Made by a program: the position numbers and the translations under genes
In this document: positions 1 through 43,086 of the stretch, piece by piece
How positions within the stretch are numbered: position 1 is the stretch's first letter
Layout: each line of letters opens with the position of its first letter
NCBI GenBank assembly: GCA_964427235.1
Contig: CAYRTN010000001.1
Span: 1-43,086 of the forward strand
DNA length: 43,086 bases
Reading direction: 5' to 3'
Origin: an uncultured Chthoniobacter sp.
GTDB taxonomy: Bacteria > Verrucomicrobiota > Verrucomicrobiia > Chthoniobacterales > Terrimicrobiaceae
The notes under the pieces: generated by a model
What the model saw: only the letters and a program-made list of their open reading frames with translations
Database searches by the model: none
Told to the model about the DNA's origin: nothing

Positions 1-55
1 AACAAGACCGTTTCTTGATAAAAAATAAATCTCATTTAAAATTGCGACAGGCGTT
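1..55. repeat. 55-nt exact terminal direct repeat, copy 1 (identical to 43032..43086)
   Basis: aacaagaccgtttcttgataaaaaataaatctcatttaaaattgcgacaggcgtt is present at both window ends. This is typical of a circular contig closed by a k-mer overlap, or of terminal redundancy. Confidence 0.95.
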
Positions 56-756
56 AGATCCGCACCGCACCCAAGCGTTGTGTTTGCCGTTCCCTTAATT
101 GCTTCGAATGGGAATGTAGCGTTACCTGTATTTTGAAAAAACTCAATAGACCTTGTGCCAAAGACATACAATATACCAGCACATGATAAAACTGTTATGA
201 TATTATCTGATTTTTGTGTTGCACTTGCAAAATCTAAAGATGAAAACGTGCGACCGTCAAGCAATGCCGATATAAAGAACTGTTGTGTACCCCTTCTGCG
301 AAATATAAAATAACCGTCCATATCGGTAAATGTTTTTGGATTATATGGTAAAGACGGATTATATAACGTACCAGACTCAAGAACTCTATAAACTGAATCA
401 ACTTGGTATTTCCATGAAAGAAACGCTATTTGACCAACGGAATTGTCAAGAATATTATAAACTTCCCCTGACGCTGTGGTAAAGGCATAATCTGCAACCA
501 AAGTACCCGTTAAATCGTATTTTCTTATTTTCGTAGTGCCCACAACATAATAAAAGCTATTTATATGTGTTAACCCTCTAACCTCTTCCCCTGTATCTAT
601 AAGTAAATCTAAACCACCTCTTTGACGCAATGTATATTCGCTTTCCTCCCCATATTGGTTAGGAATAGAATACATATTTTGCAATAACTGATTATTAGGG
701 TTTTTAGCACTGTTAACAGATACTTCTTTTGATAACGGTAAATTTATTTTTGGCAT
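1..756 (-). CDS. P22 gp10-like tail hub / packaged-DNA stabilisation protein, N-terminal 252 codons (gene wraps the window ends)
   Basis: ATG at 756 in a TAATG overlap with the upstream stop. Hand translation MPKINLPLSKEVSVNSAKNPNNQLLQNMYSIPNQYGEESEYTLRQRGG... stays open to nt 1 and continues in frame at 43031. FGTRSIEFFQNTG resembles P22 gp10 FGSSTIEYFSLTG. Confidence 0.8.
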   Translation of the reverse strand, partial: MPKINLPLSKEVSVNSAKNPNNQLLQNMYSIPNQYGEESEYTLRQRGGLDLLIDTGEEVRGLTHINSFYYVVGTTKIRKYDLTGTLVADYAFTTASGEVYNILDNSVGQIAFLSWKYQVDSVYRVLESGTLYNPSLPYNPKTFTDMDGYFIFRRRGTQQFFISALLDGRTFSSLDFASATQKSDNIITVLSCAGILYVFGTRSIEFFQNTGNATFPFEAIKGTANTTLGCGADLTPVAILNEIYFLSRNGLV

Positions 757-1700
757 TATTCAAACATTCCATTGCTAAACCCTACATTAATAGAGGCGTC
801 CTCAAAATCATGCAATCGTTGCAATGAATACAATCTCTCAACTTCAACACCTAAGATACTTGATTTACTGTAAAAACCATTTTGCATAGCAAGTCTTTGA
901 GCAAGACTATAAATGATAATATCATAAAATTCATTCGGAGATGGTATTGTATCAGTCGAACTGTCTAAATCATCAAAAGGTCTTTCAATGACAAGATTAA
1001 TATATTGACTCTCATTTTCTGATTGCGGATATAAAAACAACCGCCCTTCGTCTATCTTGGGCTGATAATAAAATTGTGTTGGATTGCCTGCCATAGCTTT
1101 ATAGGATAACGCTTGGTATTCATTCATAGACATCTTGCTAATGCCTATCTCTGAATTAGTGTCATATTGCACCGTAGCGTCTGAAATGCTTAAAGGTTTA
1201 GTAATGCGTGCTGTATATGAATACACCTTAGAATCAACGGTAAATGCACTTGTGAACGCACTTGATACAGTTATCACATTGCCAACAACATTACTTACAG
1301 TACGCCACACAAACACATTGCTTGAATTTAATACCCCGATTGTATCAGATATTGCAATTCCTGTACCGCTTGCAACCGTGAATGATGTATTTCCTGATGC
1401 AATAGCGACGCTTAATGTTGTTTTAACAAAATCACTTTTTAAAATAAACCTATCACCCGATTCGGATAGCGTATATTCTGATTGTCCAATCGTAGGAATT
1501 AAGACAGCACTCTCATAAGACCATAGACGCAAACCTCGCGACATAAGGTTTTTCATAATGATATTTAATGATTGTGAAGCATTAGTAATTTCAGTTGATG
1601 ATAATGTTTCGACAGGGTCTATGATAGACGCTAGCCTGTATGCTTCATAAATAATATCATTACGGGTAAGGCTAAAATTAAAGTTATTCGAGACCGACAT
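756..1700 (-). CDS. virion protein, putative head-to-tail adaptor (gp4 position, immediately upstream of gp10-like hub)
   Basis: 314-aa ORF with ATG start, translationally coupled to neighbours. Function inferred only from its position between the head genes and the hub. Confidence 0.45.
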   Translation of the reverse strand: MSVSNNFNFSLTRNDIIYEAYRLASIIDPVETLSSTEITNASQSLNIIMKNLMSRGLRLWSYESAVLIPTIGQSEYTLSESGDRFILKSDFVKTTLSVAIASGNTSFTVASGTGIAISDTIGVLNSSNVFVWRTVSNVVGNVITVSSAFTSAFTVDSKVYSYTARITKPLSISDATVQYDTNSEIGISKMSMNEYQALSYKAMAGNPTQFYYQPKIDEGRLFLYPQSENESQYINLVIERPFDDLDSSTDTIPSPNEFYDIIIYSLAQRLAMQNGFYSKSSILGVEVERLYSLQRLHDFEDASINVGFSNGMFE

Positions 1701-1902
1701 ATCCTGTTAAACTCACATCTTTTAAATTTCTTGGTCTTGGATTATCCACTGCTATTTTTTCACTCATGGCTTTAACCATTAATTCTTGTGGGTGTTGTTC
1801 ATACCAGTATTTGTAATAAACACGCTTGCCGTCATAAGTCATACGTGTTTGCGATGCAAGTACCACTTGACCGCTAACATCGCATTGCACTTTATAATCC
1901 AT
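1684..1902 (-). CDS. hypothetical small late protein (72 aa)
   Basis: ATG start in a TAATG junction with the upstream gene, inside the late operon. No recognisable motif. Confidence 0.6.
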   Translation of the reverse strand: MDYKVQCDVSGQVVLASQTRMTYDGKRVYYKYWYEQHPQELMVKAMSEKIAVDNPRPRNLKDVSLTGYVGLE

Positions 1903-2237
1903 TAAATATCTCTAACGATTAATTTTAAATCTCTGCTACCGCCTTCGGTACTTGCAGAAACAATTTTAACCCATTCACCGATTGCAGAAACATCATTAAC
2001 ATTTACTTGCATAATGCTATTAGCAACTACTGGAATTGATAATGCAGTACCAGCAGAAATATAATGTGCTTTATACGTTCCTGTCTGTGTCTTTGATGAT
2101 GTCAATGTTACCGTTGCACCTGTCATTGTTGCAGGGAACTCAATACCTACAATATTACCAGAGACAACACCTACCGCAGTAGATGTTGTTGCACCGTTGG
2201 CAATATTAACAGCAACACTTGCTGAACGATTCGCCAT
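1902..2237 (-). CDS. hypothetical beta-rich virion protein (111 aa)
   Basis: ATG at 2237 in a TAATG junction. The Ala/Thr/Val/Ser/Gly-rich composition resembles small capsid or connector accessory proteins. Confidence 0.6.
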   Translation of the reverse strand: MANRSASVAVNIANGATTSTAVGVVSGNIVGIEFPATMTGATVTLTSSKTQTGTYKAHYISAGTALSIPVVANSIMQVNVNDVSAIGEWVKIVSASTEGGSRDLKLIVRDI

Positions 2238-2935
2238 TAGAACTCTCCGAACGCTTGAATGTAGTTAAGTGTCATAACACGAGAAACAGCAGAAGCATTT
2301 TGAACACCATAAGAAAGTGTCAAATTTGCTGTTGGTAAGTTAGTCAATGTTGTTTGTGTTGCGGTTTTAACACCGTTAACATAAACCTCAACTTTTGTAC
2401 CGCCATCATAAAAGAACCCAATCTCAATGAACGTATCATCGGCAATGGTTGCAACACTTGATAATGTTGTCAATGTGCTACTATTGGCTAAAATAAGATT
2501 TACTGCCCCTGCACCACTTGGCTTTAAAAAGTAAACACCATCAGAAACAGCAAGAGGCGTAGTATCTGTTTTTTGCAATCCAAACACAAGAGACGCATTG
2601 TTTGAGTTGTTTACTTTTAAGCGTGTCTTAAAAACAAGTTTTTTACCTGCTTCAAAAACAAACGGCTCAATCGTTGCCGAGTTGCCACCCTTCCACTGCA
2701 GAAATGTATTTTCAGAGTTAGTTGCACTGTTAGTCAGTGTCAATAAACCGCCCTTGCCCGATACAATAGAAACAGCCCCAGTACCAGTAACAGTATAATT
2801 CCCCGAGGCATATTCATTGCCCCATTGGCTAATACCATAATATTTTGTTTGGTCTAAGTTGGGAAAGTCGTTATAGACTCCCCCTGAACCTGCCCTAACA
2901 TTCGTCAATCCACTTGGGAAATGTGTTATTGCCAT
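2237..2935 (-). CDS. concanavalin/LamG-like jelly-roll protein, putative capsid cement/decoration protein (232 aa)
   Basis: Start moved to the internal ATG at 2935 (MAITHFPSG...), 5 nt after the capsid gene stop. The longer track ORF would overlap the capsid gene by 98 nt. The motif pattern FVFEAGKKLVFKTRL...DDTFIEIGFFYDGGTKVEVYVNG is LamG/ConA-like. Confidence 0.5.
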   Translation of the reverse strand: MAITHFPSGLTNVRAGSGGVYNDFPNLDQTKYYGISQWGNEYASGNYTVTGTGAVSIVSGKGGLLTLTNSATNSENTFLQWKGGNSATIEPFVFEAGKKLVFKTRLKVNNSNNASLVFGLQKTDTTPLAVSDGVYFLKPSGAGAVNLILANSSTLTTLSSVATIADDTFIEIGFFYDGGTKVEVYVNGVKTATQTTLTNLPTANLTLSYGVQNASAVSRVMTLNYIQAFGEF

Positions 2936-2939
2936 TAAA

Positions 2940-3857
2940 TTAAGCTCCTGCTGAACCGTAAACACAACGCCAGTCATGGTATGCAAAAGCATAAGACTCA
3001 TAACCCATTGTATAATCCACTTTTGTAGAGAAGTCATAATCGTTGTCTAATTCCAAAGGATTAGCAACGAAATGAACAAGACCCTCTCCCATATTGAAAT
3101 CATTGAGAACGAACCATGCGTCCTCGTCTGTCAAATATGGTGATGTAATAATCTCAAGAGGATATTTTGAACCAACGGCGTTTAAATCATTATCCGCAGT
3201 ACCAACACGCAAAGACGAATTGATAATACGTTCTGCCTCTGCCCAGTTACTCGAATGAACAAGTAATTTTTTAGGTTTTAGCATGATTTGTTTACCGTTA
3301 GTATCCTTAGCTTTGAGAATATCAGTGATAACTTGCTCAATGCCTGCCTCTGATAAATCACTATTACCACTTGATATAAGATTGCCTTGAACCGAACCAG
3401 TAGCGGACGGGTGACTTGCTGTAATCATAGCAACAGCATCTCCGTCTGTACGTGTAGCGGTAAACGCATTATTAAAGATTTGATGTCCCAAAATTTCTTT
3501 GGTTTCACGAAATGAATCGCCTAAGCGAATTGCACGCTGTGTTGTGACTTTCTTATCTTGTCCATATTGCTTTTCTTCTTTGGTAACACCAAAGCCTAAA
3601 GCAACAGCATACATATATGTTTTGACTGTATAGCCTTGTTTCTCTGAAGCAATCGGCGTTGCACCGCCTTCAGGTTTTACTTGTGCCAAGCCAAAAGACG
3701 AAGCAGAAACAACTTCTTCATATTTGTACTTTGCAGTCATTTTATCAAACAACTGTGGACAAATCTCTTTGTTGCGGTTGTAACCCATTTCAAGCCAAGC
3801 ACGAATACCTGGTTTTTGATTTTTGGGAAAATTACCCGTTGTAATAATGTTAACCAT
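2940..3857 (-). CDS. major capsid protein (HK97-fold type, about 305 aa)
   Basis: Size, position after the scaffold-like genes, and the pattern ...SASSFGLAQVKPEGGATP...YAVALGFGVTKEE... are typical of small HK97-like capsid families. Confidence 0.7.
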   Translation of the reverse strand: MVNIITTGNFPKNQKPGIRAWLEMGYNRNKEICPQLFDKMTAKYKYEEVVSASSFGLAQVKPEGGATPIASEKQGYTVKTYMYAVALGFGVTKEEKQYGQDKKVTTQRAIRLGDSFRETKEILGHQIFNNAFTATRTDGDAVAMITASHPSATGSVQGNLISSGNSDLSEAGIEQVITDILKAKDTNGKQIMLKPKKLLVHSSNWAEAERIINSSLRVGTADNDLNAVGSKYPLEIITSPYLTDEDAWFVLNDFNMGEGLVHFVANPLELDNDYDFSTKVDYTMGYESYAFAYHDWRCVYGSAGA

Positions 3858-3859
3858 TG

Positions 3860-4426
3860 TTAGATTCCTGTCAAGTTGTTAGATGAATGTAAATTGAATG
3901 CTACAAGGTACTTAGCATACGCACCGACTTCATTGTCAGGGGCTTGCAAGAAACCAACAATACGAAGTTGTTTTGTCGCACCAGTACCGATTGATGTTGT
4001 ACTGATTTGAGCACCTGAATTACCGTAAATAGTTTCACCGGCAACAGTAAATGTAAAGTCAGCATTATTACCAACATCACCAGTAGCAGGAGTCGCACTT
4101 GCATCGCCTTGAATAGCGTAAATTGTATCAGGGTGTGCAGATACAAAAACATATCTTTCAGTTGACGCAACACGATAAACAGTTGAGCTATCTGTAACAG
4201 CTTCAACACTTGTAACAACGCCGATAGCGTAGTTTGTAGCACCTGCCGTAGCACGGATAACGTCAGGAACGCCTTTTGCGTCAGATGTTCCTGCAAAAAT
4301 AACAGGATCACCAACAAATACCGCAGTACTGTCAGATGATGGAATACGATAGCGAACCGTAGGAATAATTGAACTCCCACGATTGAATAAAGGCACAAAA
4401 CCTTTAGGTGTATTTGAATTAGGCAT
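3860..4426 (-). CDS. beta-rich head accessory protein (188 aa), function unknown
   Basis: ATG start, ends 3 nt before the capsid gene start. Gly/Thr/Ala/Val-rich, with no enzymatic motif. Confidence 0.55.
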   Translation of the reverse strand: MPNSNTPKGFVPLFNRGSSIIPTVRYRIPSSDSTAVFVGDPVIFAGTSDAKGVPDVIRATAGATNYAIGVVTSVEAVTDSSTVYRVASTERYVFVSAHPDTIYAIQGDASATPATGDVGNNADFTFTVAGETIYGNSGAQISTTSIGTGATKQLRIVGFLQAPDNEVGAYAKYLVAFNLHSSNNLTGI

Positions 4427-5006
4427 AATTTCCTATATCTATATTTTGATGATTTCGTTTTATCTCTGCCCTGCCTTCCATTTCATTTGCATTACTACGC
4501 AATGAGTCAGCATAGACTTGAGATGATGATTGATTTTTTGCTGCTAAACGCTTTTCACGATGTTCTCGAACGCACATCATAGCTACTAAAACGCCTTCAC
4601 CTGTCTGTTTTTCTAATACAACGTGTTGCATATCAAGGAGGAGGTCGTCTTTTGTTATTTTGACATAGCCAAGTTCTTTTTTCTTTTCTAAATTGGAATA
4701 ATCCAACCCCAAAGAATTACGCTTAACTAAAACCCAACGATAATCAGCTATATTATCAGGGTCATTTACTGCTTTTTTTAATACATCTAGTGTACTTTTA
4801 TTCATGGTATCATAGATAGGGGCTTGATTCAAGAATTTTCTTAATTGTTCAATGCCACCACTTACGGTTTCAGTTTCACTTGGTAAAACTGTGTCAGCCT
4901 GTCCAATTTGAAAGTCATCATTCTTTATCGCCCTAGCTGTTGCAGGGTGTAATTCACTCATTTTTTTAGCAATTTGTTGTTTTGCTTTATCTGATACTGT
5001 AACCAT
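4419..5006 (-). CDS. hypothetical head-module protein (195 aa)
   Basis: ATG start with an 8-nt overlap with the next gene. Lies between the scaffold-like and capsid genes. No protease motif recognised. Confidence 0.6.
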   Translation of the reverse strand: MVTVSDKAKQQIAKKMSELHPATARAIKNDDFQIGQADTVLPSETETVSGGIEQLRKFLNQAPIYDTMNKSTLDVLKKAVNDPDNIADYRWVLVKRNSLGLDYSNLEKKKELGYVKITKDDLLLDMQHVVLEKQTGEGVLVAMMCVREHREKRLAAKNQSSSQVYADSLRSNANEMEGRAEIKRNHQNIDIGNYA

Positions 5007-5007
5007 A

Positions 5008-5961
5008 TTAGCCTCTTAATTCCTGAATTGTTGTTTTTGTAAATCTGTCTAATTGCTCTTTAGTAGCCTTAGGGAAGTATTCTTTAAAATCTTTAAGTTG
5101 AGAATTTAACGCAGACCGCTGTTCAGTCGTTAAGCCGTCTGATTGTCTTTGAGAACTAACACCACTTAAAACATCACCACGAGGCGGATTTACCGCTGTT
5201 TTAACTGTCTTAATCTTATCTGGATATCGCAACTCTAAATCCTCTTTTGCACCGTTTAAAGCGTCTATTATATCAACGCCAGCATCAAGATAACCCTGTA
5301 AAATACTATCGTATCTTACTTTCATAACCTTATCATTTTCATACCAAGGATTCGCATCGACGAATTGCTTAACGGTATTAACAACTTGTACGCTATGTTG
5401 TGGTTGTGCTTCAAACTGTTTTTCTTGTTGTTCATATTGTGCAAGTTTTTGTTTGACAATCTCTTCTTGCTCAACTTTATCATTAAAGGTTTCTTTATCT
5501 GATAAATCAAAAGCCTCTTCTTTTTCACGTTCCAGTTTACGCAAAATACCTTTAAGGTTATTACGCTCTTGTTCCCGTGCTGTCTTGACTTGCTGTACGC
5601 TTAATTCTTTAATCGTTGCAATTTCTTTTTGCATCGATTCCATTACGTCCTTAGTTTTAACAACATAATTATTAGCGTTTTTAAGCCATTCCTTAGCGGT
5701 CTTCTTACCGCTTGGATTCCACCCTATCTCTTTTGCTAACTTCTCGACATCTTGATTAGCCATTGAATCAATATAAGAATTGTTAGGCTTAGGGCTTGGG
5801 GCTTCTTGTGCCGTTTCTGTATCGGTATCGGTATCAATGTCATCATGGGCATCATCAGCAGTATCAACATCAGGTGTATCAATGACATCATCAGGGATAT
5901 CGACATCATTGGTTTCAGGCGTTTCAGGGGGCATTGAAAAAAAACTTGTTTCCGTACTCAT
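5008..5961 (-). CDS. putative scaffolding protein (317 aa)
   Basis: Hyper-acidic N-terminus (DVDIPDDVIDTPDVDTADDAHDDIDTDTDTE) followed by a long charged coiled-coil-like region. Sits between the portal and capsid genes. Confidence 0.5.
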   Translation of the reverse strand: MSTETSFFSMPPETPETNDVDIPDDVIDTPDVDTADDAHDDIDTDTDTETAQEAPSPKPNNSYIDSMANQDVEKLAKEIGWNPSGKKTAKEWLKNANNYVVKTKDVMESMQKEIATIKELSVQQVKTAREQERNNLKGILRKLEREKEEAFDLSDKETFNDKVEQEEIVKQKLAQYEQQEKQFEAQPQHSVQVVNTVKQFVDANPWYENDKVMKVRYDSILQGYLDAGVDIIDALNGAKEDLELRYPDKIKTVKTAVNPPRGDVLSGVSSQRQSDGLTTEQRSALNSQLKDFKEYFPKATKEQLDRFTKTTIQELRG

Positions 5962-5962
5962 A

Positions 5963-6295
5963 TTACGCTCCTACCACTGCTAAAACATCGCTATCTTTAA
6001 TTAAGCGATAATGATTTCCGTTATCATCTTGATATAAAAACCCACTATGTAAATTGGTTATTACATTATCACCAACCTTAGGGGCTGTATCTGCGTGGTC
6101 AAGAAACGACAACACGCCAATTTTAACAATCTTACCGCTACCGCCTTTGAGAAAATCTTTCTCGCTAACTTTTGACGGTATAATTAAACCGCCTTGAGTA
6201 ACTTTATCTTCGTGTTTATCCACTTGAATTAACACACGGTTAAATGTTACCGCAACATTATCAATATTGCCTATGTTCACTAATTCTGTTGTCAA
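5963..6295 (-). CDS. GroES/Cpn10-like co-chaperonin (110 aa)
   Basis: TTG start 6 nt after a GGAG. NRVLIQVDKHEDKVTQGGLIIP...GKIVKIG...KVGDNVI...YRLIKDSDVLAVVGA aligns by eye with E. coli GroES [20 protein letters not shown]...GEVLAVG...KVGDIVI...VLIMSESDILAIVEA. Confidence 0.7.
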   Translation of the reverse strand: MTTELVNIGNIDNVAVTFNRVLIQVDKHEDKVTQGGLIIPSKVSEKDFLKGGSGKIVKIGVLSFLDHADTAPKVGDNVITNLHSGFLYQDDNGNHYRLIKDSDVLAVVGA

Positions 6296-6296
6296 T

Positions 6297-6617
6297 TTAT
6301 GCTCCTATTGACTGGTTGCTTGCTTGTAGTATCTTATGGATTGCTTCAATCTCAGCAATCATATTGTCAAAATCAAACAATGCGTCTGATATTTGACGAA
6401 TATTCTTTAAAATATCTCTTTCTAACTGTGGATTATATGTTTTAGCCAAGTCATCATTATCACCTGCTAAAACGATATAAGCCGTGCGGACAATACTATC
6501 AGCCTTGAGGCGTAGATATTCCTGTAGGAATATTCCCTCGTTCGTCCGCATTAACCCCTTGAGGGATTCCTCCGTCACCGTTAAGTTGTTGAGGGTTATT
6601 GTCCGCTTGCTGTCCAT
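6297..6617 (-). CDS. hypothetical head-module protein (106 aa) overlapping the portal 3' end
   Basis: ATG at 6617 is preceded by GGGAG at 6-nt spacing. The first 119 nt lie inside the portal reading frame. The sequence looks globular, not low-complexity. Confidence 0.55.
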   Translation of the reverse strand: MDSKRTITLNNLTVTEESLKGLMRTNEGIFLQEYLRLKADSIVRTAYIVLAGDNDDLAKTYNPQLERDILKNIRQISDALFDFDNMIAEIEAIHKILQASNQSIGA

Positions 6618-8583
6618 TTACTGCTCCCATATCAGGTGTATTGCGTAGGTTTATCTCTTGTAATTGTCTATCTAAGTCAGCGTTCTCAATGTCTGATATT
6701 GCTTTAATTCGGTCAATCTCTAATGTATCTTGTTTTATCTCGTTATCTAGCAACGCTTTAAGAGTATCAATTTGATTTTTGTTATCTGCTATTGCTTTTT
6801 GAAGTTCTAATTGTGCCTTGCCAAGTTCTAATTGTCCCATCATTAACGGATCAGGCTGTGCTTGCTGTGCTTCTGGTGGGTCTGTCAAATAATAATCAGG
6901 GTTATCAATACCCATTAATCGCAATACTTCTTTTTGTGTACGCTTGGCATCATAAAAGGGGTTTTGCATCTTTGACTCAAAGAATTGCACTTGTGCCATT
7001 TGTCTAGCATTACCAATCGAATCAATGTCTTTGTTTGGTATAAATACTATCTCTTTGTTATCAAATATCGACTGGTTAATTTGTATGCCTGTTAATTCTG
7101 CATATCTCTGTGTATTAAAATACTTCTTGTTTGCTTCGACAAGTGCATTAACTTCTGATTTAAACGCCGTAAAGAAACGCTTAAGAACTGCCCGAAGCTT
7201 CTTAGTGCTTTCCTCTGCCATAATCATTGCTGTAGTTGGGGCTGTATTTGCAGTAAAGTTTTCACTGTTCATCTGATTCAGGTTTGCCAATGATGATGAT
7301 TTACTATCGAGTAATTGCATCATAGCAATAAGCGTTTGACTTGGCTCTGGGTTAGGCATAGGCATAAACGAATCACGGATTGATTGTCCTGTCGCTCTAA
7401 TACCTTTCCACTCGCCCGCACTAAAATTAAATACACGGTCTTTGGTATTAATATCAGCACTAAACACACCACCACCTAAAGCGGACTTTGCCCCTGCATC
7501 AATGGTTAAATTAAGGATTGACGATAAAGCATTTTGAGACATCTCTAATATTGAACCAAAGCCTTTGCCCCAAAAATCATTACTCGGCAAGAATGAATAT
7601 TTACAATAACGAGGCTTTGCTTTGATAATGATTGCTTTGTTATTTTCACCACGAACAATCTTATCAAAGTTTTTTTCCAATCTTAATAAACACGAATCAT
7701 CTTTACAAACCCAAGCGATATATGGTTCAGGATAGCCGTCACCGTCTAAATCTAATCGCAAACACATTTCTATGATTGAGTATTCGTCTTCGTCGTCATC
7801 GTCAGGCTTTTCCTCTGCATCATCGTCAATAAAATACTTTGACTGATATAAAGGCTCAATATCGTCTTTACAATATACCGCACATTCTGACAACCTCTTT
7901 GCACCGTCAATCGTCTTTGCACCCTTATTAACAACAAAATCAGTAGCTTTAATGACTTTATGCACGGGTATATTTTCAATCGGACAATGCGAATACTTGC
8001 GAATAACAGTGCCTTGGACGCACAATAGCTTTGCTAATTCTTGTGTTTCCTCCACCCAATCAGGCATATCTTCGGTTAACTGATAATTGAGGATTTTAAC
8101 TGCATCTTCTGAATCCATTAATGCTTTGTGGTTTTTAATGCGTGCTTCTTTTATTGCATTAATTACAATAGGCTTGGCATCTTGTCCCTCTGGTATCTGT
8201 CCATTAACCGCAAGCATGACAGCCATATCTTCTTGGCTTGGCACGTCCTTTGCATTTTTAGACCGCACAGGCTCATCAAGAGGGAACTCATTAATAAACG
8301 TTGTTAAAAACTCATTACTTGCGTCCGTTAATAGCATGTAATGCAGGCGAGATCCTCCATTTATGCGTGCTGTCCGTAAGTAATCCTCATCATTATCACA
8401 TACGCCAAGATAACGCTTCATTTTTTCATGTGCTGTATTACAATCCATTTTATCTTGGTCATAAAATTCAACAATACCCGTTGCAATAGCGGTTTTATCT
8501 ATATCAGATAACACCGTAACAAGGTTTTCTGTATTGTCTATTTGTGTAGGTTTTAATAGTTTTTGTATTTTAATATCCGACAT
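6499..8583 (-). CDS. portal protein (694 aa)
   Basis: Largest head-module ORF, directly downstream of terL with a 14-nt overlap. Acidic stretch DDDAEEKPDDDDEDE and a coiled-coil C-terminal region. Called from size and position. Confidence 0.7.
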   Translation of the reverse strand: MSDIKIQKLLKPTQIDNTENLVTVLSDIDKTAIATGIVEFYDQDKMDCNTAHEKMKRYLGVCDNDEDYLRTARINGGSRLHYMLLTDASNEFLTTFINEFPLDEPVRSKNAKDVPSQEDMAVMLAVNGQIPEGQDAKPIVINAIKEARIKNHKALMDSEDAVKILNYQLTEDMPDWVEETQELAKLLCVQGTVIRKYSHCPIENIPVHKVIKATDFVVNKGAKTIDGAKRLSECAVYCKDDIEPLYQSKYFIDDDAEEKPDDDDEDEYSIIEMCLRLDLDGDGYPEPYIAWVCKDDSCLLRLEKNFDKIVRGENNKAIIIKAKPRYCKYSFLPSNDFWGKGFGSILEMSQNALSSILNLTIDAGAKSALGGGVFSADINTKDRVFNFSAGEWKGIRATGQSIRDSFMPMPNPEPSQTLIAMMQLLDSKSSSLANLNQMNSENFTANTAPTTAMIMAEESTKKLRAVLKRFFTAFKSEVNALVEANKKYFNTQRYAELTGIQINQSIFDNKEIVFIPNKDIDSIGNARQMAQVQFFESKMQNPFYDAKRTQKEVLRLMGIDNPDYYLTDPPEAQQAQPDPLMMGQLELGKAQLELQKAIADNKNQIDTLKALLDNEIKQDTLEIDRIKAISDIENADLDRQLQEINLRNTPDMGAVNGQQADNNPQQLNGDGGIPQGVNADERGNIPTGISTPQG

Positions 8584-9835
8584 TTACAGCCCCTCGCCAG
8601 TCATCGTATTCATAATCGTCATAATTATCATTTTTAAATATTTTACGCAACGCTTCTGTCGCATACCGCAAAGAGTCTATTAAGTGATTGTTTTTATCCT
8701 CTAAAATCGGCAACACCTCGTTAGTCTGTCTATTAACTTTATAACTGTACGTTGCCAATTCTTCGATAACGTGCTTGCATCTGGGGTGTACGATAATATC
8801 ATAGGATTGTAACCATGCTATACCCTCCTCGACACTGCCCTTACCCTTTGACGCCTTCATAAGCTTGGGGAATCCATTATTGTTTAAATGCGATATAGTT
8901 TCAGGTCGTGCCGAATCAGCGTACATAATCCATCGGTTAGCCTCGGGAATTGCCATAAATAAATCAGGTATATCAACAATCTCACAACCTATTTTATATG
9001 CCTCATAGTCAATATAAAGCGTCTTGCAATTGATATAGCACCGCACTGCACAAGTTGGGTCAATCGCATAACCCCAATCAGCACCAAGCCTAAACATAGC
9101 TTGTTTGTCTGTCTCAAACTCTTTGATTGTCCAATTATTAAACACCCTTGTGTTGGCATTGTAATCATGCTCTCCAAGCCATATATGCCCATAACGTCCT
9201 GCTTGCGTCTTTAGGCAGTGCAACCGTTCTATTTCCGCCTCCTTGCTAAAAAAGGGGTTTTTATAATAGTTTACATGATGCACTTGAGTGTTATTGTTAG
9301 CGTGTTGTATATAATCCACATCGACAGCATCGGTTGTGTGTCTGCGATTCATCAAAAAAATCAATCTTGATCCGTCTTTACGGATAGTAGGCTTAAGCGT
9401 ATCAAGCACAGACCGTGATATATCCTGTGCCTCGTCTATTAAACATATATCGTATGATTGCAAGCCCTTGATGTTGCCCTCATTGCGGTCAAAACCCATA
9501 AAATCAATTTGCGAACCATTAATAGCCTTAATCTCTGTATCCATTATCTTAAAAAACGAATTAAGTTGTAACTCTTTGATTGCCTCGACAAATACTTGTT
9601 TAATTGATTTATTAATTGCACTCATAAATTGACGACCGCATATCAGGCGTAAGGGTTTTTGCGTCAACAATAGCGTTATATCTCTAACGGCTGTTGTTGT
9701 TTTCCCACTCGACCTGCCTCCATGCACAACAGTATTGCGTATCGGTCTGTAAAAAATAGACCCATAATCAGGACATACAGCCCATGCAGGACGTTGATAA
9801 TGGACTACATTATTTGTCATCTTTTGATTCGACAT
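8570..9835 (-). CDS. terL: terminase large subunit
   Basis: Walker A VHGGRSSGKTT, Walker B ICLIDEAQD, and C-terminal nuclease region GADWGYAIDPT...HLIDSLRYA. Confidence 0.9.
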   Translation of the reverse strand: MSNQKMTNNVVHYQRPAWAVCPDYGSIFYRPIRNTVVHGGRSSGKTTTAVRDITLLLTQKPLRLICGRQFMSAINKSIKQVFVEAIKELQLNSFFKIMDTEIKAINGSQIDFMGFDRNEGNIKGLQSYDICLIDEAQDISRSVLDTLKPTIRKDGSRLIFLMNRRHTTDAVDVDYIQHANNNTQVHHVNYYKNPFFSKEAEIERLHCLKTQAGRYGHIWLGEHDYNANTRVFNNWTIKEFETDKQAMFRLGADWGYAIDPTCAVRCYINCKTLYIDYEAYKIGCEIVDIPDLFMAIPEANRWIMYADSARPETISHLNNNGFPKLMKASKGKGSVEEGIAWLQSYDIIVHPRCKHVIEELATYSYKVNRQTNEVLPILEDKNNHLIDSLRYATEALRKIFKNDNYDDYEYDDWRGAVNVGY

Positions 9836-10286
9836 TATGAATTATTATTTTTGGTAAATTTAAAAAATTAATGTCTGTTTTATTATCAAACGCCTTAATA
9901 TTAATATGCTTACCGATTAATTCGAGTGCTTTCAAAGAACCTGTAGAATCAAATTTATAAAGATATTCACCGTTTTCATTTTTTAAAGGCACTCGTTCTT
10001 TGCCTTGAAATTCAGTTAATAACTCTTTTTCTTCCATGCACCGATTGTGTACTTTTATTGCTTGCGATAAAACCCATTCAGCGTTTATTTCTAGTTTTTG
10101 TTCTCGTTCAGCTTTGAGTTTTGATAGATATTCTTGTATAGCAGGTTTTAGCAGGTTTTCTTGAGCAATGACTCTTGCTGTATCCTCGCTATACCCTGCA
10201 CGGATTGCAGCTTGCGTGCCATTCAAATCAATAAGGTATTCTTTACAAAATAACTCTTGCTTATCTGTAAGTTTTTTTACTGTCAT
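9810..10286 (-). CDS. terS: terminase small subunit (Terminase_2-like)
   Basis: KKLTDKQELFCKEYLIDLNGTQAAIRAGYSEDTARVIAQENLLKPAIQEYL is the classic small-terminase HTH signature. Start is ATG 10286, or alternatively 10304. Confidence 0.85.
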   Translation of the reverse strand: MTVKKLTDKQELFCKEYLIDLNGTQAAIRAGYSEDTARVIAQENLLKPAIQEYLSKLKAEREQKLEINAEWVLSQAIKVHNRCMEEKELLTEFQGKERVPLKNENGEYLYKFDSTGSLKALELIGKHINIKAFDNKTDINFLNLPKIIIHNVESKDDK

Positions 10287-10349
10287 ATATAAAAAATACC
10301 ACATACAAAAAATAAATGCAATTAATTTAAAAAATATGCAAAATAGGTG

Positions 10350-10378
10350 TTGACTTTACTCTTAAATAAGAGTATAAC
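10350..10378 (+). promoter_or_regulatory. sigma70-type promoter with operator-like inverted repeat in the spacer
   Basis: TTGACT (10350..10355), a 17-nt spacer, then TATAAC (10373..10378). The spacer holds the inverted repeat CTCTTA-AA-TAAGAG (10359..10372). Confidence 0.75.
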
Positions 10379-10421
10379 TATAAACAGGACGCAATCAAGC
10401 GGACAAATTGGAGAGACTGAG

Positions 10422-10628
10422 ATGACAAACACAACAATCACAACAGGCGATTTTGAAATAACCCATAACGGTTATGATTTTAAAATATCAAAAATAAGCT
10501 CTTATTTTGTTTTTGGGACAACTTTTGCCAATTTTAAAAACCTGCTAAAAAATCCAACAATCAAAGGCGAGCGAGCCAACGATATTCGCAGAGTGAAAAC
10601 CGTTTTAAAAAATGCGGGATTGATTTAA
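10422..10628 (+). CDS. hypothetical small early protein (68 aa)
   Basis: ATG 10422 is preceded by GGAGAG. The track ORF begins at a GTG inside the promoter, so the later start is preferred. Confidence 0.65.
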   Translation: MTNTTITTGDFEITHNGYDFKISKISSYFVFGTTFANFKNLLKNPTIKGERANDIRRVKTVLKNAGLI

Positions 10629-10686
10629 TGATCCCCCAACAACAGACAGGTAACCCCTGCCACAATTTAACACAAGGATAAATAAG

Positions 10687-10947
10687 ATGTATGAGTTAAA
10701 TGAGTTAATTGCCTTCCGCAAAAAAAAACAACAAAACCAACCATTAACACCAAAAATGTTAAATATTTTTTGTAAAAAATTACAGATTCAAGAAAAATTT
10801 AAGAAAAAAAACAATGTTAGAGGTCGATATTATTTAGAGCAGTCTATTTTTATAGACAACCATAAAAGTTTAAATTTAGTTAAGATAAAATTTAACGAAA
10901 TTGAATATTACACTGATTTTGATTTTTTTGTAAAAGTTAAAATATGA
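10687..10947 (+). CDS. hypothetical basic small protein (86 aa)
   Basis: ATG preceded by AAGGA. Lys-rich. ATGA-coupled to the following HTH gene. Confidence 0.65.
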   Translation: MYELNELIAFRKKKQQNQPLTPKMLNIFCKKLQIQEKFKKKNNVRGRYYLEQSIFIDNHKSLNLVKIKFNEIEYYTDFDFFVKVKI

Positions 10948-11138
10948 CCCCCCAATCTCAAATCCAAGCCCTAGAGTCCTTAGGGATAACACGGTATCGC
11001 ATCGCTTGCGATACTGGTATCAGTCAAGACCAGTTAAGACGCTGGTTACGTGGAGATAAGCCATTTAAAAGCAACAGCAATGTAAGCGTTTTAAATGAAT
11101 ATTATGAAAAGTTAATGAAGGGAATTAACGATGTTTAA
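10944..11138 (+). CDS. small HTH DNA-binding protein (64 aa), Aca-like position
   Basis: LGITRYRIACDTGISQDQLRRWLRG is a helix-turn-helix signature. Last gene of a three-gene operon that ends in a terminator. Confidence 0.7.
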   Translation: MTPQSQIQALESLGITRYRIACDTGISQDQLRRWLRGDKPFKSNSNVSVLNEYYEKLMKGINDV

Positions 11139-11143
11139 AATTT

Positions 11144-11171
11144 AGGGTGGTATTTTTACCGCCCTTTTTTA
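11144..11171 (+). terminator. rho-independent terminator
   Basis: AGGGTGGTA-TTTT-TACCGCCCT stem (one G:U pair) followed by a T6 run, 6 nt after the stop codon. Confidence 0.8.
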
Positions 11172-11335
11172 TTGCTGTAAAAAAAAGAAAACCCCAAGCG
11201 TACACTATTTAAGCGAAGAGGCTGGGGGACTATTGCATTTAATATGCCAAACATTTTAAAAAATGTCAACCCCCTTAACCTTATTTTAATCAATCCATGA
11301 TATATTTGTATCATAGTAAATGTAAGGAGTTAGTT

Positions 11336-11551
11336 ATGTATAAATTCATTATTAAATTTGACGGTATTTTCAATAAAATCTTAATTGCAAGCATATTAAT
11401 TTTCATAGGTTTTGTTTTGGGTGGGTGTAGTCCACGCCAGCATATGCAACCCGATTTAAGCGATTCTGTGCCAAGTAATGCACGATTGCAATACGAGGCT
11501 ATGCAAAAGTTTAAAGTCCAGCACAAGGCGTTTTATGAGGGTTTGCGTTGA
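11336..11551 (+). CDS. small lipoprotein (71 aa)
   Basis: ATG 11336 after AAGGAG. Signal peptide ILIASILIFIGFVLGGC with lipobox L-G-G-C. Confidence 0.65.
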   Translation: MYKFIIKFDGIFNKILIASILIFIGFVLGGCSPRQHMQPDLSDSVPSNARLQYEAMQKFKVQHKAFYEGLR

Positions 11552-11678
11552 TTGTGGTTAATTCCATTTTGGAAAATACCACTGACCGAAATCAATGTCG
11601 GTTACCTTGCGTTAATTTTACCGTGGTCGGAATCCCGACATCGATGTAAACCCTATTTTTTTGCAGTTTTTACCCATC

Positions 11679-12072
11679 TGTCACGACCGACTCGTGACAC
11701 TTAGCCCCTAACTCGTGACACCACTCGTGACACCTACCATGGAATAACCCTTTGATTTATAAGGGTTTTTTTTACCTGTCACGAGTGTCACGACCGACTC
11801 GTGACACCACTCGTGACACTTAAGCCCTTGATTTATAAAGGATTTTATCTTATAATAATAAAATAATAATAAAATAATAAATAAATAGATATAGATAGAT
11901 AGAGAGAGGTATTTATAATTTTGTATCTATATCTATCTATCTAAATGACTCGTGACACTCGTGACACTCGTGACACCATATAACAAACCTTTGATTTATA
12001 AAGGATTTTATATAAAAATACCTGTCACGAGCTACTCGTAACAGGTCGTGACACTCGTGACACCTGTCACGG
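11679..12072. repeat. iteron-type origin of replication
   Basis: About 15 copies of CTCGTGACAC or its complement TGTCACGA in four clusters. Forward copies start at 11691, 11712, 11724, 11798, 11810, 11949, 11958, 11967, 12045 and 12054. Reverse copies start at 11679, 11777, 11786, 12023 and 12065. Three copies of CCYTTGATTTATAARGG are also present. The region abuts the primase-helicase stop codon. Confidence 0.8.
11842..11945. other. AT-rich putative DNA-unwinding element inside the origin
   Basis: ataataataaaataataataaaataataaataaat followed by (TAGA)n, then about 20 nt, then (TCTA)n. Flanked on both sides by iteron clusters. Confidence 0.6.
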
Positions 12073-12073
12073 A

Positions 12074-14602
12074 TTATGACTTGCTGTCATGTTTAAATTT
12101 TAAAACATAATATCTTTTTCCTAAAAATCTCATGTGAATCATGCTCTCCGCGTCTCTATGCCGTTTCAAGGTTTCAACAAATCCTCCTGACCATGAGGAA
12201 TCTTTAAGCCACTTTCTGATATGGGTATTATTTTCGATGCCAAAATAATCCTGTTGGCAATAAATGCCGTACTTAGATAGCGTTAAAATAGCCTCGTCAC
12301 GGCTTATCGCTATATCGTTGGCATTACCACCAATGACTGATAACAAGTATCCTACGGTGTGATTTTTACGTCCCGATGCACCTTCATAATTAACGTGCTG
12401 TTGCATGATGTGTTCAAACAATAAATCTGATTCGTTTTTTTCAACCTCTGATGATTCTGTAAAAATGTTTTGATATTGAATAAGATAGTTTTTGATTTCT
12501 AAATCTGTTGCGATGCGTCCATTAACTGCTGTCCATGAACAAGCAAGCAATGTGCCTATCTGGTCTCCATTGCGTGCATTACCGCCATACAGAGTAGCAA
12601 CAACTGGACTAAAATTATCAATATTTTTTAATATTATTTGTGTGTTTTGTATAATCCAAATAAAAAAACTATCGCATAATTCGTCTGTTAGAATTTGCCA
12701 AGCTAATTTTAATTTGCCATATCGTATTTTATCATTATCTTTAATTACCTCAATCAAAGTAACCCTTGATATATCTGCTTTATTTTTAAGTGCTGGCTGT
12801 ATTGCGGTAAAATAAAAACACGAGCGGACTTTAAAATTAGTAACTGTACCACCTGCACTACCCTTGTAAATCATACCTCGCTTTGATGATGATGATGATG
12901 TTCTTGCAAGTTCTAAAACCGATTCAATTTTTGATGCTGATGCTTGAGAATTAGATTCTGCCTCTTCATAAATCACTGATAAAGCGTCTGATGCAAGTGC
13001 CTGCCTGATGCCAGCTTCTGTCGTCCCTAATTCTGGATACATACCACGATTGGCAACGATTGGAGAGATTATATTATTCTGTATTTCAGATTTACCACTC
13101 CCCGATTCACCTGCTACCCAAACATGCGGTCTCCATTTTAATACTCCGCATATTTGAGATGCAATAGACCACCCAAATAATAACTCACGGTCAAAATCTG
13201 AATTTTTAAGATTTAAATGATTAAATATCGCACGGATTTGCTTGTTTTCTGCGATTGTAGAGGGGTTTTCTGATTTTAGGTCAAATGGTTTACCTGTTAT
13301 ATAAAAGTTCTTAGATTTGTAATTTTGCATATTTTCACGCTTGCCATTCTCAAAAAAAGAATCGCCCGCATTAACGATAGTATTATCACCCTCTCGCCAC
13401 ACGCCACGCCCCCTGATGCGTTCCATGTCAAAAAACGGCTTTGTATATGCTTCTTGGATAATATCATCGCACGCCTGTAACATGTCGGGGCGTTTCCCTG
13501 CTTCATAGGCATAATTTGCGTCCCAGTATGATTTTGGTGCGATGCGGTAAAGGTTTTTTTCTGACATCTCAGATGTTGTCATGTCAATAATCCGATTACA
13601 TGAATACACAAGAAAATATATTTTATCATTGTCCGAACCGATAATCTGAAACGGCTTTACAGGCGGTAACACCTCTGATGATGCAATAGCAGGGAATATA
13701 AACGCATTAACGTCACCACCGTCACAATGAAAATCATTAAAATCATATCCACTGCGTTCATTGCGTGGTGCTGTGATGACTTCGAGTCCTGTGTCTCTAA
13801 ATGATTTGTAGCGTTTATTAATTAGTTCCTGTGATTTAATGTTAGTGCTATGGTCATTATCCGCACAAATAATGATGCGTGAAGCTGTGTATTTCTTTTT
13901 TATGAGTTCTGATACTGCCACAAGATTTGATGCGTCCATTGCACAAATAACGGTGTTTCCTGTCGATGCGTGTAGGGTTGCACCTGTGGAGTAACCCTCG
14001 CACAATAAAATAACATCATCATTACCATTAATGCGATAAAAACAACCTTGCTTCCGTCCTGATGCGTCTTCGGTTGGTTTAAAATAACGCTTTTCAAAAT
14101 TACCGTCGCTGTTTTTGTATATTTTCTGCCAATTCCACACCTTGCCGTCTATATCTGACAAAGGTATGTATAAAATGTTTTTAAAAATCTTAACATTATG
14201 GTATAATGCTACTGACTTGGCGGTCAAATAATCGTGGGTATCGCTATCGGATTCTCTCGTAACGAGTTCTGATGCTTTACCCGCAACAAATTCATGTTGT
14301 TGTTGCAATAGTTCGGATTGTTCTTTTTGTTTTTGTTTGATTGCGTCCGAGATTTCTTTTTTCTGCAATGGTGACAATTCTTTATAATTTTTACTTGTGA
14401 ATGTTTGCGTAAAACCAGCCCTCCAGCAACCGAACGCCCCAAATAAAACATCGTTGTCAAGATTAAAACTGTACCACCCTGACTTGTCTTTTTTGTTGCG
14501 TGCGTGCGTGCTAAACCTGACAAGCTTACCAATCTGTATGGTATTTACGGTTAATCTGTATGATTGCATTGCTGTAATTGCTTCTTGTATATAATCACTC
14601 AT
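12074..14602 (-). CDS. bifunctional Toprim primase / SF3 (D5/P4-alpha-like) helicase (842 aa)
   Basis: Toprim motifs LLCEGYSTGATL and IIICADNDHS. Walker A VAGESGSGKSE and Walker B VIYEEAES in the C-terminal half. Confidence 0.85.
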   Translation of the reverse strand: MSDYIQEAITAMQSYRLTVNTIQIGKLVRFSTHARNKKDKSGWYSFNLDNDVLFGAFGCWRAGFTQTFTSKNYKELSPLQKKEISDAIKQKQKEQSELLQQQHEFVAGKASELVTRESDSDTHDYLTAKSVALYHNVKIFKNILYIPLSDIDGKVWNWQKIYKNSDGNFEKRYFKPTEDASGRKQGCFYRINGNDDVILLCEGYSTGATLHASTGNTVICAMDASNLVAVSELIKKKYTASRIIICADNDHSTNIKSQELINKRYKSFRDTGLEVITAPRNERSGYDFNDFHCDGGDVNAFIFPAIASSEVLPPVKPFQIIGSDNDKIYFLVYSCNRIIDMTTSEMSEKNLYRIAPKSYWDANYAYEAGKRPDMLQACDDIIQEAYTKPFFDMERIRGRGVWREGDNTIVNAGDSFFENGKRENMQNYKSKNFYITGKPFDLKSENPSTIAENKQIRAIFNHLNLKNSDFDRELLFGWSIASQICGVLKWRPHVWVAGESGSGKSEIQNNIISPIVANRGMYPELGTTEAGIRQALASDALSVIYEEAESNSQASASKIESVLELARTSSSSSKRGMIYKGSAGGTVTNFKVRSCFYFTAIQPALKNKADISRVTLIEVIKDNDKIRYGKLKLAWQILTDELCDSFFIWIIQNTQIILKNIDNFSPVVATLYGGNARNGDQIGTLLACSWTAVNGRIATDLEIKNYLIQYQNIFTESSEVEKNESDLLFEHIMQQHVNYEGASGRKNHTVGYLLSVIGGNANDIAISRDEAILTLSKYGIYCQQDYFGIENNTHIRKWLKDSSWSGGFVETLKRHRDAESMIHMRFLGKRYYVLKFKHDSKS

Positions 14603-14924
14603 ATTTATCCCCTTTGAATATTTTTGCTATTCCACCTGATTTATTAACTAAATCAATGAATTTTTTTTGTTCTGTTGTTGCCTTGCCGTCCGATGCCTTA
14701 ACCTCGATTGCTGTAAAAATAGCAACCGAACGCCCTATCATATCCTCTGTTATGGTTTTTACTGTCCAGCCGATAAAATCACTTGTGCCAGTTCCCATGC
14801 CGTATTTAACTATCGCACCGTCTGATTTTTTATAAGACCCGTTATTATTTCTAAAAATAGTTTCAGAATGGTTAAGGTTTAATTTTAAATTAACCGTTGC
14901 TTGTTTTTCAGATATTTTTACCAT
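14595..14924 (-). CDS. VRR-NUC domain nuclease (109 aa)
   Basis: GTSDFIGW...AIEVKASDGKATTEQKKFIDLVNKSGG matches the D...ExK...Q VRR-NUC pattern. Confidence 0.75.
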   Translation of the reverse strand: MVKISEKQATVNLKLNLNHSETIFRNNNGSYKKSDGAIVKYGMGTGTSDFIGWTVKTITEDMIGRSVAIFTAIEVKASDGKATTEQKKFIDLVNKSGGIAKIFKGDKYE

Positions 14925-16354
14925 TTATTTCCTCGTGATTTTTGTTTTTCTTGTCTTGCTCTCATTGTGCCGACTGCCCAGCCGTGCGGATTAGAATAGC
15001 CACGAGATACACCCAAAGCAATTAATTCTTGCAATGATTGTGCTTGTGCTTGTTCTTTCTTTTTTTGAAATTTTATCTGCGTCTGTATGTGTTCATAATG
15101 CTCAATGGATACTGATACAAGCTCCCCTGCAATAACAACTTGTTTGCGTTTTTCTGTAAATTCTATATCCCAGCCACAACGCTCACAAATACGTTCTTTG
15201 GTTAAAAAATGATGTTTACAATTATCGCACTGGGTGATTCGTTCGGTAATTTCTACTTCACGCTTGCGTTTTTTAACTCCATCAAGAGACCACTCACGGT
15301 CTTCACAAGGCAAGCCGTGAATTGCCACGTTACCCACAAAATCAAGAATAGTGCAATGTGTTTTACCCTCGCACGCACGCAAGCCACGCCCCATTTTTTG
15401 TAGATAACTAACGATTGATTTTGTTTTTGTCATGTCGATAATTCCATTTACAACTGGTATATCTGTACCTTCTGAAATAACACTACATGATGTTAAGCCG
15501 TGTATTTCGCCACTGCCTAGGCTATCTATTGCTTTTTTGCGTGCGGCAGGAGTCATTTTACCGTCAATAGACATAAAATTATAACCTGCTTCACGGAATT
15601 TTTGTGCTGCAATCTCTGCCATTTCAACTGTTGGATAAAATCCTATTGTAGGCTGATTGTGTAAATATTTACGATATTCTGCGACTTCGCACCCTACAAC
15701 CGATTTAAGACGTTCTGCCATTTCTTTGGGGTCATAATCACCATTATTAGCAACCCTAACATCTAATAAATCCACTGCAAGAGGTTGAGAAAATATCTGA
15801 TACGGCGATAAATAACCTTTCTTAATGAGTTCTTTCATTGATGCACCGTGCTTATCGCCACAAACCATATGAGAGAATATTTTATCCAATCCTGTACCGT
15901 CTGTACGTGTTGGGGTTGCTGACATACCTAAGATGCGAGCGTTAGGGAATCTTGAAAAAATATATTGCCACTGCGACGCAATAGAGTGATGCCCCTCGTC
16001 TGCTATAATTAAATCAAATGTTGGCAGGGGGGCATTGTTTTTAATCCGTGATACGAGTGTTTGCACTGATGCCACCATAGCAAGTTCATTACCCATTTTG
16101 ACATTAGGAATAATTAATGAATGTTTAACGCCCATTGATAAATATGCCCGAGAAAACTGGTCAAATATTTCTCTTCGATGCACTAAAGCAAGGACACGGC
16201 GGTTATTTTGTGTCATTTTATGCGTGATGTATGATGCGATTGCTGTTTTGCCACCGCCAGTGCATAGCTGAGCCATTACTGATTTGTGTTTTTGCTCGAA
16301 GGCTTCACGAATACCACCAACTAAAGACTCTTGATGTTCACGTAATATTATCAT
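14918..16354 (-). CDS. SF2 (DEAH / ResIII-type) DNA helicase with C-terminal zinc ribbon (478 aa)
   Basis: Motif I CTGGGKT, motif II IADEGHH, motif III MSATPTR. CDNCKHH...CERCGW Zn ribbon. Confidence 0.85.
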   Translation of the reverse strand: MIILREHQESLVGGIREAFEQKHKSVMAQLCTGGGKTAIASYITHKMTQNNRRVLALVHRREIFDQFSRAYLSMGVKHSLIIPNVKMGNELAMVASVQTLVSRIKNNAPLPTFDLIIADEGHHSIASQWQYIFSRFPNARILGMSATPTRTDGTGLDKIFSHMVCGDKHGASMKELIKKGYLSPYQIFSQPLAVDLLDVRVANNGDYDPKEMAERLKSVVGCEVAEYRKYLHNQPTIGFYPTVEMAEIAAQKFREAGYNFMSIDGKMTPAARKKAIDSLGSGEIHGLTSCSVISEGTDIPVVNGIIDMTKTKSIVSYLQKMGRGLRACEGKTHCTILDFVGNVAIHGLPCEDREWSLDGVKKRKREVEITERITQCDNCKHHFLTKERICERCGWDIEFTEKRKQVVIAGELVSVSIEHYEHIQTQIKFQKKKEQAQAQSLQELIALGVSRGYSNPHGWAVGTMRARQEKQKSRGNKW

Positions 16355-16539
16355 ACTTCCCCCTTATTTTTGTTAATAAAATCAATCATTGCGTTAAGTG
16401 TTTTTAAAGTTGGATTATCGCTCTTTTGTCTTAAAAAATCGTAAACTTGACGGTATGTAATGCCAACTTCTTTCGCCACAAGGCAGGGCGGGTATCTTTT
16501 TAATTTTTTTCTGATTAAATCTATATCTATTTTTTCCAT
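16351..16539 (-). CDS. small HTH regulator (62 aa), first gene of the replication operon
   Basis: LVAKEVGITYRQVYDFLRQ helix-turn-helix. ATGA-coupled to the helicase gene. Confidence 0.7.
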   Translation of the reverse strand: MEKIDIDLIRKKLKRYPPCLVAKEVGITYRQVYDFLRQKSDNPTLKTLNAMIDFINKNKGEV

Positions 16540-16573
16540 ATTAACCTTTTATAAATAATTTTAAATTATGGTG

Positions 16574-16602
16574 TTGACATTATGAGATAAATCTCATATA
16601 TT
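16574..16602 (+). promoter_or_regulatory. consensus sigma70 promoter (recombination operon) with shared operator
   Basis: TTGACA (16574..16579), a 17-nt spacer, then TATATT (16597..16602). The spacer holds the inverted repeat TGAGAT-AA-ATCTCA (16583..16596). Confidence 0.8.
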
Positions 16603-16607
16603 GTCAA
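16579..16607 (-). promoter_or_regulatory. face-to-face sigma70 promoter (replication operon) sharing the same operator
   Basis: On the minus strand, TTGACA (16607..16602), a 17-nt spacer, then CATAAT (16584..16579). The same inverted repeat lies in this spacer. Confidence 0.7.
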
Positions 16608-16629
16608 TACTAAAATACAAGGGGAATAA

Positions 16630-17466
16630 ATGAGACCGAAAGATTATGCACTTAATGATTCGCTGTCACCAAGCGAAATTAAATACCTGATAACTGGAAC
16701 GCCTTATGCGTTTCATTATCATAAATACGAAAATAAAGACGATACCGTGCGTTCTGATGCGTTGGTTGTTGGTTCATATTTGCATTGTAAATGGTTAGAG
16801 CCTGAAAAGCTTACAAGCCGTTATTATGTTGCTGAATATAAATCTAAGGCAACCAAGGAAGGCAAAATCCTTACTGAATATCACCAGTCAGAATATGAAC
16901 GCCTTGCGATTAATAACCCTGATTTAATTTATATTGAAGACAGATTAACAATTCCAAGCGATGATATTTACGAATCATTAAAAAATCACGATGTTATAAA
17001 AACAATTCTATCACAAAATAAAATTGTTGAAACACCGATACAAGATATTTTATCGCCTGTGGATAATGCAAAATTAAAGTGTATTCCTGATGTGGTGTTG
17101 CCTGATAACGGCATTGTGATTGATTTTAAACACATAATAGATATATCTCCTGATAAATTTAGCCGTGATGTTTTAAATTATAATTACCACGTCCAAGCAT
17201 GGATTAATCTGTATTGCGTCGCACATACACTTGATTGTGATATGTCTGATTTACGTTTTGAATTTTTGTGTATATCAAAAGACGCACCTTACGAGGTTGC
17301 ACGCTATGAATTAGCAAAAGAATTTATGATTGATGCTGAAAGTAAAATACTTAAAGCATTGAATAAATATGTTGAAGCCAAGGAGATAGGCTTTAATTCC
17401 TACCCACACACTGTGCAATTATTGCACGCACCAGCATGGATAGCAAAAGGAGATAACAATGAGTAA
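16630..17466 (+). CDS. PD-(D/E)XK recombination exonuclease (RecE/exo VIII-like role, 278 aa)
   Basis: IPDVVLPDNGIVIDFKH gives a D...DxK catalytic pattern. Located directly upstream of recT. Confidence 0.7.
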   Translation: MRPKDYALNDSLSPSEIKYLITGTPYAFHYHKYENKDDTVRSDALVVGSYLHCKWLEPEKLTSRYYVAEYKSKATKEGKILTEYHQSEYERLAINNPDLIYIEDRLTIPSDDIYESLKNHDVIKTILSQNKIVETPIQDILSPVDNAKLKCIPDVVLPDNGIVIDFKHIIDISPDKFSRDVLNYNYHVQAWINLYCVAHTLDCDMSDLRFEFLCISKDAPYEVARYELAKEFMIDAESKILKALNKYVEAKEIGFNSYPHTVQLLHAPAWIAKGDNNE

Positions 17467-18355
17467 TGAAATAGCAAAACAAGCACCAATAAGCCCAGCA
17501 AAGGCTATGAAAACATTTTTAGAAACTAACGCAGTCGGAATTTTAAAAGGTCTATCGCAAGATGTAAACCCTGAGAAATTTATGGCGACGGTTTATAATT
17601 TGTTATTGGTTAATCCTAAAATTGCACAATGCGATAAAATGACAGTTTTAAACGCTGTTAATCGCTCGGCACAGCTTGGATTAAGTCCTGACCCTATGAT
17701 AGGGGAGGCGTATTTTATACCTCGTGACCGCAAAGAAAAACAAGGCAATCAATGGGTTTCGGTAGGCACAACTTGTGATTTTCAAATCGGTTACAAAGGT
17801 TTAATTAAAATTGCTTATGCAAGTAAATTTATTAAATTAATGCAATGCTACACGGTTTATGACAATGACCATTTAATTATGGAAGCAGGATTAAAGCCTG
17901 ATTATCGTGTTTCTCGTGGTACTAGCAGAGGGGAAATTGAGGGGTTTCTTTGTATGGTAAAACTTGAAAACGACGAATGGGATTTTGAATATATGTCTAT
18001 TGCTGATGTGAATCGTATTCGTGATAAATCAGATGCTTATAAGGCAAGTTCAAAATACAATAACGATTCCCCTTGGACTTCATCTTATGAAGAAATGGGT
18101 AAAAAAACAGTCGTGAAGCGGTTATTTAAGCGGTTACCGAAGTTAGATGATTATGATGTTACGGTCGAATATAGCAATGTAACACCACAAGAAGCACCAC
18201 AGCAAACACCAAAATTCAAACCTCTTGAAATTAAAAAACAAGAGCCACAACAAGAAATTATCGAACATACAGAATTAAACAATGATGATTTTATAAGTTT
18301 TGATGATGATACTGATACAGAAAACAACATTATCCAAGGAGATTTAAATGTCTAG
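17459..18355 (+). CDS. recT: RecT-family single-strand annealing protein
   Basis: SAQLGLSPDPMIGEAYFIPR...FQIGYKGLIKIA is the RecT signature. Confidence 0.85.
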   Translation: MSNEIAKQAPISPAKAMKTFLETNAVGILKGLSQDVNPEKFMATVYNLLLVNPKIAQCDKMTVLNAVNRSAQLGLSPDPMIGEAYFIPRDRKEKQGNQWVSVGTTCDFQIGYKGLIKIAYASKFIKLMQCYTVYDNDHLIMEAGLKPDYRVSRGTSRGEIEGFLCMVKLENDEWDFEYMSIADVNRIRDKSDAYKASSKYNNDSPWTSSYEEMGKKTVVKRLFKRLPKLDDYDVTVEYSNVTPQEAPQQTPKFKPLEIKKQEPQQEIIEHTELNNDDFISFDDDTDTENNIIQGDLNV

Positions 18356-18773
18356 TTTAAACAAAGTAACACTAATCGGCAGGGTCGGCAAAGACCCTGA
18401 AATTAACACAAGTAAAGCAGGTAAAAAACTTGCTTCATTCTCTCTTGCAACGTCCGAGTCTTGGAAAGACAAACAAGGGCAGAAACAAGAAAAAACCGAA
18501 TGGCATAATGTGGTTATTTACAATGAAAACCTTGCTAAAATCATTGAAAGCTATGTCCGCAAGGGCAGTCAAATCTATATCGAGGGGCAGTTGCAAACTC
18601 GTAAATGGCAGGATAAAGAGAGTAAAGACCGCTATACCACAGAGGTAGTTTTGCAGGATTTCAGAGGGCAGATTATTTTGTTAGATGGTAAATCTAGTAA
18701 TGTCCCAGTAGCACAATCAAGTAATACGAATGTGTATGGCATTGATGACGATTCAAGCGAAATCCCGTTCTGA
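18348..18773 (+). CDS. ssb: single-stranded DNA-binding protein
   Basis: LNKVTLIGRVGKDPE...TEWHNVVIY...GSQIYIEGQLQTRKWQDK OB-fold pattern and acidic tail DDDSSEIPF. Confidence 0.95.
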   Translation: MSSLNKVTLIGRVGKDPEINTSKAGKKLASFSLATSESWKDKQGQKQEKTEWHNVVIYNENLAKIIESYVRKGSQIYIEGQLQTRKWQDKESKDRYTTEVVLQDFRGQIILLDGKSSNVPVAQSSNTNVYGIDDDSSEIPF

Positions 18774-18812
18774 TATTAACCACCGCCACGGCGGTAAAAC
18801 AAGGAGAATAAA

Positions 18813-18965
18813 ATGACATTAGAACAGCATGAACAAATATTACAAGCACAATTCAATGATTTTGATTTTTACGGTCAATCTGTAAAGAAAATCATTATTA
18901 ATGATGACTGCAATATTGAAATGAAACATATACCATTAAAGGAGTTTAGAAATGACAAACAATAA
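18813..18965 (+). CDS. hypothetical small protein (50 aa, below track threshold)
   Basis: ATG 18813 after AAGGAGAA. Hand translation MTLEQHEQILQAQFNDFDFYGQSVKK... Overlaps the next gene by 14 nt. Confidence 0.5.
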   Translation: MTLEQHEQILQAQFNDFDFYGQSVKKIIINDDCNIEMKHIPLKEFRNDKQ

Positions 18966-19539
18966 ATTTTGGTTAGTGTGGAATGAAGCAGGTAACGCAC
19001 CTAAAAAACCACAAGATACACAAGAAAAAGCGATTACAGAGGCGAAACGATTATCTGCTATGTATCCACAGCACGCTTATATTGTGTTAAAGGCAACGCA
19101 TCATTTTAAAGCTGATGTAAATATTATCGAAACATCTTTTGAAGCAACACCCGAGGAATCCTTAGCATTTGAAGCAAGGTTTAAAGCTGGTGATAGGGTT
19201 AATCATTGGGATAGAGATGTTGGTATATTTGTGCAAATTTGTGAAAAATCCCATAAAAGATGCGTGGTAAATTTTCCTTGTGATGGCGAACAAATTGTAA
19301 ATATAGATGACTTAACACTTGTTGATAATAAAGTTGACAATAAAGGTGGTTTAAATATAACCGATTTTGACAAGCGATGCACGCCAAAGCATAAATTCAA
19401 AGTTGGCGATAGGGTTTTACTAGATAATTATTTCGAGTGCATTGTCGATGATTGTATTGACAATGAAACGTTTTGCAAGTTAAGTTTTATGGGTGGTGGT
19501 TATGCCATAGTAAATAAAATTAGAGTGACTAAGAAATAA
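18952..19539 (+). CDS. hypothetical protein with two tandem SH3/Tudor-like repeats (195 aa)
   Basis: Internal duplication: FKAGDRVNHWDRDVGIFVQ...VVNF versus FKVGDRVLLDNYFECIVDD...KLSF. Confidence 0.7.
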   Translation: MTNNKFWLVWNEAGNAPKKPQDTQEKAITEAKRLSAMYPQHAYIVLKATHHFKADVNIIETSFEATPEESLAFEARFKAGDRVNHWDRDVGIFVQICEKSHKRCVVNFPCDGEQIVNIDDLTLVDNKVDNKGGLNITDFDKRCTPKHKFKVGDRVLLDNYFECIVDDCIDNETFCKLSFMGGGYAIVNKIRVTKK

Positions 19540-19568
19540 AAAAAAGGGGCGATAAGCCACTTAGTTAT

Positions 19569-19796
19569 TTATCCTATTAAAATAGCATCAACTGGAGTAT
19601 CATCCTCTTCAGGTTCATCATGATTACCATAATACCATGATGTATTTTTATTAAGGGCTATTTTTATTGCTGATATTTGTGATAAATCAACATCTGAATA
19701 TCCACCTTCATATCCCCTTAAAATAAGTCTTATATCACCGTCAAATTCTTTCAGCTTCTCAATCAGTTCTCGCACTGTGGTTTTTGTTTCAGTCAT
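19569..19796 (-). CDS. hypothetical acidic small protein (75 aa)
   Basis: ATG in a TAATG junction with the upstream gene. TVRELIEKLKEFDGDIRLILRGYEGGYSDV... No assigned function. Confidence 0.7.
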   Translation of the reverse strand: MTETKTTVRELIEKLKEFDGDIRLILRGYEGGYSDVDLSQISAIKIALNKNTSWYYGNHDEPEEDDTPVDAILIG

Positions 19797-20305
19797 TATC
19801 TTACCTCTCTATTTTTGCTGGTTGCTTCTATTAATTCGTCCACAGTGTACATTGACACGACAGAACGGTTATTATCACTTGGAATAGCAGAACGCCCTAA
19901 CCGATAATAATAAGCCTCTACGTCTTTAAATTCTTGTGCTACTTCTGCGAACGCTTGGATAACATCGTAGCGTTGTGTAAACCAAAACATTTGCCAACCG
20001 TTTTTTTTGTAATTATTAATTACAAAATCGATTTCTTTTTTTAGTTCGCTATAATGCACTTCTTGCATAAAATTATTTCTTACCAATGCTTTGCCTCCAG
20101 AACATTTACGGACTAAAATTTCTTTTAACCCATAATAGCCGTTTTCAATTTTACCTGAAAATAAATTGAAATTTCCTAGATTTTCTATTGTTAGATTTTC
20201 TATTACTTTGTAAATGTTATTTTCTTTATAAGCCATATTGTCATGATATATTATATCGCTAGAGTAATTTACGTTCTCTATTTTTATGATGTGTTTTTGC
20301 ATCAT
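19796..20305 (-). CDS. hypothetical protein (169 aa)
   Basis: ATGA-coupled to the upstream XRE gene. No motif recognised. Confidence 0.7.
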   Translation of the reverse strand: MMQKHIIKIENVNYSSDIIYHDNMAYKENNIYKVIENLTIENLGNFNLFSGKIENGYYGLKEILVRKCSGGKALVRNNFMQEVHYSELKKEIDFVINNYKKNGWQMFWFTQRYDVIQAFAEVAQEFKDVEAYYYRLGRSAIPSDNNRSVVSMYTVDELIEATSKNREVR

Positions 20306-20532
20306 TCCCCCCTTAAATCTATAACGTGATTATTGACAGCCCTATCGCTTTTTTCTTTAACGATAAAATGATATAATCCATGCAACGTATTGTAATCGGG
20401 CGTTTGTATTTTACCTGCCAATAAGCGAGATATAACAGCAGCATCAACACCTGATTTTTCAGATATATAAGTTTGCTTATAACCCCTCAATCCTGTTTTA
20501 ATAAATTCAATTAATTGTTCTATTGTTAGCAA
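20302..20532 (-). CDS. XRE/cI-type HTH regulator (76 aa)
   Basis: TTG start 8 nt after GGAG. YISEKSGVDAAVISRLLAGK helix-turn-helix. Divergent from the 20640 operon. Confidence 0.7.
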   Translation of the reverse strand: MLTIEQLIEFIKTGLRGYKQTYISEKSGVDAAVISRLLAGKIQTPDYNTLHGLYHFIVKEKSDRAVNNHVIDLRGE

Positions 20533-20639
20533 TTTCTTAACTCCTTTATGTGATAATAATTACAGTAACACAAATTATTTTATTTTACAACAAATAAATG
20601 ATGTGTTATTGTGCTTCTGTAAACAACAAGGAGAATGAA

Positions 20640-20804
20640 ATGGATAAACCAAAAAAAGTAATTGATGCTGATGCGTTGATAAAAGAATTACAAAGCATAA
20701 AGGGTAATTTAAATTTTTGCAATGATGCTGGTCGTTATTGGCTGGATATTGCGATTGAGACAATCGACGAACTAGCAACCCCTAAAAAAGATGGTGATTT
20801 ATGA
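20640..20804 (+). CDS. small protein (54 aa), paralogue of the N-terminal domain of the 21497 gene
   Basis: ATG 20640 after AAGGAGA. KKVIDADALIKEL...IDELATPKK parallels KRMIDADAIENYI...INELATPAP. Confidence 0.65.
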   Translation: MDKPKKVIDADALIKELQSIKGNLNFCNDAGRYWLDIAIETIDELATPKKDGDL

Positions 20805-20917
20805 GAAAAAACCTACACCGCCAACAAATCCTATCATTAATTGATAGTGGTTATTTTTTGCCTACCCTATGTGTGGTTGGTATTATGTTTGCATTAATAT
20901 ATCAAATTGGAGCGTGA
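20801..20917 (+). CDS. membrane micro-protein (38 aa, below track threshold)
   Basis: ATGA coupling. MRKNLHRQQILSLIDSGYFLPTLCVVGIMFALIYQIGA has one TM segment. Confidence 0.45.
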   Translation: MRKNLHRQQILSLIDSGYFLPTLCVVGIMFALIYQIGA

Positions 20918-20918
20918 A

Positions 20919-21248
20919 ATGATTGTAAAAAACATAGAAATTGAAATGGACTTAACGATACTCGGAGAGTCAAAACCTTATTTTGTAAAGGCTGATGCTG
21001 ATATTGAATTTGAATTTGATGCTGATTGCGAGCCTTATATTTCGACACTTGAAGTAACCGAAGCAATCGTTATTGACCGTTATAATGATTCTTGGCAATT
21101 CAAAATAGTTCCTGATAAAGACAATTCTCTTTATAGTGATTTGTTAAAATTTATTGAGCAAGCTATTGAAGAAAAAAACGGTGAAGAATTTATTGACGAT
21201 TTTTTGCAAGAAGAAGAAAACCAATTTAAAGGAGGACAAAATGATTGA
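20919..21248 (+). CDS. strongly acidic small protein (109 aa), DNA-mimic candidate
   Basis: ATG 20919 (the track ORF begins at a TTG). 29 Asp/Glu and about 10 Lys/Arg counted by hand in 109 residues. Confidence 0.65.
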   Translation: MIVKNIEIEMDLTILGESKPYFVKADADIEFEFDADCEPYISTLEVTEAIVIDRYNDSWQFKIVPDKDNSLYSDLLKFIEQAIEEKNGEEFIDDFLQEEENQFKGGQND

Positions 21249-21504
21249 AGAATTTAAAAATCAATATAGTTGTGGTTTTAGCCCTGACAAATCTAGCGTT
21301 AATAACGAGATAGAAGATATTTTGCATAAAATTTCACAAATATTAGGCTTTGAAATTATGCACTACACGCAAAGCAAAGGAGAAATGGAGTGTAGAAAAG
21401 ATAATTGCTCATATAAAGACGTAGAGAGAGAAATAAATTTATTAATAAATTCATTAAAATTTAAGGAAAAATTATGCCAAAACAATGGAGGACAATATGA
21501 ATAA
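21241..21504 (+). CDS. hypothetical small protein (87 aa)
   Basis: ATG 21241 after AAAGGAGGA, overlapping the previous stop. Confidence 0.65.
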   Translation: MIEEFKNQYSCGFSPDKSSVNNEIEDILHKISQILGFEIMHYTQSKGEMECRKDNCSYKDVEREINLLINSLKFKEKLCQNNGGQYE

Positions 21505-21928
21505 AAGAATGATTGACGCTGATGCGATAGAAAATTATATATTAGATAATCACACACCTCATTATAGCAAAGACGAAAAAGGAAAATATATATTTGTTGG
21601 TAAAATTTTAATAAATTTATCTGATATTAGAGGAAAAATAAACGAACTTGCAACGCCTGCGCCTGAACCACAGGAAAGCATTTTTGATGCTGATGGGTGG
21701 TGTGATAATTTTAATTTAGCACCTGACAACACTGACATACTTTTTCACGTTGATACTAAAGTTAATCTGGGTAAAAAGATAAAAAATTATGATGGCGGAA
21801 TTAGGTACTTATTATATTCTTTGAATGGATTATCTGACGTAACTATGTATATGACAGAAAAAACAGGGCTTACTTTTAAATTTAAAAAATGGCGACCACT
21901 GCCAACCCTACCAAAGGATAAACCATGA
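21497..21928 (+). CDS. DUF551-like phage protein (143 aa)
   Basis: ATG 21497 after GGAGGA. The C-terminal pattern GWCDNFNLAPDNTDILF...KKWRPLPTLP resembles DUF551 (W..lP...W.PLP). Confidence 0.55.
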   Translation: MNKRMIDADAIENYILDNHTPHYSKDEKGKYIFVGKILINLSDIRGKINELATPAPEPQESIFDADGWCDNFNLAPDNTDILFHVDTKVNLGKKIKNYDGGIRYLLYSLNGLSDVTMYMTEKTGLTFKFKKWRPLPTLPKDKP

Positions 21929-22017
21929 CATTACTATTACTATTAACCGCCTTTGACGGATTGCTTTTGCAATTCGTTGTATTGCTAATTTTATCTATTG
22001 GGGGAATTGATGATTAG
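21925..22017 (+). CDS. hydrophobic micro-protein (30 aa)
   Basis: ATGA coupling. MTLLLLLTAFDGLLLQFVVLLILSIGGIDD. Confidence 0.35.
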   Translation: MTLLLLLTAFDGLLLQFVVLLILSIGGIDD

Positions 22018-22114
22018 TATCACAATAGGCTTGTTATTATTTTTATTAACAGCGTATTTATTTTTAAAAATAATGATACCGCTTGCAAATTGGTTTGATG
22101 ACAAGGAGGATTAA
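22010..22114 (+). CDS. membrane micro-protein (34 aa)
   Basis: MISITIGLLLFLLTAYLFLKIMIPLANWFDDKED. Overlaps the previous ORF by 8 nt. Confidence 0.35.
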   Translation: MISITIGLLLFLLTAYLFLKIMIPLANWFDDKED

Positions 22115-22255
22115 GTGACTATTGAAATAGACAAATACGATGATTTAACCACACATGAAGCCCTTGAATTATTAGAAATAAAAAAATCTCTTGATGATTT
22201 GACGGAATTTTTGAAAGGGTTTAAGCAAAGAACAAAAGGAGGATTAAATGATTAA
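22115..22255 (+). CDS. small acidic protein (46 aa, GTG start)
   Basis: GTG 4 nt after AAGGAGGA. VTIEIDKYDDLTTHEALELLEIKKSLDDLTEFLKGF... Confidence 0.35.
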   Translation: MTIEIDKYDDLTTHEALELLEIKKSLDDLTEFLKGFKQRTKGGLND

Positions 22256-22691
22256 TTGGATAGAAGCAACGCATGAAAATATTGAAAAGCATTTTATACT
22301 TTACATGGATAACAATGAAATAGAAAGTGATATTTACGAATACGAAGGACTATTTTTTTATGACAAAACACTGTCTGGTGGTTGTGTAAAAATGCAATTT
22401 GATTTTAATCGCTCTAGCGATAGTCCTTTTATAAAAAAATATGTATTTTTATCTCCGAATGCCGTGCTTACACACAATGAAAAAAGTGCTTATTTAAAAA
22501 TAAAGGGTGGGTTCAACCCAGAAAAAAATAGATTAACAAATCTTGAAATTGTGGATTATTATGATTGCGATGTTAAGATAATAGCTTTTGTAAAAAGAGA
22601 GGAATACGAGGATTATTTGCAAAAATTATCAAATAATTTTTGGGGGCAAGAAATAAAAGACATTCAATTTGTTGTTCCAAAAAAGGAATAG
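22248..22691 (+). CDS. hypothetical protein (147 aa)
   Basis: ATG after GGAGGA. Last gene of this plus-strand unit, followed by a strong hairpin. Confidence 0.7.
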   Translation: MINWIEATHENIEKHFILYMDNNEIESDIYEYEGLFFYDKTLSGGCVKMQFDFNRSSDSPFIKKYVFLSPNAVLTHNEKSAYLKIKGGFNPEKNRLTNLEIVDYYDCDVKIIAFVKREEYEDYLQKLSNNFWGQEIKDIQFVVPKKE

Positions 22692-22701
22692 GATTAAAGT
22701 C

Positions 22702-22728
22702 AACCCCTGTCAATAACTGACAGGGGTT
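22702..22728 (+). terminator. hairpin terminator (11-bp stem)
   Basis: AACCCCTGTCA-ataac-TGACAGGGGTT, 11 nt after the stop. Only a weak T tract follows. Confidence 0.65.
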
Positions 22729-22876
22729 AATTCTTGGAGCAATTCCAAACGACAAGCGGTGCACCGCAAGTGTAATGTCTTGACCCTAGTGGCACTAGAA
22801 CTAAGACGGCTGATAATGCCTAGGACACTATCGGAAACGCAATATACTCTTTAGGTATATGCAAATCATCATTAAA

Positions 22877-22897
22877 GCTTTTGAATGAATCAAAAGC
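22877..22897 (-). terminator. hairpin terminator for the minus-strand DUF262 cassette
   Basis: GCTTTTGA-atgaa-TCAAAAGC. On the minus strand it is followed by TTTAAT. Confidence 0.55.
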
Positions 22898-22953
22898 AGT
22901 AATAACGCTTCAGAACTTTATTATACCATATTTCCCGATTGGGTAAAATGGTT

Positions 22954-23109
22954 TCAAAATATTAATTTTGCTATTTGAAACGCAATAGCCATAACAGTTG
23001 ATACCCCACAAACGAAGCCTGCACCAATAAGCATTGAATAATAAAGCACGTCAAGAACGCTTACTTTTGTCACTACAAAGCAAAATCCTTTTTCTTTATC
23101 GTCAATCAT
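22954..23109 (-). CDS. membrane micro-protein (51 aa, below track threshold)
   Basis: TAATG coupling. MIDDKEKGFCFVVTKVSVLDVLYYSMLIGAGFVCGVSTVMAIAFQIAKLIF. Confidence 0.5.
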   Translation of the reverse strand: MIDDKEKGFCFVVTKVSVLDVLYYSMLIGAGFVCGVSTVMAIAFQIAKLIF

Positions 23110-23246
23110 TATCTATCCTCCAATGAATTCATTATTTTATCAATTATTTTATTTTCAAATAAAACAAAATAAACAGCATAAAAACACAAAAATAAGCCAC
23201 ATGCTATAAGAGATATTGTAAAAAAAACCCATAAATAAAATATCAT
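23109..23246 (-). CDS. membrane micro-protein (45 aa, below track threshold)
   Basis: ATGA coupling. MIFYLWVFFTISLIACGLFLCFYAVYFVLFENKIIDKIMNSLEDR. Confidence 0.5.
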   Translation of the reverse strand: MIFYLWVFFTISLIACGLFLCFYAVYFVLFENKIIDKIMNSLEDR

Positions 23247-23404
23247 TCTCTATCCTTTTCAATTTCATTCACTGGTTCACCGCAAAAATAACTAGTCCAA
23301 ATCCGTTTTCTGAATTCTGGGGTTAAATTATCAGGTAATTTACAACCACAATTACCCACGCAATCAGGCGATGTACAGTAGGTTTTGTCAAAATTTATTG
23401 TCAT
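23243..23404 (-). CDS. Cys-rich micro-protein (53 aa, below track threshold)
   Basis: ATGA coupling to the DUF262 gene stop. MTINFDKTYCTSPDCVGNCGCKLPDNLTPEFRKRIWTSYFCGEPVNEIEKDRE. Confidence 0.55.
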   Translation of the reverse strand: MTINFDKTYCTSPDCVGNCGCKLPDNLTPEFRKRIWTSYFCGEPVNEIEKDRE

Positions 23405-23889
23405 GCTCTCTCCCCCTCCTTATGTGCTGTACCACTAAAATTCATTAGATTATAATAGTTTTTAAGATATTCTATGTCGTCACTTTGTGTGACATATTGA
23501 GCGAATGAAGACACATTAAAACGACCGTGTAAATCCTTAACTTCTGAATATAATTTACCATATACAGAAAATTTATCGTTAATATATTCATTGATTGCAT
23601 TGATGCGTTGCTGCCCATCAATTAAAATATTATCTAATTCTTTATTTTTAGAATTTTCATTAATCGTAAATGTGCCAATAGGTATGCCGACCCACAAAGA
23701 CTCAATTAGTTTTATTTTTTGTTCTTGCGTCCACACTAAAGGGCGTTGAAAATAGGGTATTTTATAACCCAATATCGTATTTGGTAAATGTCCGTACTCT
23801 CTATTATTATGAAATAAAGATGACAACTGAACATTATAATGCTGTCCGAGATTAATTTTTGGTGGTATCATTCTTATTCTCCAATTCAT
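23401..23889 (-). CDS. short stand-alone DUF262 (ParB/Srx-like, GmrSD N-terminal type) protein (162 aa)
   Basis: YFQRPLVWTQEQKIKLIESLWVGIPIGTF and IDGQQRINAINEY (DGQQR motif). No DUF1524/HNH half is present. An alternative start is ATG 23871. Confidence 0.75.
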   Translation of the reverse strand: MNWRIRMIPPKINLGQHYNVQLSSLFHNNREYGHLPNTILGYKIPYFQRPLVWTQEQKIKLIESLWVGIPIGTFTINENSKNKELDNILIDGQQRINAINEYINDKFSVYGKLYSEVKDLHGRFNVSSFAQYVTQSDDIEYLKNYYNLMNFSGTAHKEGERA

Positions 23890-23968
23890 TTTTCAATGCG
23901 TACAACTCAATTTGTGTATGAATTAATTGTTGCCTTAGAAACGCTATATGCTGTTCTGCATTTTCCAT
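23852..23968 (-). CDS. possible coiled-coil micro-protein (38 aa)
   Basis: MENAEQHIAFLRQQLIHTQIELYALKNELENKNDTTKN. Overlaps the DUF262 start and has a weak RBS. Confidence 0.25.
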   Translation of the reverse strand: MENAEQHIAFLRQQLIHTQIELYALKNELENKNDTTKN

Positions 23969-24002
23969 AAACTTTGTTACCTTAGTAACGAATTTATCAA
24001 AT

Positions 24003-24203
24003 TCACTGCCTAGTGGTGTCATTTAACCCTCTCATTTCAATAATTGATATTTCATGTCCTAACGATGCCATAACTTCCTGCAACAATTCAAATCGTGGCG
24101 GTGGTACATAATTTAATTGAGACCAGCGTTTCACAGTTTCAATTTTAATGCCCATACGATTAGCAATAAAAGTAGGGTGTTTTAAATAATAATTCCATTT
24201 CAT
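24003..24203 (-). CDS. Cro/YdaS-like HTH protein (66 aa)
   Basis: ATG 24203 has AAAGGA at 6-nt spacing. The upstream ATG at 24218 has no RBS. IANRMGIKIETVKRWSQLNYVP helix-turn-helix. Confidence 0.7.
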   Translation of the reverse strand: MKWNYYLKHPTFIANRMGIKIETVKRWSQLNYVPPPRFELLQEVMASLGHEISIIEMRGLNDTTRQ

Positions 24204-24216
24204 ATAAAATCCTTTC

Positions 24217-24236
24217 ATAGCACGTTATAGCACGTT
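24217..24236. promoter_or_regulatory. tandem 10-bp direct repeat (ATAGCACGTT x2), operator candidate
   Basis: Two exact adjacent copies in the leader of the Cro-like gene. A 14-bp palindrome AAAAATATATTTTT lies about 20 nt further on. Confidence 0.5.
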
Positions 24237-24324
24237 TAAAATAAAAAGTATATAAAAAATATATTTTTATTGCATTTTAAACTGATTCATGGTATTGGTG
24301 GGTTAATAAAATTGGAGAGAGTGA

Positions 24325-24513
24325 ATGGAATTAAAAGAAAAACTGTTAAGCGAGTTGAGAATTAAAAAAGAAAAAGCTGTAAGCGATATTAATGAAATTT
24401 ATAAAAATAAAAAAGAGCTTCATAGAAGCGTTTTGTCTAAAATGGATTTAGCTGATTGCCAAGGTCAAGTAAGGGTCATAGATGAAATTATTTCTTTTTT
24501 GGAGGCGTTATGA
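24325..24513 (+). CDS. small coiled-coil protein (62 aa), paralogue pair member 1
   Basis: ATG after GGAGAGAG. Same length class and C-terminal pattern (...IDEIISFLEAL) as the next gene (...LKDIIFYVEGL). Confidence 0.65.
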   Translation: MELKEKLLSELRIKKEKAVSDINEIYKNKKELHRSVLSKMDLADCQGQVRVIDEIISFLEAL

Positions 24514-24692
24514 AAGAAACAATCCTAAAGGAACTCAATAGCCGTAAACTTGGTATTGAGCGTGAAATCCAGTGGCATAAACAATCATGTGAGTGTGAAT
24601 ATACCCCAACAAAATATCTAATTGATTTGTCAAATATGAGTGGCAAGCTACAGGAACTAAAAGACATAATTTTCTACGTGGAGGGGTTATGA
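24510..24692 (+). CDS. small coiled-coil protein (60 aa), paralogue pair member 2
   Basis: ATGA coupling with GGAGG upstream. Confidence 0.65.
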   Translation: MKETILKELNSRKLGIEREIQWHKQSCECEYTPTKYLIDLSNMSGKLQELKDIIFYVEGL

Positions 24693-24862
24693 AAAAAATA
24701 TTAGACTGTATTTTCCTTTTTATTCTTGCAATGGCATTAATTGGCGGATTTAATTTTACTATATTGGCATCAGGGTTACCAATTAGTTTATTGTCATCAA
24801 AGATTGTGTCTTGCATCATTGTTGGTTGGACTGTTTATTATACTATACGGAGGACTAAATGA
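24689..24862 (+). CDS. membrane micro-protein (57 aa, below track threshold)
   Basis: ATGA coupling with GAGGGG upstream. MKKILDCIFLFILAMALIGGFNFTILASGLPISLLSSKIVSCIIVGWTVYYTIRRTK has 2 TM segments. Confidence 0.55.
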   Translation: MKKILDCIFLFILAMALIGGFNFTILASGLPISLLSSKIVSCIIVGWTVYYTIRRTK

Positions 24863-25020
24863 ATAACGACAGATTGAGAATGATTGAAATACAGGACATT
24901 TCACGCCTTAATAATCCAGCACAATATAAACGTGTTGAAAATTGGGATAAGCCCAACAGAACAGCATTTTATGCCGTTATCGGTTTTTTATTATGTGCAA
25001 TCGTGGCGGTGGTTGTATGA
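24859..25020 (+). CDS. tail-anchored membrane micro-protein (53 aa, below track threshold)
   Basis: ATGA coupling. ...NRTAFYAVIGFLLCAIVAVVV C-terminal TM segment. Confidence 0.5.
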   Translation: MNNDRLRMIEIQDISRLNNPAQYKRVENWDKPNRTAFYAVIGFLLCAIVAVVV

Positions 25021-25193
25021 TAGATAATTTATTTAAAATAATGGTTATTGTAAATTTATATATTTTAACTCCTTTATTTATTTGGGGATTTTATAATGCG
25101 TATCCATTTTTTGATGATTTAGGCATATCCCAAAATGTGGTTGGTGTGTTTGGTTATTATGTATGTTTGCATAATGTAAGGGGGATTAAATGA
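25017..25193 (+). CDS. membrane micro-protein (58 aa)
   Basis: ATG 25017 (ATGA coupling). MIDNLFKIMVIVNLYILTPLFIWGFYNAYPFF... Confidence 0.5.
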   Translation: MIDNLFKIMVIVNLYILTPLFIWGFYNAYPFFDDLGISQNVVGVFGYYVCLHNVRGIK

Positions 25194-25501
25194 AGCACAA
25201 TTTACATGATAAAAATGAAACAATTAGAAAAATGATTAACAGCGGTGCAATGTATAAAGAAATTGCATATAAATTAAACGTAAATAAATATAGCTTAGAA
25301 TCACATATACATGCTTATTTTGATGTCGTTAGAGTTGCAACATATAAAGCCAAAGTGCGAACATCGCAGATAAAAAAAGAACACCAAGATGAAATCTTGG
25401 CAATGATTAAAGACGGAATTACTTGTGGCGTTATTGCCAAGACATTTAATGTCACTTACTCGGCAATTTACACATTTAAAAAGAATATGGGTAAAGTATG
25501 A
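25190..25501 (+). CDS. double-HTH protein (103 aa), paralogue 1 of a tandem trio
   Basis: MKHNLHDKNETIRKMINSGAMYKEIAYKLNVN plus a second HTH ILAMIKDGITCGVIAKTFNVTYSAIY. Roughly half of the first 32 residues are identical with the next gene. Confidence 0.7.
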   Translation: MKHNLHDKNETIRKMINSGAMYKEIAYKLNVNKYSLESHIHAYFDVVRVATYKAKVRTSQIKKEHQDEILAMIKDGITCGVIAKTFNVTYSAIYTFKKNMGKV

Positions 25502-25827
25502 AACACAATATGCATAAACACAATGCAGAAATCAAAGAAATGCTTGAGCAGGGCATGCTTTACAAAACAATAGCATACACATTAAATGTCAATCCATTTG
25601 TTTTGAGAACGCATTTAAAAACGTGGTTTACCATTGAGAAAACAATAAAAGTTTCATATAAAGAAAAACTTTTATCAAAAAATGCAAGCCTACAAGAGAA
25701 TGAAGCAGATATTATGGGATCATACCGCAATGGAAATTCTGTAAGAAGCATTGCTGATAAATATGGCGTTCCTTACAATCCTACATTTCAATTTATAGCC
25801 TATCGCAATCGGAGGCATAATGCGTAA
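25498..25827 (+). CDS. double-HTH protein (109 aa), paralogue 2
   Basis: MKHNMHKHNAEIKEMLEQGMLYKTIAYTLNVN plus IMGSYRNGNSVRSIADKYGVPYNPTF. Confidence 0.7.
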   Translation: MKHNMHKHNAEIKEMLEQGMLYKTIAYTLNVNPFVLRTHLKTWFTIEKTIKVSYKEKLLSKNASLQENEADIMGSYRNGNSVRSIADKYGVPYNPTFQFIAYRNRRHNA

Positions 25828-26191
25828 TGAAATACTTAAAGATAATCGTAAAGCAATAAAGAATATGTTAATTGCTAATATGAGTAGTCGTTTCATAGCT
25901 AATTATTATGGCGTAAGCGTACAGATGTTATCAGGGTTTGTGTATCATCATTTAAAAGATATACGCCCTTTTGCTAAACCTAAAAACCAACCAAAGAAAG
26001 AAGCTTACAAGTCTATACTGATTGAATTTGAAGCAGAGCAATGTAAATTTTTAAAAGGCGATAGGCCATATATTCAATGCGAACACGATAGGATTATTGA
26101 AAGTCCTTATTGTAGGGAACATCATAATATATGTTATCTTAAAAGCACTAATAATATTAAAGTCTTGGACAAGAACTGGGGGCAGAAATGA
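25820..26191 (+). CDS. GcrA-like regulator (123 aa), paralogue 3
   Basis: N-terminal HTH IKNMLIANMSSRFIANYYGVSVQMLSGFVYHHL. The C-terminal CKFLKGDRPYIQCEHDRIIESPYCREHHNICY resembles the GcrA C-terminal Cys/His box. Confidence 0.55.
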   Translation: MRNEILKDNRKAIKNMLIANMSSRFIANYYGVSVQMLSGFVYHHLKDIRPFAKPKNQPKKEAYKSILIEFEAEQCKFLKGDRPYIQCEHDRIIESPYCREHHNICYLKSTNNIKVLDKNWGQK

Positions 26192-26382
26192 CAACAACAG
26201 GACAAAGATTAATTGCAAGTGCGAAAGAAGCGTTAGCATTTGCAAGGGGTGAAGTTAATGATTATGTGCTTCATTACAAAATTAATAACGATTTAACAAT
26301 GGATTTAAAAGTTGAAGTTATTGATAAAGCTAGTGATAGAGTTTCAGGCTTACCAGTGCATGATATGGAGTCGTTAGCATGA
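26188..26382 (+). CDS. hypothetical small protein (64 aa)
   Basis: ATGA coupling. No firm motif. Confidence 0.6.
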   Translation: MTTTGQRLIASAKEALAFARGEVNDYVLHYKINNDLTMDLKVEVIDKASDRVSGLPVHDMESLA

Positions 26383-26603
26383 AACTCTATTGTCATTACA
26401 CAGACGAAGTAAAATTAAATAGCAAGATAGTATCATTTTATTCAGACGGTAGCGGAGCGAGTGTGTTTAGCCGTGATGCTATGGGTAGCGTGTTAAATGC
26501 AGAGGGGGAATACCTAAGCACTGATTATTTTTTAGATGCTGGATATTGCTTTTTTGCGTATTTACCAAAAACATTTAAAATATGGCATGAGCAGAATGTA
26601 TAA
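26379..26603 (+). CDS. hypothetical small protein (74 aa)
   Basis: ATGA coupling. No motif recognised. Confidence 0.6.
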
Positions 26604-27249
26604 AAGAAAAGAAGTCATAGGGAATTGCACGCTTTATTTGGGTGACAATCGTGATGTCATGTCCGTTATTGATTTGTCGGTGGTTGGTTCGTGCGTGACA
26701 GACCCTCCGTTCGGATTAGGTAAAAAATGTTTAGGCGGTAGAATAAATAGCAATAGACTAATAGTTGGTATGGTAAGAACTGAAATACAAAAAATAGAAC
26801 AATGGGACGCATCTACTCCGTGCATAAAATTTATTTTAAATTTAAACGTCCCAACCATAATATGGGGGGGTAATTATTTTGATTTACCTCCAACACGATG
26901 TTTTTATGTTTGGGATAAAAAACAACCCTTTAATTTTTCTTTTGCAATGGCAGAATATGCGTGGACGAATTTTGACAAAAATGCAAAGATTTTTAGATTA
27001 CACCCTGTAGGATTAGCAAAAGAACACCCAACACAAAAACCAATTCAATTAATAAAATGGTGTATTGACCAGTTACCTAAGGATTGCACAGGAACGATAT
27101 TTGACCCTTTCATGGGTTCAGGTACAACAGGTGTTGCTTGTGCAAAAATAGGGCGTTCTTTTATTGGCATTGAACTTGACGAGGATTATTTTAATATCGC
27201 TTGCAAGCGTGTTGAAGACGCATACAGACAAGGCGATTTATTCCTATGA
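26596..27249 (+). CDS. beta-class N6-adenine/N4-cytosine DNA methyltransferase (CcrM-type order of motifs)
   Basis: Motif [11 protein letters not shown] precedes motif [28 protein letters not shown]. Start is ATG 26596, or alternatively 26587. Confidence 0.85.
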
Positions 27250-27485
27250 TTTACACTGTTACCTATTACCGCAAAGACAAGAAAATCACTGAAACAAAAG
27301 CAGTGAAAGCCGATACTATGAAACTAGCAGTGCAAAGGTTGCTTGATACGGCAAAACACCACGGTACAGAAATATCAAGTCTTACAATTAAAATAGACGG
27401 TACAGGAACAAATATTGCGGTATGCGATAAATGCCAAGCAATACAAGGGGTTAAAAATTATATGTGTAAGGAGTGCAGAAAATGA
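27246..27485 (+). CDS. small protein with C-terminal zinc ribbon (79 aa)
   Basis: [22 protein letters not shown] coupling. Confidence 0.6.
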
Positions 27486-27691
27486 AAAAACAAACAAGCA
27501 AAAGAAAACAAAAGATAAAATGGTTTAATGGTAGATTTGATAGATTTGTCACGGATATTGTTAAATCTGATAAACCTTTAATTCCTTTTTGTTTTAGAAA
27601 TATGCCAAAAGTTTACGGAGCATGCGGAGATGGAATGCCAATGCGTACCGTTTCACAATTACAATTCAATGATTGCGATGATGATGCTTAA
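27482..27691 (+). CDS. hypothetical basic/Cys-containing small protein (69 aa)
   Basis: ATG 27482 after AAGGAG (the track ORF begins at a GTG). Confidence 0.55.
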   Translation: MKKQTSKRKQKIKWFNGRFDRFVTDIVKSDKPLIPFCFRNMPKVYGACGDGMPMRTVSQLQFNDCDDDA

Positions 27692-28085
27692 ATACATACC
27701 TCTCTTATTTCTTACCGCCTGTAGTACGAACGTATCGCAATACGATAACCGCACAGTTATTGATTATCACGGTGGTGGCACTGTTTACGAGGTAATGGAC
27801 GATATTAAACATTACCAGAAACCAATATACGTTAATGGTTTATGTGCTTCATCATGCACATACGTATTTCATTTCAAAGATACTTGCGTTTCGGACGATG
27901 CGTTATTGTTGTTTCACGCCCCACGCAATACAGATAAATCAATTAATCCATATTGGTTTAAGATAATGTCTAATTGGTATCCACAGGCACTAAAGCAATG
28001 GTTTGATACTGTGGCAATAGACGGACAAGACCATACGTTTACTGGACGGCAATTTAAAAATATGTTTGGGGTTGGTATATGCTAA
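27684..28085 (+). CDS. lipoprotein with ClpP/COG3904-like periplasmic domain (about 133 aa)
   Basis: MLKYIPLLFLTAC lipobox. IDYHGGGTVYEVMDDIKHYQKPIYVNGLCASSCTYVF resembles the ClpP/S49 GG...Ser strand-helix pattern. The start is ambiguous between 27669 and 27684. Confidence 0.5.
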   Translation: MLKYIPLLFLTACSTNVSQYDNRTVIDYHGGGTVYEVMDDIKHYQKPIYVNGLCASSCTYVFHFKDTCVSDDALLLFHAPRNTDKSINPYWFKIMSNWYPQALKQWFDTVAIDGQDHTFTGRQFKNMFGVGIC

Positions 28086-28180
28086 CTTTGATTTTAACAT
28101 CTATACTAGGAACTATATTTTTATATTTTTTAGTTTTTTATATGATTGAAACAATAAAAAAAGAGGATAAAAATGAATAA
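28079..28180 (+). CDS. membrane micro-protein (33 aa)
   Basis: MLTLILTSILGTIFLYFLVFYMIETIKKEDKNE. Overlaps both neighbouring genes. Confidence 0.35.
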   Translation: MLTLILTSILGTIFLYFLVFYMIETIKKEDKNE

Positions 28181-28466
28181 AATACCATATATCGGCTTTG
28201 GTGATACTGCTTATATTGACCAGTCAACGGCAGAAAGAATACCCACACATGAAGCTATGAGACAAGAAATCAATGAGATGCGAGGCGTTTTGTTTGATTA
28301 TAAACATGAGATAGAATTGTACAAAGAAACTGTGGATTTGCAACGCAAAGCTATCAATATGAGCAAAGAATATATCGAAGCATTAGAACATGAAAGACGT
28401 GTTTATAATATTGCTATCGGTATATTTTGCATTTTAGCAGGTTTAAAACTTTTAGGAATTATCTAA
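28173..28466 (+). CDS. tail-anchored coiled-coil membrane protein (97 aa)
   Basis: ATG after AAGAGGA. C-terminal TM segment IAIGIFCILAGLKLLGII. Followed directly by a terminator. Confidence 0.65.
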   Translation: MNKIPYIGFGDTAYIDQSTAERIPTHEAMRQEINEMRGVLFDYKHEIELYKETVDLQRKAINMSKEYIEALEHERRVYNIAIGIFCILAGLKLLGII

Positions 28467-28485
28467 GCCCCACAAGGGCTTTTTT
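28465..28485 (+). terminator. rho-independent terminator
   Basis: AAGCCC-cacaa-GGGCTT followed by a T run, overlapping the stop codon. Confidence 0.7.
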
Positions 28486-28516
28486 AATATTAACAACAAA
28501 CTTTTTGAGGGGCTTT

Positions 28517-28756
28517 ATGAATGATGATGATTTTTTATCTGATGACGAATTATTTAATATGTACTTGCAAGCATTGCAATCGCAATTACTAGATATTGAC
28601 ATGGCAATTAAACATAAAAATAAGATTATTCCTTTATTAAGAATAATTGAATCATCTATCGAAAATAGTTTTCAATATAAAATAGCCAATAAAAAAATTG
28701 CTATTTTAACACTAAAAAAACCTAGCTTTTGGAAGCAAGTATTTAATTTAAATTAA
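28517..28756 (+). CDS. hypothetical small acidic protein (79 aa)
   Basis: ATG 28517 after TGAGGGG. The longer track ORF would read through the terminator. Confidence 0.6.
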   Translation: MNDDDFLSDDELFNMYLQALQSQLLDIDMAIKHKNKIIPLLRIIESSIENSFQYKIANKKIAILTLKKPSFWKQVFNLN

Positions 28757-28780
28757 CCAAACTTTTTGAGGGAGAAGTTT

Positions 28781-28963
28781 ATGTTAAGGCTGATACTATT
28801 ATTAATTGTTTTTGCAACCATCGACGATGCAATAGCAAAACCAGAATTTAAAGGACGGACAACCATAAAAGGATTGCCCAGAAATGTCATGAGAGTCCAT
28901 ACAAAATATACTGCAATAAAATCAACGAAACCACGCCCCAAACTTAAGGTTGACAATGATTAA
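28781..28963 (+). CDS. secreted basic micro-protein (60 aa)
   Basis: ATG 28781 after GAGGGAG. Signal peptide MLRLILLLIVFATIDDAIA followed by a Lys/Arg-rich mature part. Confidence 0.55.
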   Translation: MLRLILLLIVFATIDDAIAKPEFKGRTTIKGLPRNVMRVHTKYTAIKSTKPRPKLKVDND

Positions 28964-29049
28964 TAATCTGTTAATATTTGATTATGAAGTCATTAAGTTT
29001 ACCTTGTCTTGATTCATTTCATATTCTCCTATTGTTACCTTATAAAATT

Positions 29050-29085
29050 ACCCCCTAGTACTCCAATTCTAGGGGGTCTTTTATT
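29050..29085. terminator. bidirectional hairpin terminator between convergent units
   Basis: ACCCCCTAG-tactccaatt-CTAGGGGGT followed by CTTTTATT. A T-rich tract also follows on the other strand. Confidence 0.75.
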
Positions 29086-29155
29086 AATATACAGGCTGTC
29101 CAGTCTGTATATCGTATGTCACACCTGTAATAGGTGATGTTACTGTACCAGTCAT
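29084..29155 (-). CDS. possible hydrophilic micro-peptide (23 aa)
   Basis: ATGA coupling. MTGTVTSPITGVTYDIQTGQPVY. Last ORF before the terminator. Confidence 0.3.
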   Translation of the reverse strand: MTGTVTSPITGVTYDIQTGQPVY

Positions 29156-29232
29156 GCTATTGCAACTCCATAAACTGTCATTGCAATCATTCCAATAATC
29201 ATTGTGTAGTAAGATATTTTAACGTAAATCAT
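29152..29232 (-). CDS. possible hydrophobic micro-peptide (26 aa)
   Basis: ATGA coupling at both ends. MIYVKISYYTMIIGMIAMTVYGVAIA. Confidence 0.35.
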   Translation of the reverse strand: MIYVKISYYTMIIGMIAMTVYGVAIA

Positions 29233-29342
29233 GCTGTTAGTCCTTTAATAATTGTTAATAATTCATTGTGGTAAACCGTTACAGATGCACTGATTGCACC
29301 ACATGTTAAACAAGATAAGCATAGGTTTTTTAGATATGTCAT
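29229..29342 (-). CDS. possible Cys-rich hydrophobic micro-peptide (37 aa)
   Basis: ATGA coupling at both ends. MTYLKNLCLSCLTCGAISASVTVYHNELLTIIKGLTA. Confidence 0.4.
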   Translation of the reverse strand: MTYLKNLCLSCLTCGAISASVTVYHNELLTIIKGLTA

Positions 29343-30037
29343 TTACGCCCCCAAAATGTATGATACGACAATTCATTTTCACGAATGAAGTATGTTTTGA
29401 CTTCTTGATTGGATAGATTAATGCGTCCAAGATAAGCAAGATTTGAGCTTGTCTTGTGCCATTGACATTTAGAGATACTTTCACGGCAGTAAAATTGCTG
29501 TCCATAATCGTATTGCTCTAGCGATGGATTGCCCCCTAAAACTTGAAATGCAAGCTCTAGGGAATGTTTAAATATTGGTGATGTTGTATCTTTATTACCA
29601 CCAATTTTCGGAACCCACGAAAACATATAAACGCCGTTTGAATGTTTATAATATACGGTCTCCTCTATTGTCCGCTTGTCTTGCTTGGCAAGATTGAGGG
29701 TTGTAAACATAATTGTTACTTCCTCTCTTGCGTCGCAACGGTCAACTTTTTGCTCTTTAGCAGACGGACATTCATAGCGTCCATTAAGTGCTAAAGCGAT
29801 AACATTATTAATGCCATATTTATTAATGGCATTAAGGACGTACTGGTCACGCGGTGATAGTTTTTTGCTTTTAACTTCGGATTGCAAGCGGTCTATTTCA
29901 GATTGCAATTCTTTTATTTCTGTTGTGTTTTTTGATACGCTAGGCATTGAATTTTTACCCCAGTGATAACCAAAATAACCGCAACCTATAATTGATGACG
30001 CAATGCAGGTCAATGTAAACATTGTTTTTATTTTCAT
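29339..30037 (-). CDS. membrane/lipid-anchored protein with SleB/CwlJ-like cell-wall hydrolase-like C-terminal domain (232 aa)
   Basis: N-terminal anchor MFTLTCIASSIIGCGYF. The pattern ...DAREEVTIMFTTLNLAKQDKRTIEETVYY...VYMFSWV...HSLELAFQVLGG... loosely matches Hydrolase_2. The fold call is tentative. Confidence 0.4.
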   Translation of the reverse strand: MKIKTMFTLTCIASSIIGCGYFGYHWGKNSMPSVSKNTTEIKELQSEIDRLQSEVKSKKLSPRDQYVLNAINKYGINNVIALALNGRYECPSAKEQKVDRCDAREEVTIMFTTLNLAKQDKRTIEETVYYKHSNGVYMFSWVPKIGGNKDTTSPIFKHSLELAFQVLGGNPSLEQYDYGQQFYCRESISKCQWHKTSSNLAYLGRINLSNQEVKTYFIRENELSYHTFWGRK

Positions 30038-30219
30038 TTTGTATCTCCGTTTGCTTCTGTAAAAACTTTATCCATAAATCGACTTGCGTCTGATATTGGG
30101 TCAATCATGTTTGTATCAAAATAAGCTACCTTGCCGTCTTCTGTATCGTGCCAAGCAGGATATAAAAAATCATTGGTAACGTATGATTTTGAGCTTCTAA
30201 ATATATTCATAACTGCCAT
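30034..30219 (-). CDS. hypothetical small protein (61 aa)
   Basis: ATG 30219 (the track start at 30225 is a TTG), with GGAGG upstream. ATGA-coupled downstream. Confidence 0.55.
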   Translation of the reverse strand: MAVMNIFRSSKSYVTNDFLYPAWHDTEDGKVAYFDTNMIDPISDASRFMDKVFTEANGDTK

Positions 30220-30221
30220 AA

Positions 30222-30542
30222 TCAATACCCCTCCATAGATTTTAAGATTTTTTGTTTATCTGCTTCATTATCAGATAAAAGTTTTGCAAAATAATCAGAC
30301 TTTGCCTTTTCCCAAAGTTCTTTAGTAGGGTAGAATTTTCTTTCACAATGAGATGTCCCATATTCATTTGTGAACATAGATTTATATTCTACTTTGTGAG
30401 TTTTTTTACATACTCTATTTGTTTTATCAAAGTAAAAATAATTATCATCTTCGCTTTCCATAGAACAAGCCATAAATCCTCTTCCGTAAATGTTAGAGTC
30501 TAAGCTATTTAAAACGGTACTAAAAAAATATAATTGCTTCAT
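30222..30542 (-). CDS. hypothetical protein (106 aa)
   Basis: ATGA coupling to the upstream lipoprotein gene. No motif recognised. Confidence 0.6.
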   Translation of the reverse strand: MKQLYFFSTVLNSLDSNIYGRGFMACSMESEDDNYFYFDKTNRVCKKTHKVEYKSMFTNEYGTSHCERKFYPTKELWEKAKSDYFAKLLSDNEADKQKILKSMEGY

Positions 30543-30724
30543 TTATAATCTCCATTTAATAAATTTAAAGCAACATCACGGTCAACGATTGTGACTGTGG
30601 TTTGCTGTGAGTCATATTCTGCACGTGCGATAATGTCAGCAACGACATCACGCTGTGGTGTCCGTAACCCTTGTGGATCTTTGGCACAGGCGGTTAGCAT
30701 GAATAATAATGTTAAGTATTTCAT
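30539..30724 (-). CDS. small lipoprotein (61 aa)
   Basis: MKYLTLLFMLTAC lipobox L-T-A-C. Confidence 0.65.
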   Translation of the reverse strand: MKYLTLLFMLTACAKDPQGLRTPQRDVVADIIARAEYDSQQTTVTIVDRDVALNLLNGDYK

Positions 30725-30780
30725 ATTATCTCCAATTTGTTAATGTTTGAAAGGGTGGGGACAATTTGTCCCCTGCCTAG

Positions 30781-31044
30781 TTAAAGTTTACCAATAGTTT
30801 TAAGGATTGAGTAAAGTTCGTGTGCTAATGCAAAGTCATAATCAGTCAGCGCATCTTTAATCATAGAAATTAATAATCCACGATTATTTGTCATAACAAT
30901 CTTTGTTTTTTCATTGATTTCTTGACCAGATAAAAGAACTAAATTGTTTTTTAGTCCAGTTAATTTAACCGTTTCAATGTGTGTTAGATTGTAAGTATTA
31001 AGTGTTCTTTGGATTTTATCCGTTGTTAATATTGTCTTAATCAT
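30781..31044 (-). CDS. hypothetical protein (87 aa)
   Basis: First gene of the minus unit, divergent from the 31143 promoter. A hairpin GGGGACA-att-TGTCCCC (30757..30773) follows it. Confidence 0.6.
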   Translation of the reverse strand: MIKTILTTDKIQRTLNTYNLTHIETVKLTGLKNNLVLLSGQEINEKTKIVMTNNRGLLISMIKDALTDYDFALAHELYSILKTIGKL

Positions 31045-31142
31045 TTTATTCTCTCCAATTTTACCTTGGCATCATTGCCTCGATAAAATAAGAATACCAA
31101 AAAGAAGTTAAGGAATAGTTAATATTATTTTTATTATTTTTA

Positions 31143-31171
31143 TTGACAATATTATTTTTATGTTTTATATT
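31143..31171 (+). promoter_or_regulatory. consensus sigma70 promoter
   Basis: TTGACA (31143..31148), a 17-nt spacer, then TATATT (31166..31171). It lies inside the 5' end of the track ORF 31160..31420, which argues for the later ATG at 31211. Confidence 0.8.
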
Positions 31172-31176
31172 CCTGT

Positions 31177-31194
31177 TATCGCAATTAAGCGATA
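31177..31194. promoter_or_regulatory. inverted repeat operator candidate just downstream of the -10
   Basis: TATCGC-aattaa-GCGATA, starting 6 nt after the -10 hexamer. Confidence 0.55.
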
Positions 31195-31210
31195 TATAAG
31201 GGTAACAAAA

Positions 31211-31420
31211 ATGGAATCACCGCTATTACAACAATTTCTAAATATCATTTCTAGTTTTTCACAATCAGAAACTAAAAAAGAAAACAAGGTATTCGATGCT
31301 TTGATAGGTAAGCCAGTCTTAACAAGACACAACCTTGAGGGGGTGGATTTTGGATATTTTGACTCATACAATGATGTTGGATTTGTTTTAAAAGATAACG
31401 GCGACGGTAACAGCAAATGA
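31211..31420 (+). CDS. hypothetical small protein (69 aa)
   Basis: ATG 31211 downstream of the promoter and operator. MESPLLQQFLNIISSFSQSETKKENKVFDALIGKPVLTRHNLEGVDFGYFDSYNDVGFVLKDNGDGNSK. No motif recognised. Confidence 0.6.
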   Translation: MESPLLQQFLNIISSFSQSETKKENKVFDALIGKPVLTRHNLEGVDFGYFDSYNDVGFVLKDNGDGNSK

Positions 31421-31560
31421 AAAAAATATCGCTTGATATACCTGATGATGATTATAATAAATTGAAAGATTTAAAGAAAAATCATCATATTAACATATCG
31501 TCTTTTGTATCTGAGGCTATAAAAGAAAAGCTAGGCAGAGAAAAACCACTTGCAAAATAA
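31417..31560 (+). CDS. ribbon-helix-helix (CopG/Arc/ParD-like) DNA-binding protein (47 aa, below track threshold)
   Basis: ATGA coupling. MKKISLDIPDDDYNKLKDLKKNHHINISSFVSEAIKEKLGREKPLAK shows a beta-strand / helix / helix pattern. Confidence 0.65.
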   Translation: MKKISLDIPDDDYNKLKDLKKNHHINISSFVSEAIKEKLGREKPLAK

Positions 31561-31604
31561 ATTACAAGTGGCATAATTAATCTGTAGGCGTTATACGATT
31601 TAAT

Positions 31605-31640
31605 CCCCCTATGCAGTACAACTCTTAGGGGGTTATTTAT
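31605..31640 (+). terminator. rho-independent terminator
   Basis: CCCCCTA-14 nt-TAGGGGG followed by TTATTTAT. Confidence 0.6.
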
Positions 31641-31674
31641 AACGCATTAATCGAAGTGTATTTTCTTTCAAAAC

Positions 31675-31710
31675 AAAACCCCTTACATGGTTGTGCCATT
31701 GAGGGGTTTT
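31675..31710. terminator. bidirectional terminator
   Basis: AAAACCCCT-18 nt loop-AGGGGTTTT, with T/A runs on both sides. Lies 8 nt after the DUF2829 gene stop. Confidence 0.7.
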
Positions 31711-31717
31711 ATCTTAT

Positions 31718-32011
31718 TTAAGCAATAACCCAATCATCAGCTAAAACATCGGTTTGTGATGCAAGCCAAGGCTCAACGGTATCTTGTGCGGTTTTCATAG
31801 CAATATATGCTTGATACGGCACTAAATCATTGGGGAATACCCCTGCCATTGTATTGAGCGTATTGTTTGAAGCTGGATATTTGTTTTCAGGAACATAATA
31901 TAGAAACATTCCTTTGCCATTCCAGCCAGAACGAGCAACCTTATGTCCTGCTTTTAAATGGCGTATAGCAAAACCAAAATCAAATTGCCTTACCTGTATT
32001 CCGTCAGTCAT
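31718..32011 (-). CDS. DUF2829 family protein (Thoeris anti-defence Tad2-like, 97 aa)
   Basis: FGFAIRHLKAGHKVARSGWNGKGMFLYYV...YIAMKTAQDTVEPWLASQTDVLADDWVIA matches the DUF2829 hallmark (KVAR.GWNGKGM...MKTADG...PW.ASQTD.LAEDW). RBS AAGGAGAGG. Confidence 0.8.
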   Translation of the reverse strand: MTDGIQVRQFDFGFAIRHLKAGHKVARSGWNGKGMFLYYVPENKYPASNNTLNTMAGVFPNDLVPYQAYIAMKTAQDTVEPWLASQTDVLADDWVIA

Positions 32012-32026
32012 AACCTCTCCTTAAAT

Positions 32027-32071
32027 TAAAAAAGACCCCTCGATTTGAGCATATTCAGAGGCTTGAGGGGT
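32027..32071 (-). terminator. rho-independent terminator separating the late operon from the DUF2829 gene
   Basis: On the minus strand, ACCCCTC...GAGGGGT stem followed by C and a T6 run (plus-strand A-run at 32028..32033). Confidence 0.7.
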
Positions 32072-32086
32072 TCTTAATTTATTCTA

Positions 32087-32824
32087 TCATGCTTTATTGA
32101 GGTTACGCAATACATTTGTTATTGCGATTTCAATATCACCATTACGAGAATGACGTTCATTGTTATCACATTTATCACGCAAGCGGTTATTCTCAATGGT
32201 TAAAGCAAGTTCGCGAGTCTGCGCTGATTGCTTTAAATCCAATTCACGAATACTAGCAGATTGTGTCAATAGCGATTTTTGAGTTTCACAACAACATTCT
32301 GCTATTTGACGTGCTAACTCACTGGTATTTTTACAAGCGTCAAGTTTTACATCACCAAAGCCACGGATTAATTCCTCGCGTGTTTTTGCTTCTGATTTTT
32401 CATTCTCTAAAGATAAATGAGCAATTTGTTTGCTTAAATCATTATTCACTTGCAATAACTGATAACGATTTTGTGCAACTTCTTGACGTACATCACTAAA
32501 CCCAGTTGACGTAAAGAATTTATTGTCACCAATTTCTTTAGATAAATCATGCTGTGTATTTAACACGTCACGAGATACATTGGTAACGTCGTGTGCAAGT
32601 CTTGATTGTCCATCGGTAATTAATGCCCCAATAGAATCAAGATTTGTGCGGACATCGTTTTCACTATCATAGATAGATTTTACGATTTCACGTTGTCCAG
32701 CGAGTAAGTCATTATTATTATCTTGATTATTATATCCATGTCCATTGTTTAAATGGCACGGTGCGTCCGATTGTATCGTTAGCATGATTTTTATGTCCAA
32801 GCCTCGTGATTGAGGCATTACCAT
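32087..32824 (-). CDS. coiled-coil protein with Cys cluster (245 aa), unknown function
   Basis: Long heptad-like Gln/Asn/Asp/Leu-rich region. Unusual IAECCCETQKS cluster plus two further Cys residues (DACKN, DKCDN). Confidence 0.65.
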   Translation of the reverse strand: MVMPQSRGLDIKIMLTIQSDAPCHLNNGHGYNNQDNNNDLLAGQREIVKSIYDSENDVRTNLDSIGALITDGQSRLAHDVTNVSRDVLNTQHDLSKEIGDNKFFTSTGFSDVRQEVAQNRYQLLQVNNDLSKQIAHLSLENEKSEAKTREELIRGFGDVKLDACKNTSELARQIAECCCETQKSLLTQSASIRELDLKQSAQTRELALTIENNRLRDKCDNNERHSRNGDIEIAITNVLRNLNKA

Positions 32825-32857
32825 TGTACTCTCATTTTAGGTATTTAGATATGTTAT

Positions 32858-33064
32858 TTACTCGTTCTCTCGTATTAATTTTCTTAAATTTTTACATTCT
32901 TCTCTTGTTAAAAATAATGTGATTTCTTTTGTGTGTGGTGATATTTGATTAATATAAATATTACCGCCAATGTCAAGTTTAATACCGCCTGCCTTTGAGC
33001 CTGTATTAACGTTCTCATTGTTTTCACGTTCAATGTATATAAATTCACCAGATTGTAATTTCAT
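32858..33064 (-). CDS. hypothetical small protein (68 aa)
   Basis: ATGA-coupled to the holin-like gene. No TM segment. Confidence 0.6.
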   Translation of the reverse strand: MKLQSGEFIYIERENNENVNTGSKAGGIKLDIGGNIYINQISPHTKEITLFLTREECKNLRKLIRENE

Positions 33065-33312
33065 TTCTTGATCCTGCGAATGATTCTATCTTTAATGGCA
33101 AACATGACATCTTTCATAAAATCATCGAGAAAGAACCGTAAAGGCGTATTGCCTACGAAACCCAATACGATACATACAAATGTGGTTATAAACACACTAC
33201 TGCCATTTAGTTCAAATAGCTTTTTTGTTGCATCAACTAATAAAACACTAACTATGATATAAGCGACTAATTGCCTTAAATTCCATTTATCATAATCAAG
33301 GAATATACGCAT
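33061..33312 (-). CDS. holin-like membrane protein (83 aa from ATG 33312)
   Basis: MRIFLDYDKWNLRQLVAYIIVSVLLVDA...SSVFITTFVCIVLGFVG has two TM segments and a basic C-terminus. The track start at 33489 is a TTG inside the endolysin gene. Confidence 0.55.
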   Translation of the reverse strand: MRIFLDYDKWNLRQLVAYIIVSVLLVDATKKLFELNGSSVFITTFVCIVLGFVGNTPLRFFLDDFMKDVMFAIKDRIIRRIKK

Positions 33313-33412
33313 CAAAACGCCCGTATAGAAATAATAATGCGTTTGGACATATTCAAAAACAACAACAATAAATTCATAAAGTGTGGGGGGTATAGGGTGT
33401 TCATTCAAAACA

Positions 33413-33793
33413 TCAATCTTTCTTATGTGGCAACTGAAAATGCACGCCGTCTTTAAAGGTTTTCCAATCACCGCCCCATTCAATGGCAATGCCTAATTCT
33501 TTACTCGCTTGCTTCATAGCCTTTGCAATGGTTTCATAATGTTTCCAGTCCCAATTAACCACGCCATCAATTAAAGCCCCCAAATCGACTGCATCGCCTG
33601 TAATATGCCTACTATTCATAGTTTGAGATTTACCAGCCTTAACAAGCATTGATTGACGTTCTAGAGTACGCAAGCCCTCGAGGACTCTAAAATCTATTGG
33701 TGATATTTCCAAAGCACGCTTAACAACATTGATTAATTTAATGTCAACACCAACGAGTTTATTTAATGATTTTTGCGATAATTTAAATGTCAT
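33413..33793 (-). CDS. endolysin, L-alanyl-D-glutamate peptidase (M15 / LAS family)
   Basis: SRHITGDAVDL (H-x6-D) and WGGDW...DGVHFQL zinc-ligand pattern, as in T5-type endolysins. Confidence 0.85.
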   Translation of the reverse strand: MTFKLSQKSLNKLVGVDIKLINVVKRALEISPIDFRVLEGLRTLERQSMLVKAGKSQTMNSRHITGDAVDLGALIDGVVNWDWKHYETIAKAMKQASKELGIAIEWGGDWKTFKDGVHFQLPHKKD

Positions 33794-34017
33794 TTCCCTG
33801 CCTCATAAATTTCTGTTAATGTTACTGCGCGATTGCATTCACTGCAAAAGCAACAAAAATTACTACCTATTTTCCAAGTTCTATTGCCGCATGAGCCACA
33901 TAAAAAAACCTTAATATCGTTATCATCGTTTGCGTTAACCCGCAAAGCACGTTGTGTTTGTTTCACCTTAACAACGGACTCATGAAATATACCATAATCG
34001 ATATTGGTTTTCATCAT
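33790..34017 (-). CDS. zinc-ribbon small protein (75 aa)
   Basis: CGSCGN...CCFCSECN. ATGA-coupled on both sides within the lysis cassette. Confidence 0.6.
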   Translation of the reverse strand: MMKTNIDYGIFHESVVKVKQTQRALRVNANDDNDIKVFLCGSCGNRTWKIGSNFCCFCSECNRAVTLTEIYEAGK

Positions 34018-34187
34018 TTCTGCTTCGCTTTCTCATTAACAAATGCCAAGAACTCAATAATAGCATATAATTTGCGTATTATGCCATCATCGTTGGGGGT
34101 GTTCGTACTTGCGGTAATTACCGACGCAATCGTTATGATTGATGTACCGACTGTAATAATGGTATCGAGATTTAGATATTCTAGCAT
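34014..34187 (-). CDS. single-TM small protein (57 aa, below track threshold), holin/antiholin candidate
   Basis: ATG 34187 with AAGGA at 6-nt spacing. MLEYLNLDTIITVGTSIITIASVITASTNTPNDDGIIRKLYAIIEFLAFVNEKAKQK. Confidence 0.65.
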   Translation of the reverse strand: MLEYLNLDTIITVGTSIITIASVITASTNTPNDDGIIRKLYAIIEFLAFVNEKAKQK

Positions 34188-34196
34188 GATGTTTCC

Positions 34197-35237
34197 TTAT
34201 GTTATTGACAGCAATGCATTCTTCCATACCGAAGCAAGTAAAGCATGCCCAGCTTGTGTTAAATGCACAGTATCCGTATAATAAGTTGTGTCGCTTACAT
34301 TGCCAGTTGTTACATTAAATTGCGGTATATCGTCTTCAAAGTCAGCAATAACATCAATTCCAATACTTGCATAACTTGCCCTAACAATAGTGTTAAATTC
34401 GCTTATCCTTGTATTTAGAGGCGTTCCGACTCCTCTTTTTATTGTAGTGCAGAAAATAATCTTTGCGTCTGGAAAATCAGCAGTTATCGCATTTAATCTT
34501 GTCGTTACTCTTGTCCATAAATTAGATGCTGTCACGGTAGCATCATAAGCCAAGTCATTCGTCCCTAGCCATATACTTATAATGTTATTTGCCCCACCTC
34601 CATTTAATGGTAAAGTTTTTACTCTTTGGTTATACGCTAATGACAATCTAAGAGGGTATGTGTCTTGACTTTCACCTGTATCTACTGCGTTATCAAAGTT
34701 AGAACCACCTAGTGCTATATTCATAAGTTTATAATTTTTTGACACAAGCTCTCTATCGTCTGTGCCTGATATTTCTACTAAAGTTTCCCCACTAATTGAA
34801 TTTATCGCCTGTGCAGCATAGATTAATTCTTTATTAGCACTTGGTAATCCTAAAGCGTCGGTTATACTATCCCCAATAAGAATTATTGTTTTAAATTTTG
34901 CAAGAGGCTGAAATTGTTCAAGCGTGCTTCCTAGGGCAAAACCAGTTGGGGCTGTTGATACAACACTTGCTAATTCAGAAGCTGTTAAATAACTTGATAT
35001 CGCACTGTAAAATACGTCTGGAACACGAATATAAGTGATTGAACCTGTAGCAACACCAATTTGTGCAAGGTATTGCGTATAATTTGCTGGTAAATTTAAT
35101 TGAGTAGCGATATACCGCAAGCATAAAGTTTCTTTTGTCACTTCCGCAGTGTCACCATTATTTAAAATAGAAACACCACCATAAGCACTTCTTAAATTTG
35201 TATCCGCAATAAAATATTTATATGTTTCGGTTGCCAT
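34197..35237 (-). CDS. tail protein with SGNH/GDSL esterase domain (346 aa)
   Basis: Block I IILIGDSITD, block II ALGGSNF, block III WLGTNDL, block V DTVHLTQAGH. Confidence 0.8.
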   Translation of the reverse strand: MATETYKYFIADTNLRSAYGGVSILNNGDTAEVTKETLCLRYIATQLNLPANYTQYLAQIGVATGSITYIRVPDVFYSAISSYLTASELASVVSTAPTGFALGSTLEQFQPLAKFKTIILIGDSITDALGLPSANKELIYAAQAINSISGETLVEISGTDDRELVSKNYKLMNIALGGSNFDNAVDTGESQDTYPLRLSLAYNQRVKTLPLNGGGANNIISIWLGTNDLAYDATVTASNLWTRVTTRLNAITADFPDAKIIFCTTIKRGVGTPLNTRISEFNTIVRASYASIGIDVIADFEDDIPQFNVTTGNVSDTTYYTDTVHLTQAGHALLASVWKNALLSIT

Positions 35238-36025
35238 TATGGTTTAATTCCCACTAAATAAGATGATATTGACGAACGAATCCCTGCACTTGGAACACCA
35301 TTATAAAATATCATTTGCTGTGTTTCACCATCTAATGATTGCGTTCCTGTGCCTACTAAAGTATTACCAATAACAAAACCAATAGGGTTACTTGCTGGAA
35401 ATGTTGTATTATGTGCAGGGGTTGCTGTGCTTGTTAATGTTTGTAATGTGCCATTTAACCAACAACTCATTACGGCAGTACCGCCTGATATATTGACTTG
35501 AACCTCAACCGTGTACCACGCCCCCAATGTCAAAGCAGGTGATAACCCTAAAGATGTTTGCGTCCCACCATCATTTGCATTTATTCTAACACGCACCAAT
35601 CTTGAACCTGTAACGTCAAGTTCTCCCCTTAATGCGTTCGTTCCGCTAGCACCACCAATAGATAAAACCCTAAGTGTTGCTGTTGTAGGTTTTAAATTAA
35701 ATGCACAATACCAGCCACTCGTTGCATTACAAATTCCAGTTCTATCAATTAATTCCATTTTTCTTGTGGTTAATTGATTAAAATCAATTCCATTTGTTTT
35801 TATTAATGGTTGCCTTACCTTATTCGCTTGGTCTAAACTTTTATATACATTTCCTGTTATTGCTTCATAGACATAAGCCATTGTATCATCACCAAGCGTA
35901 TCAACTAAATTATTCGTCTGTGTGCTTCGGAAATCCCACCAATAAGTATTGCTATCATAATCAAAAGGCGGAGGCGTAGTTCCCCCACTTGAGCCACGAC
36001 CATAATAATATATAAAACTGCTCAT
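35237..36025 (-). CDS. LamG/concanavalin-like tail fibre / receptor-binding candidate (262 aa)
   Basis: ...GAWYTVEVQVNISGGTAVMSCWLNGTLQ... is a LamG-type pattern. Lies between the ejection proteins and the esterase. Confidence 0.5.
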   Translation of the reverse strand: MSSFIYYYGRGSSGGTTPPPFDYDSNTYWWDFRSTQTNNLVDTLGDDTMAYVYEAITGNVYKSLDQANKVRQPLIKTNGIDFNQLTTRKMELIDRTGICNATSGWYCAFNLKPTTATLRVLSIGGASGTNALRGELDVTGSRLVRVRINANDGGTQTSLGLSPALTLGAWYTVEVQVNISGGTAVMSCWLNGTLQTLTSTATPAHNTTFPASNPIGFVIGNTLVGTGTQSLDGETQQMIFYNGVPSAGIRSSISSYLVGIKP

Positions 36026-38511
36026 TATGATACTTTCTTTTGTAAAATTCTGTAAACTTCTGCTATTGTACGCGGTTTTTGTTCATTGTAAAATATTTCT
36101 TTGTTATAGCGTGCTTCTTTCGGGAATATATTTTTAGCAATGCCATTAGGGTTTTTTTCTAGTATCTTAATAAACTTAACACCTTGTCCAGCACCCATAA
36201 AATGAAGTGCATACGCTTCGGTATCATTGACATTGCGTCCTAATTGAGTATTAGCAATGCGTTTATTATCATTGGTTAATGCCAAAGCCATAGCAGTTTG
36301 TGCTTCACGGTCATTTCTATCATTTATAGAAACATTATATTGCTTGCCAAATTTATTAACAGCACGTTTCCAAGTATCGTCTGTAAAACCAAAAAGCCCT
36401 TGTGCTGTTGAACCTTGAACACTTGATTTTGCGTTAATATTGCCAGACGATTCAGCATTGCTAAATTTATCCATAAGGGGGGATTCATTACTTGCCTGTG
36501 GTTTATTCTGTAAACGGCGTTGTCTGATTTCATTAATTAAATCAATGTTATTACTTGTGGGTTTTGATGTTTGTCTTCTTGCTCTAATTTCTTTGATTAA
36601 ATCAACCTTGTTTTGTTGTTGTGCGTCTTGTTTATTAGTCATCGCATTCATAGCCTGCCCAGTCATGCGTGATGATTGCGAGGCTATAGTGTCAGCGTTA
36701 TTGGATATTCCATTTAATGATTTATTAAGAAATCCATCACCTGATAAATGCTTTGCAACGTTACTGGGTGATTTATTAATGCTTTGTCCTAAGCGGTTTA
36801 AAGCACCACCGCCTGTTACAGTTAATAATGTTTTAGGACTAAATACGCTAGCCCCTGCAACACCTGCCGTAGCAGATTTTGCAAAAGTATCAGAGCCACC
36901 AGCCTTAGGTAAAAATTGTTTTCCTATACGTGCTAAATCAACAAGTGCATCTTTCCCCACGTTTTGCTTTGACGCTGTTATATATTTACTTGAAGCAACA
37001 CGATTTAATAAATCAGTAGGGTTTATTTCGCCAGTAGTTGATTTTTCTAGTAACGGCTGTATTGTTTTAAAATTCTTGTATTCTTGATTAGCTTCTTGTA
37101 ATAATTTTTGTTTGTTTTTAGGTAAGCTTTTATTTAAAATATCGTGAACAAAATCAGCCGTTTCTGCGATGGTGTTTTTTGCATCTCCTTGTGATTTTGA
37201 TGCTATATCTAATAAATCACGACGCAATCCATTTATCTTTATGGCGGATACCGCTTTAAAATCGACACCGTCTAACCCTTGATTAAAATCATCAATAACA
37301 GATTTTAGTACATTATCAATTTTTTTAAACTGCAATGGTGATACATTATCTTTTACATAATTTACTTGTTGCTGTAGTTGACTAACATCATCTTGAAAAA
37401 CATTTATTTTAGTATTTTTCAAAACTTTATCATATTTTGCACTGTTTAATTGCGAAAATTTGTTAATTGATTCGGGGGTTGTATCTGTTATTCCATTGCC
37501 GAGTGTTTTAGCAAGTGCCGTGTTCCATTGTGTTTTTTGTGTTGCTTCTTGTGCATCAACACCGCTAAACGGTATGTCTTGGCTTATTTTTTGAACCGTT
37601 TTTCTAAATCTAGTAGGTTTTATTTGGTCAACCCTTAATTTAATTCCGAACTCTTTTGCACGTTTTGCAAGGGGTATAATATCATCGGCAACCTTAGATG
37701 TAAGAACACTTGCACCCTTGCCTAAACCACCCAAAGTAGTACCCACCGCCGTATCAATCGCTTTTCTTTCTGCAAAAGATGATAAATCACCACTGTTTTT
37801 ATCTGTAGTCACATAAGGCGTTAATCCTGCACCTATAGCGGACGATTTAACAAGGTTTCCTGCCCCTGCAATTTTTGACTTAATACCGCTTTTCAATACT
37901 TGCTTCACGCCTTGTTTTGCACCACCAATAAGTCCAGCACCAGTAACAATGCCAGCACCACCACGCAATAAAGCAGGCGTTAAACCTGTACCATAATTCT
38001 TTTGAAAATCTGTTTCTTGTCCTTGTGCTACCTTGTCAAATTTACCAGTATAATCTAATTTATTTTCTAAATCAGGATTATATCCTACCTTGCTTGCTAA
38101 ATAATCCGCACCTTTGCCTAGTGCTTTCAATCCATAAGCCCCTAATTGAGGAGCACTAGTAGCCATATCAGACATAGCCATGTCAACATACCCTAATGGA
38201 TTATAAGGGCTGTAATCACGATAAGGAGAGGATTCCCCTTGTGTTGCCCCGCTTGTTTTAAAGTTTTCAAGTTCTTTTTTTTGTGCGTCGGTAAAATCTT
38301 GTAATTGATATTCTTTACCATTCATAACAGCAGTGTTGCCTTGAATGGGCTGTGCTTGCAATGGTTTTTCTTGTTGCATCGGTTGCGGTTGTTGCTCAAT
38401 ATTACCGCCTTGCATTTCTTTAATCTTTTTAGCTAAGAATATAGATGCTTGCGTGTCACCTGCTTTGTGCGAGCCAATTAATGCGTTTTTAAGCTGTTCT
38501 ATTGTTGCCAT
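36025..38511 (-). CDS. internal virion / ejection protein with C-terminal SLT lytic transglycosylase domain (828 aa)
   Basis: NAESSGNINAKSSVQGSTAQGLFGFTDDTWKRAV... is the catalytic-Glu SLT signature, at roughly 36100..36540. Confidence 0.8.
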   Translation of the reverse strand: MATIEQLKNALIGSHKAGDTQASIFLAKKIKEMQGGNIEQQPQPMQQEKPLQAQPIQGNTAVMNGKEYQLQDFTDAQKKELENFKTSGATQGESSPYRDYSPYNPLGYVDMAMSDMATSAPQLGAYGLKALGKGADYLASKVGYNPDLENKLDYTGKFDKVAQGQETDFQKNYGTGLTPALLRGGAGIVTGAGLIGGAKQGVKQVLKSGIKSKIAGAGNLVKSSAIGAGLTPYVTTDKNSGDLSSFAERKAIDTAVGTTLGGLGKGASVLTSKVADDIIPLAKRAKEFGIKLRVDQIKPTRFRKTVQKISQDIPFSGVDAQEATQKTQWNTALAKTLGNGITDTTPESINKFSQLNSAKYDKVLKNTKINVFQDDVSQLQQQVNYVKDNVSPLQFKKIDNVLKSVIDDFNQGLDGVDFKAVSAIKINGLRRDLLDIASKSQGDAKNTIAETADFVHDILNKSLPKNKQKLLQEANQEYKNFKTIQPLLEKSTTGEINPTDLLNRVASSKYITASKQNVGKDALVDLARIGKQFLPKAGGSDTFAKSATAGVAGASVFSPKTLLTVTGGGALNRLGQSINKSPSNVAKHLSGDGFLNKSLNGISNNADTIASQSSRMTGQAMNAMTNKQDAQQQNKVDLIKEIRARRQTSKPTSNNIDLINEIRQRRLQNKPQASNESPLMDKFSNAESSGNINAKSSVQGSTAQGLFGFTDDTWKRAVNKFGKQYNVSINDRNDREAQTAMALALTNDNKRIANTQLGRNVNDTEAYALHFMGAGQGVKFIKILEKNPNGIAKNIFPKEARYNKEIFYNEQKPRTIAEVYRILQKKVS

Positions 38512-39881
38512 TACATATTACCGTATTTATTTACAAGGTCATCTACATTAAAGTCTTGATTGCTTTGTTGTGGTTGTTGCGTGGTTTGTGGCTTGTAAGC
38601 GTCAGGGCTTTTGTTACTTTGTTTAAGTATGTCATCTAAAGATTTTTCCTGTTCTAAAATAAGGTCATCGTTTATCTTTATAAGATAAGCTAATCTTTCT
38701 TTGACAAGTTCAGTATCATTTAAATTGTTTAATATCGCTTTTCCTGCACGGTCAGCATCATCTTTTGCTTGCACGCCTTTTTGTAATAATAATTTATTAT
38801 TTGTTAATTCTGCGACATAAGATACTAAATTATTATATTCACGTGATTCAGGTGTTGAATTACCGAGTTTATTAGCGATTTCAGATGTCATATTTTTAAA
38901 CATTCCTAAATTTAAAGTTCCGTCTTTAATTTTATCATGCAAATCAATACCCTTAACAACTAATTGAGTTGTAGTATTAATGCCGTCTTTGGTTTCTTTG
39001 ATTAATTTTATCACGGGGGCAGGCAATGGGGCATTTTGGCTTACTTTTAATTCAGTATCAATCTTTCCTTTATTTTCAATATCTTGTTTAGCTTGTTCAT
39101 TTTTCATTCCCTGCCCTGCAAAGGCATTATCTTTACCGCTTTGTGTGCCGTAACCAGTGCTGAATGCCTTATCTTGAACCGATGGAACATAACCCTCTAT
39201 ATTGCCAATAGTGCCGTTTGCGTCTTTAAATTCTTGCCCCTTATCAAATATTTTAGCAGACAAAGCGATTGCGTTTGCTGTTGGTAAATCACCTGCATCA
39301 AGTGCTTTTCTTATAGCATTAGATACTTGTAGGGGTGCAGGAGAACCACCATAAGAACGTGCATCTCTAGCCTGTTGTAATGTCGTATTTCTGATTTCAA
39401 TCAGTCTATCCTCTGCTTCAGGACTATATTCTTGGGGGTCTGTTTCATCATGAATCCCTGCTTGTGTCGCATTTCTTTTGAATTGCTCATAGTAAATCTG
39501 TTTTTGCATAGGGTCATCGGTTGATTCTAGCTTATTAGCAATGTCTGTAATTAGTTGTGATTCTAATTTTTGCTTATTAACACCTTGAGTAATTTCATTC
39601 GATTTTAAAGTGCTTTGCGTGTTTAAATTGTTGTTATACCCTGCCGTAGCGTTAGGGCTAACACGACTAATTAAACCTGCTTCATACTGATTTAAATCAC
39701 GCCCCTCTGATTGTGCTTGCCGTATCATGTCCTCTACTTTGGAACGTGCAATAGCATCTCTTGACTGATTAAGCATTTCTAAACCGCCTAAATCAGCATA
39801 TTTACTGTCTAATACTGGATTGAAACCGCCTGCTTGTATGGGTTGTAAATTAGCCATGAAATTATTTAAAATACCACTCAT
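38511..39881 (-). CDS. internal virion / ejection protein (456 aa from ATG 39881)
   Basis: ATG 39881 in a TAATG junction (the track start at 39890 is a TTG). Position equivalent to the P22 gp7/gp20/gp16 group. Confidence 0.6.
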   Translation of the reverse strand: MSGILNNFMANLQPIQAGGFNPVLDSKYADLGGLEMLNQSRDAIARSKVEDMIRQAQSEGRDLNQYEAGLISRVSPNATAGYNNNLNTQSTLKSNEITQGVNKQKLESQLITDIANKLESTDDPMQKQIYYEQFKRNATQAGIHDETDPQEYSPEAEDRLIEIRNTTLQQARDARSYGGSPAPLQVSNAIRKALDAGDLPTANAIALSAKIFDKGQEFKDANGTIGNIEGYVPSVQDKAFSTGYGTQSGKDNAFAGQGMKNEQAKQDIENKGKIDTELKVSQNAPLPAPVIKLIKETKDGINTTTQLVVKGIDLHDKIKDGTLNLGMFKNMTSEIANKLGNSTPESREYNNLVSYVAELTNNKLLLQKGVQAKDDADRAGKAILNNLNDTELVKERLAYLIKINDDLILEQEKSLDDILKQSNKSPDAYKPQTTQQPQQSNQDFNVDDLVNKYGNM

Positions 39882-41455
39882 TAAAACCAACTCCCAATGC
39901 TACTTAACCAACTAGAACCACTATTTGAATTATTGCCTTGATTTAACCACCCACTACTCCCGAAGTCATTAGAAGTGCCACCACCAGAACCACCTAATAT
40001 GTTTTTAAATAAATCACCAATACCACCGCCAGTGCTACCGCCACTTTGTCCACCACCTAAGATGTTACCTAAAAGATTTCCTCCAGTAGTGACTAGGCTT
40101 GATACAGGTTTAATATTTGATGTTTGCTTGTATTGCTCTTGTGCAATCTTACCTAAAATATCATTTAACACACCTTGGTTTTGCATACCAATATTAGCTT
40201 GGTTTTGATTTTTACCCATAATGATATTCGCTAAATCGTTGTAGCGATTATCTATAGCACCTGTACCTTGTTCATAGCCAAACTTAATTAAATCGTTATT
40301 TGCGTTTGTACTATTGCTTAAATTAGTCAATGCTTGTTGATTATACGTTCCTGTATTTTGATTGATAGCATTTGTGTATTGATTTTGATTTTGCCCTAAC
40401 GCATTGTATCTATTTTGTGCATTAGCCATTAATCCTTGATTGTAATTATTCGTATTGTTATTGACATTATTAAAATAATCACCTGTGCTTTGATTATTTG
40501 CTGTTGTGTAGTTTTGTTGTGCAGTTGATAGGGCGTTAGCTCTATTTGCACTTGTATTTCCTAATGCTGTACCGTAATTTTGACGCAAGTTACCTTGTGA
40601 ATTGGTTGCATTTAATCCTTGTGCTGATTGCCCTGCCAATTGATTAACATAGCTGTCATAGCCTTGTTGTGCCATGTCTTGGCCATATTTCATAGCCTCT
40701 TTAATTGCACCGCCACCCAATAAAGCACCCCGAGCAGAAGCAGACCTATCAAGTGCATTCAGGCCCTCTTTATATCGAAAGTCATATCCGGGTGTTTTAA
40801 CATAATCCGCAACACGTGTACTAGGATCACCAGTTAAAAATCTATTTAATAACCCCTGTGCATTACTACCGCCTTGTGTATATGGATTATACGCATTTAT
40901 AGCAGGATTCATTTGACTTGATAAATCATTGCGTGAAGCGTCATAACCCTGCTGTGTAATATTATTTTGGGTATTAAAATTGTTTTTATTGTTTGAATTA
41001 ATTTTATTGTATTCTGTTTCGTATCTTGATTCTAAATTATTGGCGTTTGACTGCAATAAATTATTTAAAGTACCGTAAGATTGATTTGATAAATTATTTT
41101 GCGTATTTAAATTATTGGTTAATTGTTTATTTTGCGTATTTAAATTATTTGCATTAATTTGACTTGATTTATCATATTGATTATTGCTTTGTTGGTTTAA
41201 CGCACCTGTGGTTTGTCCAGTCATACGCATTAAATCATCATATTTATTCTTGCTATAGCCTGATGTTGCGTCATAGGCATTATTCATTAAGCCTATAGCG
41301 TTATTGCTTGCTTGCGTATTTTGTGCCATAGCGTCACGGTAACGCTGAATAATATCATCGTAGGCTTTTTTATTCTGAAAATAGTCATAAGCAGATATAC
41401 CAAGATTAGATATATCACTTGCTAAACTAGGGGCAGGAGGTGTTTCATTAGCCAT
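39881..41455 (-). CDS. Asn/Gln-rich internal virion / ejection protein with Gly-rich C-terminus (524 aa)
   Basis: Extreme N/Q content. An 11-residue tandem duplication NNLNTQNKQLT/NNLNTQNNLSN is encoded by an exact 23-nt repeat at 41094..41116 and 41127..41149. C-terminal GNILGGGQSGGSTGGG. Confidence 0.65.
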   Translation of the reverse strand: MANETPPAPSLASDISNLGISAYDYFQNKKAYDDIIQRYRDAMAQNTQASNNAIGLMNNAYDATSGYSKNKYDDLMRMTGQTTGALNQQSNNQYDKSSQINANNLNTQNKQLTNNLNTQNNLSNQSYGTLNNLLQSNANNLESRYETEYNKINSNNKNNFNTQNNITQQGYDASRNDLSSQMNPAINAYNPYTQGGSNAQGLLNRFLTGDPSTRVADYVKTPGYDFRYKEGLNALDRSASARGALLGGGAIKEAMKYGQDMAQQGYDSYVNQLAGQSAQGLNATNSQGNLRQNYGTALGNTSANRANALSTAQQNYTTANNQSTGDYFNNVNNNTNNYNQGLMANAQNRYNALGQNQNQYTNAINQNTGTYNQQALTNLSNSTNANNDLIKFGYEQGTGAIDNRYNDLANIIMGKNQNQANIGMQNQGVLNDILGKIAQEQYKQTSNIKPVSSLVTTGGNLLGNILGGGQSGGSTGGGIGDLFKNILGGSGGGTSNDFGSSGWLNQGNNSNSGSSWLSSIGSWF

Positions 41456-41984
41456 TCATGCCACCGTGTTTTGCTTTTAAATTATTAAGAAGCATATCTG
41501 TTAATTCCTTACGTGGTTTTGATGTAAGCGGAGATTGATTATTGAGTAATGCCATTTTTTGAATTGGTGTATCTTGCATGATATTAACGTTCGGAGATTG
41601 CGGAGCGATAACAGTACCGCCTTGTGCTTGTTGTCCGCCACCGCCTAAGATATTACCTAATATACCACCGCTGCCTTGTCCGCCACCAAACATACTGCCA
41701 ATATTGCCAGCACCATAAGCCATAGCACCGTTTAACCCCTGCTTTAATGCCCCATTAACATTGCCATTGGTAAGATTAACACCTGCCGAACCCATACTGC
41801 CCAATGGTAAGCCAGTTGTTGCCATACCTGCGACATTATAAACGTCAACAAGCCCACCGCCGTTAGGGTCAAAACCTAAAGCATCGTCCATAGTAGCGTT
41901 TGTTATATCTTTATACGCCTTAACATAAGTCTTTGGACTTGTAATTGGAGCTACAACACTTGCTATTTTCTTAAACCAACCCAT
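41448..41984 (-). CDS. Gly-rich small virion protein (178 aa)
   Basis: GGQGSGGILGNILGGGGQQAQGG shares the LGNILGGG motif with the next gene. Confidence 0.6.
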   Translation of the reverse strand: MGWFKKIASVVAPITSPKTYVKAYKDITNATMDDALGFDPNGGGLVDVYNVAGMATTGLPLGSMGSAGVNLTNGNVNGALKQGLNGAMAYGAGNIGSMFGGGQGSGGILGNILGGGGQQAQGGTVIAPQSPNVNIMQDTPIQKMALLNNQSPLTSKPRKELTDMLLNNLKAKHGGMNG

Positions 41985-42385
41985 TAACCTATCCTACGCC
42001 AGTTTGTACCGTCACTCATAATTGTAGCATAGCCATTGCTTGCTAAAACCAACGTTGCTGAACCGTCTATTGTTTCGGTTGAGAATCCGTCAATTGTTAA
42101 ATTATTCGTGCCAATATTTTTGAATTTTATGTATCTCCCAAGGAGATTAACTGCTGTAGGCAAGTTTGCCGTAATTGCCCCTGATGTTGTATCAATCAAA
42201 AGCATTTCATAGTCTTTTGTAACAGTTACAGGACTGCTAGAAAATGTAGTCACAGTATAACTTGGATTATATATTTTATCAAACAATTTTTGCAAAAACA
42301 AAAACCAATAATTTGTGAAATACATTCGATTGTTTTTTAATTCAACAGCTTCAAATCCTATAATTGGGGGTGTATTATTCGTCAT
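41984..42385 (-). CDS. hypothetical virion protein (133 aa) in the gp26-needle position
   Basis: Directly follows the gp10-like hub. Beta-rich and not coiled-coil. Confidence 0.55.
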   Translation of the reverse strand: MTNNTPPIIGFEAVELKNNRMYFTNYWFLFLQKLFDKIYNPSYTVTTFSSSPVTVTKDYEMLLIDTTSGAITANLPTAVNLLGRYIKFKNIGTNNLTIDGFSTETIDGSATLVLASNGYATIMSDGTNWRRIG

Positions 42386-43086
42386 CTTCGACCTCTAAGC
42401 GTATTTTGCAACTTGCAATACTGATAGAAACATCATTAGATACCTCAAATTTATAAATTCTTTTTCTTGAAATACCTAAATTTCTAAATTCAATCTTGCG
42501 TCCGTATTGCGTATTTGTGCCGAGTGATAGACTTCTTTTTGTGCTATAGGTAAAACCACCGTCATCGGAATATGACATTTCTATTATTGGTGTAATATCT
42601 ACCCCCGCCGTTCCTGTGGTTATGACAGGCTGTATCGCATGATGTATAACACGTTTGCCGTCACCTTGAATAACGGTTGTGGTAAATACTCTCTCAATGT
42701 CATCGCCATCATCGGTGGTATTATCTTGATTGATAAAATAAACCTTGTTACCGATTGCACAAATTGTGTTCTTAGTGTTTTCCTCTAAGAACGCATTTTG
42801 AACAAATCGAGGTCTCCAGTATGTATAACCCTCGCTTGTTCTTTTATGCCATTCTAAGGTCTGTAAATTACAACATACTGTAAACCCTGCGTCCTCTACG
42901 GTAATACCATAAAACCATTGTCCATTTTCACGGAATGAAAACCCAATCGCATTAACAGCACTAATATTTTGAAATAATTTATCAATGCTTTCAGTTGATA
43001 TTTTTGTAAAGCTATATCCACTTATTTTATAAACAAGACCGTTTCTTGATAAAAAATAAATCTCATTTAAAATTGCGACAGGCGTT
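42375..43086 (-). CDS. P22 gp10-like tail hub protein, C-terminal part (continues from 1..756; 43032..43086 duplicates 1..55)
   Basis: Open frame from the window end down to the stop at 42375. The C-terminus ...GRKIEFRNLGISRKRIYKFEVSNDVSISIASCKIRLEVEDDE parallels P22 gp10 ...WKRVGRIRRLIGFKLRVITKSPVTLSGCQIRLE. Confidence 0.8.
   Translation of the reverse strand, partial: TPVAILNEIYFLSRNGLVYKISGYSFTKISTESIDKLFQNISAVNAIGFSFRENGQWFYGITVEDAGFTVCCNLQTLEWHKRTSEGYTYWRPRFVQNAFLEENTKNTICAIGNKVYFINQDNTTDDGDDIERVFTTTVIQGDGKRVIHHAIQPVITTGTAGVDITPIIEMSYSDDGGFTYSTKRSLSLGTNTQYGRKIEFRNLGISRKRIYKFEVSNDVSISIASCKIRLEVEDDE
43032..43086. repeat. 55-nt exact terminal direct repeat, copy 2
   Basis: Identical to 1..55. 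Confidence 0.95.

Follow-up and report, generated by a model that had tools for sequence, protein, structure and literature searches.

A small helix-turn-helix operon with a predicted in-promoter operator and exchangeable neighbouring genes beside the terminase region of an uncultured phage

In lambdoid phages, Cro and CI are small XRE-fold helix-turn-helix (HTH) dimers that act on palindromic operators overlapping promoters, and in heteroimmunity the recognition helix and the operator co-evolve into specificity classes among recombining mosaic phages. In T4-type phages, Arbiol, Comeau and Krisch reportedly described in 2010 mobile regulatory cassettes, the “promoter-early stem-loop” elements, that flank shuffled early ORFs. 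A further arrangement is the acr-aca operon, which is defined by an HTH gene inside the operon, an inverted repeat in the promoter and a regulator tied to varied small genes; the published Aca circuits place the inverted repeat inside the core promoter (PMC9410906, PMC13551039). The mini-operon analyzed here matches this design.

The mini-operon lies in a 43,086-nt stretch of DNA, all of which we refer to as the window, and consists of a promoter (10350–10378), orfA, orfB, a 64-aa HTH gene and a terminator, in that order (Table 1). The three small ORFs of 68, 86 and 64 aa were found as originally predicted, except that the start of the first had been placed off by one base. The orfB stop and the HTH start overlap as ATGA, and a single terminator follows the HTH gene, which confirms the clean terminator proposed for the end of the operon. 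Its proposed position at a late/early boundary was also borne out, as terS, the first late gene (minus strand), bounds it on one side and a primase/helicase gene (12074–14602, minus strand) on the other. The neighbors are terS, two ORFans, a lipoprotein gene and the origin/primase region. Two ATGCAA motifs are present upstream of the rightward −35 hexamer, in the divergent control region. Rfam gave nothing credible in 9800–12100, and a candidate small RNA in a window-specific insert (11176–11274) was rejected because its fold was not significant (z −1.16).

Table 1. Features of the mini-operon and the adjoining control region, in window coordinates.
Feature	Position	Strand	Remarks
Divergent control region	10287–10349		A/T-rich, conserved; kept across loci with differing terS types
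Probable leftward terS promoter	10321–10316 and 10298–10293		TTGCAT, 17-nt spacer, TGgTATTTT; within the divergent control region
−35 hexamer	10350–10355	+	TTGACT; TTGAC invariant in 12 loci
Operator (predicted)	10357–10374		Perfect 8-2-8 palindrome TACTCTTA-AA-TAAGAGTA, inside the promoter spacer
−10 hexamer	10373–10378	+	TATAAC; TATAAT in most relatives
5′ leader motif	10387–10404	+	GGACGCAATCAAGCGGAC; weak 3-bp stem-loop, nearly invariant across loci
orfA ribosome-binding site	10410–10415	+	GGAGAG, read directly from the sequence
orfA	10422–10628	+	68-aa basic protein, pI 9.9; exchangeable cargo, no family assigned
Intercistronic linker	10640–10689	+	Short GC hairpin (10645–10661) and ribosome-binding site of the next gene
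orfB	10687–10947	+	86-aa lysine-rich protein, pI 9.7; exchangeable cargo, ORFan
HTH gene	10944–11138	+	64-aa XRE-type HTH, predicted autorepressor; weak Pfam HTH_3 match, phrog_4779 at 6e-6
Intragenic hairpin	10992–11016	+	10-bp stem CGGTATCGCA-TCGCT-TGCGATACTG in the HTH coding sequence, conserved
Intrinsic terminator	11144–11171	+	9-bp stem (11144–11165), 4-nt loop, T-run; conserved in L001 and L023

The mini-operon resembles the acr-aca operons (Aca1–Aca14) in having a sigma-70-type promoter with an inverted repeat in the core promoter, a small HTH gene within the operon, usually downstream of the cargo, and one regulator family beside diverse, small and unrelated upstream genes. Its conserved leader and intergenic motifs may be compared to the Aca1/Aca2 RNA sites (PMC9410906, PMC13551039). 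It is unlike them in that its cargo is neither a known anti-CRISPR nor homologous to one, the HTH protein has a generic fold similarity and no sequence match to solved Aca proteins, the leader motif is constant across operator classes, and the HTH family is divided into at least eight operator specificities. The original prediction of an acr-aca-like layout holds for the HTH gene in the operon, the palindrome in the promoter, the operator/helix classes and the varied cargo, but the HTH gene is not always last: another gene lies 3′ of it in six loci (L008, L010, L012, L023, L029 and L032), and L008 has it in first place.

The lambdoid Cro and CI systems share with the mini-operon a small XRE-fold HTH protein, a palindromic operator overlapping the promoter and specificity classes in mosaic phages, and 434 Cro was among the fold matches of our HTH protein. 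They differ in that the operator here is single rather than tripartite, the unit adjoins terS instead of lying in an immunity region, no divergent repressor (CI) or integrase was seen among the ORFs scanned, and no relatives of the HTH protein were found in the GTDB contigs of 185,579 species-representative genomes. The controller (C) proteins of restriction-modification systems are likewise small XRE-type HTH proteins with a palindrome in their own promoter and autoregulation (the latter predicted here), and C.Kpn2I was among the fold matches; unlike in those systems, no endonuclease or methyltransferase is adjacent, and the only methyltransferase found is 15 kb away (26536–27249). As in the T4-type cassettes, small early ORFs of high variability lie among conserved regulatory sequences (promoter, leader and hairpin linker) that are possible homology arms for modular shuffling, but here there is one autorepressor and one promoter per genome, whereas the T4 elements are many and dispersed.

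The promoter, TTGACT and TATAAC with a spacer of 17 nt, was present where it had been predicted. It had also been called near-consensus and very strong; the hexamers are there, but a 10/12 match is not unusual, as ∼59 sites in the window reach 10/12, and a scan returned 30 promoter-like sites compared to 24.5 ± 6.2 in shuffles. The 6-2-6 repeat CTCTTA-AA-TAAGAG proposed between the hexamers was found (10359–10372), but it is the core of a perfect 8-2-8 palindrome, which shares its final 2 nt with the start of the −10 hexamer. The window holds six perfect 8-2-8 palindromes compared to 1.17 ± 1.13 in shuffles, and this exact one is present as a single copy at up to 3 mismatches. On these counts, the promoter match and the palindrome are each statistically unremarkable if taken alone, and comparison with relatives is the decisive evidence. 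Related phages share the promoter, the position of the palindrome and the terminator, and show covariation between the two palindrome arms. At this constant position, the arms were 92.7% complementary in 12 loci, compared to 22–52% in slid controls; six of the eight arm pairs had changed on both sides, and the covariation score was reached in 0 of 500 shuffles.

AlphaFold modeled the 64-aa HTH protein as an XRE-like fold with four helices (pLDDT 91). Its 27 relatives are found only in metagenomes, and all those with usable flanks lie between a divergent small-terminase (terS) gene and replication genes. The phages carrying them are mosaic, with at least four portal types (SU10-type, P22-type, Phage_portal and T7-type). 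A tblastn search against GenBank phages gave only E ≥ 0.05, a DNA search with 10280–11200 against the same phages gave no match, and a scan of metagenome contigs added just 4 further loci. The phage itself is represented by roughly 25 contigs. The HTH protein, suggested to be an Aca repressor, did not join any named Aca family: when all PDB chain sequences, among which Aca11 was confirmed to be present and the other Aca entries are assumed from the literature, were searched with a profile built from 28 HTH proteins, only spurious matches (E ≥ 1) were returned. The best Foldseek match of the model was Aca11 (9lx2; E 0.22, TM 0.62, 18% identity). Judged from the model, this resemblance is generic, as Aca11 scored no better than HipB, the restriction-modification controller C.Kpn2I or Cro. 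If the circuit works as we propose, the HTH protein would represent a previously unnamed family of Aca-like regulators. A second small HTH protein with an in-spacer palindrome is encoded by the same phage, where it controls replication and recombination genes. Thus, this architecture is not specific to counter-defence. The two HTH proteins were not supported as paralogs (hhalign probability 3%).

Within the HTH family variability is low in helix 2, which is nearly invariant (0.2 bits), and high in recognition helix 3 (1.25 bits), where it is concentrated at exposed positions, with the core residues L31 and W34 fixed. Eight operator sequence classes matched eight helix-3 classes one to one. The helix SQDQLRRW is found with the half-site TACTCTTA, N[QE]KTLCNW with TACTGTAA, NQMTLSNW with TACTAAAC, PKMQLCNW with TAGTATAA, TQQSLHNW with ..TCTAA, PQMVLSFV with TACTAAAT, SEATLHRV with TACTTTTA and DSGILCRV with an imperfect site. 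When two of the operators were searched for across loci, each was present once per locus and in loci of the matching class only. From the sequences we infer that the HTH protein binds the palindrome and represses the promoter, and we consider it very likely that its operon forms a self-repressing circuit.

The 68-aa and 86-aa proteins had been predicted to belong to no recognizable family and indeed neither of them matched Pfam, PHROGs or NCBIfam. The AlphaFold model of the 68-aa protein had a pLDDT of 68, and a fold search with it returned no match. An exhaustive HMMER search for orfA homologs returned P0029 and, apart from it, just one spurious match to a repeat protein (P0031), and among the billions of proteins searched the sole homolog is P0029 of locus L015 (93% identity), where the gene lies behind a differing operator/HTH class. 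The two copies differ by 12 synonymous and 5 non-synonymous codons, which argues that orfA is a real gene. The GC content of orfB is 21.8%, compared to 35.4% for the genome, and no homolog other than itself was found among 5.8 billion clustered proteins. In L001, L003, L031 and L032 its slot is filled by a 48-aa gene family.

Turnover of the cargo was seen throughout the related loci: ∼20 unrelated cargo families occur in ∼16 distinct loci, and the gene or genes beside the HTH gene are nearly always different. The identical HTH protein P0001 is found with unlike cargo in L001 (82 and 48 aa) and L002 (167 aa). The cargo also includes acidic proteins of 145, 194 and 215 aa. Conversely, one cargo may occur with differing operator classes, as for orfA (the window and L015) and the 167-aa protein (L002 and L027). 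Between the window and L001, the promoter/leader, the linker, the HTH/terminator and the lipoprotein gene are 87–93% identical; no alignment at all is obtained for orfA, orfB or the terminase genes. The module is better conserved than the essential genes next to it. In L008 the HTH gene and the promoter are present without upstream cargo, so the HTH protein may have a function independent of cargo. We regard an Aca-like self-repressing circuit with exchangeable cargo as well supported. Known anti-CRISPR and anti-defence families gave no match in Pfam, PHROGs or NCBIfam for orfA, orfB or 21–23 cargo proteins of the relatives, toxin families matched none of the cargo, and six cargo or neighbor proteins from related loci had no informative name in any source annotation. 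The idea that the cargo comprises defence genes was dropped, as PADLOC yielded just two marginal single-protein matches (E 1.6e-4 and 4e-4).

The leader motif is proposed to be the left homology arm for cargo exchange. In L010 and L011 it is relocated in front of the second gene, and L031 has a 7-bp hairpin at the same position. The motif is unchanged across operator classes, so the variable recognition helix does not read it. A leftward promoter with its −35 in the motif (TTGATT 10398–10393, 16-nt spacer, TATACT) was considered and dropped, because the motif moves with the downstream gene in L010 and L011 and a better conserved terS promoter lies further to the left. Searching IMG/VR with a 15-mer of the motif gave 120+ matches, two of which had promoter context, the remainder being chance matches. 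The linker is 92% identical to that of L001 and L003 although the genes on either side differ, and is also found in L031 and L026; its hairpin was rejected as a stable structure, not being energetically significant in the window (z −0.12). The hairpin within the HTH coding sequence has a free energy of −18.3 kcal/mol (z −5.25). Across 13 loci 100% of its cells are paired; one change is compensatory (L024), others replace G-C by G-U, and the rare Arg codons CGG and CGC are retained.

We find the whole to be probably best explained by a self-limiting early expression unit with exchangeable counter-defence or host-takeover cargo. On infection, host sigma-70 RNA polymerase would initiate at the promoter, with a transcript start expected near 10385, and orfA, orfB and the HTH gene would be transcribed as one message ending at the terminator. 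The HTH protein would then build up and bind, presumably as a dimer, the 18-bp palindrome between the −35 and the −10, which would stop further initiation so that the cargo is made in a single early burst. The cargo slot would be open, bounded to the left by the conserved leader and to the right by ∼80 conserved nt at the very 5′ end of the HTH gene. These flanks suggest that recombination between co-infecting relatives can swap the cargo while operator and recognition helix stay matched. By analogy with acr-aca operons and phage diversity hotspots, the products of orfA and orfB would most likely be counter-defence or host-takeover proteins. An anti-defence function is a reasonable reading of this analogy; the assignment of a counter-defence role to the cargo is tentative, and the basic character of both proteins, as opposed to the many acidic Acr proteins, counts against it. 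A bolder version, which seems to us unlikely when all its parts are taken jointly, would have the module as a mobile “plug-and-play” expression platform common to otherwise unrelated phages of one host community. Leader, linker and HTH 5′ end would then be homology arms for capturing the cargo of a rival, and inter-phage conflict would have driven the family apart into eight or more mutually orthogonal repressor-operator pairs. The early burst of a newcomer would be silenced by any resident or co-infecting element with the same HTH (“anti-anti-defence”), a fate that a specificity switch would escape, and the invariant hairpin in the HTH coding sequence would add control at the RNA level.

The HTH gene and its promoter always adjoin the conserved terS control region, whichever terS type is present. 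This would suit a Cro-like core developmental regulator that might time the early-to-late switch at this divergent region, with the neighboring genes as incidental morons using a strong promoter. The cargo-free L008, a module conservation exceeding that of adjacent essential genes and the same HTH/palindrome design in the replication operon of the phage are all in line with such a role. We nevertheless find it improbable, as the operator is single-copy in the genome and within the HTH gene's own promoter, its center precedes the probable leaderless terS start at 10286 by ∼80 bp and is clear of the terS promoter, and there is no obvious reason for a conserved late-gene regulator to diversify into eight specificity classes. 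It is quite unlikely, too, that the cargo acts together with the conserved downstream lipoprotein against rival phages, in superinfection exclusion or as phage-encoded defence, with the same regulation and another target. In most loci the operon is indeed followed by a conserved gene for a 71-aa lipoprotein with a lipobox, and exclusion is a role of small phage lipoproteins, e.g., T5 Llp and Cor. Diversity hotspots contain both defence and counter-defence genes (bioRxiv 10.1101/2024.10.15.618418), and the two cargo proteins with PADLOC matches point in the same direction. These matches are however marginal and of single proteins, the lipoprotein gene lies past the terminator and is constant rather than variable, and a short self-limited burst would be better suited to neutralizing host proteins that are already there than to lasting exclusion.

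A type II toxin-antitoxin pair in reversed order as in HigBA, i.e., a small toxin followed by a self-repressing HTH antitoxin, would also place a palindrome in the promoter, since HigBA-like antitoxins bind such sites in their own promoters. HipB and HigA antitoxins were among the fold matches, and five of the 28 HTH proteins had weak NCBIfam HigA matches (best E 0.0021). Unlike HigBA and HipBA, however, the HTH gene has no conserved cognate toxin partner beside it: the upstream partner is unrelated in nearly every locus while the HTH is constant, and in L008 there is none upstream. The 64-aa protein moreover consists of four helices only, without an extra toxin-binding domain, and with no cargo protein matching a toxin family we judge this pair highly improbable. 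Hardly any credence is left for the promoter and the palindrome having arisen by chance in AT-rich intergenic DNA and the small ORFs not being genes. The commonness of 10/12 promoter-like sites in the genome would agree with it, as would the very low GC content of orfB and its lack of homologs. Against this stand the constant position and co-varying arms of the palindrome in 12 loci, the one-to-one pairing of half-sites with recognition helices, the predominantly synonymous differences between orfA and its homolog, and the ribosome-binding sites and terminator conserved in relatives. For the promoter, the operator, orfA and the HTH gene, chance is largely refuted.

If the self-limiting circuit works as proposed, the slot would mark ∼20 orphan protein families in an uncultured phage lineage, each of them a candidate inhibitor of host defence or host functions. 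The loci also provide a natural set of ∼8 small repressor-operator pairs differing at few recognition-helix and half-site positions, which may be useful for studying the evolution of HTH specificity and as orthogonal genetic parts. The arrangement would show how an operator and its repressor can stay matched despite freely exchanged DNA between them.

The mini-operon at 10350–11171 agrees with the original prediction in its promoter, its three small ORFs (orfA, orfB and the HTH gene) and its terminator. The inverted repeat described in the promoter spacer proved longer than predicted, forming a perfect palindrome (the operator) that shares its final two bases with the start of the -10 element. 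Considered in isolation, the promoter and palindrome signals are weak. A 10/12 promoter consensus match is reached at ∼59 sites of the window, and perfect 8-2-8 palindromes number six versus 1.17 ± 1.13 in shuffles; the operator itself occurs once in the window with up to three mismatches allowed. A further perfect 8-2-8 palindrome within orfA (AAAATAAG-CT-CTTATTTT, 10491–10508) holds the operator's CTCTTA/TAAG bases in everted order, which may be a coincidence. Just 3′ of orfA, positions 10628–10639 (ATGATCCCCCAA) duplicate the HTH gene start at 10944–10955 (ATGACCCCCCAA); this repeat looks like the scar of an insertion of linker and orfB before the HTH gene.

Coordinates of the mini-operon, its neighbours and the second HTH module
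Feature	Position	Strand	Remarks
Probable terS promoter	10286–10321 region	-	TTGCAT-17-TGgTATTTT
-35 element	10350–10355	+	TTGACT; from sequence
Operator palindrome	10357–10374		TACTCTTA-AA-TAAGAGTA; perfect 8-2-8
-10 element	10373–10378	+	TATAAC; after 17-nt spacer
orfA	10422–10628		68 aa; ribosome-binding site GGAGAG
orfB	10687–10947		86 aa
HTH gene	10944–11138		64 aa; start overlaps orfB stop as ATGA
Terminator	11144–11165		9-bp stem, T-run after stem
Lipoprotein gene	11336–11551		71 aa; lipobox LGGC
Primase/helicase gene	12074–14602		
Second HTH gene	16351–16539	-	62 aa; first gene of leftward helicase/primase operon
Rightward promoter	from 16574	+	TTGACA-17-TATATT
Second palindrome	16581–16598		TATGAGAT-AA-ATCTCATA; perfect 8-2-8, common to both overlapping divergent promoters
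Leftward promoter	from 16607	-	TTGACA-17-CATAAT

The operator was compared among related metagenome loci encoding homologues of the HTH (L001, L002 and so on). Neither the -35 nor the -10 element varies across 12 loci, and the palindrome occupies the same spacer positions every time, with inner bases that differ. For the eight arm pairs, 92.7% of the arm-pair cells are complementary, against 22–52% when the partner column is slid; changes on both sides are seen in 6/8 pairs, and all four base pairs occur at the fifth arm position. None of 500 shuffles reached the covariation score for the 12 loci, and covariation was also computed on a 10-locus set. In the AlphaFold model of the HTH (pLDDT 91), helix 2 (residues 17–24) is nearly invariant (0.2 bits); recognition helix 3 (residues 28–36) has 1.25 bits, with variation at exposed positions and the core residues L31 and W34 fixed. 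The helix-3 classes correspond one-to-one with the half-sites, the arms of the palindrome. Operators of the N[QE]KTLCNW class have three different central dinucleotides, and two operators searched over all loci were found as one copy per locus, in loci of their own class only. Short of experiment, this correspondence is the strongest evidence obtainable for binding of the HTH to the operator palindrome. Since the predicted operator lies inside the spacer, repression is implied.

Helix-3 classes of the HTH and their operator half-sites
Helix 3	Half-site	Loci
S/NQDQLRRW	TACTCTTA	window, L001-3, L024
N[QE]KTLCNW	TACTGTAA	L004-7, L010-14, L017
NQMTLSNW	TACTAAAC	L015
PKMQLCNW	TAGTATAA	L008
TQQSLHNW	..TCTAA	L026
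PQMVLSFV	TACTAAAT	L027
SEATLHRV	TACTTTTA	L031
DSGILCRV	imperfect site	L021/22

The cargo, i.e., the genes accompanying the HTH, varies locus by locus between promoter and HTH. Only five cargo families are common to more than one locus (all-against-all BLASTP), and L001 and L002 share an identical HTH protein and the same promoter with different cargo. Conversely, orfA recurs in L015 (93% identity), where operator and HTH are of another class, and a 167-aa protein likewise recurs across classes, in L002 and L027. As orfA and its L015 homologue differ by 12 synonymous and 5 non-synonymous codons, orfA is a real gene subject to purifying selection. No family matches it; its predicted model, three strands followed by two helices, is of moderate confidence (pLDDT 68) and gave no fold match. 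For orfB (21.8% GC) no homologue was found among 5.8 billion clustered proteins, and its slot, bounded by the same conserved linker and HTH start, is filled by a 48-aa family in L001, L003, L031 and L032.

Cargo of the HTH loci (lengths in aa)
Locus	Upstream cargo	After HTH
Window	68 + 86	none
L001	82 + 48	none
L002, L027	167	none
L004 / L006	215 / 193	none
L008	none	123
L010	113 + 101	96
L012	74	100
L015	68 + 77	contig ends
L021	150 ... 80	none
L022	194	none
L023	122 + 132	47
L024	145	none
L026	142 + 80	none
L031	70 + 48	contig ends (partial ORF)

Two conserved stretches flank this variable cargo. The leader motif GGACGCAATCAAGCGGAC (10387–10404) is almost invariant over the operator classes and is therefore not read by the variable recognition helix. 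In L010/L011 it is located before the second gene, and in L031 a 7-bp hairpin stands in its place at the same position. The first 80 nt of the HTH gene are unusually conserved DNA (90% even versus L012) and include a 10-bp hairpin (10992–11016; -18.3 kcal/mol, z -5.25) that is paired in 13/13 loci, with one compensatory change (L024, Cys22 to Ser) and three G-C to G-U changes, and that keeps the rare Arg codons CGG and CGC. We infer two homology arms, the leader on the left and the start of the HTH gene on the right, and crossovers within them would swap the cargo; operator and recognition helix both lie outside the arms, on the left and on the right respectively, and would stay matched. The hairpin may additionally exert control at the RNA level. 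Binding of leader and intergenic RNA motifs is known for Aca2 and Aca1 (PMC13551039), but nothing ties the hairpin of this unit to its HTH.

The 27 homologues of the HTH (53–91% identity) come from metagenomes only; a scan of 185,579 species-representative bacterial genomes found none. On all contigs with sufficient flank, the HTH gene lies directly downstream of a divergent small-terminase gene (terS), and replication genes lie beyond it wherever the flank extends far enough. The portals flanking these loci are of the SU10, P22, Phage_portal and T7 (Head-tail_con) types, the terminases are Terminase_3 and Terminase_6, and the replication genes are Toprim/AAA_25, DnaB or Prim-Pol. DNA alignment between the window and its closest relative, L001, is confined to the module and part of the primase gene (promoter and leader 87%, linker 92%, HTH with terminator 89%, lipoprotein gene 93%); orfA, orfB and the terminase genes gave no DNA alignment. 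The large terminase of L001 (489–3071) has 860 aa and a faint LAGLIDADG match, which suggests an intein or homing-endonuclease insertion absent from the 421-aa TerL of the window.

Its 55-bp terminal direct repeat (1–55 and 43032–43086) marks the window as a complete, circularly closed phage genome assembly, with 43,031 unique bases once the repeat is removed and a GC content of ∼35%. The same phage is present on ∼25 contigs. No tRNAs were found in the window, GenBank phages gave no DNA match, and neither an integrase nor a CI-like repressor was found in the scanned part of the window's ORFs. A DNA methyltransferase gene in the low-GC early region (26536–27249; phrog_67, E 1e-40) is a conventional anti-restriction candidate elsewhere in this genome.

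The predicted location at a late/early boundary was confirmed, the unit lying where late genes meet replication genes. The late operon lies leftward on the minus strand and opens with terS (Terminase_2, E 4e-31) and terL. The terS ATG at 10286, probably the real start rather than position 10304 of the ORF list, lacks a Shine-Dalgarno sequence and lies 6 nt past the -10 of the probable terS promoter, suggesting that the late mRNA is leaderless; L001, L004, L008 and L015 retain this arrangement. To the right follow the lipoprotein gene, an iteron field, the terminator of the leftward replication operon and the primase/helicase gene. The lipoprotein, encoded 3′ of the mini-operon terminator and kept in most related loci (50–90% identity), may function in exclusion or in the envelope; the region upstream of its gene contains the inverted repeat ATGATA-N6-TATCAT. 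The non-coding iteron field (11679–12070, ∼400 bp), immediately upstream of the primase/helicase gene, looks like the replication origin: the 9–10-nt iteron (A)CTCGTGACA(C) occurs there ∼15 times, in either orientation, accompanied by a 36-nt repeat present three times, a GATA-rich inverted repeat and two 21-nt palindromes of the same sequence (at 11679 and 11786). A 99-nt stretch (11176–11274) missing from L001–L003, L023 and L024 carries on its minus strand a promoter-like TTGACA-17-CATATT from 11269 and a hairpin with a T-run; a small RNA there is unsupported, as the fold is not significant (z -1.16).

The best-supported account of the unit, and a quite probable one, is that an early sigma-70 burst would express the cargo, the co-transcribed HTH would shut the promoter off from the in-spacer operator, and the terminator would insulate the unit from the lipoprotein gene, the origin and the converging replication operon. 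The main alternative is that the HTH is chiefly a developmental regulator. This would fit L008, which has the module without upstream cargo, the constant adjacency to the conserved terS control region, and the presence in this phage of a second regulatory module of the same design (16351–16610), whose rightward promoter faces exonuclease/RecT/SSB genes and whose 62-aa HTH has no detectable relationship to the 64-aa protein. However, the operator is single-copy and inside the HTH's own promoter, and its centre is ∼80 bp from the probable terS start.

By analogy with acr-aca operons, a counter-defence role for the cargo is possible, and we hold it only tentatively. None of 23 cargo proteins matches known anti-defence families (Pfam, PHROGs, NCBIfam), one is RuvC-like (PHROG match), and PADLOC gave two marginal matches on the cargo set. 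The cargo may instead act in exclusion or defence. A toxin-antitoxin reading fails, as the partner gene is not conserved.

No PDB chain matches the 64-aa HTH protein in sequence, and its Foldseek matches are all weak (E at least 0.2) and form a generic XRE set (Aca11, HNF-1, HipB, the AcrIIA15 N-terminal domain, C.Kpn2I, HigA and 434 Cro). Pfam HTH_3 matches are sub-threshold, a PHROG 'transcriptional regulator' matches at 6e-6, and NCBIfam gave weak matches only, to the HTH part of AimR and to HigA. From these results, the HTH is a predicted repressor of XRE fold that could not be placed in a named Aca family.

The predicted layout was borne out, the design of the unit being that of acr-aca operons (PMC9410906, PMC13551039). 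As this design is already known, the unit joins a known kind. What is not routine is how many operator/helix classes co-vary cleanly, the evidence of cargo moving between classes via conserved arms, the invariant hairpin within the HTH coding sequence, and a homology island common to otherwise unrelated phage genomes.

What the first reader, a model, noticed from the sequence alone, without database searches (positions are those of the whole stretch)
31143..31560. Insulated promoter-operator-69aa-RHH mini-operon next to the Tad2-like gene
A perfect TTGACA-17-TATATT promoter is followed 6 nt later by the inverted repeat TATCGC-aattaa-GCGATA. Next come a 69-aa protein with no recognisable family and an ATGA-coupled 47-aa ribbon-helix-helix protein that the ORF track misses. 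Hairpins and a terminator close the unit. A small effector followed by a small autorepressor under a very strong promoter fits anti-defence (acr-aca-like, with an RHH in place of the HTH). It also fits a reversed-order toxin-antitoxin module. Its position directly beside a DUF2829 gene makes 31143..32071 look like a small counter-defence islet.
Basis: partly seen in the sequence, partly recalled or inferred. Interest (0 to 1): 0.65.

Follow-up and report, generated by a model that had tools for sequence, protein, structure and literature searches.

The report
Self-repressed phage operon with truncated cargo
This is a real, self-contained early phage mini-operon with a small DNA-binding repressor, but its "69-aa effector" is the leftover of a deletion that destroyed two genes which related phages still carry: a DUF6948 protein and a glycine-X repeat protein, a widespread pair of unknown function.

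Summary
The promoter, the inverted repeat, the 69-aa ORF, the ATGA-coupled 47-aa ORF and the hairpins all lie where stated.

The interpretation needs revision. The 69-aa ORF does have a family. It consists of codons 1-~61 of a 125-133-aa DUF6948 (PF22253) protein, fused in frame to the last few codons of a (Gly-X)n repeat gene.

The closest relatives carry the intact operon: promoter, operator, DUF6948 gene, (Gly-Asn/Asp/Tyr)n gene, RHH gene. The -35 box, the 17-bp spacing and the core ATCGC-N6-GCGAT are invariant across five diverged lineages. The RHH strand MKKIS is invariant too. This supports RHH autorepression at about +1.

The RHH call rests on sub-threshold HMM hits plus a strand-helix-helix model.

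The DUF6948/(Gly-X)n pair occurs without any RHH in Pectobacterium, Vibrio and Ralstonia phages and in 30 of 33 genomic loci. The RHH has only six residues after helix 2. A toxin-antitoxin reading is therefore unlikely.

The Tad2-like gene is an independent cassette, absent from the closest relative. "Aca-like regulation" is plausible and has a precedent in Aca14, but there is no sequence homology to it. An active 69-aa effector is unlikely. Interest is moderate and lies mainly in the uncharacterised module.

The parts
31143..31171 (+). Sigma-70-type promoter: TTGACA (31143-31148), 17-nt spacer, TATATT (31166-31171)
   Evidence: 11/12, best in 29-34 kb. The -35 box and the 17-bp spacing are invariant in 6 aligned lineages. 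The hexamers and spacing are the same as at the early-operon promoter at 16574.
31177..31194 (.). Operator candidate: inverted repeat TATCGC-aattaa-GCGATA. The core ATCGC (31178-31182) and GCGAT (31189-31193) are 11 bp apart centre to centre and cover the predicted +1 to +16.
   Evidence: It is the only site in the window. It occurs exactly once per locus, always just upstream of the DUF6948 gene, in 14 loci. The core is invariant while the flanks diverge.
31198..31202 (+). Ribosome-binding site AAGGG, 8 nt before the ATG at 31211 (AAGGAG in relatives)
31211..31420 (+). 69-aa chimeric ORF. Codons 1-~61 are the N-terminal half of a DUF6948 protein. The tail KDNGDGNSK is a remnant of the leader and repeat of the (Gly-X)n gene.
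   Evidence: Exhaustive HMMER finds P0005 (132 aa, 75% identity over residues 5-63, E 2e-19). There are 7 full-length homologues of 125-133 aa, all matching PF22253. tblastn finds only residues 1-63 anywhere in the window. The 69-aa ORF itself has no Pfam or PHROG hit.
31391..31398 (+). Deletion junction
   Evidence: blastn: window 31059-31391 matches L028 2073-2404 (86%), and window 31398-31713 matches L010 27-325 (90%). L028 and L010 are the two halves of an intact operon from one sample, broken in the repeat.
31417..31560 (+). 47-aa ribbon-helix-helix-like regulator, translationally coupled (ATGA); proposed autorepressor
   Evidence: Sub-threshold hits go only to RHH-type families: DUF6290 (5e-4), CcdA, RHH_3 and CopG_antitoxin. 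Hits recur in 3-5 of 6 family members. NCBIfam gives ORF56, CcdA and RelB. The AF2 model has pLDDT 70.5 with an extended 1-9, helix 10-22 and helix 27-41. Compared with L010 there are 7 synonymous and 1 non-synonymous codon changes. MKKIS is invariant.
31545..31572 (-). Hairpin overlapping the RHH stop codon. On the - strand it is followed by TTTTTCT, which makes it a terminator against antisense read-in.
   Evidence: The stem keeps pairing through a double change: CCACTTG/CAAGTGG in the window and L010, CCGCTTG/CAAGCGG in L009, L011 and L013.
31588..31645 (+). Hairpin 2. The G+C core CCCCCTA...TAGGGGG (31605-31632) is followed by TTATTTAT, a + strand terminator-like element.
   Evidence: conserved in L010
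31675..31713 (.). Hairpin 3: bidirectional terminator (AAAACCCCT...AGGGGTTTT) between the convergent RHH operon and the Tad2-like gene
   Evidence: present in L010, L011 and L009
31718..32011 (-). Neighbouring Tad2-like (PF11195/DUF2829) gene. It is not part of the operon. It lies on a separate cassette (31714-32062) that is absent from L010.
   Evidence: Pfam E 6.5e-26, 91.1 bits against a cut-off of 25; indel relative to L010

Best explanation
The unit is an early, host-RNAP-transcribed accessory operon that represses itself.

Shown:
- In related phages the operon is promoter, operator, DUF6948 gene (125-133 aa), hypervariable (Gly-Asn/Asp/Tyr/Ser)n repeat gene (34-87 aa), then a 47-aa RHH gene, followed by terminators.
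- In this phage an in-frame deletion removed DUF6948 codons ~62-130 and nearly the whole repeat gene.
- What remains is a 69-aa chimera that still ends in the ATGA overlap with the RHH start.

Inferred:
- Two RHH dimers bind the half-sites ATCGC and GCGAT, 11 bp apart, on one face of the DNA.
- The site covers about +1 to +16, so binding blocks initiation or promoter escape.
- The result is a short early pulse followed by shut-off, as with Aca proteins or P22 Arc.
- In this phage the pulse now delivers only the RHH and a probably non-functional fragment, so the window carries a natural cargo knockout.

The function of the intact cargo pair is unknown. It is a widespread, self-contained phage module. 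My best guess is a host-interaction or counter-defence accessory function.
For: Deletion:
- The only homologues of the 69-aa ORF are full-length DUF6948 proteins.
- Intact three-gene operons exist in L013, L014 and L017, and in L028+L010.
- The junction maps to 31391-31398.
- No C-terminal half and no repeat ORF exist elsewhere in the window.
- The 69-aa ORF gives no DUF6948 hit even at E<=1.
- Six of the 13 invariant family columns are missing.
- The same arrangement appears in at least 23 independent contigs, so it is not an assembly artefact.

Regulation:
- The -35 box, the 17-bp spacing and the operator core are invariant across lineages whose coding DNA has dS of 0.4 to above 2.
- There is one operator per locus, always at the same place.
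- The RHH N-terminal strand MKKIS is invariant.
- The RHH is under purifying selection, with 7 synonymous to 1 non-synonymous changes.
- The fold is RHH-like.
- The promoter is identical in hexamers and spacing to the early-operon promoter at 16574.

Insulation: the hairpins fold with z about -5 on both strands, and one stem shows a compensatory change.

Relic status: the window branch carries excess non-synonymous changes. I derived a rough branch dN/dS of ~0.5 against ~0.2-0.3 for intact relatives from the pairwise counts. The counts are small.
Against: - No experiment shows binding or repression.
- RHH membership is sub-threshold in every HMM library, and Foldseek found nothing.
- The deletion is in frame and keeps the RBS, the start codon and the coupling. 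The promoter, operator and RHH are intact. The chimera might therefore be expressed and might have kept or gained a function.
- Retention of the RHH after cargo loss hints that the RHH has a role beyond regulating the cargo.
- The excess of non-synonymous change rests on about 5 substitutions clustered in residues 2-8.
- The function of the intact cargo is wholly inferred.
Confidence: 0.6

Rival explanations
1. An active acr-aca-like anti-defence operon. The 69-aa protein is a working small inhibitor of a host defence system, and the RHH is its Aca-type repressor.
For: - The architecture fits: strong early promoter, operator, small ORF, small regulator as last gene.
- An RHH-type Aca (Aca14) is now documented.
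- The same RHH (83% identity) follows a different small cargo in L008/L009, a 61-aa protein in phrog_27197. This resembles the cargo swapping seen with aca genes.
- The locus lies in a variable accessory region next to a Tad2-like gene.
- The deletion is in frame.
Against: - The 69-aa ORF is a truncated domain fragment lacking half the invariant residues.
- It matches no known family in Pfam, PHROGs, PADLOC or NCBIfam.
- The RHH has no detectable similarity to Aca14 (hhalign probability 2%).
- The intact cargo pair usually travels without any regulator.
Confidence: 0.12
2. The RHH is mainly a switch for neighbouring phage genes, as in P22 immI Arc/Mnt. One target could be a divergent - strand promoter for genes 31044->29339. 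The upstream ORF then matters mostly as a translational leader.
For: - The RHH, promoter and operator are kept intact although the cargo is destroyed, and coupling is preserved.
- A - strand TTGTCA-16-TAATAT (31149-31122) shares the -35 region.
- The - strand genes downstream of two terminators need their own promoter.
- Aca proteins often regulate adjacent operons.
Against: - There is only one operator-like site in the genome. It lies upstream of the candidate - strand -35 box, not over it.
- The - strand promoter candidate is not conserved in L028, L021 or L017.
- AT-rich DNA gives many promoter-like hits: 38 found against 24.8 expected.
Confidence: 0.15
3. A reversed-order type II toxin-antitoxin module, with the toxin upstream and the RHH as antitoxin. 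It is now decayed by toxin deletion.
For: - The best sub-threshold HMM hits include CcdA, RelB, CopG antitoxin and HicB-like families.
- Autoregulated two- or three-gene operons and loss of the toxin with retention of the antitoxin are common in TA decay (established knowledge).
Against: - The RHH is 47 aa with only 6 residues after helix 2. There is no room for the C-terminal toxin-binding segment that RHH antitoxins such as CcdA, RelB and ParD carry (established knowledge).
- DUF6948 and the (Gly-X)n gene occur without this RHH in all 38 distant loci examined (L022-L027 and L029-L061).
- No toxin family is recognised.
Confidence: 0.04

Closest known systems
acr-aca operons, in particular the RHH-type regulator Aca14 (bioRxiv 10.64898/2026.07.27.740549)
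   Same: Strong early promoter. Inverted-repeat operator at the promoter. Small cargo gene or genes first and a small dimeric DNA-binding repressor as last gene. The regulator uses an RHH instead of an HTH. The regulator is seen with more than one cargo (L008/L009).
   Different: No detectable sequence similarity to Aca14. Aca14 is 67 aa with an N-terminal helical extension, and its AT-rich repeat overlaps the -10 box; here the repeat lies at about +1 to +16. The cargo is not a known Acr or anti-defence protein, and in this window it is truncated.
Phage P22 immI region: P_ant, with Arc (RHH autorepressor) and the antirepressor gene
   Same: From established knowledge: a small RHH repressor shuts off its own strong promoter after an early burst. 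Arc binds as a dimer of dimers to half-sites about one helical turn apart. The cassette is embedded among late genes.
   Different: The gene order is reversed: Arc is the first gene, the RHH here is the last. Only a sub-threshold PHROG hit to Arc-like repressors (E 0.069). The cargo is unrelated, and no Mnt-like second repressor was seen.
RHH antitoxins of type II TA systems (CcdA, RelB, ParD, CopG-type)
   Same: The best (sub-threshold) HMM similarities are to these families. All involve autorepression through an RHH at an inverted repeat.
   Different: There is no toxin-binding C-terminal extension. The partner genes are found without the RHH in nearly all other lineages.
DUF6948 (PF22253) proteins with an adjacent (Gly-X)n 'fibroin heavy chain-like' ORF. 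Examples: Pectobacterium phage Taid CDS0033/0032, Ralstonia phage NK-7, Vibrio phage IKEMa6-1.
   Same: The window's 69-aa ORF derives from exactly this pair. In Taid the pair is likewise a + strand unit with its own promoter and terminator, set among - strand tail genes.
   Different: Those phages have the full-length pair and no RHH. The window has only a fused remnant plus the RHH. No function is published.

Membership tests
Ribbon-helix-helix (CopG/Arc/MetJ) DNA-binding proteins | About 45-aa strand-helix-helix topology | tested here: met
   AF2 monomer model: extended 1-9, helix 10-22, helix 27-41, mean pLDDT 70.5. The strand forms only in the dimer, which could not be modelled.
Ribbon-helix-helix (CopG/Arc/MetJ) DNA-binding proteins | Profile match above the curated threshold | tested here: inconclusive
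   Every RHH-type hit is below the gathering score: DUF6290 20.7 against 27 bits, CcdA 17.3 against 22.4, RHH_3 14.7 against 21.6. Hits recur in 3-5 of 6 members. The PDB profile search and Foldseek gave nothing significant.
Ribbon-helix-helix (CopG/Arc/MetJ) DNA-binding proteins | Sequence-specific binding to repeated half-sites | not testable with these tools
   Only indirect evidence: the invariant operator core and the invariant MKKIS strand are conserved together.
acr-aca operon (Aca-type regulation) | Regulator gene at the 3' end of a short operon driven by a strong promoter with a conserved inverted repeat | tested here: met
acr-aca operon (Aca-type regulation) | Regulator homologous to a described Aca family (Aca14 is the only RHH one) | tested here: not met
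   hhalign of alignment A2 against Aca14: probability 2%, 16 columns aligned
acr-aca operon (Aca-type regulation) | Upstream gene is a verified or homologous anti-defence protein | tested here: inconclusive
   The 69-aa ORF and DUF6948 proteins have no annotated family beyond the DUF. No anti-defence HMM library such as dbAPIS or AntiDefenseFinder is available here.
Type II toxin-antitoxin module with RHH antitoxin | Antitoxin carries a toxin-binding segment besides the DNA-binding domain | tested here: not met
   47 aa in total. Helix 2 ends at residue 41, leaving 6 residues.
Type II toxin-antitoxin module with RHH antitoxin | Toxin and antitoxin genes co-occur as a pair | tested here: not met
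   An HMM of the RHH finds it only in this phage clade. None is found in the 38 distant loci examined, L022-L027 and L029-L061.
DUF6948 (PF22253) | Full 85-position domain scoring above the gathering threshold | tested here: not met
   The window's 69-aa ORF gives no hit at E<=1. Its homologue P0005 scores 42.5 bits against a cut-off of 27, and distant phage members score 72-107 bits. The window ORF is therefore a fragment derived from a member, not a member with an intact domain.
DUF6948 (PF22253) | Family-invariant residues (A4 columns: I38 G39 K40 R45 G50 V51 G54 R70 W73 W75 S82 I112 I123) | tested here: not met
   The window keeps the first 7 and lacks R70, W73, W75, S82, I112 and I123.
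Tad2-like (PF11195/DUF2829), neighbouring gene | Domain match above threshold | tested here: met
   91.1 bits against a cut-off of 25, E 6.5e-26. Signal-sponge activity was not tested.
Counter-defence islet (operon functionally linked to Tad2-like gene) | Conserved adjacency of the two units | tested here: not met
   L010 has the operon end and terminators but no Tad2-like gene. Window 31714-32062 is an insertion relative to it. L008, L013 and L017 have unrelated genes there.

The most novel reading that the evidence does not exclude
The intact ancestral cargo is a DUF6948 protein (possibly Sm-like) plus an acidic, length-hypervariable (Gly-Asp/Ser/Tyr/Asn)n 'fibroin-like' peptide. It could be a new, very widespread two-component phage host-takeover or counter-defence module. 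In this phage clade it would be delivered as an early pulse under an RHH Aca-like repressor. The window would then be a natural knockout of the module, with isogenic-like intact relatives (L028/L010) available for comparison.
Probability: 0.25. Interest if true: 0.7.

Novelty: new variant of a known kind. Interest (0 to 1): 0.4.

Why it matters
For this window the practical message is a caution. A textbook-looking 'promoter, operator, small effector, small repressor' unit can be a decayed version of a larger operon, and only comparison with relatives reveals that.

The regulatory part adds a second, sequence-unrelated example of an RHH (not HTH) repressor in the 'aca position' of a phage accessory operon. 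Its operator is clearly conserved and easy to test.

The more interesting by-product is the cargo. DUF6948 next to a (Gly-X)n dipeptide-repeat ORF is conserved in 30 of 33 loci found in assemblies assigned to Proteobacteria, Bacteroidota, Verrucomicrobiota, Cyanobacteria, Actinobacteria, Clostridia and CPR, and in cultured Pectobacterium, Vibrio and Ralstonia phages. I found no literature on it. The repeat length changes between otherwise identical contigs. That defines a concrete, testable unknown in phage biology, with cultured phages and a natural deletion variant at hand.

Tried and rejected
Searches that found nothing:
- megablast of 30700-32100 against GenBank phages, and tblastn of the 69-aa and 47-aa proteins.
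- The word-index homologue search for the 69-aa protein found only itself. The exhaustive HMMER search was needed.
- IMG/VR scans with the 69-aa protein, with alignment A1 and with an RHH DNA pattern.
- Both metagenome-contig scans, one with alignment A2 and one with a DNA pattern.
- The genome-contig scan with the narrow alignment A1. The broader alignment A4 worked.

Structure and fold:
- AF2 of full-length DUF6948 with an 8-sequence alignment failed (pLDDT 39), so no fold search was run on it.
- Foldseek of the RHH model against the PDB gave no hits.
- PDB profile searches gave only E 0.1-0.8 hits: colicin E7 immunity protein, LSm6 and a CopG-family regulator. They were treated as leads at most.
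Hfq gave nothing.

Hits judged spurious or uninformative:
- Hits of residues 34-67 to DUF5011-like Ig repeats are probably summed weak repeat matches.
- TrAA12 hits of the repeat ORFs reflect composition.
- A PADLOC Cas6b hit for the 87-aa neighbour and a ZorA hit for the 245-aa neighbour are weak and were not pursued.

Other negative results:
- Clustering ORFs across 44 loci found no further conserved neighbour of DUF6948.
- Literature searches for DUF6948, for fibroin-like phage proteins and for the repeat strings found nothing relevant.
- An exact microhomology for the deletion could not be established. TTTTAACA occurs at both sides in L028, but recombination there would be out of frame and does not reproduce the window junction.
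Full report
**1. The observation**

- TTGACA is at 31143-31148, followed by a 17-nt spacer and TATATT at 31166-31171.
- The inverted repeat TATCGC-aattaa-GCGATA is at 31177-31194.
- AAGGG lies 8 nt before the ATG at 31211.
- The 69-aa ORF runs 31211-31420, and the 47-aa ORF (31417-31560) overlaps it by ATGA.

Gene callers started the first ORF at 31160, giving 86 aa (P0001). That ATG lies inside the promoter. Homologues align from M at 31211, so 69 aa is the right length.

The promoter match (11/12) is the best in 29-34 kb. The whole window has five sites of at least 11/12 against 2.9 expected. The inverted repeat alone is not beyond chance either. The case for both rests on comparison with relatives (section 3).

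The unit is the only + strand transcription unit inside a - strand block running from 42385 to 29339. The sequence 31535-31725 folds into three hairpins on either strand (z = -5.1 and -5.8).

**2. What the 69-aa ORF is**

It has no hit in Pfam, PHROGs, PADLOC or NCBIfam. tblastn against GenBank phages found nothing, and the word-index search found only itself.

The exhaustive HMMER search found one real relative, P0005. It is 132 aa, 75% identical over residues 5-63, with E 2e-19. P0005 is a DUF6948 (PF22253) protein scoring 42.5 bits against a cut-off of 27. A search with P0005 gave six more homologues of 125-133 aa, all carrying PF22253. In the alignment the window protein stops after '...GFVLK', where the others continue '...(N/D)SRKLWRW...' for another ~70 residues.

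The contigs of these homologues show a three-gene operon:
- the same promoter and inverted repeat;
- the DUF6948 gene;
- an overlapping ORF with the leader M(S)IL(L/I)EFxGYKMD(K/N)DFN followed by (Gly-Asn/Asp/Tyr/Ser)n;
- the 47-aa RHH gene, overlapping or a few nt downstream.

The repeat ORF is 34 aa in L013, 87 aa in L014 (75 aa from the internal ATG that the gene caller used), 59 aa in L017 and 77 aa in L011.

The closest relative is split over two contigs from one sample. L028 ends in the repeat and L010 starts in it. Window 31059-31391 matches L028 at 86%, and window 31398-31713 matches L010 at 90%. The window tail KDNGDGNSK corresponds to '...KMDKDFNGDGNG...' of the repeat gene's leader plus its last codons.

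tblastn finds only residues 1-63 of the DUF6948 protein anywhere in the window, and the window holds no other Gly-X ORF.

The 69-aa ORF is therefore an in-frame deletion chimera. It keeps about 30 of the 85 domain positions and lacks six of the thirteen family-invariant residues: R70, W73, W75, S82, I112 and I123. The same arrangement appears in at least 23 contigs from independent assemblies, so it is a real lineage and not an assembly collapse.

A rough three-taxon split of the pairwise counts puts excess non-synonymous change on the window branch. This is my own derivation: about 11 non-synonymous against about 7 synonymous substitutions, a branch dN/dS near 0.5, compared with 0.1-0.3 for intact pairs. 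The excess is clustered in residues 2-8. It hints at relaxed constraint, but the numbers are small.

**3. The regulatory part**

I aligned the ~110 nt upstream of the start codon from six sequences representing five lineages. Their coding DNA differs by dS of 0.4 to above 2. Three features are invariant:
- ATTGACA (the -35 box with one preceding base);
- most of the spacer, with a TA-rich hexamer exactly 17 bp downstream;
- ATCGCAAT-AAGCGAT.

The sequences between the -10 box and the repeat, and between the repeat and the RBS, differ. ATCGC-N6-GCGAT occurs exactly once in each of 14 loci, always at this position.

The 47-aa proteins of the same lineages are 57-98% identical, with MKKIS at the N-terminus invariant. 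In RHH proteins this is the segment that forms the DNA-reading strand (established knowledge).

The evidence for an RHH fold is consistent but sub-threshold:
- The Pfam hits are to RHH-type families (DUF6290, CcdA, RHH_3, CopG_antitoxin), apart from one weak KH-domain hit.
- Hits recur in 3-5 of 6 members, and RHH_1 also appears.
- NCBIfam gives ORF56, CcdA and RelB.
- The AF2 monomer has an extended N-terminus plus two helices, pLDDT 70.5.
- Foldseek and the PDB profile search were uninformative.

The gene is under purifying selection, with 7 synonymous to 1 non-synonymous codon differences from L010.

Geometry. With the -10 box ending at 31171, the start site should lie near 31178. The half-sites, 11 bp apart centre to centre, then cover about +1 to +16. 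This fits two dimers on one DNA face, as for Arc (inference from established RHH structures).

The promoter has the same hexamers and spacing as the one heading the early operon at 16574. That points to early transcription by host RNA polymerase.

**4. Insulation**

Hairpin 1 (31545-31572) overlaps the RHH stop codon. On the - strand it is followed by TTTTTCT, and the terminator scan picks it up. Its stem stays paired through a double change. CCA->CCG is a synonymous Pro codon change in the coding arm, and it is matched by T->C in the non-coding arm in L009, L011 and L013. The conserved C-terminal 'EKPL' of the RHH is thus partly a DNA/RNA-level constraint.

Hairpin 2 has its core at 31605-31632 and is followed by TTATTTAT. 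Hairpin 3 (31675-31713) has an A-tract before it and a T-tract after it. Together they close the + strand unit and the convergent Tad2-like gene.

**5. Relation to the Tad2-like gene**

The neighbouring gene is a solid PF11195 match (E 6.5e-26). However, L010 has the RHH at 98% identity and the same terminators, and it lacks this gene. Window 31714-32062 is an insertion relative to L010. It is bounded by hairpins that both end in TTGAGGGGTT. Window 32144-32842 is a second insertion. Other relatives carry unrelated small genes at this position.

The region is a hot spot for accessory genes. The adjacency itself is not conserved and does not argue for a shared function.

**6. The cargo pair elsewhere**

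tblastn of P0005 found DUF6948 genes at about 30% identity in Pectobacterium phages (Taid, Ymer, Abuela and others), a Dickeya phage, Vibrio phage IKEMa6-1, Ralstonia phage NK-7 and uncultured phages. These score 72-107 bits on PF22253.

In each of the five I inspected, a (Gly-X)n ORF is adjacent on the same strand:
- In Taid it is a 90-aa (G-S/Y/D)n ORF. The pair is again a + strand unit with its own promoter and terminator among - strand tail genes.
- In NK-7 it is annotated 'fibroin heavy chain-like protein'.
- In ctRVW222 the gene order is reversed.
- In a faecal phage a short GY repeat heads a 177-aa protein.

A scan of one genome per species returned 33 loci in assemblies assigned to very diverse bacterial groups, many on phage-sized contigs. 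Of these, 30 have the adjacent same-strand Gly-X ORF, with X mostly D, S, Y or N regardless of G+C content. In L017 the Gly codons vary while the G-X pattern persists. This points to selection on the protein.

No other gene family recurs next to DUF6948. The RHH family is confined to the window's clade. The array length differs between otherwise identical contigs L013 and L014.

I found no literature on any of this. Three weak, independent pointers suggest an Sm-like fold for DUF6948. This is a lead, not a result.

**7. Mechanism and rivals**

Best explanation (confidence 0.6): a self-repressing early accessory operon whose cargo has been deleted in this phage. The deletion is close to certain. 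RHH autorepression is likely but inferred. Relic status of the chimera is probable.

Rivals:
- An active acr-aca-like effector (0.12). The architecture and the alternative cargo in L008/L009 favour it. The truncation, and the fact that the cargo pair usually travels without a regulator, count against it.
- The RHH mainly controls neighbouring genes (0.15). The intact RHH, promoter and operator after cargo loss favour it. The single operator site and the poorly conserved - strand promoter candidate count against it.
- A reversed toxin-antitoxin module (0.04). The RHH is too short, and the cargo occurs without it almost everywhere.

**8. Comparison with known systems and novelty**

The logic matches Aca-type control. 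An RHH-type Aca (Aca14) was reported in 2026: a dimer that binds an AT-rich inverted repeat at the -10 box and represses its own and a neighbouring operon. The window's RHH shows no detectable similarity to Aca14. It works like an Aca but is not a member of the Aca14 family. P22 Arc at P_ant is the classical analogue, with the gene order reversed.

The regulatory design is therefore known, while the regulator family and the cargo are new. I rate it a new variant of a known kind.

Interest in the window's own unit is moderate to low because the cargo is broken. The uncharacterised, very widespread DUF6948/(Gly-X)n module raises the overall score to about 0.4.

Noticed in passing
window 16351-16640: Early control region. 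A + strand TTGACA-17-TATATT promoter (16574) overlaps a - strand TTGACA-17-CATAAT promoter (16607). The palindrome ATGAGAT-aa-ATCTCAT lies between the hexamers. A 62-aa - strand ORF (16351-16539) looks like a small HTH regulator.
   Followed up: no
window 31714-32062 and 32144-32842: Relative to the closest relative L010, the Tad2-like gene is a discrete 349-bp insertion bounded by two hairpins that both end in TTGAGGGGTT. Most of the 245-aa Cys-rich coiled-coil-like gene (32087-32824) is a second insertion.
   Followed up: partly
L013 5396-5500 vs L014 4564-4826; L012, L015, L021 and L028 end, and L010 starts, inside the array: The (Gly-X)n array changes length (34 against 87 aa) between contigs that are otherwise identical over the operon. 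It also breaks assemblies, so it is hypervariable. It uses GGC for Gly almost exclusively in a ~35% G+C phage.
   Followed up: partly
L009 1-523 (also L008 31-368): An RHH 83% identical to the window's follows different cargo: a 61-aa ORF (phrog_27197, unknown function). Upstream of that lies an ORF ending in 27-nt tandem repeats encoding (TQAVGTAHE)n. The promoter lies beyond the contig end.
   Followed up: partly
L023 2930-2975 (Pectobacterium phage Taid): Upstream of Taid's DUF6948 gene, a TTGACG promoter-like site overlaps GCGAT-acttaa-ATCGC. These are the same 5-mers as the window operator with the arms swapped, although Taid has no RHH gene downstream. This may be chance.
   Followed up: no
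window 31310-31411 (residues 34-67 of the 69-aa ORF): The exhaustive HMMER search gave E 3.5e-6 to 5e-4 to large proteins made of DUF5011-like Ig repeats ('KPVI...G..Y.D.GA.A.DN.DGN'), summed over 3-7 repeats. This is probably a repeat-summed weak similarity and remains unexplained.
   Followed up: partly
L026 2788-3309 and L047 1171-1866: In Bacteroidales-type phage contigs the Gly-X repeat is short and forms the N-terminus of a 170-230-aa protein. That protein has a shared C-terminal globular domain with no Pfam hit.
   Followed up: no
window 31122-31149, - strand: TTGTCA-16-TAATAT on the - strand shares the -35 region of the operon promoter. It could drive the - strand genes 31044->29339, which lie downstream of two terminators. 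It is not conserved in all relatives.
   Followed up: partly
whole window: The window appears to be a complete ~43-kb genome of a novel phage. Its portal protein is at most 26% identical to any GenBank phage. It encodes an SU10-type portal, RecT with a PDDEXK nuclease, and a Toprim primase. Near-identical genomes occur in many metagenomes. No relative of the operon's DUF6948 protein turned up in the species-representative genomes, and the host is unknown.
   Followed up: partly

Follow-up and report, generated by a model that had tools for sequence, protein, structure and literature searches.

Analysis of a 43,086-nucleotide stretch of DNA (the window), which carries an apparently lytic phage, revealed an abiF-family antitoxin-type RNA element and a gene of the Tad2/DUF2829 family standing together on the minus strand, just after the phage lysis genes. 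We put the chances at about even that the two form a compact anti-defence cassette, complete in itself, in which an RNA decoy and a Tad2 sponge counter two defences. More tentatively, and somewhat short of an even chance, we propose that phages carry orphan AbiF-antitoxin RNAs as decoys and that here such a decoy and Tad2 share a cassette of ~0.4 kb, the sponge replacing a captured toxin gene. The novelty lies in the element preceding tad2; the Tad2 homolog alone would be one more member of a family that has thousands.

The tad2-like coding sequence lies on the minus strand at 31718..32011 (stop codon within these coordinates) and encodes 97 aa including the start codon, which is ATG. A first-pass annotation made from the sequence had recognised a DUF2829 protein of this length by its hallmark motifs, and all of these are present in the ORF product: KVARSGWNGKGMF at residues 24–36, IAMKT at 70–74 and PWLASQTDVLADDW at 81–94. 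A Pfam search confirmed the assignment, with a match to PF11195 (“Tad2-like”) that scores 91.1 bits (cutoff 25; E 6.5e-26) and covers profile positions 2–72 of 73. Sequence matches in the PDB comprise HgmTad2/AcrIIA7, ModTad2, SPO1 Tad2 and SptTad2 (E 4e-20 to 1e-13). The single-chain AlphaFold model (pLDDT 90.2) contains the Tad2 fold, with α1, an antiparallel β-sheet and a short C-terminal helix, and matches Tad2 only: a Foldseek search of the PDB gave 24 matches at E ≤ 0.001, every one of them to a Tad2 structure (E 1e-9 to 7e-7), and the next match has an E of 1.2. The nearest structure is ModTad2, at an rmsd of 1.6–3.0 Å. By profile, fold and the pocket residues described below, the product is clearly a member of the Tad2/DUF2829 family. 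Like the characterised Tad2 (Thoeris anti-defence 2) proteins SPO1 gp34.65, HgmTad2/AcrIIA7 and ModTad2, with which it has the domain, size, fold and canonical gcADPR-pocket residues in common, it is phage-encoded and shorter than 100 aa, but it is only 31–53% identical to each of the members characterised. It sits in a large, mostly metagenomic Tad2 subfamily, and among the matches listed no cultured-phage homolog reaches at least 60% identity, the best being 55.6%.

The residues that line the ligand pocket point to the signal that the protein would bind. SPO1 Tad2 contacts its ligand through W25, N26, T65, W73, S76, T78 and D79 (bioRxiv 10.1101/2023.05.01.538930), which align to W30, N31, T74, W82, S85, T87 and D88 of the 97-aa protein, while the water-coordinating SPO1 residues D67 and H71 are replaced by Q76 and E80. 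The HgmTad2 pocket residues W21, N22, G23, M76, T82, V84, W87, L88, S90, T92 and D93 (bioRxiv 10.1101/2023.11.15.567273) are all identical at the aligned positions, including W30, N31, G32, W82, S85, T87 and D88. The C-terminal pocket motif is WLASQTD, the form of the type I inhibitors: in the alignment, W[LV][AP]SQ[TA]D occurs in SPO1 Tad2, HgmTad2 and Tad2_70, 71, 82 and 83, six proteins that all inhibit type I Thoeris, whereas ModTad2, Tad2_68 and Tad2_76 have W[TV]PS[VIS][SG]D. A role as a Tad2 sponge is well supported, and a Thoeris-type (gcADPR) signal is its most likely target, because the SPO1 and HgmTad2 contact residues are conserved and six of six Tad2 proteins bearing the motif inhibit type I Thoeris. 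The first-pass annotation had likewise proposed a Thoeris sponge and had predicted Thoeris-type immunity in the host lineage. Family, fold and pocket residues agree with the former, but ligand range varies within the family; Tad2 proteins inhibit CBASS, Pycsar and Thoeris types II and IV too (bioRxiv 10.1101/2025.08.24.671296), so that membership alone is no predictor of Thoeris in the host.

The stretch VPENKYPASNNTLNTMAGVFPNDLVPYQ between the conserved blocks had been described as an insert that may tune ligand specificity. It is the variable β2–β5 segment, found in every Tad2, and is not idiosyncratic to this protein: the subfamily keeps it highly conserved, with V40, P41, Y45, P46, N50, T54, G57, V64 and Y66 invariant among 52 sequences. 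The segment measures 28 aa, compared with 35–41 aa for the insertion of HgmTad2-type dual sponges, whose cyclic-dinucleotide pocket residues include R31, S47, F70 and N85 (bioRxiv 10.1101/2023.11.15.567273). Both the long insertion and these residues are absent from the 97-aa protein, the aligned positions being V40, a gap, Y66 and E80. The protein combines a β2–β5 segment like that of ModTad2 and Tad2_68 with the WLASQTD pocket of SPO1 Tad2 and HgmTad2.

Two other readings of the protein were weighed. One, which we consider unlikely, is that of a Tad2-fold sponge with a main ligand other than gcADPR, such as His-ADPR (type II Thoeris), N7-cADPR (type IV), cUMP/cCMP (Pycsar) or a cyclic dinucleotide, the last held in a second pocket made by the conserved β2–β5 segment. 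It draws on the functional diversity of the family (bioRxiv 10.1101/2025.08.24.671296), on the invariance of nine segment residues across the subfamily, on the inhibition of type II Thoeris by Tad2_68, at 53% identity the closest of the tested homologs, and on the closeness of the model to ModTad2, which binds cUMP at its A–C interface; the pocket motif, however, matches that of the type I inhibitors and not W[TV]PS[VIS][SG]D, and for a cyclic dinucleotide the HgmTad2 residues are replaced and the segment is too short by the HgmTad2 measure. Binding of such a ligand is compatible with binding of gcADPR as well. The other reading, an anti-CRISPR of the AcrIIA7 type, we regard as very improbable. 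The top PDB sequence matches do bear that name (E 4e-20), and homologs are labelled “anti-CRISPR protein” in some phage records, but AcrIIA7 and HgmTad2 are the same protein, and attempts to reproduce its activity against Cas9 failed both in vitro and in vivo (bioRxiv 10.1101/2023.11.15.567273).

Upstream of tad2, at 32035..32070 on the minus strand, cmscan identified an abiF-family RNA motif (Rfam RF03085), matched over model positions 1–37 of 37. The match scores 41.2 bits, above the gathering score of 37, with an E-value of 6e-6 in 901 nt and 7.8e-4 in 120 kb; it was the only Rfam match in the region to attain the gathering score of its family. The abiF RNA is the antitoxin of AbiF, a HEPN RNase ancestral to Cas13, in a type III toxin–antitoxin or abortive infection system. 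The motif is an orphan here: the gene that follows it is tad2 and not abiF (Abi_2), and no Abi_2 gene was found in the phage by Pfam scans of the window ORFs or by jackhmmer with viral AbiF seeds. Its loop and bulge bases AAGCCUCU.AA...GCUCAAAUCG are those of the family consensus. The hairpin consists of a 7-bp stem and a 23-nt loop, and its stem is directly followed on the minus strand by a terminator-like U6 tract (32028..32033). This structure had been annotated as a hairpin-plus-T6 terminator (32027..32071) that separates tad2 from the late genes. Stem, loop and six T do exist, but the terminator scan of the window did not call the site, its stability is no better than that of shuffled sequence (z −0.78) and the RF03085 match spans its full length; genuine AbiF-linked motifs give similar stabilities (z 0.02 and −0.56). 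On sequence grounds we conclude that the element is an abiF-family antitoxin-type RNA and probably more than a late-operon terminator.

The signals around the element suggest how it might be expressed. An extended −10-like element, TGATAGAAT, lies on the minus strand at 32081..32089, where it overlaps the stop codon of the upstream 245-aa gene, and a weak −35-like TTGCGT is found 18 nt further upstream (32105..32110). The site is the putative promoter of the cassette; the promoter scan of the window did not call it, because its −35 matches at only 3 of 6 positions. Nucleotide homology with the related locus L004 begins at TGATAGAAT, which is duplicated there, and at the equivalent position L080 has a TTGACA-17-GATACT promoter (10/12) ~10 nt before the stem. 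The candidate in the window lies in AT-rich DNA. The strong ribosome-binding site reported for tad2 at first pass is confirmed as the Shine-Dalgarno sequence AAGGAGAGG (32014..32022, minus strand), with 5 nt from its GGAG core to the ATG; GGAGAG is invariant in L004 and L080.

The order of promoter-like element, abiF RNA, U6, ~29 nt with the ribosome-binding site, and tad2 is found in three related phages, each time just after the lysis genes; the same abiF element precedes tad2 in L004 (40.2 bits) and in L049/L080 (43.6 bits in L049). Between phages, the leader is 90–93% identical, compared with 83–85% for the tad2 coding sequence and 66–75% for third codon positions. The conserved loop and bulge bases are invariant across the three phages, the only variable loop base being the non-conserved one. 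The outer stem reads ACCCCUC/GAGGGGU in the window and L004 and ACCCCAC/GUGGGGU in L080, a compensatory change from U-A to A-U that involves a single pair only, within the lineage. The flanking genes vary while the cassette stays in all three related phages found. The insulated layout described at first pass as moron-like is present, with promoter-like elements and terminators, but a sporadic moron is not supported by these phages, and the GC content of tad2 (0.398, against 0.354 for the genome) falls within the 0.20–0.43 spanned by the other phage genes. Since the three carriers are related, the cassette may reflect one inherited event and not three independent ones.

Comparison with genuine AbiF loci revealed the same arrangement. 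In L044 and L073 the motif is followed by a U-run and then by an ORF 25–33 nt on, so that tad2 occupies the position of the toxin gene; a U-run follows the motif in many other viral instances as well. Apart from L080, no abiF motif was found beside other Tad2-subfamily genes at 80 IMG/VR and 27 genome loci, with up to 3 substitutions allowed, which indicates that the abiF–tad2 linkage is lineage-specific. Against cultured phages, blastn with the leader gave only short, non-significant matches. A generic abiF loop is present in 41 viral contigs, and among 30 distinct downstream ORFs only four are Abi_2; the others belong to no common family, and some of the motifs adjoin tRNA arrays, permuted tmRNA or DNA methylase genes. 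L160 has the motif but no tad2 inside 100 nt, which speaks for a value of the RNA independent of tad2. This pattern of orphan viral motifs fits a common, undescribed RNA-based counter-defence.

The match of the hairpin to abiF antitoxin RNA suggests that the phage may carry an anti-immunity cassette of RNA and protein, for which we propose the following model. Transcription would start from TGATAGAAT, a few bases before the 36-nt abiF hairpin, and the GC stem and U6 would terminate part of the transcripts, whereby a small RNA is released. Read-through transcripts would pass the strong ribosome-binding site into tad2. The 97-aa sponge, most likely a tetramer, would then sequester in its canonical pocket the TIR-made 3'cADPR (1''-3' gcADPR) of type I Thoeris. 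In trans, we infer, the RNA would serve as a decoy antitoxin that keeps an AbiF toxin of the host inactive while the phage is infecting, in the way that pseudo-ToxI counters ToxIN. RCd22, an abiF RNA, binds AbiF directly and thereby neutralises it in trans (PMC12373285), and a precedent for a phage hairpin that inhibits AbiF is the sk1 cos site (PMC13064643).

Three other explanations of the RNA have to be weighed against this model. The region could be a plain Tad2 moron between two terminators, its hairpin simply ending the late operon, its likeness to abiF without consequence and its tad2 expressed by read-through or from an unseen promoter; the terminator-like look of the GC stem and U6, the location of the element at the very end of the late/lysis gene string in three phages and the premature termination caused in AbiF loci by abiF motifs followed by U-runs (PMC12373285) fit this explanation. 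We nevertheless think it unlikely: a 23-nt loop is atypical of a terminator, the scan and the z-score do not favour one, L080 has a strong promoter directly upstream of the element, and all Rfam-conserved loop bases are kept although synonymous sites have diverged by 25–35%, which a terminator does not need. A little less likely still is an abiF RNA that acts in cis as a leader, setting or timing tad2 expression by attenuation and possibly responding to a host AbiF that binds or cleaves it, rather than in trans as a decoy. RCd22 does act in cis much as a riboswitch would, ending transcription prematurely and so repressing the gene behind it (PMC12373285); in the consensus fold, pairing between the U6 tract and the Shine-Dalgarno sequence is also possible, and the spacing from motif to ORF agrees with that of genuine AbiF operons. 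The motif of L160, with no tad2 inside 100 nt, and the absence of a common family downstream of the viral motifs, with Abi_2 at only four of 30 ORFs, argue against such a leader.

Least probable of the three is that the motif is a relic, tad2 having recombined into a captured AbiF locus whose leader now provides only promoter and ribosome-binding context. This would explain why tad2 lies exactly in the toxin slot, and it agrees with the relatedness of the three carriers and with the AbiF loci known downstream of prophage lysis modules (PMC12373285), but a relic is at odds with a leader conserved above the coding sequence and far above synonymous sites, and with the compensatory change in its stem.

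With the known abiF RNAs (RF03085; AbiFr, RCd22) the element has in common the full-length covariance-model match, identical conserved loop and bulge bases, an upstream promoter (putative here), a U-run after the stem, an ORF ~30 nt downstream and, with some reported loci, a position downstream of a phage lysis module. It differs from RCd22 in its one motif copy instead of two and in the tad2 gene that replaces abiF downstream, and from the abiF loci of bacterial, plasmid or prophage defence in its location in an apparently lytic phage. In C. difficile, RCd22 is fully active only with two abiF motifs; the element here has a single one. Pseudo-ToxI, the RNA antitoxin mimic that lets phage ϕTE escape ToxIN, offers the same concept of a phage-borne type III antitoxin RNA without a toxin, directed against host abortive infection. 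The families differ (ToxIN as opposed to AbiF), pseudo-ToxI is experimentally demonstrated whereas the function proposed here is predicted, and the present RNA is physically coupled to a protein sponge gene. An orphan abiF sRNA is also known, as an Rfam match, from the lytic cyanophage S-CREM1 (PMC9964418); that phage is T4-like, and its sRNA, to which no function is assigned, lies near cis-regulatory RNAs and was neither connected with an anti-defence gene nor proposed as a decoy.

If the orphan RNA neutralises AbiF, it would be, as far as the searched literature shows, the first bona fide phage-encoded mimic of an AbiF antitoxin and, after pseudo-ToxI, the second example of an RNA decoy against type III toxin–antitoxin defences; RNA and protein counter-defence would then share one transcript. 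Under the cassette model, a swap of the toxin gene would have turned a defence operon into a counter-defence cassette. The candidate 46-nt RNA is directly testable, and Rfam abiF matches in phages without an Abi_2 gene provide a search rule for new anti-defence loci.

For the phage as a whole, INPHARED gave no DNA-level match beyond a 78-bp stretch, the primase and portal proteins match those of a mixture of aquatic and other phages at only 20–28% identity, IMG/VR scans by terminase and by exact hairpin sequence returned no matches, and a single 1-kb contig was all that one metagenome scan yielded. Among genomes, the closest homologs of the Tad2 protein, at 71–73% identity, occur in three of Psychrobacter; these have essentially no other genes in common with this phage, so the homologs are no guide to its host. 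A search of the phage for tRNA genes was negative, and Pfam scans detected neither of two other sponge families, Acb4 (PF13876) and Sequestin (PF21825). The N-terminal extension of long-form Tad2 homologs was considered as Acb4 and rejected, with no Pfam match and a BLASTP E of 1.3 against the Acb4 neighbour in L005. The upstream 245-aa protein was likewise rejected as a divergent AbiF; searches of Pfam, NCBIfam and PDB sequences and with jackhmmer gave no match for it, and it is missing from L004.

Downstream, the bidirectional intrinsic terminator of the first-pass annotation is borne out. It lies directly after the tad2 stop codon at 31675..31712, folds with −22.7 kcal/mol on the minus strand (z −4.8) and −19.7 kcal/mol on the plus strand (z −3.9), and is conserved in L004. 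A second hairpin (CCCCCTA...TAGGGGG, ~31603..31634) stands between tad2 and a convergent plus-strand gene pair, and its L004 equivalent has a different stem sequence. A third, with a T-run, was called by the terminator scan on the minus strand at 31545..31572; it overlaps the 3' end of the convergent 47-aa gene and is kept in L004 with compensatory differences.

The 97-aa open reading frame claimed by the first-pass annotation is present on the minus strand (31718..32011) with an ATG start, and all of the motifs quoted from its product were found. It is preceded by AAGGAGAGG, the GGAG core of which lies 5 nt from the ATG, in keeping with the strong ribosome-binding site (RBS) described there. 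A Pfam search returned the anticipated PF11195 'Tad2-like' match (E 6.5e-26, 91.1 bits against a cutoff of 25), while the PHROGs matches, phrog_872 and phrog_1048, carry no functional annotation. Significant PDB sequence matches were confined to Tad2 proteins (HgmTad2/AcrIIA7, ModTad2, SptTad2 and SPO1 gp34.65; E 4e-20 to 1e-13). An AlphaFold2 model built with 52 close homologs (mean pLDDT 90) likewise matched only Tad2 structures when compared with the PDB by Foldseek: all 24 matches at E <= 0.001 were Tad2, and the following one had E 1.2. The nearest experimentally tested homolog is Tad2_68 (53% identity); no cultured-phage homolog of at least 60% identity was found, the best among those listed being 55.6%. 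The gene adds a new member to an already described family.

Structures of SPO1 Tad2 define W25, N26, I63, T65, W73, T78 and D79 as contacts of 1''-3' gcADPR, with waters held via D67, H71 and S76 (bioRxiv 10.1101/2023.05.01.538930); the gcADPR residues of HgmTad2 are W21, N22, G23, M76, A78, T82, V84, W87, L88, S90, T92 and D93 (bioRxiv 10.1101/2023.11.15.567273). In HMMER and MAFFT alignments, the contact residues correspond to W30, N31, G32, M72, T74, T78, V79, W82, L83, S85, T87 and D88 of the window protein. The pocket residues are conserved, and the differences are confined to the water-coordinating positions (Q76 and E80). SPO1 Tad2, HgmTad2, Tad2_70, 71, 82 and 83, all of which inhibit type I Thoeris, share the pocket motif W[LV][AP]SQ[TA]D (Table S2, Hadary et al., bioRxiv 10.1101/2025.08.24.671296), while the type II Thoeris inhibitors ModTad2, Tad2_68 and Tad2_76 carry W[TV]PS[VIS][SG]D instead (Hadary et al., bioRxiv 10.1101/2025.08.24.671296). 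Since the motif of the window protein, WLASQTD, fits the type I pattern, gcADPR appears to be its best-supported ligand.

The segment between the conserved blocks, previously described as an insert, exists but is not peculiar to this protein; it is the beta2-beta5 variable segment common to all Tad2s. It comprises 35-41 aa in HgmTad2 and SptTad2, where it builds a cyclic-dinucleotide pocket (bioRxiv 10.1101/2023.11.15.567273). In the window protein it is 28 aa long, and the HgmTad2 cyclic-dinucleotide residues R31, S47, F70 and N85 are not conserved in the alignment. The segment is strongly conserved within the subfamily (9 invariant positions in 52 sequences), and the structure nearest to the model is ModTad2 (rmsd 1.6-3.0 Å by Foldseek), in which the corresponding interface is a cUMP-binding site; on these grounds, the modeled protein may possess a second pocket. 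That it binds a different or additional ligand, which would be compatible with the other readings of the region, is unlikely. An anti-CRISPR function is highly improbable, as efforts to reproduce this activity for the homolog AcrIIA7 failed (bioRxiv 10.1101/2023.11.15.567273).

Many of the closest Tad2 homologs are longer (~163-166 aa; L049 1353..1847 from a more distant phage relative, P0003, P0004, P0009 and others) and share a conserved ~75-aa N-terminal domain with the pattern GTK..AKPMNRQEYN..RGW...GYLVEY...SWSPKKQFEDAYKP. This domain had no Pfam, NCBIfam or significant PDB sequence match; it is unlike Acb4, which was ruled out, and may be another fused sponge domain. In a different phage (L005, 645..1270), a Tad2 homolog of 76% identity directly follows and overlaps an Acb4 (PF13876) gene, forming a two-sponge pair upstream of the terminase.

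The "hairpin plus T6 terminator" assigned upstream of tad2 appears to be more than a plain terminator. The hairpin (7-bp stem, 23-nt loop) and the T6 tract both exist, but the hairpin was not called by a terminator scan of the window, is about as stable as shuffled sequence (z -0.78), and is a full-length match to abiF RNA (Rfam RF03085; 32035..32070, minus strand; 41.2 bits against a gathering score of 37; E 6e-6 in 901 nt and 7.8e-4 in 120 kb). The conserved loop and bulge bases (AAGCCUCU.AA...GCUCAAAUCG) all equal the RF03085 consensus. abiF RNA is non-coding and precedes abiF (Abi_2) genes; AbiF is an HEPN RNase toxin and proposed Cas13 ancestor, and the RNA (RCd22 or AbiFr) is its antitoxin (PMC12373285; PMC12737573; PMC13064643). 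No Abi_2 protein was detectable in the window by Pfam or by jackhmmer with viral AbiF seeds, and the 245-aa gene upstream of the cassette has no detectable family; the absence of Abi_2 marks the motif, as judged from sequence, as an orphan. The bidirectional terminator said to follow tad2 is borne out by a strong hairpin at 31675..31712 (z -4.8 and -3.9 on the two strands), beyond which lie two further hairpins.

The cassette recurs among related phages. In the close relative L004 (41 kb; endolysin 93% and Tad2 82% identical), nucleotide homology begins at ATGATAGAATAAATTAAG, which in the window overlaps the stop codon of the upstream gene, and extends through the motif, U6, RBS, tad2 and three downstream hairpins, while the flanking genes on either side differ. 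A more distant relative, the 41.9-kb IMG/VR contig L049/L080, has several early genes 53-64% identical to those of the window and carries an abiF motif (43.6 bits) with U6, an RBS and then a long-form Tad2 whose domain is 82% identical. The sequence upstream is unrelated, and this phage has a non-homologous amidase as its endolysin. The cassette lies immediately 3' of the lysis module in each of the three phages. Between phages, the 60-nt leader is 90-93% identical, the coding sequence 83-85% and third codon positions 66-75%. A single compensatory change, U-A to A-U, has occurred in the abiF stem, and the sole variable loop base occupies a position without conservation in the abiF family. An extended -10-like element, TGATAGAAT, read from the sequence of the window and L004, ends 9 nt before the stem; owing to its weak -35, the promoter scan made no call there in the window. 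L080 has a TTGACA-17-GATACT promoter (10/12) ending ~10 nt before the stem. In L004 (7890..7940) a 22-nt promoter-like unit, AAATATGATAGAATAAATTAA, is tandemly duplicated just 5' of the motif, a duplication that may be a scar left by recombination at the edge of the cassette. On L160, a metagenome contig of 1 kb, the motif follows a gene that, from shared C-terminal sequence, is judged homologous to the one upstream in L080; the 100 nt left on the contig contain no tad2.

A scan of IMG/VR with a generic abiF loop pattern yielded 41 viral contigs (L039-L079), and 12 of the 16 run reached the Rfam gathering score. Among the first ORFs downstream, 30 of them distinct, only 4 were Abi_2, so that orphan abiF RNAs look common in phages on this sequence survey. 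In two genuine Abi_2 loci (L044 and L073), a promoter box, the motif and a U-run are followed by the toxin ORF 25-33 nt on; the tad2 cassette has the same geometry, with a motif-to-ORF spacing of 29 nt, and differs in that the downstream gene is tad2. By this equivalence, tad2 apparently occupies the toxin slot. The folding z-scores of genuine AbiF-linked motifs are likewise unremarkable, and low stability is therefore no evidence against the window element. Other orphan motifs adjoin C5 DNA methylases (3' in L047 and L063), tRNA arrays (L051, L056, L072), a permuted tmRNA (L041) or small ORFs without annotated function; a P22-like portal lies 3' in L058. abiF matches in phage have been noted earlier without a function (PMC9964418), and AbiF is reportedly inhibited by a phage cos-site hairpin, which is unlike abiF RNA (PMC13064643).

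These data have led us to propose a model, to which we assign roughly an even chance as a whole, whereby the region is a self-contained post-lysis cassette combining a decoy abiF RNA with a Tad2 sponge. Host RNA polymerase would transcribe it from the promoter abutting the abiF RNA, and termination at U6 would yield a small RNA of ~45 nt, most likely a decoy antitoxin against host AbiF, by analogy with the trans action of RCd22 and with the way pseudo-ToxI counters ToxIN; read-through would produce tad2 mRNA, the product of which would sequester the gcADPR of type I Thoeris. A plain terminator would account for a hairpin followed by T6, but one with a 23-nt loop, uncalled by the scan and with z -0.78, makes this a doubtful alternative. 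abiF RNA is known to act both in cis, where premature termination represses the toxin gene, and in trans, where direct binding neutralizes the toxin (PMC12373285; PMC12737573; PMC13064643); that the element is purely a cis-acting attenuator of tad2 is somewhat less probable still. Least favored of these is a remnant of an AbiF operon that was captured, which we consider improbable; the toxin-slot position of tad2 is compatible with it. Neither an orphan abiF RNA joined to a sponge gene nor the idea of phage abiF RNAs as AbiF decoys was found in the literature searched, the scope of which did not include Zilberzwige-Tal et al. 2025. In the consensus fold of the window and L004, the U6 tract can pair in both sequences with the Shine-Dalgarno (CUUUUUU / AGGAGAG; 32012..32034, minus strand), which could couple termination or read-through to tad2 translation.

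A 55-bp exact terminal direct repeat (1..55 and 43032..43086) indicates a circular, complete genome of ~43.0 kb, near-identical copies of which occur in many samples. Among its products are the small and large terminase subunits, portal, capsid protein, ejection proteins and an SGNH-domain tail fibre, along with an M15 endolysin, primase, helicase, RecT/exonuclease, SSB and a DNA methylase; no integrase was seen. A Cpn10/GroES-like co-chaperonin, two GerE/LuxR-type HTH proteins and a VRR-NUC nuclease are also present. The lysis genes are separated from the cassette by two genes, one of 68 aa and one of 245 aa, the latter coiled-coil-like (32087..33064, minus strand), that are of no detected family and absent from L004; the variable insertion at this site consists of these two and not of tad2. 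L004 also lacks the convergent 86-aa and 47-aa gene pair (31160..31560, plus strand), beside which is a strong divergent promoter pair (31122..31171). The 47-aa product, 55% identical to that of a gene adjoining tad2 in L049, has weak matches to antitoxin-type DUF6290, CcdA and ORF56 (E 5e-4 to 7e-3), and could be another antitoxin-like accessory gene product. Elsewhere, a 162-aa protein with only a GmrSD_N / DUF262 domain (E 6e-19; 23401..23889, minus strand) is encoded opposite to the surrounding early genes and is 64% identical to an L049 gene product.
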